Origin: Candidatus Oleincola secundus
GTDB taxonomy: Bacteria > Atribacterota > Phoenicimicrobiia > Phoenicimicrobiales > Stramentimicrobiaceae
DNA: 30,495 bases
Reading direction: 5' to 3'
Assembly (NCBI GenBank): GCA_018400815.1
Contig: JAGYLS010000014.1
Coordinates: 1-30,495, forward strand
Part shown: in pieces, positions 1 through 30,495 of the stretch
How positions within the stretch are numbered: position 1 is the stretch's first letter
How the letters are laid out: each line of letters starts with the position of its first letter
Notes under the pieces: model-generated
What the model saw: the letters and a program-made list of their open reading frames with translations, nothing else
Told to the model about the DNA's origin: nothing
Databases searched by the model: none
Made by a program: the position numbers and the translations under genes

Positions 1-288
1 TTTTTAACAGAAAAAGTTTTACATGCTAATATTGAACTTAGGAAAATAGGTTATAAGCCATATATAGCTCCGGCATTATCTTCAGGCACACTTTCTTTAT
101 TGGCCTTAATTAATGGTAAATGGCATTATAGTGCTGGTTTTTTAGGAGGGATCTTTTGGGGTTCCAGAAACCGCCAAACACCTCTTGGAATAGAATGGGA
201 ACAATACAAGTTTCCCCAAAATTTATTTCAAAAACTGGAAAAAAGTTATCAAATACTAAAAAAACAGGCAAAAAAATTGGAGAGATAA
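1..288 (+). CDS. 3' part of a lactate/malate dehydrogenase-like protein (truncated at window start)
   Basis: Frame 1 is open from base 1 (FLTEKVLHANIELRKIGYKPYIAPALSSGTLSLLALINGKWHYS...) to TAA 286-288. It resembles the C-terminus of clostridial LDH-like proteins found upstream of flavodoxin-family genes (recalled similarity, not searched). It abuts the next ATG. Confidence 0.6.
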   Translation, partial: FLTEKVLHANIELRKIGYKPYIAPALSSGTLSLLALINGKWHYSAGFLGGIFWGSRNRQTPLGIEWEQYKFPQNLFQKLEKSYQILKKQAKKLER

Positions 289-1350
289 ATGAAATCAGGT
301 TTAATTGTTCTATTGCCTGGGAAGGTATCCTCAAAATTTGAGGAGTTTATACGAGAAATAGTCAAGGGTTACCCAAGTCAAATCGTTACCAGCATAAAGG
401 ATATTACTTCTTTACAAAATAAGAAAATATTATGGGCAGTTGAACTAAATGAATATGGTTTCAATCTTGCAATGGAAGAAATGTTGCAAACAATTTGTCA
501 AAGGGGCAGAAAATCACTAAAAAATACACAAGGGGCAATAATTATTCAAAGCCCAGTTGAATTATGGACTAAATGTTCTGCATATCGCATTATTTTTCAG
601 ACCAACCAGTTGGGATGCCGCTATATGGGTCATTCTGTGGTAGAGGCAACCAGGGATCTGGTAAATTTTATGACCTGGCAAAAACAGTTAAATATACCTT
701 TAACTGAAATCTATCAAAAAAATAGTCGTAATTTGGTTTCTCGACTGGTAAAAAGCAATAAAATAATTATTAAAAAGCCATATATATTGGTACTATATTC
801 TAATCCCAGAAAGACTTCTAATACAATGATGCTCTGGCAGATGGTCAAAGAATATATTCCTTCTAATCGAGAATATTTAATACAAAAACATGTAGAAAAT
901 GGAACTATTGTAGATTGTAGGGGCTGTCTGTACAAGACTTGTAAGCATTATAGTGAGAGGAAAAGCTGTTTTTATGGAGGTATTGTTGTCCAGGAAATCT
1001 TACCTGCTATTGAAAAGGCAGATTATTTGATATGGCTTTGTCCAAATTATAATGATGCAGTCTCTGCCAAATTAATGGCAGTCATTAACCGATTAACTGT
1101 ACTTTATAAACGAGTGAATTTTTATAAGAAAGCATTTTTTTCAATTATTGTATCCGGAAATTCAGGAAGTGAAAATGTTGCCATGCAGCTAATTGGAGCC
1201 TTAAATGTGAATAAAGGTTTTCAGCTTCCCCCATATTTTAGTTTGATGGCAATTGCTAATGATCCGGGAACAGTTAAGAAGATTCCTGATATTCAAGAGA
1301 AAGCTCGAAGCTTTGCCCAGAATATTTGTGAAGAGACAGGGATTAAATAA
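289..1350 (+). CDS. Flavodoxin-fold / NAD(P)H-dependent FMN reductase family protein (iron-sulfur flavoprotein-like, apparently two flavodoxin-like domains)
   Basis: 353 aa. The C-terminal half has YSNPRKTSNT (FMN-binding loop), a Cys cluster CRGCLYKTCKHYSERKSC, ADYLIWLCPNYN and IVSGNSG, typical of Isf/FMN_red proteins. Confidence 0.75.
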   Translation: MKSGLIVLLPGKVSSKFEEFIREIVKGYPSQIVTSIKDITSLQNKKILWAVELNEYGFNLAMEEMLQTICQRGRKSLKNTQGAIIIQSPVELWTKCSAYRIIFQTNQLGCRYMGHSVVEATRDLVNFMTWQKQLNIPLTEIYQKNSRNLVSRLVKSNKIIIKKPYILVLYSNPRKTSNTMMLWQMVKEYIPSNREYLIQKHVENGTIVDCRGCLYKTCKHYSERKSCFYGGIVVQEILPAIEKADYLIWLCPNYNDAVSAKLMAVINRLTVLYKRVNFYKKAFFSIIVSGNSGSENVAMQLIGALNVNKGFQLPPYFSLMAIANDPGTVKKIPDIQEKARSFAQNICEETGIK

Positions 1351-1420
1351 AATGGTTTTATCATAAAGATATATAGATAACCTACCTGAAATATGTTACT
1401 CGAGGTCCTAAAAAGAGGAT
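1343..1420 (+). repeat. Partial/degenerate copy G of the dispersed repeat family
   Basis: ttaaataaaatggttttatcataaagat...ctacctgaaatatgttactcgaggtcctaaaaagagga aligns by eye with 21130-21204 and 20139-20190. It overlaps the stop codon of the upstream gene and lacks both terminal hairpins. Confidence 0.65.
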
Positions 1421-1508
1421 AAGTTTGATTTTGTAATAGCTTCTTATGTAGCTTGAAGATTTAAGAACCTGAAATTATTGAGATATATTTTTTCTTGAGG
1501 AGGGAAAA

Positions 1509-1961
1509 TTGGATATAAATAAGCAAGAGGATGTTGAAAGATTTTGGAAAGAAAAAGAACAGGAGATTGGTGAAAAAGTTAAGGGAAAGGATATGAGTGA
1601 GTATATTAGTGGACACCAGGAGTTAAAGGAAAAAAGTTGGGGGCTTCTTTACTATACCGAAAGTGCGTTCTATTTTCAAACATTTCCCAGAAGAAATTGG
1701 TTAACCTCTTTGATAGGAGGGGGGAAGACAGAAAAGACCGGAGATACAATAATTTTTCGTATATTGTGGGGAAAGGTTAGAGAAATAGTTCTTCCGGCAA
1801 AAAAAAATACATTTTTTGCATTTCTTTCTCCTCCTGATCATCGTATTTTTATTAAATATCAGATCGATAGTCAGGAAGATACATTGGTATTTGTGATGTA
1901 CTCACGGGATAGCAGAGACAGATTTTTAGATTGTTATCACCAATCTAAAAAAAGAAGTTAG
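1509..1961 (+). CDS. Hypothetical protein
   Basis: 150 aa ORF, TTG start preceded by SD GAGGAGG. No motif recognised. Confidence 0.7.
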   Translation: MDINKQEDVERFWKEKEQEIGEKVKGKDMSEYISGHQELKEKSWGLLYYTESAFYFQTFPRRNWLTSLIGGGKTEKTGDTIIFRILWGKVREIVLPAKKNTFFAFLSPPDHRIFIKYQIDSQEDTLVFVMYSRDSRDRFLDCYHQSKKRS

Positions 1962-2076
1962 TTATATTTGTTATCTTGTTTTTATTTTTCAAGAAATATA
2001 CTCTGATTAATTTAGATAACATTATAGGGCAGTTATTATTTTATCAAAAAAACAGGAGAGTGAATAATTAGCATTT

Positions 2077-2718
2077 ATGGATATTATCAGTCACCATCAG
2101 ACGATAAATTGTTCTATACAAATTAAAAATACAATAAATAAAAGCCGTTTTATTGCATCTGTGCAAGAAGTAAAGGATGAATATGAAGCCAGGATATTTC
2201 TAAAATCAATTTCACAACAGTTTCCTGATGCCAGCCATCATTGTTGGGCATATCAATTTGGAGTTGGTGACCAAGCGATATCTCAATATTCGGATGGCGG
2301 TGAGCCTGCTAACTCAGCAGGACCTCCTATATTGCAGGCCATCAAACGAGAAAAAATAACCAATGTAATGGTAGTTATCAGCCGTTATTTCGGAGGCATA
2401 AAATTAGGAATTAGCGGGCTTATTCGAGCTTATCGGGATACTGCTTTAAAAGCCTTACAGGCAGCAGGGAAGATAAAAAAATTCCCACTACGGAAATATA
2501 TTATTGAAGATGTAGAATATCAGACATTAGGAAGCATCCTTCAATCAATAGAGAGTCAGGCTGGTCGCATTGATGATATACAGTATGGAGAAAAAATAAA
2601 AATTGGAGTATATCTTCCAGAGAAACTTCAGGAATGGATTACTCAAGTAGTTAAGAATATTACTAAAGGAAAAGCCCGTATTCGATTTGGCGGAATACGT
2701 TGGTATCGTGTACAATAA
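2077..2718 (+). CDS. yigZ: YigZ/IMPACT family protein
   Basis: KSRFIA, DASHHCWAY, SDGGEPANSAGPPIL and VVISRYFGGIKLGISGLIRAY motifs of UPF0029. Confidence 0.92.
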   Translation: MDIISHHQTINCSIQIKNTINKSRFIASVQEVKDEYEARIFLKSISQQFPDASHHCWAYQFGVGDQAISQYSDGGEPANSAGPPILQAIKREKITNVMVVISRYFGGIKLGISGLIRAYRDTALKALQAAGKIKKFPLRKYIIEDVEYQTLGSILQSIESQAGRIDDIQYGEKIKIGVYLPEKLQEWITQVVKNITKGKARIRFGGIRWYRVQ

Positions 2719-2841
2719 TAATAAATAGGAATATGGATTATACAAACAAATGTGAAATAAAAAACACAAATGAATACATAAAAATTGAAAGCCGTTGAGA
2801 ATCATTTTCGATATTTTCTAATATTATGGAAGGGAAACTTA

Positions 2842-3342
2842 ATGAAAACACTTATTGTTTATTATTCTCGTTCTGGTAGAACAAGGAAGATAGCAAAACA
2901 GATGGGAGTTAGGCTTAATGCAGATTTGGGTGAAATTCAAGACAATAAAAATAGAACAGGTATATTTGGATTTATAGCTAGTGGCAACGAAGCTTATCTA
3001 AGAAGAGTTGCTCCTATTAATAGATTAAATAGAGATCCTGCTCAGTATGATACTGTAATTATAGGAACACCTATTTGGGCTAATAATATGTCAACTCCTA
3101 TCCGAAGTTTTTTTAAAGAATATCAGGAAAAATTAAAAAATGTTGCCTTTTTCTGTACCAGTATAGGCTCTAACCCAAAACCTGTTTTCTTAGCTATGGA
3201 AAAGATGGCAACACGAAAACCAATAACCGTTATGAATATTACAGCTCGTGATATTAGAAGACAGTTTTACATTGAGATGGTCGATGAATTTGTTAAAAAA
3301 ATCAAACAATCGGAAACAGACTCAAGGAGACATGATAAATAA
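2842..3342 (+). CDS. Flavodoxin family protein
   Basis: MKTLIVYYSRSGRTRKIA, YDTVIIGTPIW and VAFFCT motifs. ATG 2842 follows SD GGAAGG and is preferred over the track start at 2785. Confidence 0.88.
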   Translation: MKTLIVYYSRSGRTRKIAKQMGVRLNADLGEIQDNKNRTGIFGFIASGNEAYLRRVAPINRLNRDPAQYDTVIIGTPIWANNMSTPIRSFFKEYQEKLKNVAFFCTSIGSNPKPVFLAMEKMATRKPITVMNITARDIRRQFYIEMVDEFVKKIKQSETDSRRHDK

Positions 3343-3721
3343 AAAGCAATTTGAAGAATTGGTAGTTCAGGCTATTAGCGAATTGCCTGAATATTTCAGA
3401 AAAAAAATGGAAAATGTCACCATTCATATCGAAGAATTTCCCAGCGAAGGGGTATTGAAAGATCTTGGCCATAAATCACCCTATTCACTATTAGGACTCT
3501 ACCAGGGAGTACCCGTAACTCGTCGTGGAATACATTATCGCAATGTAATGCCTGACCGGATTACCATTTTCCGAAAACCAATTTTAAATAAAAACAAGAA
3601 TCCACAAGCAATCAAAGATGACATAAAAAGAGTTGTGCTACATGAAGTAGGCCATTACTTTGGTCTTAGTGAGCATGAATTGTATGTTATTGAAAGGGAA
3701 CATTTTAACAGGACAAGATAA
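3332..3721 (+). CDS. Zincin-like metallopeptidase (DUF1025/Zincin_1)
   Basis: LLGLYQGVP, PDRITIFRKPI and HEVGHYFG (HExxH). ATG 3332 follows AGGAG and overlaps the end of the flavodoxin gene. Confidence 0.88.
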   Translation: MINKKQFEELVVQAISELPEYFRKKMENVTIHIEEFPSEGVLKDLGHKSPYSLLGLYQGVPVTRRGIHYRNVMPDRITIFRKPILNKNKNPQAIKDDIKRVVLHEVGHYFGLSEHELYVIEREHFNRTR

Positions 3722-3750
3722 AAATGTTAAGGAGATAGACTTTATAATAA

Positions 3751-4326
3751 TTACTTTTTAAATAATCTACTGCCCGGCTTTACTAACTTAATGCCTTGTT
3801 TGCACATAGGACAGTCTTTTTCATTGTAAATCTTAATATTTAATTTGATACCACTGACGACAGGTAGCCCGATATCCATATTCATTGGTCTTCTATCTAC
3901 TATGCAGGCAACCCCAAGAACATTAGCTCCCATTTCTTCCATTAGATTTCTTACTTCTAAGGTAGATTTGCCGGTAGTAATAACGTCTTCACTAATTAAA
4001 ATATTGGTGCCCTTTTTTATGGAAAACCCTCGTCTTAATGTAACTTGACCGTTTATTCTTTCAGTAAAAATTGATTCAAGATTAAGCTGTTTGCCCATTT
4101 CATAAGAAGTAATAATTCCACCCATTGCCGGGCCAACTATTATATTCATGCCCATATCTCTGACTTTGTCACATAGTATTTTTATTATCTGTTCAGCATG
4201 CCAGGGAAATCTTAGTGCTTTGGCGCATTGTATATATCGATTAGAGTGTTGTCCGGAAGAGAGAAGAAAGTGTCCTTCTATTAGTGCTCCTGTTTCTTCT
4301 AATATCTTTAAAATTGTTGTATTCAT
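3751..4326 (-). CDS. pyrE: Orotate phosphoribosyltransferase
   Basis: GHFLLSSGQHSNRYIQCA, PRPP-binding ISEDVITTGKS, C-terminal CPMC...KPGSR. Last gene of the pyr operon. Confidence 0.96.
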   Translation of the reverse strand: MNTTILKILEETGALIEGHFLLSSGQHSNRYIQCAKALRFPWHAEQIIKILCDKVRDMGMNIIVGPAMGGIITSYEMGKQLNLESIFTERINGQVTLRRGFSIKKGTNILISEDVITTGKSTLEVRNLMEEMGANVLGVACIVDRRPMNMDIGLPVVSGIKLNIKIYNEKDCPMCKQGIKLVKPGSRLFKK

Positions 4327-4339
4327 AGATATTCTCCTT

Positions 4340-5248
4340 TTAATCTACAATGCCGATTATCTCTGAAATATTTGAGATATCATTGCTTATTAGGTAATTT
4401 TCTAAATCTTTAATGATGATTTCTCCCACTTTTGGATTAATAAAGTTTGCTGTTCCGATTTGTACTGCCTGGGCACCAGCCATTAAAAATTCCAAAACGT
4501 CCTGATAATTAACTATGCCTCCGATGCCCATTATTGGTATTTTAACCTGTTTGGCTACTTCGTGAACCATTCTCAGGGCAATTGGCTTAATACATGGTCC
4601 TGATAAGCCTGCAAAGGTATTTTCAAAAATTTTCTTTTTTTCATTTATATTAATAGCAAAGGCTTTAAAAGTGTTGATTAGTGATATGGCGTCTGCTCCT
4701 TCTTCTTCACAAATTCTGGCTATTCTGATAATATCATCAGCGTCAGGGCTTAGTTTTACCATAAGAGGAACTTTAACTACTTTTCTGACCTCTTTAACTA
4801 CTTCTCTGGTAGTTGTCTCTTTGATGCCGAAAGGAATGTTATTTTCTTTTACATTTGGGCAGGAAATATTAAGTTCAATCATATCTACTTTTTTCCTGGA
4901 GATTTTGTGACAGGCTTTTACATAATCTTCCAGGTTTGTTCCGCTAATATTTATAATATGAGCCAGGTTTAGTGATTGCATAAAGGGAAGTTCATTTTCT
5001 ATAAAGGCTTGGATGCCTGGATTTTCCAGTCCTACACTATTCATCATACCTGAAGAGGTTTCCCATACCCTAATACCCTGATTCCCTCTTCTGGGATTTA
5101 GAGTCAAACCTTTGCTGACAATCCCGCCCAATTTTTCAATATCATATATTTCAGCATATTCCCGGCCAAAGCCAAAAGTTCCCGATGCCATTATAATTGG
5201 ATTTTTAAAATTAATTTCTAAAAAATTTATATCCAACAAACCACTCAT
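4340..5248 (-). CDS. pyrD: Dihydroorotate dehydrogenase (class 1B) catalytic subunit
   Basis: KNPIIMASGTFG, NSVGLENPG, ELNISCPNV, KLSP, LINT and GLSGPCIKP motifs. Confidence 0.96.
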   Translation of the reverse strand: MSGLLDINFLEINFKNPIIMASGTFGFGREYAEIYDIEKLGGIVSKGLTLNPRRGNQGIRVWETSSGMMNSVGLENPGIQAFIENELPFMQSLNLAHIINISGTNLEDYVKACHKISRKKVDMIELNISCPNVKENNIPFGIKETTTREVVKEVRKVVKVPLMVKLSPDADDIIRIARICEEEGADAISLINTFKAFAININEKKKIFENTFAGLSGPCIKPIALRMVHEVAKQVKIPIMGIGGIVNYQDVLEFLMAGAQAVQIGTANFINPKVGEIIIKDLENYLISNDISNISEIIGIVD

Positions 5249-5949
5249 TAAAAAATGTCCTTTCCTTTAAAGACAGGTCCGTCTTTACAAACCCGCTTAT
5301 TACCATTTTTTGTTTGACATGTGCAAACAAGGCAGGCCCCGACCCCGCAAGCCATCCTCTTTTCCAAAGACACATAATGGTCTATATTGAGTTTTCTTGC
5401 CTGTTTTTCGATTTTTTTCATCATTAACTCCGGTCCGCAACTGAAAATAGTGTTGTATTTTTCATATGGAATATAATCAGTGATAAAACCACCGTAATTC
5501 ACCTGCAAGAGATCTGCATAATTATTAAAAGAAGCTTCAAATTCATTTTTTTCTTGCAACCCGAGAAAAACATGAATTGTGTTATTTTTGCAGTATTTTT
5601 TTAATTGTTTTGAAGCATAGAACAGGGGAGCAATTCCAGTTCCTCCACCAACCAGGGCAAAGTCTCCCTTTACTTCCATCGGGAAGCCGTTACCATAAGG
5701 ACCATGAATACTGATTTCATCACCTTTTTTGCAATCAGCTAAAACAGTAGTTCCTTTACCGATTTTCTTATATAAGAAAATAATCCCATCATTTTCCAAA
5801 TCATAAATGCTCATCGGGCGATTTAAAAACATGAATTGACTATCTTTCTTAATCATAAAGAATTGTCCCATTTTGGCTTCATATTTTCCAGAAATTTTTA
5901 ACAGATAAAATTTACTTTTTAAGGGCTTATTGTATTCTATTAGAGCCAT
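5248..5949 (-). CDS. pyrK: Dihydroorotate dehydrogenase electron transfer subunit
   Basis: RPMSI, GPYGNGF, GGGTGIAP, and the 2Fe-2S motif MACGVGACLVC...RVCKDGPVF. Confidence 0.95.
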   Translation of the reverse strand: MALIEYNKPLKSKFYLLKISGKYEAKMGQFFMIKKDSQFMFLNRPMSIYDLENDGIIFLYKKIGKGTTVLADCKKGDEISIHGPYGNGFPMEVKGDFALVGGGTGIAPLFYASKQLKKYCKNNTIHVFLGLQEKNEFEASFNNYADLLQVNYGGFITDYIPYEKYNTIFSCGPELMMKKIEKQARKLNIDHYVSLEKRMACGVGACLVCTCQTKNGNKRVCKDGPVFKGKDIF

Positions 5950-6797
5950 TGAAGTATATCCTTTTTCATTTCCATTACTTTTTGCCGGGTAATTTTAACA
6001 AAATTTTTTGTCTCATCTATTCCTTGGTGAGCTGCTATAATTCCTCGGGAAGAATTAATAACTGCATTAATGTTTTTATCAAAAATTTTTGCCAGGTCTT
6101 TGCCGCTGCCACCCTGTTTCCCATAGCCGGGAATAAGAAAGAAAGTGTGTTGCGCATGCTTTTTAATCATAAGAAATTCATCAGGATAGGTCAAGCCTAC
6201 TACCGAACCTATAGCATTGTATCCAGAATTTCCTCTATATTTTTTTCCCCATTCTTCAATTTTTTGGGTAATATGTATAAATAGTGGTTTGCCATTTGCT
6301 TTCAGCTCTTGAAAATCTTTAGAGCTGGGATTAGATGTTTTTGCCAATATAAAAAGTCCTTTTTCTCCGCTATCTAAGTATCTAAAATAGGGTTTTATGG
6401 CATCTATGCCCATGAATGGATTAATAGTTAAAAAATCGGCTTCAAAATCTCCGGTAAAATGAGCTTTAGCATATTGTTCGGCCGTGGACGATATGTCTCC
6501 TCTTTTTATATCAGCGATGACAATACCTTCTTTTTGTTTGATATAAGAGAGAGTTTTTTGATAAGCAATCAGTCCTTTGACGCCGTGAGCTTCATAGAAG
6601 GCTATCTGAACTTTGTAACATGCGGTGATATCAAAGGTATTATCAATTACAGTCTTATTAAAAAGAAAAATTTTATCAGTAATATTTAAATCATTATTAT
6701 TTTTTATGTAACCAGGGATAAAATCTAACTTTGTGTCAAGTCCAATACATATAGGGCCTCTTTTATTGGCTAATTCATATAGTTTATCTATTATCAT
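5940..6797 (-). CDS. pyrF: Orotidine-5'-phosphate decarboxylase (subfamily 2)
   Basis: CIGLD, YKVQIAFYEAHG, DIKRGDISST, KTSNPSS, LIPGYGKQGG and NSSRGII. Likely start MIIDKL at 6797 after GGAG (the track starts at 6812). Confidence 0.95.
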   Translation of the reverse strand: MIIDKLYELANKRGPICIGLDTKLDFIPGYIKNNNDLNITDKIFLFNKTVIDNTFDITACYKVQIAFYEAHGVKGLIAYQKTLSYIKQKEGIVIADIKRGDISSTAEQYAKAHFTGDFEADFLTINPFMGIDAIKPYFRYLDSGEKGLFILAKTSNPSSKDFQELKANGKPLFIHITQKIEEWGKKYRGNSGYNAIGSVVGLTYPDEFLMIKKHAQHTFFLIPGYGKQGGSGKDLAKIFDKNINAVINSSRGIIAAHQGIDETKNFVKITRQKVMEMKKDILQWL

Positions 6798-7944
6798 ATT
6801 TAATTTCTCCATTTTTAATAGTCATCAGCACTTCCCCGTAAACACTCTGACCTATAAAAGGTGTATTTTCTGATTTGGAATTCATTTTTTTTTCACCGAT
6901 AATATATTTTTTTGCCAGGTCTACCAGAATAAAATCAGCATTTGTTTTTTGATTAAATTTTGTTGCTCTTTTTTTTAACATCTTAGACGGTGTATCAGAC
7001 ATTAATTTACTTAATAATTGAATATTTATATTAGCCTCCTTAAATAGCGTATAGACAAGAGAAAAGGCATGTTCCAATCCAATCAAACCCCGAGCTCCTT
7101 TTAACTTATCTTTTTTACTATGGGGAGCATGATCAGTTGCAATAATATCTATAGTGCCATCAAGAACTCCCTTCAGCAATTCTTCAGTATCTTTCTTTTC
7201 TCGAAAGGGAGGATGTACTATGTAATTCAGTCCATAGCTAAATAAATGGTGTGGAGTTACCTCACAAGTAACATTTAAATTATCTTTTTTGGCAGCCCGG
7301 ATTAATTCAACGCTTTCTCTTTTGCTTACATGGCAGATGTGCAAGTTACCTCCATATTTTTTCAATAATTCCAAATCTCGCTCAATCATTTCTACTTCCG
7401 GTTCACAATGGGTCAGTAATTTAAAATGATATTTTGAAGATGCCTGTAGAGCCCTGATCATTGTTTGTTTATTAATAATCGGTTTACCATCATCAGAGAA
7501 AAGCCGGGTATATTTAATCATTGAGTCAAAATCAACCAATTGGTTTGTTTCCAGATTTCTGGTAACAGCAGAGACAGGAATTACTTCACACATATTTAAT
7601 GATTTAGCTTTATCTAAAATATATTTAATCGTATCTGGATTGTCACAGGCAGGCATTGTATTAGCCATACAGCAAATAGTAGTAAATCCACCGGATAATG
7701 CTGTCTGTTGTCCTGATTTCAAGTCTTCTTTATAAGTATACCCCGGGTCTCTCAAATGACAATGCATATCTATAAAAGAGGGCATTAACACCAGTCCTTC
7801 TCCGTCAATAATCTCTGTAAAATTGTTTTGTCTGTCTAAATTCGTTATTTCACTAAAAGTATTATCGAAGATTAGAACATTTGTATTTCTGTCCGTTTCC
7901 GTATCAACTATTCTAATTTTTTTAAATAGTATTGGCATTGACAT
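6784..7944 (-). CDS. pyrC: Dihydroorotase
   Basis: PSFIDMHCHLRDPG, GGFTTICCMANT, HICHVS, TCEVTPHHL and IATDHAPH. The start is probably ATG 7944 or 7938, just after the pyrI stop; the track start at 8040 overlaps pyrI. Confidence 0.94.
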   Translation of the reverse strand: MSMPILFKKIRIVDTETDRNTNVLIFDNTFSEITNLDRQNNFTEIIDGEGLVLMPSFIDMHCHLRDPGYTYKEDLKSGQQTALSGGFTTICCMANTMPACDNPDTIKYILDKAKSLNMCEVIPVSAVTRNLETNQLVDFDSMIKYTRLFSDDGKPIINKQTMIRALQASSKYHFKLLTHCEPEVEMIERDLELLKKYGGNLHICHVSKRESVELIRAAKKDNLNVTCEVTPHHLFSYGLNYIVHPPFREKKDTEELLKGVLDGTIDIIATDHAPHSKKDKLKGARGLIGLEHAFSLVYTLFKEANINIQLLSKLMSDTPSKMLKKRATKFNQKTNADFILVDLAKKYIIGEKKMNSKSENTPFIGQSVYGEVLMTIKNGEIKYDNR

Positions 7945-7948
7945 TTTC

Positions 7949-8371
7949 CTAGAGTTTAGTTTTTTCGTGACAATATTCGCATTGATATTCTTTTGTAGAT
8001 GGATTAACCAGGGTAAATTCAATATCTCCAACATCTTCAATGGTACTAATGCATCTTGGGTTTTTACATTTTAATATCCCGTATACTTTTTTTGGAAGCT
8101 CCAATTTTATTTTTTCCTTTTTTTGACCGTTTTCAATTATATTAATAGTAACCCCTGAATCAATTAAACCGAGTACAGTTAAATCAAGATAGATGTCATT
8201 TTCAATTTTAATTAAGTCTTTAACCCCCATTTTATTTGAAGGAATATTTTTTAACAATACTACCGTATCTTCCAGTTTATCTAATCCCAATTGGCTAAAT
8301 ATTTTGTAACCGTTTCCGGATTTAATATGGTCGATTACAATACCCTTCTTTAATTTTGAAACATTTATCAT
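7949..8371 (-). CDS. pyrI: Aspartate carbamoyltransferase regulatory subunit
   Basis: GIVIDHI, S-x-KMG-x-KDLIKIE, and Zn ligands CKNPRCI and CEYC. Confidence 0.95.
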   Translation of the reverse strand: MINVSKLKKGIVIDHIKSGNGYKIFSQLGLDKLEDTVVLLKNIPSNKMGVKDLIKIENDIYLDLTVLGLIDSGVTINIIENGQKKEKIKLELPKKVYGILKCKNPRCISTIEDVGDIEFTLVNPSTKEYQCEYCHEKTKL

Positions 8372-9291
8372 TAATTTCCTCCTTTCCCAAGAATCTTGGA
8401 GATTAATGCCATCCTAACATACATACCATATTTTGCTTGCTTAAAATAAACTGCCCGATCGTCCTGATCTACTTCTGTCGCTATTTCATTTACTCTAGGC
8501 AAAGGGTGCATGACAATCATATCATTTTTTGCCATTTTCATTATATTCATATCTAAAATATAAGAGTCTTTTAGCCGGAGATATTCTTCTTCACTAAAGA
8601 ATCGCTCTTTTTGAATTCTAGTCATATATAGGATATCCAATGTATCAATGCAACTTTCTAAAGAAAAAGTTTCTTGATATCTATTATTACTGATTCCTTC
8701 TTTTATGTATTCCGGAATTCGCAATTCTTCCGGAGATATAAATACAAAGTTTATATCCGGATACTTTAGAAGTATTTTTGTTAATGAATGAGTTGTGCGA
8801 CCAAATTTTAAATCTCCACACAATCCAATGGTAAAATTTGAGATAGGTCCCTTTAGTTGGCGAATTGTCAATAAATCAGTTAAAGTTTGAGTAGGGTGTT
8901 GATGTCCACCGTCACCACCGTTTATAATTGGAACACTGGAATTTTTCGAAGCCAGTTTGGGAGCTCCTTCTTTGGGATGTCTCATAATAATTAAATCTGC
9001 ATAGCAGGAGATAGTTTGAATAGTATCAATAAGGCTCTCTCCTTTTGATACGGAGGAAGTCATGGCATCAGCAAAACCTATCACTTGTCCTCCTAATCTC
9101 AGAATGGCAGATTCAAAACTGAATTTTGTTCTGGTAGAAGGTTCATAAAATAGTGTTGCTATTAAATTTCCTTTACATAAACCAGAATAGTTCTTCTCGC
9201 TGTCAATTATTTTTCCGGCAAAAGATAATAAATCGTCAATTTCTTCCAATGAGAAATCATTTACTTCAATTAAACTTTTTCCTTTGATCAT
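8371..9291 (-). CDS. pyrB: Aspartate carbamoyltransferase catalytic subunit
   Basis: [33 protein letters not shown] and HPLPR motifs. Confidence 0.97.
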
Positions 9292-9300
9292 ACGAATAAT

Positions 9301-9336
9301 ACCTCCTTCTTAGTCTCGCTGGGACTAAATTAAAGA
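9301..9336 (-). promoter_or_regulatory. PyrR-binding stem-loop overlapping the pyrB ribosome-binding site
   Basis: The minus strand reads tCTTTAAtttAGTCCCAGCGAGACTaaGAAGgagg, matching the PyrR operator pattern CUUUAA...AGUCCnGnGAGGYU...GAAG. Its 3' arm contains the SD AAGGAGG. Confidence 0.8.
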
Positions 9337-9429
9337 TTATTTAACAGAAAAAAACCTTTTCGTAGACAATACGAAAAGGTTGTATTCTTGTTCCCGTTTA
9401 TTATTTGATTTATTTGGTCGTTTTCTCAT
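9337..9429 (-). CDS. Putative pyr leader peptide (30 aa, MRKRPNKSNNKREQEYNLFVLSTKRFFSVK)
   Basis: ATG lies 9 nt after AGGAAGG (the 3' arm of the upstream PyrR-like site). The frame reads through the terminator and stops at TAA immediately before the second PyrR site. Confidence 0.45.
   Translation of the reverse strand: MRKRPNKSNNKREQEYNLFVLSTKRFFSVK
9348..9381 (-). terminator. Intrinsic terminator (attenuator) in the pyr leader
   Basis: Perfect 12-bp stem aaccttttcgta/tacgaaaaggtt with a 5-nt loop, ending in a U7 run on the minus strand. Confidence 0.85.
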
Positions 9430-9438
9430 TTCTAAGTA

Positions 9439-9468
9439 CCTTCCTAGCATCTCGTACTAGATTAAAGA
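9439..9468 (-). promoter_or_regulatory. Upstream (degenerate) PyrR-like binding stem-loop
   Basis: Minus strand tCTTTAAtCTAGTacgagatGCTAGGAAGg has the same CUUUAA..stem-loop..GAAG architecture, with a variant loop. Confidence 0.65.
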
Positions 9469-9480
9469 TATCTTCTAAAA

Positions 9481-9510
9481 ATCATATATCACACCTATGC
9501 AAATTGTCAA
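9481..9510 (-). promoter_or_regulatory. Sigma70-type promoter of the pyr operon
   Basis: Minus strand TTGACA-N18-TATGAT, just upstream of the first PyrR-like site. Confidence 0.6.
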
Positions 9511-9692
9511 TGAAAGTTGAAAAGAAATATTTCCGATATCATCTTATTTTTGATTATTTATGGTCTTTGGATGATTAATTAATATTGCTAAGTAGATGAA
9601 AATCATTGTTTATTATATTATAATTGGTAAAGTATTTGAAAAATATTATATATTAAAGAAACAAAAAACTATATGTTATATGGAGGAAAAAA

Positions 9693-10457
9693 ATTAACAT
9701 TCAATTTATTGAAACACATGCTCATCTGGATATGATTAAAAGGGAGCCAAGTGAAGTTATTGACGATGCTTTGAGAAAAGGTGTTATAAAAATTATTTCT
9801 ATTGGTATTGATTTGGAATCCAGTAGAAAGAATGCTTATTATGCATCTCAATTTATAAATGTGTACACTGCCATGGGTTTTCATCCCCATGAAAGCAAAA
9901 AGATGAACGATGAATATTTTGTTCAATTAGAAAAAATGCTATCAACTCCCAAAAATATTGCCCTTGGAGAGATAGGGTTAGATTATTACTATCTGCATAG
10001 CAGCAAAGAAGAACAGAAAAGGGCTTTTAGAGAGCAAATTGATTTAGCCAGAAGATACAATTTGCCCATAATTGTCCATGATAGAGATGCACATGAGGAT
10101 ACTATGAAAATATTAGAAGAAAAAGCTAAAAATATGAAAGTCGTTTTACATTGTTTTTCCGGTGATAAAAGTATGGCTGAATGGTGTGTGCAAAGAGGTT
10201 ATTATTTTGGTATCGGAGGAGTGGTAACTTTTAAAAATGCACGAGAATTAGCACAAATAGTAGAAGAGATTCCTCTTGAGAATATATTATTGGAAACAGA
10301 TTCCCCTTTTCTTACCCCTAGTCCATTTCGAGGGAAACCAAATGAGCCAAAATATATACCTTTAATTGCTAAAAAAATTGCTGAGCTGAAAGAGAAAAGA
10401 ATATCTGAAATAGCTAATATTACTACTGAGAATGCTAACCAATTTTTTGGATTCTAA
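9693..10457 (+). CDS. tatD: TatD family deoxyribonuclease
   Basis: GFHPH, ALGEIGLDYY, IIVHDRDAH, VLHCFSG, LLETDSPFL and NEP motifs. The N-terminal IETHAHLD motif lies upstream of ATG 9732, so the start is placed at ATT 9693, 6 nt after GGAGG (see findings). Confidence 0.93.
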   Translation: MNIQFIETHAHLDMIKREPSEVIDDALRKGVIKIISIGIDLESSRKNAYYASQFINVYTAMGFHPHESKKMNDEYFVQLEKMLSTPKNIALGEIGLDYYYLHSSKEEQKRAFREQIDLARRYNLPIIVHDRDAHEDTMKILEEKAKNMKVVLHCFSGDKSMAEWCVQRGYYFGIGGVVTFKNARELAQIVEEIPLENILLETDSPFLTPSPFRGKPNEPKYIPLIAKKIAELKEKRISEIANITTENANQFFGF

Positions 10458-10463
10458 TTTTAT

Positions 10464-10706
10464 TTAACCATTACCACCTTTTTAGAAGGTGGTAATGGTT
10501 AAATAAATGGTTTTACCATAAAAAGATTAAGATAAGCTAGATGACAATTTTTCACCTGAAGTCCAAAGTTGGAAGTTATATTGCTTAAAAATATTATAGC
10601 TAAAGTATAAATAAAAAATCGAAAGAAAAGGAGCTAAAAGGTAGTAAAAAGTTAAACCTCTTTTAGGGATTCTCAAAGCCACCCGCTATGCGGGTGCGAT
10701 ATTTAC
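10464..10706 (+). mobile_element. Dispersed repeat copy A (long form); putative non-autonomous IS200/IS605-like element or structured RNA
   Basis: 5' perfect 22-bp inverted repeat (10459-10480/10486-10507), a body nearly identical to copies B and C, and a 3' hairpin cacccgc-tat-gcgggtg followed by cgatatttac. Confidence 0.75.
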
Positions 10707-10819
10707 TGTTTAGCGGCTGCAATGATAGCTGTTAATGTATTATATAACAAAAATGATTGTTCAGCTTATTAATTAGAGTATTTTGATTAATTAAATTGCA
10801 AAAAAACTTCTAACTTTGT

Positions 10820-10848
10820 TTGACATTTGAATTGTTAATAGGTAAAAT
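10820..10848 (+). promoter_or_regulatory. Sigma70-type promoter of the Tyr leader/ABC operon
   Basis: TTGACA-N17-TAAAAT. Confidence 0.8.
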
Positions 10849-10896
10849 ATTTTAAAATAATAGAAAATTAAGCATAATAATGAAAAGAGAATTAAA

Positions 10897-10947
10897 ATGA
10901 TACAACAAGTAAATAATTATTATTACTACTATTATATTCCGGGGTAA
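10897..10947 (+). CDS. Tyrosine-rich attenuator leader peptide (MIQQVNNYYYYYYIPG)
   Basis: 16-codon ORF with six consecutive Tyr codons (tat tat tac tac tat tat), lying between the promoter and terminator hairpins upstream of an amino-acid ABC transporter. Confidence 0.8.
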   Translation: MIQQVNNYYYYYYIPG

Positions 10948-10994
10948 GTGCCTATCGGGTTTGGTAGTAGTAAGTAAGAGATTAGTTCTGATAC

Positions 10995-11046
10995 AAATAA
11001 ACCACGGGCGTTTACCTCAGGTAAATTCCTGTGGTTTATTTTTTTT
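10995..11046 (+). terminator. Attenuator terminator 1
   Basis: aaataaaccacggg/cctgtggtttattt stem with an inner tttacct-c-aggtaaa palindrome, followed by a T-run. Confidence 0.8.
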
Positions 11047-11079
11047 AACCACGGGTGTGTAAAGCATTCGTGGTTTTTT
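11047..11079 (+). terminator. Attenuator terminator 2 (tandem, related to terminator 1)
   Basis: aaccacgggtgt-gtaaa-gcattcgtggtt followed by a T-run. It shares aaccacggg...gtggttt with terminator 1. Confidence 0.75.
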
Positions 11080-11166
11080 ATATAAAAATAGAGAGGGGAT
11101 GATAGATGATTCAAATTAATATACTGGAATTCAATAAAAAATACTCAAAAAAAGGGAGGAAATAAA

Positions 11167-12192
11167 ATGAGAACAAATTCAAATCGTTCAGTCGTTCTTA
11201 TGATTGTTAGTGTGATGTTAATAATTATTACTTTTATGATAATGAGTGCACCTGTTTTAGCTGAACAGCTAAAAATTGGAATTAGTCAAATTGTAGAGCA
11301 TCCGGCGTTAGATAACTGTCGAGATGGTTTTGTGGACGGAATGGAAAAAGCAGGATACAATACCGGTGAAGATGTTGTTTATGATTTTCAGAATGCCCAG
11401 GGAGAATTCAGTAATGCAATTTCGATTGCTCAAAAATTCAAGGATGATCAGGTTGATATTATTGTAGCAATTTCTACTCCAATTGCCCAGGCTGCAGCAC
11501 AGGTTACCAGTGAAATACCGATTATCATTGGGGCTATTACTGATCCCGTAGCAGCCAATATTGCTGAAAGCTGGGAAAGTTCCGGAAATAATATAACCGG
11601 CATGTCTGATGCAGCTCCAAACGAAGCACAGTTAAAATTAATACCAAGATTTTTCCCTCAAGCAACTAAAGTAGGTACAATTTATAATGCGGGTGAAGCC
11701 AACTCGGTGGTTCAAGTAGAACTTTCTCGAGAAATATGTCAAGACTTAGGATTAGAACTGGTTGAAGCAACAGTAAGCAATTCCAATGAGGTATTAATGG
11801 CTGCTCAATCCCTGGTCGGAAGAGTAGATGTATTTTATATAGTGACAGATAATGTTGCAGTATCTGCCTTTAGTTCTATTGTAAAAGTTTCATTAGAAGA
11901 AAACATACCAATCATTGTAGCTGATCCTACCTTTGTTACGGAGGGGGGATTAACTTCTTTTGGAATTGATTATTTTACTCTTGGACAGAAAAGTGCAGAA
12001 AAGGCAATACAGATTTTACAGGGAAAATTGCCTTCTGAAATACCTATTGGAAAATTAGATAAACCGGAAGAATTAAAATTTGTTATTAATATGGACATTG
12101 CGCAACAGCTAAATCTGGAAATACCTGCCGATCTATTAGGGGAAGCAGATTCTATTTTTCTAGGTGGGGTCAGCTGGGATCGAAGTGAATAA
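11167..12192 (+). CDS. ABC transporter substrate-binding protein (ABC_sub_bind; TrpX/CD0873-like aromatic amino-acid binding, probably tyrosine)
   Basis: KIGISQIVEHPALD, QNAQG, AITDPV, GNNITGMSD, YNAGEANSVVQ and TDN motifs; hydrophobic signal peptide; Tyr leader upstream. Confidence 0.9.
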   Translation: MRTNSNRSVVLMIVSVMLIIITFMIMSAPVLAEQLKIGISQIVEHPALDNCRDGFVDGMEKAGYNTGEDVVYDFQNAQGEFSNAISIAQKFKDDQVDIIVAISTPIAQAAAQVTSEIPIIIGAITDPVAANIAESWESSGNNITGMSDAAPNEAQLKLIPRFFPQATKVGTIYNAGEANSVVQVELSREICQDLGLELVEATVSNSNEVLMAAQSLVGRVDVFYIVTDNVAVSAFSSIVKVSLEENIPIIVADPTFVTEGGLTSFGIDYFTLGQKSAEKAIQILQGKLPSEIPIGKLDKPEELKFVINMDIAQQLNLEIPADLLGEADSIFLGGVSWDRSE

Positions 12193-12227
12193 ACAAGATT
12201 GTTGAGAGATGGAGGAGTTAACGTAAT

Positions 12228-13157
12228 ATGAGTTGGAGCTTAGTATTTCATGCAATAGAGCAGGGACTTGTTTTTGGAATTATGGCATTGGGAGTATATA
12301 TAACTTTTCAGGTATTGGATTTTCCGGATTTGTCCGTTGATGGCAGTTTCCCACTGGGTGCGGCTATTACTGCTAAAATAATTTTTTCGGGAGGACACCC
12401 GTTAGTAGCAATTTTCTGGGCAATTATTGGTGGTTTAATGGCAGGGGGATTAACAGCTTTTTTTCATACTAGGCTAAAATTTACCAATTTGCTGTCTGGC
12501 ATACTAACCATGACCTTGCTTTACTCGGTAAACCTGAGGATTATGGGAAAATCAAATATTCCATTATTGGGAAAAATTACAATACTCGATAATATAAAGA
12601 GTTTGTTTCCATCACTTACGATGGATCAGTTAACTCCTTTACTCTTTTTATTTATTGTTTTGCTTGTCAAAATATTGCTGGATTATTTTCTTTCTACTGA
12701 AATAGGTATGGCAATTCGAGCAACTGGAGATAACGAGCAGATGATTTTAAGTTTGGGTGTCGATACAAAAATAACTAAAATTATTGGCTTATGCCTTTCT
12801 AACGGATTAGTTGCTCTTTCGGGTTCTCTTTTTGCCCAGTATTCTGGATTTGCTGATGTAGGAATGGGAATCGGTACAATTGTTGCTGGTTTGGCTTCAG
12901 TAATTATCGGGCGCAGCATTATTAAGAATGGCAATATTGTCTGGATGACTACCAGTGTGATTATAGGTTCAATTATTTATCGTGCAACAGTCATGATTGC
13001 ACTGAGGTATGGTTATCACTTTGGTTTTCAACCGGGAGACTTGAAACTTATTTCAGTTGTTTTGGTAGTAATTGCTTTAACTTTTCCGCTAGTTCGGGGA
13101 AGGGTTAAAGCGATGGTAATGTCTAATGATTCGAGTTCAACAGAGAAAGAACAATAA
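12228..13157 (+). CDS. ABC transporter permease (BPD_transp_2)
   Basis: EQGLVFGIMALGVYITF, DLSVDGSFPLGAA, GMAIRATGDN and FADVGMGIGTIVAGLASVIIG; multiple TM segments. Confidence 0.92.
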   Translation: MSWSLVFHAIEQGLVFGIMALGVYITFQVLDFPDLSVDGSFPLGAAITAKIIFSGGHPLVAIFWAIIGGLMAGGLTAFFHTRLKFTNLLSGILTMTLLYSVNLRIMGKSNIPLLGKITILDNIKSLFPSLTMDQLTPLLFLFIVLLVKILLDYFLSTEIGMAIRATGDNEQMILSLGVDTKITKIIGLCLSNGLVALSGSLFAQYSGFADVGMGIGTIVAGLASVIIGRSIIKNGNIVWMTTSVIIGSIIYRATVMIALRYGYHFGFQPGDLKLISVVLVVIALTFPLVRGRVKAMVMSNDSSSTEKEQ

Positions 13158-13173
13158 GAGGAGGTAATTGACT

Positions 13174-13965
13174 ATGCTTCGTTTAAGATCTGTATATAAA
13201 TGTTTTGCAAGAGGTACTTCATATGAAGTCAATGCTTTAACAGGAATTAATTTAAAAATTGCGGAAGGTGATTTCATAACAGTCATTGGCAGTAATGGGG
13301 CTGGAAAGTCAACCCTCCTGAATATCATATCCGGAACGATGTTGCCAGATAAAGGAATGATAAGAATAGATAATCAGGATGTAACAAAAAAAGCTGAGCA
13401 TTGCCGAGCCAAATACATTGGTCGTGTTTTTCAGGACCCACTAATGGGAACTGCCCCTTCTATGACTATAGAAGAAAACCTGGTACTCTCTATAAAGCGT
13501 TATGGTAGAGGACTAAGGTTAGGATTGAACAATAAGAGAAGAGAATTTTTCCGAAACAAACTGGCAGAGTTAGAACTGGGGTTGGAGAATATGCTATCAA
13601 AGAAAGTAGCTTTGCTGTCCGGAGGGCAAAGACAGGCTTTAACGATTTTAATGGCAACAATGTTTGATCCAAAATTGCTTTTATTGGATGAACATACCGC
13701 ATCCCTTGATCCGGGTATTAGTAAAAAAATACAGGCAATTACCCAGGAAATTGTTAAAGAAAAAAAATTAACAACAATCATGGTAACTCATAATATGCAA
13801 GAAGCATTAAGACTAGGCAAACGAACTATTATGATGGACCGTGGTCGTATTATACTTGATATATCCGGCAAAGAAAGAGAAAATGTTACTATTGATTATT
13901 TATTAAAGCAATTTGCAAAATTAAGAAAAGAAGAATATATTGAAGATGAATTAGTATTAGCCTGA
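13174..13965 (+). CDS. ABC transporter ATP-binding protein
   Basis: Walker A GSNGAGKST, signature LSGGQRQ, Walker B LLLLDEHT. ATG 13174 (9 nt after GGAGG) is preferred to TTG 13168. Confidence 0.93.
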   Translation: MLRLRSVYKCFARGTSYEVNALTGINLKIAEGDFITVIGSNGAGKSTLLNIISGTMLPDKGMIRIDNQDVTKKAEHCRAKYIGRVFQDPLMGTAPSMTIEENLVLSIKRYGRGLRLGLNNKRREFFRNKLAELELGLENMLSKKVALLSGGQRQALTILMATMFDPKLLLLDEHTASLDPGISKKIQAITQEIVKEKKLTTIMVTHNMQEALRLGKRTIMMDRGRIILDISGKERENVTIDYLLKQFAKLRKEEYIEDELVLA

Positions 13966-14014
13966 TTGACTGCTGAGTAGATTATTTTGATTAAAGAAAA
14001 TAATACATATTACA

Positions 14015-14199
14015 GTAAATATCGCACCCGCATAGCGGGTGGCCTTAAGAACCTCTAAAAGAGGTTTAACTTTTTAGCTCTTTTTCTTTCAATTTTTTAT
14101 TTATACTTTAGCTATAATATTTTTAAGCAATATAACTTCCGACTTTGGACTTCAGGTGAAAAATTGTCATCTAGCTTATCTTAATCTTTTTATGGTTAA
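14015..14199 (-). mobile_element. Dispersed repeat copy B (short form, inverted)
   Basis: The reverse complement is nearly identical to the body and 3' hairpin of copy A (about 10513-10706). It lacks the 5' hairpin module. Confidence 0.75.
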
Positions 14200-14235
14200 A
14201 TAAAATCCCCAGATATTTTTGGGGATTTTTTATTT
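14198..14235 (+). terminator. Intrinsic terminator downstream of the ABC operon (possibly bidirectional)
   Basis: aaaatcccca-gatatttt-tggggattttttattt. Confidence 0.7.
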
Positions 14236-14317
14236 ATGATAAAATAAAAAAAAGAAAATAAAAAAGCATTTTAAATAAATCAACTTATTACTATTTAATT
14301 ATCAATGGGGGCAGACA

Positions 14318-15529
14318 ATGACCAGAAAACTATACCATGAAAATTCCTATCAAAGAAAATTTCGAGCAACGGTTCTTGATAAAAAGGTGGAAAAAGAAAC
14401 TTCTGCTTTAATTCTGGATCAAACATACTTTTACCCAAATGCAGGGGGACAGCTTTGTGACAGGGGGGCAATTGAAGGATTACCAGTTATTGATGTTCAG
14501 GAGATAGACGGCAATATTATCCATTATATAAAAGGTGATATTTTGATAAACCAAGGTGATATTATAACCGGAGAAATTGACTGGAAGCACCGTTTTGACC
14601 ATATGCAACAACATAGCGGGCAACATGTCTTATCAGGCATCTTAATGTCTATTTGGCAGAAAGAGACACTATCGTTTCATATGGGTGAAGAGGTATGCAC
14701 TCTTGATATTTCTTATACTTCTCTTGATGAAAAAAAAGGTGACCATCTGGAAGAGATGGCAAATCAAGTAATTTATGATAATAAAACAATTCGTCAATAC
14801 TATCTGGAGGACGATAGTAACAATATTACTGAGAAATTAAGAAAAAAACAGGAATTGCATGAAAAATTACGGATAGTTGAAATCGATAAATTTGACTTGA
14901 CTGCATGTGGTGGAACGCATTGTAAAAGTACAGGAGAGATAGCAATTATTAAGATAACTGGTTGGGAAAATCGTAAAGATAAAACCAGGATATCTTTTCT
15001 TTGCGGCCATCGTGCACTTGCTGACTACCGGAAGAAACACCAGATTATTAAACATATTTCAGGCTTTTTTACAGTTGGTGTTAACCAATTGGAAGAAAAA
15101 GTTGCCCAATTAAGTAAAGAAAAAAACGAATTAACAAAAGGATTCAATAGAATAGAAAAAGAATTAATTCGATATGAAGCAGAAGAATTAAAGGTAAAGT
15201 ATAGTAAGAAGGAAAAGGACTATTTTCTAGTAAGCAAACTATTTTCTGAAAAGCCTGTTCATCTTCTTCGGCAAATATCTTTAATGTTAATTAATGAACA
15301 AAAATGCTTAGTCATTATAGGGGCTGAAAAGCCGGAACCAGTTATATGTTTAGCCTGTTCTCAAGATTTTACTATTCATATGGGAGAATTAACAAAACAA
15401 ATAATGATAGAATATAATGGAAAAGGCGGAGGTTCGAATTTTATGGCAGTGGGTAAACTAACAAGGAGTGCAGATCTCTTAAAAGTTTTTAATAAGACCA
15501 CTAAACTTATTTTTCAGAAAGTGCAATAA
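14318..15529 (+). CDS. Alanyl-tRNA editing protein (AlaX-like with C-terminal DHHA1 domain)
   Basis: LDQTYFYPNAGGQLCDRG, RFDHMQQHSGQH (HxxxH), ACGGTH (CxxxH) and C-terminal GKGGG. Confidence 0.88.
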   Translation: MTRKLYHENSYQRKFRATVLDKKVEKETSALILDQTYFYPNAGGQLCDRGAIEGLPVIDVQEIDGNIIHYIKGDILINQGDIITGEIDWKHRFDHMQQHSGQHVLSGILMSIWQKETLSFHMGEEVCTLDISYTSLDEKKGDHLEEMANQVIYDNKTIRQYYLEDDSNNITEKLRKKQELHEKLRIVEIDKFDLTACGGTHCKSTGEIAIIKITGWENRKDKTRISFLCGHRALADYRKKHQIIKHISGFFTVGVNQLEEKVAQLSKEKNELTKGFNRIEKELIRYEAEELKVKYSKKEKDYFLVSKLFSEKPVHLLRQISLMLINEQKCLVIIGAEKPEPVICLACSQDFTIHMGELTKQIMIEYNGKGGGSNFMAVGKLTRSADLLKVFNKTTKLIFQKVQ

Positions 15530-15570
15530 GTAATAAAGAAATTTATAAATTATAGGATTATATTTATGTT

Positions 15571-16737
15571 ATGAAAAAAAATGGGAATAAGATTAACATT
15601 ATTAAGAATAAATATAGAGTGCTGAAAATATTTATTCTAGTTGTTTTTATTTTATTATCTATAATAGCACCTGCTATCTGTACAGATCGTGACTTTGAAA
15701 AAGAAGAAAAGATTGGCCGAAAAATGGCCAAAAGAGTTGAAAGACAGTATGATTTAATTGAAGATCGTGAATCCTTACGGAGAGTTCAAAGAATAGGGGA
15801 ACACTTGAGGAGTATTTCGGGCATTAAGCAGATAAACTATCAATTTAATATTATTGAAAGAGACGGTCCAAATGCCTTTGCATTTCCCGGAGGTTTTATT
15901 TACATCACTGCTGATTTGTTTGATTATATTCATTCAGATGATGAGTTGGCTGCAGTAATTGCTCATGAGATGGGCCATGTTATACATCAGCATTCTATAA
16001 AACAGATGCAGGACAATCGCAAGATGAAATTAGTAGAACTTTTTGCAATATTATTAACTGGAGATCCGACGATAGGGCTTTTAGGAGAACTAACCACCAT
16101 TACTGTACTTAATAATTATCGTAGAGAGTATGAAGAAGAGGCTGATTTAACCGCACTTGAATTGTTAAATCAGAGCCCGGATTATCATGCAGTAGCATTG
16201 TTGACTTACTTTGAAAGAGTGGGCAGTGAACAATTATTAAAGCCAAATCAGAATTTAGGTATTTTCCAAACTCACCCTGATTTGGAGGAACGAGTTAAAA
16301 AAGTCAAACAATATTTAAAAGAAAATGGAATTACCATAAATCGTCGTTTAACTACTAATTATCTTACTGTTAATGGGGCATACAAAGAACAGGCTAATAA
16401 TTTATTAATCGCCCGAATATTCATTAATGATGAGGAGATGTTTAGATTTTCTGGTAAAGAAGAGGAATTAATTTGTCAAAAATTGGAAGAGATTGTATTA
16501 AAATTTGATCAATCATTAAGACTTGATTTGGAGCCTTATGAAATTATCTTATACTCAGACGAAGAACAAAAATGCACTTTAAGAATCGGAAGTGAAAAAA
16601 TTGTATCATTGTCTCGAGAAGAGGTAGATTTTCAGGGTTTAACTGCTACTGAGGTCCTGGAAAAATCCAGGAAAAGAATATCTGAAATTCTCTGGCAACT
16701 AAAATTAGAATTGCCTATACTATTTTTAAAAAAGTAA
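15571..16737 (+). CDS. M48 family (BepA/HtpX-like) exported zinc metalloprotease with C-terminal extension
   Basis: Signal peptide, PNAFAFPGG, DELAAVIAHEMGH, YRREYEEEAD and FQTHP. Confidence 0.88.
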   Translation: MKKNGNKINIIKNKYRVLKIFILVVFILLSIIAPAICTDRDFEKEEKIGRKMAKRVERQYDLIEDRESLRRVQRIGEHLRSISGIKQINYQFNIIERDGPNAFAFPGGFIYITADLFDYIHSDDELAAVIAHEMGHVIHQHSIKQMQDNRKMKLVELFAILLTGDPTIGLLGELTTITVLNNYRREYEEEADLTALELLNQSPDYHAVALLTYFERVGSEQLLKPNQNLGIFQTHPDLEERVKKVKQYLKENGITINRRLTTNYLTVNGAYKEQANNLLIARIFINDEEMFRFSGKEEELICQKLEEIVLKFDQSLRLDLEPYEIILYSDEEQKCTLRIGSEKIVSLSREEVDFQGLTATEVLEKSRKRISEILWQLKLELPILFLKK

Positions 16738-16805
16738 ATGCTTTAACTAATAAGAGGATGAATTTCCTAAACATTAAAAAAGTTATTATTATATTTTCCC
16801 ATATT

Positions 16806-16860
16806 AAAGACCCGGATATTAATCTCAAAAGGTTGAATTAAATACCCGGGTCTTTTGTTT
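16806..16860. terminator. Putative bidirectional terminator between convergent genes
   Basis: aaagacccgg ... ccgggtcttt inverted repeat with a T-rich tail, between the M48 and NSS genes. Confidence 0.6.
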
Positions 16861-16886
16861 TAATTTTAAGTACTTACTAAATAAGC

Positions 16887-18230
16887 TTAGCCAAGAATTC
16901 CTACGCTGTTTAGAAATACAACAAATACCGCAATTGGTATTACGTATTTAATCAGGAAGGAATAACTAGCGCCTAATTTGGTACTAGCACCTCGATTAGC
17001 TTCTTCAAGAGCCTTGTCAGTACCCCAGAACCATCCAATAAATATGGCAATCAGCATTCCACCCAACGGGAGCAGAATATTATTGGCAAAAAAGTCAAAG
17101 GAGTCTAAAATATCAAATCCCTTAATTAGTTTTACATTCGATAAAGTACTATAGCCAAGAGAAGGGAAAATACCGAGAATCCAGATAGCGATTCCCATAC
17201 CAATAGTTGCTTTCTTTCGGTTCCATTTGATTTCATCAATAAAGTAAGCAGCAACAACTTCTAATAAAGAAATTGCTGATGTTAAGGCGGCTACAGTCAA
17301 TAAAATAAAGAAGATGGTACCAAAGATATGTCCAGCAGCGCCCATTTGGGAAAAGACTGCCGGTAAAGTTATAAAGGTAAGCCCTGGACCTGCAGCTGGT
17401 TCTAAACCAAAAGCAAATACGGCCGGGAAGATAACGAATCCGGCTAATAGAGCAATTATTGTATCGAAGCTAACAACATACTTGGCATCCAAGGGTAAAT
17501 CTTCATCTTTTTTCAAGTAACTACCATAGGTTATCATACAACCCATTCCTAGGCTCAAAGTAAAGAAAACCTGGCCAAGAGCTGCCAAAAATCCTTCAGC
17601 ACTGAATGCGCTAAAATCAGGTTTTAGATAAAAAGATAATCCTTCTCCTGCGCCTGGTAATGTAACAGAACGGACAATCAGTACGAGAAGTAAAACTAAC
17701 AAAACAGGCATAAGGATTTTAGACCAGCGTTCTATTCCGTTTTCAACACCGCCATAAACAATGCCAATACACAAAAGCATAAATAGGGTATGCCAGAAAA
17801 TACCACCAAAGGTTGAACTGATTGAGCTTACAAAAATATTGGCAGCATCTGAGCCGGCAGCCATATAGGCACCGGATTTAAAGATATAAGAAAGTGACCA
17901 TCCGGCAACTACTGAGTAGTAAGAAAGGATGACGAATCCGGCAAGAACACCCATAAACCCGACTATTATCCAGGGGCTTCCCGGGGCTAGTGCCTTATAA
18001 GCACCAACGGGATTTTTTTGAGTCTTGCGGCCTAATAGTAATTCAGAGTTCATTACCGGGTAACCGATAAAGATTAGTAAAAGAATATAAACAAGAACAA
18101 ATGCTCCACCACCATACCTACCGGTAATAAATGGGAAACGCCATATATTACCTAAACCAATAGCTGAACCAGCAGCAGCAGCTATAAAGCCTGCTCGTGT
18201 TTGCCACTGTCCTCTTCCATTTTCACTCAT
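16887..18230 (-). CDS. Sodium-dependent transporter, NSS (SNF) family, probably an amino-acid symporter
   Basis: RGQWQTRAGFI, GSAIGLGNIWRFP, GGGAF, SYYSVVAGW, GQVFFTLSLGMG and AALTSAISLLE. ATG 18230 has better SD spacing than 18239. Confidence 0.94.
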   Translation of the reverse strand: MSENGRGQWQTRAGFIAAAAGSAIGLGNIWRFPFITGRYGGGAFVLVYILLLIFIGYPVMNSELLLGRKTQKNPVGAYKALAPGSPWIIVGFMGVLAGFVILSYYSVVAGWSLSYIFKSGAYMAAGSDAANIFVSSISSTFGGIFWHTLFMLLCIGIVYGGVENGIERWSKILMPVLLVLLLVLIVRSVTLPGAGEGLSFYLKPDFSAFSAEGFLAALGQVFFTLSLGMGCMITYGSYLKKDEDLPLDAKYVVSFDTIIALLAGFVIFPAVFAFGLEPAAGPGLTFITLPAVFSQMGAAGHIFGTIFFILLTVAALTSAISLLEVVAAYFIDEIKWNRKKATIGMGIAIWILGIFPSLGYSTLSNVKLIKGFDILDSFDFFANNILLPLGGMLIAIFIGWFWGTDKALEEANRGASTKLGASYSFLIKYVIPIAVFVVFLNSVGILG

Positions 18231-18572
18231 TTCTTTCATCTCCTTAATTAAATAATTAAATATAAGAATGCACTTTTAGTAAATTATTAGCTGAAACATG
18301 AAGCTTATTAAAACAAAAATTCAATGAATTGTTGTTTACCACCTCCTTTTAAAGTTAATTTATTCCATGTTCAATTATGTTTTAGATACATTTAGGTAAA
18401 ATTTTTTTTAATGTATTAGAAGATTCAAATATTATTTATAGATATTATATAACTTTAATAGACAAAAAATAGTCTTTCCTATCTTAAATATTTTATAATT
18501 TTTAGCAGCAAACGGTTATTTTAAAAACATTTATTATTATTTAGTAGGTTATAATTATATAATTAATTTCAA

Positions 18573-18601
18573 AGTTTAGCACCTTTTATTATTAATGTCA
18601 A
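18573..18601 (-). promoter_or_regulatory. Putative sigma70 promoter for the NSS transporter
   Basis: Minus strand TTGACA-N17-TAAACT with an extended -10 TG. Confidence 0.55.
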
Positions 18602-18720
18602 AAAGAATGAAAGACAAAAATAAAAATGTTAAAATAATATTTGCTTGTTATAATACTAGTTATAAAGAACTAAAAATTATAAATATTTTAAAAAAGCAAT
18701 TTAAGAGCATTTTTATTTAT

Positions 18721-18915
18721 TTAACCATAAAAAGATTGAGAGTAGCTAGATGACAGTTTTTCACTTGAAGTCCAAAGTTGGAAGTACGATTGCTTAGAAA
18801 TATTATAGCTAAAGTATAAATAAAAAATCGAAAGAAAAAGAGCCAAAAAGTGGTAAAAAGTTAAACCCCTTTTAGAGATTTCTTCAAGCCACCCGCTATG
18901 TGGGTACGATTTTTT
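18721..18915 (+). mobile_element. Dispersed repeat copy C (short form)
   Basis: Close match to copies A and B from ttaaccataaaaagatt to aagccacccgctatgtgggtacgat. Confidence 0.75.
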
Positions 18916-18923
18916 TTAAACTG

Positions 18924-18952
18924 TTGAATTGAAGTAAAACAAGTGGTATATT
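18924..18952 (+). promoter_or_regulatory. Putative sigma70 promoter for acyP-ccdA
   Basis: TTGAAT-N17-TATATT with an extended -10 TG. Confidence 0.45.
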
Positions 18953-18988
18953 TTATCAAATAAGATTTAAAAATTATGGTGGTTCATT

Positions 18989-19300
18989 ATGTTAAGAAAT
19001 AACCATGAAAGAATAGGTGATAAAAACAACCGGGTGAGAGCCTATATTATTTTAACCGGTAGGGTACAAGGTGTAGCATTTCGTTATTATGCTCGAAATA
19101 TAGCGAATAGGCTCGGAGTAAAAGGATGGATAAGAAACTTAGACAATGGAGACGTAGAGGCAACTATTGAGGGAGAGAGAAATTCAGTTAATCAGATGAT
19201 TGAATGGTGTAAAAAGGGCCCGAGTCTGGCTTTGGTAGAGGATATAAAAATAATTTGGCAGTCCTATGCTGGTGATTTTAGTGAATTTCATATTGAATGA
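18989..19300 (+). CDS. acyP: Acylphosphatase
   Basis: GRVQGVAFR, GWIRNLDNGDVE and WCKKGPS motifs. Confidence 0.93.
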   Translation: MLRNNHERIGDKNNRVRAYIILTGRVQGVAFRYYARNIANRLGVKGWIRNLDNGDVEATIEGERNSVNQMIEWCKKGPSLALVEDIKIIWQSYAGDFSEFHIE

Positions 19301-19377
19301 TAATATTAGTAGTAGTATAGTTTTATTTTTTTGAAGAAATAGAAAATAATTGAGAAAAAAATAGAGGAAGGAAAAAA

Positions 19378-20097
19378 ATGTTAGCATTACAGGAAGTTTC
19401 TTATTTTGCGGCTTTTTTAGCTGGATTATTGTCATTTCTATCACCCTGTATCTTGCCTCTAGTACCAGGGTATATTTCATTTATTTCCGGGATATCTTTA
19501 GAGGATTTAAACAATAATAACAGTAAAAAAAGAAATAACTTTTATCGTGTTCTTACAGGGGCCTTATTTTTTATCTTCGGATTTTCTATCGTCTTTATTC
19601 TTTTGGGTGCTTCTGCAACTTTTCTTGGGCAGTTTTTACAGGAATATTCGGTTTGGTTTAAAAGAATAGGCGGTATAATCATTATCTTATTCGGGTTGCA
19701 TATGATAGGGATTATAAACATTCCTTTTTTAAATTTTCAAAAAAAGTTCCAAACCAGATCAGGTCTTTCTTTTAATTTATTTTTTACACCATTTTTAATC
19801 GGTTTTGCTTTTGCTTTTGGATGGACCCCCTGTATCGGACCTATTCTGGCTGCTATTTTAGTCTATGCGGGTACCCAGGATACGGTTATTAAAGGCATGT
19901 CCTTATTATCCCTCTATTCTTTGGGTTTGGGGATTCCTTTTTTATTAACGGCTTTAGCGGTAAATCAATTCTATCAATTAAGTGTGCAGATTAAAAAATA
20001 TTTCAAGATAATTGAATGGGTAGGGGGCTTGCTATTAATTCTGATAGGTATTTTTATTTTTAGTGATAATTTGACAATTCTGTCTTCTTATTTTTGA
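19378..20097 (+). CDS. ccdA: Cytochrome c biogenesis / thiol-disulfide transporter CcdA
   Basis: AGLLSFLSPCILPLVPGY, FAFGWTPCIGPIL and YSLGLGIPF; about six TM segments. Confidence 0.92.
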   Translation: MLALQEVSYFAAFLAGLLSFLSPCILPLVPGYISFISGISLEDLNNNNSKKRNNFYRVLTGALFFIFGFSIVFILLGASATFLGQFLQEYSVWFKRIGGIIIILFGLHMIGIINIPFLNFQKKFQTRSGLSFNLFFTPFLIGFAFAFGWTPCIGPILAAILVYAGTQDTVIKGMSLLSLYSLGLGIPFLLTALAVNQFYQLSVQIKKYFKIIEWVGGLLLILIGIFIFSDNLTILSSYF

Positions 20098-20098
20098 T

Positions 20099-20349
20099 TT
20101 AACCATAAAAAACCACTTTCTTTGAAAGTGGTAATGGGTAAATAAAATGGTTTTACCATAAAGATAAAGCTATACTAACTGAAATATGTTTAGCTCAAAT
20201 CATAAATAGATGCAAAATAGCATAAAAGAGCTCTTTTAAAAGATAGCTAAGAGATCAAGAGAAAAGAGCAGAGAAAAAACTATCTAAAAAAACTTAAGCC
20301 CACTTCAGAGGCTTTTTAAAGCCACCTGCTATGCGGGCGTGATATTCAC
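20099..20349 (+). mobile_element. Dispersed repeat copy D (long form, divergent body)
   Basis: 5' ttaaccataaaaaaccactttc-ttt-gaaagtggtaatgggtaaataaaatggttttaccataaag and 3' aagcc...ggctttttaaagccacctgctatgcgggcgtgatattcac. Confidence 0.7.
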
Positions 20350-20357
20350 TGAATGAT

Positions 20358-20385
20358 TTGACATCAATTATTATTCATGTATAAT
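20358..20385 (+). promoter_or_regulatory. Sigma70-type promoter of the thioredoxin-like gene
   Basis: TTGACA-N16-TATAAT. Confidence 0.7.
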
Positions 20386-20437
20386 TTAACACACTAAAAA
20401 TAACACTAAATCAATGAATAGGTGAGGTAGTATAATT

Positions 20438-20986
20438 ATGAAGAAATTCTTAAAAAATAGATATAAATTTTTTTTATTGTTATTTATTATAACATTGTTA
20501 ATTTATGGTTTTACAGGTTCAGTAGCCGTTTCCTCCGGGGAAGAGGCAGAGCAGAATAATGATATCTTAAAGTGGCTATCTTATGACCAAGCATTGACAA
20601 AATCAAAAATTGAGAATATACCGACCCTGATTTATTTCTATTCTGACAACTGTGGATGGTGCAGAAAATTGGAAGATGAAACTTTCAAAAATCAAGATGT
20701 TAAGGAATTAATGAATAGTGATTTTGCCATTGTTGAAATTAACAGTAATTCCTCTAACGTTGTTGTTACCGATAAGGGCAAAATTACCGAAAAGCAACTA
20801 TCGCAGGAATTTTATCAGGTAAGGGCAAATCCAACCATTTGGTTTTTAACCAGTAATCAAGAACGCATTGCTCCCTTGCCGGGTTATGCACCTGCTGAGG
20901 ATTTCATCAGTGTTTTACATTATATAAGAGATGGTTATTATAGGGATTATAGTTTCCCCGAATACAGGGAAGAATTCAATGAGTAA
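20438..20986 (+). CDS. Exported thioredoxin-fold protein (SoxW/Thioredoxin_2-like)
   Basis: Signal/anchor helix, FYSDNCGWCRKL (CxxC), VRANPT cis-Pro loop and LPGY; adjacent to ccdA. Confidence 0.85.
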   Translation: MKKFLKNRYKFFLLLFIITLLIYGFTGSVAVSSGEEAEQNNDILKWLSYDQALTKSKIENIPTLIYFYSDNCGWCRKLEDETFKNQDVKELMNSDFAIVEINSNSSNVVVTDKGKITEKQLSQEFYQVRANPTIWFLTSNQERIAPLPGYAPAEDFISVLHYIRDGYYRDYSFPEYREEFNE

Positions 20987-21044
20987 AGGAATTTATTTTT
21001 CAATCTAGAATTTTTCTTATCAAATATTACCAAAGTAAGCTAGT

Positions 21045-21092
21045 AATAAAAATGAGATAGTTATCAATACACTTGACTATCTCATTTTTATT
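21045..21092 (+). terminator. Intrinsic terminator after the thioredoxin gene
   Basis: aataaaaatgagatagtta / tgactatctcatttttatt inverted repeat. Confidence 0.7.
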
Positions 21093-21339
21093 TAACCATA
21101 AAAATCACCTTCTTTGAAGGTGGTAATGGTTAAATAAAAGGTTTTACCATAAAGACGATAAATGTGCTACCTAAAATATTTTACCTGAGGTCCCAAACAG
21201 AGACAATATTGCTTAGAAATAATTGGAAAACACCGTTTGGAAACTAGATAAGAGAAAAGAACAGGAAAATGGCTAAATTAAAGATAAGCCCCTTTCAGAG
21301 GCTTTTTAAAGCCACCCGCTTTGCGGGTGCGATATTTAT
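21092..21339 (+). mobile_element. Dispersed repeat copy E (long form, divergent body)
   Basis: 5' ttaaccataaaaatcaccttc-ttt-gaaggtggtaatggttaaataaaa and 3' aagcccctttcagaggctttttaaagccacccgctttgcgggtgcgatattta. Confidence 0.75.
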
Positions 21340-21436
21340 TATATGTCAATGTTTAATATTAGCAGCAATAGCAGCAAAAAATATTATAGTACTGGATATG
21401 ATAATATAAAAGAAAAATAGTTTGAGGTAAAAAGGT

Positions 21437-22405
21437 TTGCAGGACGCATCAATTGAAGTTCAAAAAATAATTGACAATATCAGAAAAATTGTAAAGGAAA
21501 AATCCGCTACAGTTGCTTTTTCCGGAGGACTTGATAGCACTGTAGTACTTAATTTAGCCAAAAAAGCCCTGGATAAGGAGAAATTGACTGCAGCCAATGT
21601 TGATTTCGGATTATTTACCTATAATAAAGCTCGTGAAAATATACAAGCGATAAGCAAATCTTTACAAATAAAACTTATCATAATTTTCGGTGAATCGGAA
21701 CAAGTGACTATAATGAGAGGCGGACCGGATTGTAATTTATGTACCAAGAAAGTTAAATTAGGCTTAATTAAAAAAGAATTTAAAAAAGAAATTATTTTAA
21801 CTGGTTCTAACCAAAGCGATAGCTGGGGAAAATACGGAATTGACTTCCAGGACCGTTATTATGCGCCATTGTTTCCTTACTCAAAAAATCAAATTAAGAC
21901 TATTGCTAATTATTTAAATATTGAAATCAAACGCATTGGAGAAAATAATAATCGTGAAGGATGCAAATTAAAACATTTACTTAAGCCTTTAATTAATCTT
22001 GCTTATCATGGGCATGCAGTTAATAAAGCAAATGAGTTGCTGTTAGAGAAGATTTATAAATCAGCTATTTACACTGAAAAAGCAAATGTTAAAATTATTG
22101 GTCCCTTAAGCAGGAACATTGCCTTGATTAATGTTTACCCATTACCAGAACAAAGTTGGTTAGATGAAGCAAAATATCAAATAGAGCACTTGGGAGGTAT
22201 CGAAGAATGTCAAATTGTTGACCACCCTTTGGAATTGTTGATAAAAGCCAACAAAGGTCAATTCAATAATCTTCGTTCCCGCTATTGGCTAGAGAAGGGT
22301 AGATTGCAACCGGATTTTGCCTTTCCCGTAAAGGTAAGATGGTTATTAACCAGCAATAGAAAGTTGAAAACATTTCAGGTTGTCGATTATAATAAGTTAG
22401 TGTAA
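21437..22405 (+). CDS. PP-loop (adenine nucleotide alpha hydrolase) ATPase, ExsB/LarE/TtuA-like, function unknown
   Basis: VAFSGGLDS PP-loop, CNLC, TGSNQSD and a distal GC. TTG start after GAGG. Confidence 0.75.
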   Translation: MQDASIEVQKIIDNIRKIVKEKSATVAFSGGLDSTVVLNLAKKALDKEKLTAANVDFGLFTYNKARENIQAISKSLQIKLIIIFGESEQVTIMRGGPDCNLCTKKVKLGLIKKEFKKEIILTGSNQSDSWGKYGIDFQDRYYAPLFPYSKNQIKTIANYLNIEIKRIGENNNREGCKLKHLLKPLINLAYHGHAVNKANELLLEKIYKSAIYTEKANVKIIGPLSRNIALINVYPLPEQSWLDEAKYQIEHLGGIEECQIVDHPLELLIKANKGQFNNLRSRYWLEKGRLQPDFAFPVKVRWLLTSNRKLKTFQVVDYNKLV

Positions 22406-22468
22406 GTAATTAATTTGGATTTTAATAAATTAACATTAAAGTAAAATATCAGCAAAGGAGTAGTTTTT

Positions 22469-23011
22469 ATGAGTAATGAATTAGGTTATATCAATTATGA
22501 AGATACAATTAGAAATGCAGTAGAATTGATGGCACTATCTGCCAGGACAGCTCCCAAGTCGGCTGGAGAAGATTTTGTGGAAATCAAGATACTTTATGGG
22601 GATGAAGTGATTAAATTGGGAGAGGAAATGATAAAATATGGTATAGAAAATAATAAGAGAAATTTTGATCGTGATGGCGAAAATGTAAAGAATTCCCCAG
22701 CTGTATTGTTGATTGGCTTAAAGGATGCCCAGACATTAGGTCTTGATTGCGGAGCCTGCGGATTTAATAGTTGTTCAGAATGTAAAGAACATAGTGGCCT
22801 TGAATTCGATGGCCCCCAATGTGCTTTTCGTATTTTGGATATGGGCATTGCTATTGGATCTGCTGCTAAAATGGCAGGCATATTAAGTATAGATAACCGT
22901 ATTATGTACAGGGCTGGGGTAGTTGCTAAAAGGATAGGACTTATTGATGCTAGTTTTGTCATGGGAATACCTTTTTCAGTAACCGGAAAAAATATTTATT
23001 TTGACAGATAA
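22469..23011 (+). CDS. Ferredoxin-like domain protein (DUF2148-like)
   Basis: MALSARTAPK, RNFDRDG, DCGACGFNSCSEC, DMGIAIGSA, DNRIMYRAG and C-terminal GKNIYFDR. Confidence 0.82.
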   Translation: MSNELGYINYEDTIRNAVELMALSARTAPKSAGEDFVEIKILYGDEVIKLGEEMIKYGIENNKRNFDRDGENVKNSPAVLLIGLKDAQTLGLDCGACGFNSCSECKEHSGLEFDGPQCAFRILDMGIAIGSAAKMAGILSIDNRIMYRAGVVAKRIGLIDASFVMGIPFSVTGKNIYFDR

Positions 23012-23024
23012 ATACAGCTAGGAT

Positions 23025-23073
23025 TGAGAAATATTTGCACAGCTGATAAGAAATAAAGCGCAATAATTTCGCA
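23025..23073. promoter_or_regulatory. Paired putative enhancer (UAS) sites for a sigma54 activator
   Basis: TGAGAAATATTTGCAC (23025-23040) and GCGCAATAATTTCGCA (23058-23073). The reverse complement of the second matches the first at 12 of 16 positions. They lie ~180-225 bp upstream of the -24 element. Confidence 0.5.
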
Positions 23074-23249
23074 GTAAAAAGACGCTTTTGCTGCCAATGA
23101 GATTGTTTATGTTTATTATTTAAAAGAATAGTTATTAAATAAAATGATAATACCAGGCGAAGTAAATCTTTATTTATATTGCTTTAGAAGGGTGGATGCT
23201 TTTTAACTATGGCGATAAATTAATAAAATAAATTGTATGAACTTTATTC

Positions 23250-23265
23250 TGGCATAGAAATTGCT
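23250..23265 (+). promoter_or_regulatory. Sigma54 (-24/-12) promoter of degP
   Basis: TGGCATAGAAATTGCT has exact GG-N10-GC spacing and matches TGGCA...TTGCW. A sigma54 activator is encoded downstream. Confidence 0.8.
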
Positions 23266-23428
23266 TTTATAGATATTTAGATAGAAAAAACATATAATAA
23301 AAAAGGAGATGATTTCTTATGTCAGAGCCATTTTTATAAAGAAATAAATAATTCAAAAATATTATTTAAAAGTACCAAAGAGAAATTCTGAAATATTTCA
23401 ATAATTTTTTCTATGAGGAGGTAAGAAT

Positions 23429-24865
23429 ATGTTACAAAAAAGTATTATAAAAAGACAAAAACTATATTTTATTTCTATATCACTAATATTTATATTTTTG
23501 CTGAGTTTTGCAGGAACAGGAATTGCACAACAAAAACAGTCTATTGTTAAATCTCTTAGTGATGATATTGCTCAAATTGCGGAGACCGTAGGTCCGGCAG
23601 TAGTAAATATTGATGTAGTACGTTATGTGGAAACATCACCTTTTGGCAGTCAATTTAATGACCCATTTTTTGAGAGATTCTTTGAACAATTTGAAGAATA
23701 TCGGAAACGTATTCCTCAAAAAGGTGCCGGGTCAGGATTTATTGTTGATAAGGAAGGCCATATTTTAACCAATGAACATGTAGTTCATAATGCTGAAGAG
23801 ATTAAAGTAACCTTATCAGATGGACGCGAATTTATTGGAGAAGTAGTTGGTTCTGATATTACGACAGATATGGCTATTGTTAAAATTGATGCCAATGATC
23901 TTCCGATAGCAGAATTAGGAGATTCTGATTCACTCAGAGTCGGAGAAATTGTCATTGCTATCGGAAATCCATATGGCTTAGAAAAGACGGTTACTATGGG
24001 TGTTGTTAGTGCCAAGGGTAGGGACATCAATGCCGGCTCAGATGGACAGGAATATCGTAACCTTATTCAGACAGATACAGCAATTAACCTGGGTAACAGT
24101 GGCGGACCCTTGCTCAATACAGACGGAGAAGTAGTAGGAATAAACACTGCAATTATACCTTATGCACAAGGTATTGGTTTTGCCATTCCAGTAAGTGTAG
24201 CCCAGCGTAATCTTGATGATTTAATTACTCTTGGAAAGGTAAGAAGATCCTGGTTGGGTGTTTATATTCAACAGGTAACTCCGGAGATTGCCGAACAATT
24301 TGACCTTGCAGAGGCCGAAGGCGTATTGGTTGGTGATATAATAGAAGATAGTCCTGCTGAAAAGGCCGGCCTTGTTAGAGGTGATGTAATTATATCCGTC
24401 AACGATATAGAAGTAAACACACCACAGGAGCTGCAGGATACTATCCGCGCTTTAGAAATAGGTGAAAGAGCTGAGTTAATAGTAAAGAGAAACGGGGAAG
24501 AGTCAAATATTATGGTTGATATAGCAGAAATGCCTTCAGATGAAGTCGTAGAAACTAAAGAAAAAGTCTTTTCCGAACAAACTGGAATCAAGGTTGAAGA
24601 GGTAACTCCTGAGATCGCCCGTGAAGCAAATTTGCCATGGGTAAAAGGATTAGTTATAACCGATATTATTCCCGGTAGCTCTGCAGATGATATGGGATTA
24701 AGAAGAGGAGATATTATTCTGGAAGCCAATAGAAATGAATTATCATCGATTGCTGAATGGGAAGAAATAATTAATCAGCTAGAAACAGGAGATACTTTGC
24801 TGCTCTTGGTTTTCCGAGATGGCCATACTTATTATGTTCCTATCAAAATAGAGGAAATAGAATAG
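23429..24865 (+). CDS. degP: HtrA/DegP (Do family) periplasmic serine endoprotease with two PDZ domains
   Basis: Signal peptide, GSGFI, LTNEHVV (His), TDMA (Asp), IQTDTAINLGNSGGPL (Ser) and two PDZ repeats. Confidence 0.92.
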   Translation: MLQKSIIKRQKLYFISISLIFIFLLSFAGTGIAQQKQSIVKSLSDDIAQIAETVGPAVVNIDVVRYVETSPFGSQFNDPFFERFFEQFEEYRKRIPQKGAGSGFIVDKEGHILTNEHVVHNAEEIKVTLSDGREFIGEVVGSDITTDMAIVKIDANDLPIAELGDSDSLRVGEIVIAIGNPYGLEKTVTMGVVSAKGRDINAGSDGQEYRNLIQTDTAINLGNSGGPLLNTDGEVVGINTAIIPYAQGIGFAIPVSVAQRNLDDLITLGKVRRSWLGVYIQQVTPEIAEQFDLAEAEGVLVGDIIEDSPAEKAGLVRGDVIISVNDIEVNTPQELQDTIRALEIGERAELIVKRNGEESNIMVDIAEMPSDEVVETKEKVFSEQTGIKVEEVTPEIAREANLPWVKGLVITDIIPGSSADDMGLRRGDIILEANRNELSSIAEWEEIINQLETGDTLLLLVFRDGHTYYVPIKIEEIE

Positions 24866-24881
24866 ATAGTTGTAATGAGTG

Positions 24882-24925
24882 AAGAAAAAAAGAGAACCGG
24901 GAATTACCGGTTCTCTTTTTTTCTT
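24882..24925 (+). terminator. Intrinsic terminator after degP
   Basis: Perfect 19-bp inverted repeat aagaaaaaaagagaaccgg / ccggttctctttttttctt. Confidence 0.85.
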
Positions 24926-24994
24926 AAAAATCCAATTTTGTAAGCAATGAAGCTATAGATAATAGTTCAATTATTGCTGGTAGTTAAATAATCT

Positions 24995-26686
24995 ATGTTA
25001 AATATTAAAAAAGTATTTCAAAAAAACAATATCTTTCTTGTTCTGATTTTGACCGTACTCCTTGTCTTTATTTTAGGTTATATCAGTTATCATGAATTGC
25101 AAAGGGAAAAGAATTATTTATGGGAATTGGCCCGGGTAGAAGGTTTAAATATTTCTTTTTCTATTCAAACACTGGGTTCTGAGTTTATTTTAAACAGAGA
25201 TATTTTAATAGAAGTGCTTGATTTATTTCAAAAAGAGGGAATTACCTTTATTGATGTAGTTGACCATAATGGTAACATCAGGTTAAGTACTAATGAGCAA
25301 AGAATGAATCAGCGGGTAGAAATAAGATATCCTGGTGTTGTAAACTATATTCAAACCAGCGATTCGAAAAATCAGAGAATACTACAAGTAATAAAGCCTT
25401 TTGATTTTGATGACCATTTTTCCTCCGATTTGTTCGGATATCTTTTTTTGCATGATAAGTATTTGTTAATTGGAATAAACATGGAAGATTATTATTTGCG
25501 CTATAATCAAATAAAACAGAGAGTAATCCTGAATTATTTCATTATTCTAATATTGTCCCTGTTAGGTATTTATATGATATTCAGGATACAGGAGAGTCTG
25601 GTAGTAAGAAGGACATTGAGAAATATGAAAGATTATACTAGCAAATTATTAGAAACGATGGATAGCGGTGTGATATCCGTAGATGAGCAAAATATTATCA
25701 AGACTTTTAATCGAAAAAGTGAACAAATATTTAATTTGAAAAGAAATGAAGTTATTGGGAAAAACGCAGAAAAAGTATTGCCCCTTAAAATAAAAAAATC
25801 GTCTATTTATCATTTGGGCTTACAGGAAAAGCAAAAAATTGAGCATGAAATTGAATTTGTAACCAAGAACCATACCAGGAAAATACTTGAGGTGAATACC
25901 TCTTTGCTTTCCGGAGGAAAAGACCAGGATAGCGGGATAGTTGTTTTAGTAAGAGATATAAGCCGCATTAAAAGCCTATCAGAAGAGATTAACCGTAATA
26001 AAAGATTGGCTTCCTTAGGCAAATTATCAAGCGGTATAGCACATGAAATTAGAAATCCACTTAGTTCCATAAGGGGATTAGCCCAGTTTCTTCATCAGTC
26101 TTTCGATAAAAAAGATCAACGAAAAGAAGATTTGAATATCATTTTAAAAGAGGTGGATAGGTTAAATCAATTAATCAACCAGATACTTGATTTTTCCAGG
26201 CCGAAGAAATTAATGGTTAGTCATTTCTCAATACAAAAATTGATTGAAGAATTGATTCATTTGCTAAAATTAGAGAAAAATGAAAAAGAAATTTCTTTCC
26301 AGTATCATCTAAACATTACAAATCAATTTATTGACGGAGACAGAAACCAAATTAGACAGGCACTTATGAACATTCTTCTAAATTCGATACAGGCTATAAA
26401 GAAGAAAGGAGAAATTGTTATTTCATTGACAATGGCAACTTATAAAGATAGAGAAATGGTTAAAATAACAATTCATGATAATGGCGTAGGAATTGATGCT
26501 ACTGATTTAGCACATATTTTTGATCCTTTTTTTACCAATAGGGATAATGGATATGGATTAGGTCTTTCTATTGCTTACAATATTATTGAAATGCATCAAG
26601 GGACTATAAATGTTGAGTCAGAAAAAGGGAGAGGAACTGACATAAATATTTTTCTTCCGGTTAGGAGTAGTAAAGAAATTGAATAA
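24995..26686 (+). CDS. Membrane sensor histidine kinase with PAS domain (ZraS/AtoS-like)
   Basis: Two TM helices around a periplasmic domain, PAS (MDSGVISVD..FN), H-box AHEIRNPL, N-box NILLNSIQA, DNGVGI, IFDPFFT and GYGLGL. Confidence 0.93.
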   Translation: MLNIKKVFQKNNIFLVLILTVLLVFILGYISYHELQREKNYLWELARVEGLNISFSIQTLGSEFILNRDILIEVLDLFQKEGITFIDVVDHNGNIRLSTNEQRMNQRVEIRYPGVVNYIQTSDSKNQRILQVIKPFDFDDHFSSDLFGYLFLHDKYLLIGINMEDYYLRYNQIKQRVILNYFIILILSLLGIYMIFRIQESLVVRRTLRNMKDYTSKLLETMDSGVISVDEQNIIKTFNRKSEQIFNLKRNEVIGKNAEKVLPLKIKKSSIYHLGLQEKQKIEHEIEFVTKNHTRKILEVNTSLLSGGKDQDSGIVVLVRDISRIKSLSEEINRNKRLASLGKLSSGIAHEIRNPLSSIRGLAQFLHQSFDKKDQRKEDLNIILKEVDRLNQLINQILDFSRPKKLMVSHFSIQKLIEELIHLLKLEKNEKEISFQYHLNITNQFIDGDRNQIRQALMNILLNSIQAIKKKGEIVISLTMATYKDREMVKITIHDNGVGIDATDLAHIFDPFFTNRDNGYGLGLSIAYNIIEMHQGTINVESEKGRGTDINIFLPVRSSKEIE

Positions 26687-28022
26687 AATACTAGTTGTGG
26701 ATGATGAAGAAAGTATCCGAATCATGTTAAAAAGAGTACTTTCCGGAGAACAATATGAAATTAAAGAAGCAATTAACGGATTAGAAGCTTTGGAAAAAAT
26801 TACTCGGGAAAAATATAGTGCAATTTTATTGGATTTAAAGATGCCTCAAATGAACGGACTTCAGGTTATAAGTAAAATAAAGGAAATGGATATCAGTACC
26901 CCAATTATCATGATGTCAGCATATGGGACTATCCCCGATGCCGTAGAGGCAATGAAAATAGGTGCAGTTGATTATATAGTAAAACCTTTTGACCTGGATG
27001 AGTTGAAAATGATTTTGGATCGCATGATTCGTCAGGATGAAATGGAAAATGAGAATCAGTATTATAAAGAGGAAGAAAACAAGCGTTTCAATTTTGAAGA
27101 AATCATCTCTCAAAGTCAGGCCATGAAAGAAGTATTGAAAATGATAAAACAAGTTGCTCCTTTACCGACTACTGTTATGATTACCGGAGAGAGCGGTACT
27201 GGAAAAGAATTGATTGCCAGGGCAATTCATAAGAACAGCCCGCGAGAAGAAAAACCATTTGTGGTAGCTAATTGTGTGGCTTTTTCACCTAATGTACTGG
27301 AGAGTGAATTATTCGGACATGAAAAAGGAGCTTTTACCGGAGCCAGTACCAGACGTATGGGAAGGTTTGAAATTGCCCATGGTGGGACAATATTTTTGGA
27401 CGAAATTGGAGAGATAAATCTGATGACTCAAGCAAAACTGTTACGAGTAGTACAGGAGAAGGAATTTGAACGAGTAGGCAGCTCCACCAGTATTAAGGTT
27501 GATGCCAGGGTTGTAGCAGCTACCAATAAGGATATTAAAAAAGAAGTTGAAGAACACAAGTTTCGGGAAGACCTTTATTATCGTCTTAATGTTTTCCATA
27601 TTCATATTCCTCCTTTAAGAGATAGAAAAGAAGATGTTCCTTTGTTGGGGCAGCATTTTATTGAAAAATATAACCGAATTTTAAACAAACGTATTTCTTG
27701 TTTGTCAAAAGAAACCATTGGTCTATTGATGGATTATTCTTACCCCGGAAATGTTAGGGAATTAGAGAATATAATTGAGAGAGCAATGATTATGTGTAAC
27801 GGGGAAATTATCGATAAAGATTTTCTTTTCTTTTTTGAGCAGAAAAATATTAATCAAAAAAATGGTACACTTAAAGAGATGGAGAAAGAGATGATAAAGA
27901 AGTATCTTATTCAAAATCATGGTAATCGTACTAAGACAGCGTTAAATCTGGGTATTAGCAGGAGAAACCTGCAGTTAAAACTAAGGGAGTATAAGATTGA
28001 TGTACCAAGCAAGAATATTTAA
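26679..28022 (+). CDS. Sigma54-dependent response regulator (NtrC/ZraR family)
   Basis: Receiver domain (ILVVDDE, LDLKMP, KPF), GESGTGKE, ESELFGHEKGAFTGA, FLDEIG, FREDLYYRL and a Fis HTH. TTG start overlaps the end of the kinase gene. Confidence 0.95.
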   Translation: MNKILVVDDEESIRIMLKRVLSGEQYEIKEAINGLEALEKITREKYSAILLDLKMPQMNGLQVISKIKEMDISTPIIMMSAYGTIPDAVEAMKIGAVDYIVKPFDLDELKMILDRMIRQDEMENENQYYKEEENKRFNFEEIISQSQAMKEVLKMIKQVAPLPTTVMITGESGTGKELIARAIHKNSPREEKPFVVANCVAFSPNVLESELFGHEKGAFTGASTRRMGRFEIAHGGTIFLDEIGEINLMTQAKLLRVVQEKEFERVGSSTSIKVDARVVAATNKDIKKEVEEHKFREDLYYRLNVFHIHIPPLRDRKEDVPLLGQHFIEKYNRILNKRISCLSKETIGLLMDYSYPGNVRELENIIERAMIMCNGEIIDKDFLFFFEQKNINQKNGTLKEMEKEMIKKYLIQNHGNRTKTALNLGISRRNLQLKLREYKIDVPSKNI

Positions 28023-28057
28023 ATAATAACCATTAGTGGTAAAGAAAGAGGTTAATA

Positions 28058-28822
28058 ATGTTATTAGTTATCGATGTAGGCAATACTCATACCGTGGTAG
28101 GAATATTCGAAGGTGATAAAATAAGAGGTCATTGGCGTATATCGACTGATTTTAAAAAGACTGAAGACGAATTTGCCATGTTATTCAAGAATTTATTAGC
28201 TGAACAGGCATTAAATTATACCCATATCAAAGCAGTGGTAATATCATGTGTTGTACCTCCTTTGATTTGGATTCTATTACAAATGTCCAAAACTTATTTT
28301 AAAGTAGAACCTATTATAGTAAATTCCGGAATTAATTTAAATATTAAGATAAAGACAGATTACCCCGACGAACTAGGTGCTGACAGAATAGTAAATGCTG
28401 TTGCTGCCTATAATATTTATGGAGTACCAGCTATTATTATTGATTATGGAACTGCTACAACTTTTTGTGCCCTTGATCAAAATAAAAACTATATAGGTGG
28501 AGCCATTGCGCCGGGTATAGAATTATCCAGTAATGCCTTATTCGAAAAAACTGCTAAATTACCGGAAGTTGAATTGATTGAACCAAAGAATGCCATAGGC
28601 AAAAATACAATTCAAGCTATACAGTCCGGAGTTTATTTGGGACATATAGGGTTAACCAGGGAATTAGTAAAACGTTTCAAGAAAGAGTTAAAAGGAAATC
28701 CTAAAGTGATTGCAACAGGAGGGTTGGCTGAATTAATAAGTAGGAGCTGTCCAATAATTGATAAAGTAGATCCATTGTTAACCCTAAGAGGATTAAAAAT
28801 AATTTATCAACTGAATAGCTAG
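28058..28822 (+). CDS. coaX: Type III pantothenate kinase
   Basis: IDVGNT, LGADR, IDYGTATT, GGAIAPG and ATGG motifs. Confidence 0.96.
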   Translation: MLLVIDVGNTHTVVGIFEGDKIRGHWRISTDFKKTEDEFAMLFKNLLAEQALNYTHIKAVVISCVVPPLIWILLQMSKTYFKVEPIIVNSGINLNIKIKTDYPDELGADRIVNAVAAYNIYGVPAIIIDYGTATTFCALDQNKNYIGGAIAPGIELSSNALFEKTAKLPEVELIEPKNAIGKNTIQAIQSGVYLGHIGLTRELVKRFKKELKGNPKVIATGGLAELISRSCPIIDKVDPLLTLRGLKIIYQLNS

Positions 28823-28857
28823 TTAGAAAATAAATTAGCGTTTGGCTTTCTATATAA

Positions 28858-28886
28858 TTGACATATAAATTGATAAAAGATAAGAT
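28858..28886 (+). promoter_or_regulatory. Sigma70-type promoter of guaB
   Basis: TTGACA-N17-TAAGAT. Confidence 0.65.
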
Positions 28887-28938
28887 AGATTAAAATTTAA
28901 CCAATTATATTGAATATGGAGAAAGAAGGAACTTATAT

Positions 28939-30405
28939 ATGTGGGAAGATAAATTAATCAAGGAAGATGGACTTACTTTTGATGATGTGTTATTAATTCC
29001 TCAAAATTCTAGATTGATTCCAAAGGATGTGAATTTAAATACATCTTTATCTCGGCATATTAACCTTAACATTCCTTTGCTTAGTGCTGCAATGGATAAA
29101 GTAACAGAATCAAGATTAGCCATTGCCATTGCTCGGGAGGGCGGTATTGGGATTATACATAGAAATATGACCATCCAAGAACAAGCCCATGAGGTGGATA
29201 GGGTTAAGCGTTCAGAAAGTGGCATTATTGTGGAACCAATTGCTTTAACAGAAGATAAAAAAGTGAAAGATGCACTAGAGCTAATGCAGCATTATCATAT
29301 TTCCGGTATCCCTGTCGTAAATCAAGATAAAAGACTGGTTGGCATATTAACAAACCGTGATATTCGTTTTTTGGATTATGTGGAAATGCCAATTGGGGAT
29401 GTAATGACCAGAGAACCGCTTATCACCGGTAAAGTAGGAACAACATTAGATGAAGCAAAAAAGATATTACACAAAAATCGTATTGAAAAATTACCTTTGG
29501 TCGACGAAAATTATACTTTAAAAGGCTTGATTACAATTAAGGATATTGAAAAGGTCAGACAGTATCCCAATGCATGTAAGGATGAAAATGGACGCTTAAG
29601 GGTGGGGGCTGCTATAGGCGTATCTGCTGATACCTTTAAAAGGGTAGAAGCAATGATAAATGCCCATGCTGATGTTCTTGCCGTAGATACTGCGCATGCA
29701 GATTCAGAAAGAGTTTTAAATACTATCAAAGAAATAAAAAAAAGATTTACCGTGGAATTAATCGGGGGAAATGTAGCTACTTATGAAGGTGCAAAGCGTT
29801 TGATTTCAGCGGGGGTTGATGCTATCAAGGTAGGCATAGGTCCAGGCTCAATTTGCACTACCAGAGTTGTAACAGGTGTTGGTGTGCCCCAAGTATATGC
29901 CATTAGAGAATGCTCCAGGGCTTGCAAAGAAGCAAATATTCCTCTGATTGCTGATGGGGGTATACGTTATTCCGGTGATATTTCTAAGGCCTTAGCTGTA
30001 GGAGCTGATTCAGTAATGATTGGTAGCCTTTTTGCCGGTACAGAGGAAAGCCCCGGAGAAGTTGTTCTCTATAAGGGAAGAAGTTATAAAGAATACAGAG
30101 GAATGGGCTCAGTAGGAGCCATGAAAGAAGGTAGCAAAGACCGTTATTTTCAGGAGGATAATGAAAATAAAAAATTAGTACCGGAAGGAATAGAAGGAAG
30201 AGTCCCATATAAGGGTTCAGTTTCTAATTGTGTACTTCAGCTGATGGGCGGATTAAGGGCAGGTATGTCTTATTGTGGTTCCAAAACAGTTCAAGAATTA
30301 CAAAAGAAAAGTCGTCTACTTAGGATTTCCACTGCAGGTCTGAGAGAAGGTCATCCACATGATATAATTATAACCAAAGAAGCTCCTAATTACGAGATTG
30401 AGTAA
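28939..30405 (+). CDS. guaB: Inosine-5'-monophosphate dehydrogenase
   Basis: [16 protein letters not shown] pair, [25 protein letters not shown] and VPEGIEG. Confidence 0.98.
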
Positions 30406-30469
30406 TACCAAGAAAGATCAAATATTCTAATAAATTCTCTGTGATAAATCTTCCTATTACTATTTTTAT

Positions 30470-30495
30470 TGAACCATTAAAAACCAACTTCTAAG
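30470..30495 (+). repeat. Start of repeat copy F (cut by the window end)
   Basis: tttat|tgaaccattaaaaaccaacttctaag matches the 5' module of copies A, D and E. Confidence 0.55.

Follow-up and report, generated by a model that had tools for sequence, protein, structure and literature searches.

The aromatic amino-acid importer operon of Candidatus Oleincola secundus (Atribacterota) is preceded by a conserved leader rich in Tyr codons which, judging from its sequence and that of its relatives, is very probably a ribosome-mediated transcription attenuator sensing charged tRNA-Tyr. The element lies in a stretch of 30,495 nucleotides, hereafter the window, to which all the coordinates refer, and appears to have every feature of the classical leader-peptide attenuators that can be tested in a sequence, although it matches no curated family. 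The trpL, pheL, pheST and hisL leaders of E. coli are likewise made of a short ORF containing the control codons, followed by a protector, an antiterminator and a U-tailed terminator, the his leader having a longer chain of alternative hairpins and one terminator. The leader reported here differs from these in the use of Tyr control codons, in having an importer as its target, in carrying two serial terminators with a predicted relay between them, in its occurrence in Atribacterota and in belonging to no Rfam family. The mechanism of classical leader-peptide attenuation is described elsewhere (PMC2659441; PMC9413887; PMC11802643). The original prediction for this site, an attenuator of transcription that acts through a leader peptide rich in Tyr codons and lies upstream of an ABC transporter, is supported by the conserved reading frame, the conserved helices and folding with an assumed ribosome footprint, and the transporter is an importer of the CD0873/TrpX family.

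The predicted sigma-70-type promoter, TTGACA and TAAAAT with a 17-nucleotide spacer, is found on the forward strand at 10820-10848, where it matches 11 of 12 consensus positions and is the best among 20 promoter-like sites between 9500 and 12500; the transcription start is inferred to lie near 10855. A TTGAC(A/T)-17-TANNNT site is present upstream of all 19 of the 19 leaders of one family of the phylum, f1. The leader ORF (10897-10947, forward strand) translates, as had been predicted, into the 16 codons of MIQQVNNYYYYYYIPG followed by a stop codon, with six Tyr codons at 10918-10935, and is thus a short ORF with a single-amino-acid codon run placed between promoter and first gene, as in known attenuators. 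Runs of at least six Tyr codons occur twice in the 2.0-Mb genome against 0.03 expected under an order-2 Markov model, and the other run has no ATG or GTG within its open frame. The leader ORF's Shine-Dalgarno sequence is weak in the window and in most importer leaders. The mini-ORF MKRELK with its stop codon (10880-10900), which overlaps the leader start, is attributed to chance, its ATG being missing in the 94%-identical homolog L002. Metatranscriptome contigs from three of four runs cover the leader; being contigs, they tell nothing of transcript ends, strand or abundance, just a small share of the words is contained in the runs, and no conclusion is drawn from them. Among 2151 short intergenic ORFs of this genome, no convincing leader for other amino acids was found beyond the importer leader and the aro leader described below; one candidate (C13:10255) adjoins a dispersed repeat and was set aside.

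Homologs of the importer were searched for in 61 genomes and found in 44. Within the class, known as JS1, 36 of 52 genomes encode one with at least 58% identity, and the upstream DNA was read in all 36. In 33 of them the same ABC importer has a Tyr-run ORF ahead of it, the remaining three being cut by contig ends, and one genome has two tandem importer copies, each with its own leader, which brings the leaders to 34. The alignment of the upstream regions of relatives, suggested as a check, thus shows that the Tyr run is kept and that the stems covary. An open frame that begins with an ATG or GTG in phase is present in 34/34 importer leaders versus 14/68 for the other two frames (two spurious reverse-strand rows were dropped from this count). 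Each leader has 4 to 11 Tyr codons, both TAT and TAC being used, and the totals are 237 Tyr versus 19 Phe codons; the description of the leader as purely Tyr holds for the window copy and for 22 of the 34, but not for the other 12, which contain one to four Phe codons. Both the N-terminus and the place of the stop codon differ freely from leader to leader, while in 34/34 leaders the last Tyr codon lies 15-22 nt ahead of the TGCC core of the antiterminator strand, a pattern expected of a translated sensor in which the peptide itself is immaterial.

Triplet-binding attenuation proteins such as TRAP exist, and the TAY repeat could in principle be an untranslated RNA-structural or protein-binding repeat resembling a TRAP-like triplet site, which would agree with the weak Shine-Dalgarno sequence and with the covarying pairing between the repeat and a downstream strand. 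This reading is nevertheless very improbable, because the in-frame start and the open frame are universal among the 34 leaders, the number of repeats shifts by whole codons, substitutions yield in-frame Phe, His, Cys or Asn codons, many aro leaders carry a strong AAGGAG motif upstream of a GTG start, and the share of Phe codons is higher before genes of the Phe/Tyr pathway. Translation of the repeat, as a sensor of tRNA-Tyr charging, is the preferred reading in what follows.

The helices were scored on 32 of the 34 importer leaders, which could be aligned; the two missed by the extraction pattern, L007 and L026, reached 146 and 107 bits when the covariance model was applied to them later. The predicted 1:2 hairpin of the Tyr codons was borne out: in the minimum-energy fold these codons are paired with 10962-10973, and RNAalifold recovers the same helix across the 32 homologs. 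In full, this protector hairpin P1 spans 10923-10973 on the forward strand (10923-34 with 10962-73, and 10938-41 with 10956-59) and encloses the antiterminator 5' strand; its outer helix is 85.9% paired, with one pair changed from C-G to U-A in 14/32 sequences. When the Tyr codons were blocked, a constraint that had been proposed at the outset, a second helix emerged from folding, the antiterminator 10941-53:11006-18, whose conserved 5' strand overlaps the leader stop codon and whose 3' strand overlaps the 5' arm of terminator 1 (both on the forward strand). It has 13 pairs, is 97.6% paired in the 32 leaders and has three pairs changed on both sides. The antiterminator named in the original prediction, between 10955-10963 and the foot of the terminator, can form in the window, nested in a larger helix, but had to be given up, as it is not conserved (62.9% of cells paired in the 32 homologs, with 478/500 shuffles as high).

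A U-tailed terminator had also been predicted, and one is indeed present; the sequence, however, holds two. Terminator 1 (10997-11046, forward strand) is a hairpin of 10997-11008 with 11028-39, extended inside and followed by a U tract; it is 96.6% paired and four of ten pairs are changed on both sides. Terminator 2 (11047-11079, forward strand) is again a hairpin with a U tract. A simple terminator scan returned terminator 2 only, terminator 1 coming from folding. Antiterminator and U-tailed terminator are mutually exclusive and conserved with covariation, as is the rule in attenuators. In addition, the alignment predicts a relay helix (11028-11055, forward strand) between the 3' arm of terminator 1 (11028-36) and the 5' arm of terminator 2 (11047-55), with 276/288 cells paired (96%) and three pairs changed on both sides in the 32 leaders. 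The ON state, consisting of antiterminator plus relay, is 96.9% paired, a level reached by 0/500 shuffles, counts that overstate the case and are not probabilities since the leaders compared are related and one of them had served to find the helices; controls with slid strands gave 32-50%, and the OFF state of the importer leaders is 88.1% paired.

The relay helix is rather likely to be functional, to judge from these alignments. Position 11052 is paired in 32/32 sequences in the relay versus 21/32 inside terminator 2 as aligned, and G11054 and G11055 form G-C pairs in the relay and mostly G-U pairs in terminator 2, observations that favour selection on the relay itself. The competing view, held here to be somewhat unlikely, accepts the attenuator but takes terminator 2 as a mere duplicate or stabilising hairpin, the relay pairing being a by-product of the likeness of the two 5' arms. 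Near-identical arms would alone permit cross-pairing, terminator 1 has a change in 5/32 sequences that is not matched in terminator 2, a G-G mismatch occurs in the relay of 5/32 sequences, and the relay is rarely favoured at full-length equilibrium. Yet the operon would be shut off by a second U-tailed hairpin that could not be bypassed, both arms change together across families and across aro and importer leaders (in the aro leaders the relay is 99.1% paired), terminator 2 has wobbles or a mismatch where the relay has Watson-Crick pairs, and in family f2, where terminator 2 is longer-stemmed and further off, the relay strand is still kept.

In the scheme that follows from a functional relay, when tyrosine is plentiful the ribosome would reach the stop codon, or P1 would re-form, so that 10941-53 would be covered and terminator 1 would form; any polymerase that leaked through would then meet terminator 2, the 5' arm of which would be free. 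When tyrosine is short, a stall on the Tyr codons would open P1, and 10941-53 could then bind 11006-18 while terminator 1 was still incomplete. The 3' arm of that terminator, left without its partner, would pair with the 5' arm of terminator 2, one stall thus cancelling both terminators, and the importer would be made only when needed.

Folding with an assumed ribosome footprint reproduces the geometry of this scheme, in which a stall frees the antiterminator and a ribosome at the stop codon covers it, under the requirement of kinetic control. With the ribosome three codons before the last Tyr, the antiterminator probability exceeds 0.5 in 32/32 leaders, and when the ribosome sits at the stop codon it does so in 2/32. 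Once the 5' arm of terminator 2 has been transcribed, antiterminator and relay each win in 26/32 leaders; the window is one of the six in which terminator 1 still wins at that stage. Here, with the RNA made up to the end of terminator 1, the ON state is the less stable one by 6.6 kcal/mol, and where the relay is possible the two states are about equal (-40.2 vs -40.6 kcal/mol). At full-length equilibrium terminator 1 is favoured despite the stalled ribosome in 23/32 leaders, so that the switch must be kinetic, the antiterminator having to form first. If no ribosome is present, the antiterminator prevails in 17/32 leaders; P1 is therefore no reliable default-off structure in the model.

The regulated operon encodes, all on the forward strand, an ABC substrate-binding protein (11167-12192; PF04392) assigned by homology to the CD0873/VC1101/SP1069 family, an ABC permease (12228-13157; domain match to PF02653) and an ABC ATPase (13168-13965; annotated by homology). 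The binding protein matches 6HNI with an E value of 4e-69, its solved relatives being 6HNI, 3LKV and 3LFT, which bind Tyr, Phe and Trp, respectively, according to the structural report (PMC6816091). It does not reach the cut-off of the TrpX equivalog NF041285 (280.4 bits against 390). Residues D253 and Y269 align with E263 and Y279 of CD0873, with Asp in place of Glu; according to that report, the acidic residue at the E263 position contacts the Tyr hydroxyl and a Tyr at the Y279 position excludes Trp (PMC6816091). The pocket residues fit tyrosine, a fit that falls short of proof, and tyrosine is probably the main cargo of the importer.

It had also been claimed that the leader reveals the substrate of the importer. 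In favour of this claim, the pocket residues match those of CD0873; against it, homologs controlled by a Trp T-box carry the same two residues. Aromatic sensing could then be broad and the importer a general Tyr/Phe/Trp transporter, its Tyr run not naming the substrate, which is the picture suggested by the seven homologs of the phylum that have the same D/Y pocket under a UGG (Trp) T-box, by the D or E plus Y found at the pocket sites of most of 50 homologs from outside the phylum, by the Phe codons of the 12 importer leaders mentioned above and by the mostly Phe leader of the paralog L210. This broader role is nonetheless judged unlikely in view of the excess of Tyr codons in the importer leaders when compared with the 114 Tyr versus 84 Phe codons of the 26 scored aro leaders, and of the reported roles of the acid at the E263 position and the Tyr at the Y279 position. 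At L210 (G016:C326) and at L013/L044 (G018:C119) the importer binding protein is duplicated and every copy has a leader to itself, and the mostly Phe leader of L210 suggests a retuning of paralogs. In four genomes (G004, G008, G015 and G017, 96-99% complete) the Tyr leader and the importer are kept, and the searches returned nothing for chorismate mutase and nothing strong for prephenate dehydrogenase; going by gene content, these organisms may be dependent on uptake.

Between the terminators and the importer start, 33/34 leaders have a further Shine-Dalgarno-like motif that is not followed by any consistent reading frame (11090-11099, forward strand, in the window), located 70-126 nt upstream of the importer start (shuffled mean 7.5, maximum 16) and often close to the full anti-SD complement. 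mRNA-stabilising Shine-Dalgarno sites of the STAB-SD kind exist, and the motif may be such a site or a ribosome standby site. A 19-codon ORF at 11106-11165 (forward strand), which ends one base upstream of the importer start, is not conserved in the homologs and was discarded.

The importer leader is not the only one of its kind. In the same genome a second leader (L083, G000:C113:6070-6281, forward strand), with mixed Phe and Tyr codons, lies upstream of an aro-tyrA operon encoding chorismate mutase (PF07736), prephenate dehydrogenase (PF02153) and, presumably, two DAHP synthases and further shikimate enzymes. Importer and aro leaders are homologous (cross-hit E 8.8e-6) and have the same layout, the aro leaders being 98.6% paired in the ON state and 99.0% in the OFF state. 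The element is directly upstream in 28/30 chorismate mutase loci; one further locus is cut by a contig end, and at L213 (G027:C6) the aro leader is separated from the gene by an inserted transposase-like ORF of 350 aa. Since the aro leaders combine Phe with Tyr codons and the importer leaders are Tyr-rich, the choice of codons goes with what the regulated genes do. Aro-type leaders are also seen in rearranged operons, namely L212 (Phe-rich) before a DAHP synthase-like gene and L211 before a shikimate dehydrogenase-like gene.

Leaders with Phe and Tyr codons also precede an M20 amidohydrolase (TIGR01891, above the cut-off) in 7/9 genomes with that gene; in the remaining two, a contig break parts one gene from any leader it may have, and the other is leaderless. 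The query used gave no match for this gene in the genome of the window. The 500-aa proteins encoded at L202-L207 and L209 have, by eye, a hydrophobic signal-peptide-like N-terminus; the amidohydrolase is probably exported and may act on peptides or conjugates to liberate aromatic amino acids.

The covariance model has matches in 40 of 86 genomes of the phylum, namely the genome of the window itself, 21/21 others of family f1, 18/30 of f2 and 0/34 in other families. At 50 importer-homolog loci outside the phylum the model has no match, and a comparable Tyr-run leader was not found there, L161 having a three-Tyr ORF; no sense-strand T-box above the cut-off was detected in the 20 of these loci that were scanned. 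Rfam gives no match at the gathering score in the window, T-box (RF00230) included, and at an E value of 0.01 the leaders of L002, L020 and L026 return nothing except one sub-threshold microRNA match. T-boxes are otherwise frequent in this genome, with 16 matches at 14 places, before genes such as leuS, ileS and pheS, and none of them shows by eye a UAC specifier. The importer homologs of the phylum's other families have a T-box in 7/7 cases, scoring above the Rfam cut-off, with the specifier UGG (Trp) in four alignments and, by eye, in the rest. These seven homologs share D253 and Y269 with the binding protein of the window, which weakens the case for either the pocket residues or the leader naming the substrate. 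A protein tree made with a quick method, after the removal of two duplicates and one short sequence, places the class in one clade and leaves its link to the T-box-controlled homologs unresolved, so that these are not called orthologs here.

Directly upstream of tyrS, no Rfam match was found in the 15 loci scanned out of 24 and no leader-profile match in all 24, at which tyrS sits behind another gene; no tyrS was detected in the genome of the window, which is 86% complete. A distant homolog of the binding protein with 25% identity (L046, G047:C44) has a leader that resembles, by eye, a cyclic-dinucleotide riboswitch. A dispersed repeat of about 250 nt, present in the window at 10460-10710, 14012-14200, 18720-18914, 20097-20351 and 21088-21338, begins with a 20-bp perfect hairpin, gives 153 BLAST pieces in the genome and is possibly a non-autonomous mobile element or a REP-like repeat.

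Some known systems come close to individual traits of this leader. The aroR-aroF attenuator of Corynebacterium glutamicum (Neshat et al., 2014) has a Phe-Tyr-Phe leader that reportedly responds to Phe and not to Tyr (PMC11802643; PMC4046766). It resembles the aro homologs in having Phe and Tyr codons ahead of a DAHP synthase, but contains just Phe-Tyr-Phe, whereas the importer leader of the window has six Tyr codons and no Phe; by analogy, a Tyr codon with no Tyr response would count against the Tyr-sensing reading. A table in a Shewanella survey lists, from a 1980 E. coli paper, an aroF attenuator sensing Tyr-tRNA (PMC2659441); Tyr-tRNA-dependent attenuation has thus been predicted in print, although for a gammaproteobacterial biosynthetic gene and, in that table, with neither leader sequence nor test. 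The T-box-controlled trpXYZ of Streptococcus suis (PMC9382623) and CD0873 of C. difficile, described as tyrosine-binding (PMC6816091), belong to the same PF04392 transporter family; trpXYZ follows the same logic of induction by uncharged tRNA, through a T-box that is absent here. As for serial control, the tandem attenuator of Salmonella mgtCBR has two control points and two ORFs (PMC3641672), while here one ORF would serve both, and the tandem terminators of the rimP leader are likewise two control points, with no leader peptide or relay in the account given by that source (PMC2965389). Swaps from T-box to leader peptide have been described (PMC2965389; PMC9413887). In the full-text literature, a scope that leaves aside older comparative surveys and supplements, no tested Tyr-only leader attenuator, no Atribacterota element of such type and no leader-controlled two-terminator relay were found.

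Taken as a whole, the leaders are, by a modest preference, read as a lineage-wide family of aromatic sensors in one Atribacterota class, in which a single Tyr stall would cancel two terminators through a helix domino and so give a tighter off state, the module having been duplicated and retuned by its codons (Tyr for the importer, Phe plus Tyr for aro-tyrA and the amidohydrolase) and filling the Tyr gap among the T-boxes. If this is true, tyrosine by itself would join the amino acids that leader peptides read, and the leader-peptide mechanism would be shown in a phylum for which metagenomes are the main source of knowledge. Two terminators coupled in this manner would be a simple way to tighten attenuation and a possible part for a tyrosine biosensor, and leaders of this kind may give functional hints for unannotated genes such as that of the M20 amidohydrolase. 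With the same transporter family placed under a T-box or under a leader peptide within one phylum, the swap between the two modes of tRNA sensing would become traceable.
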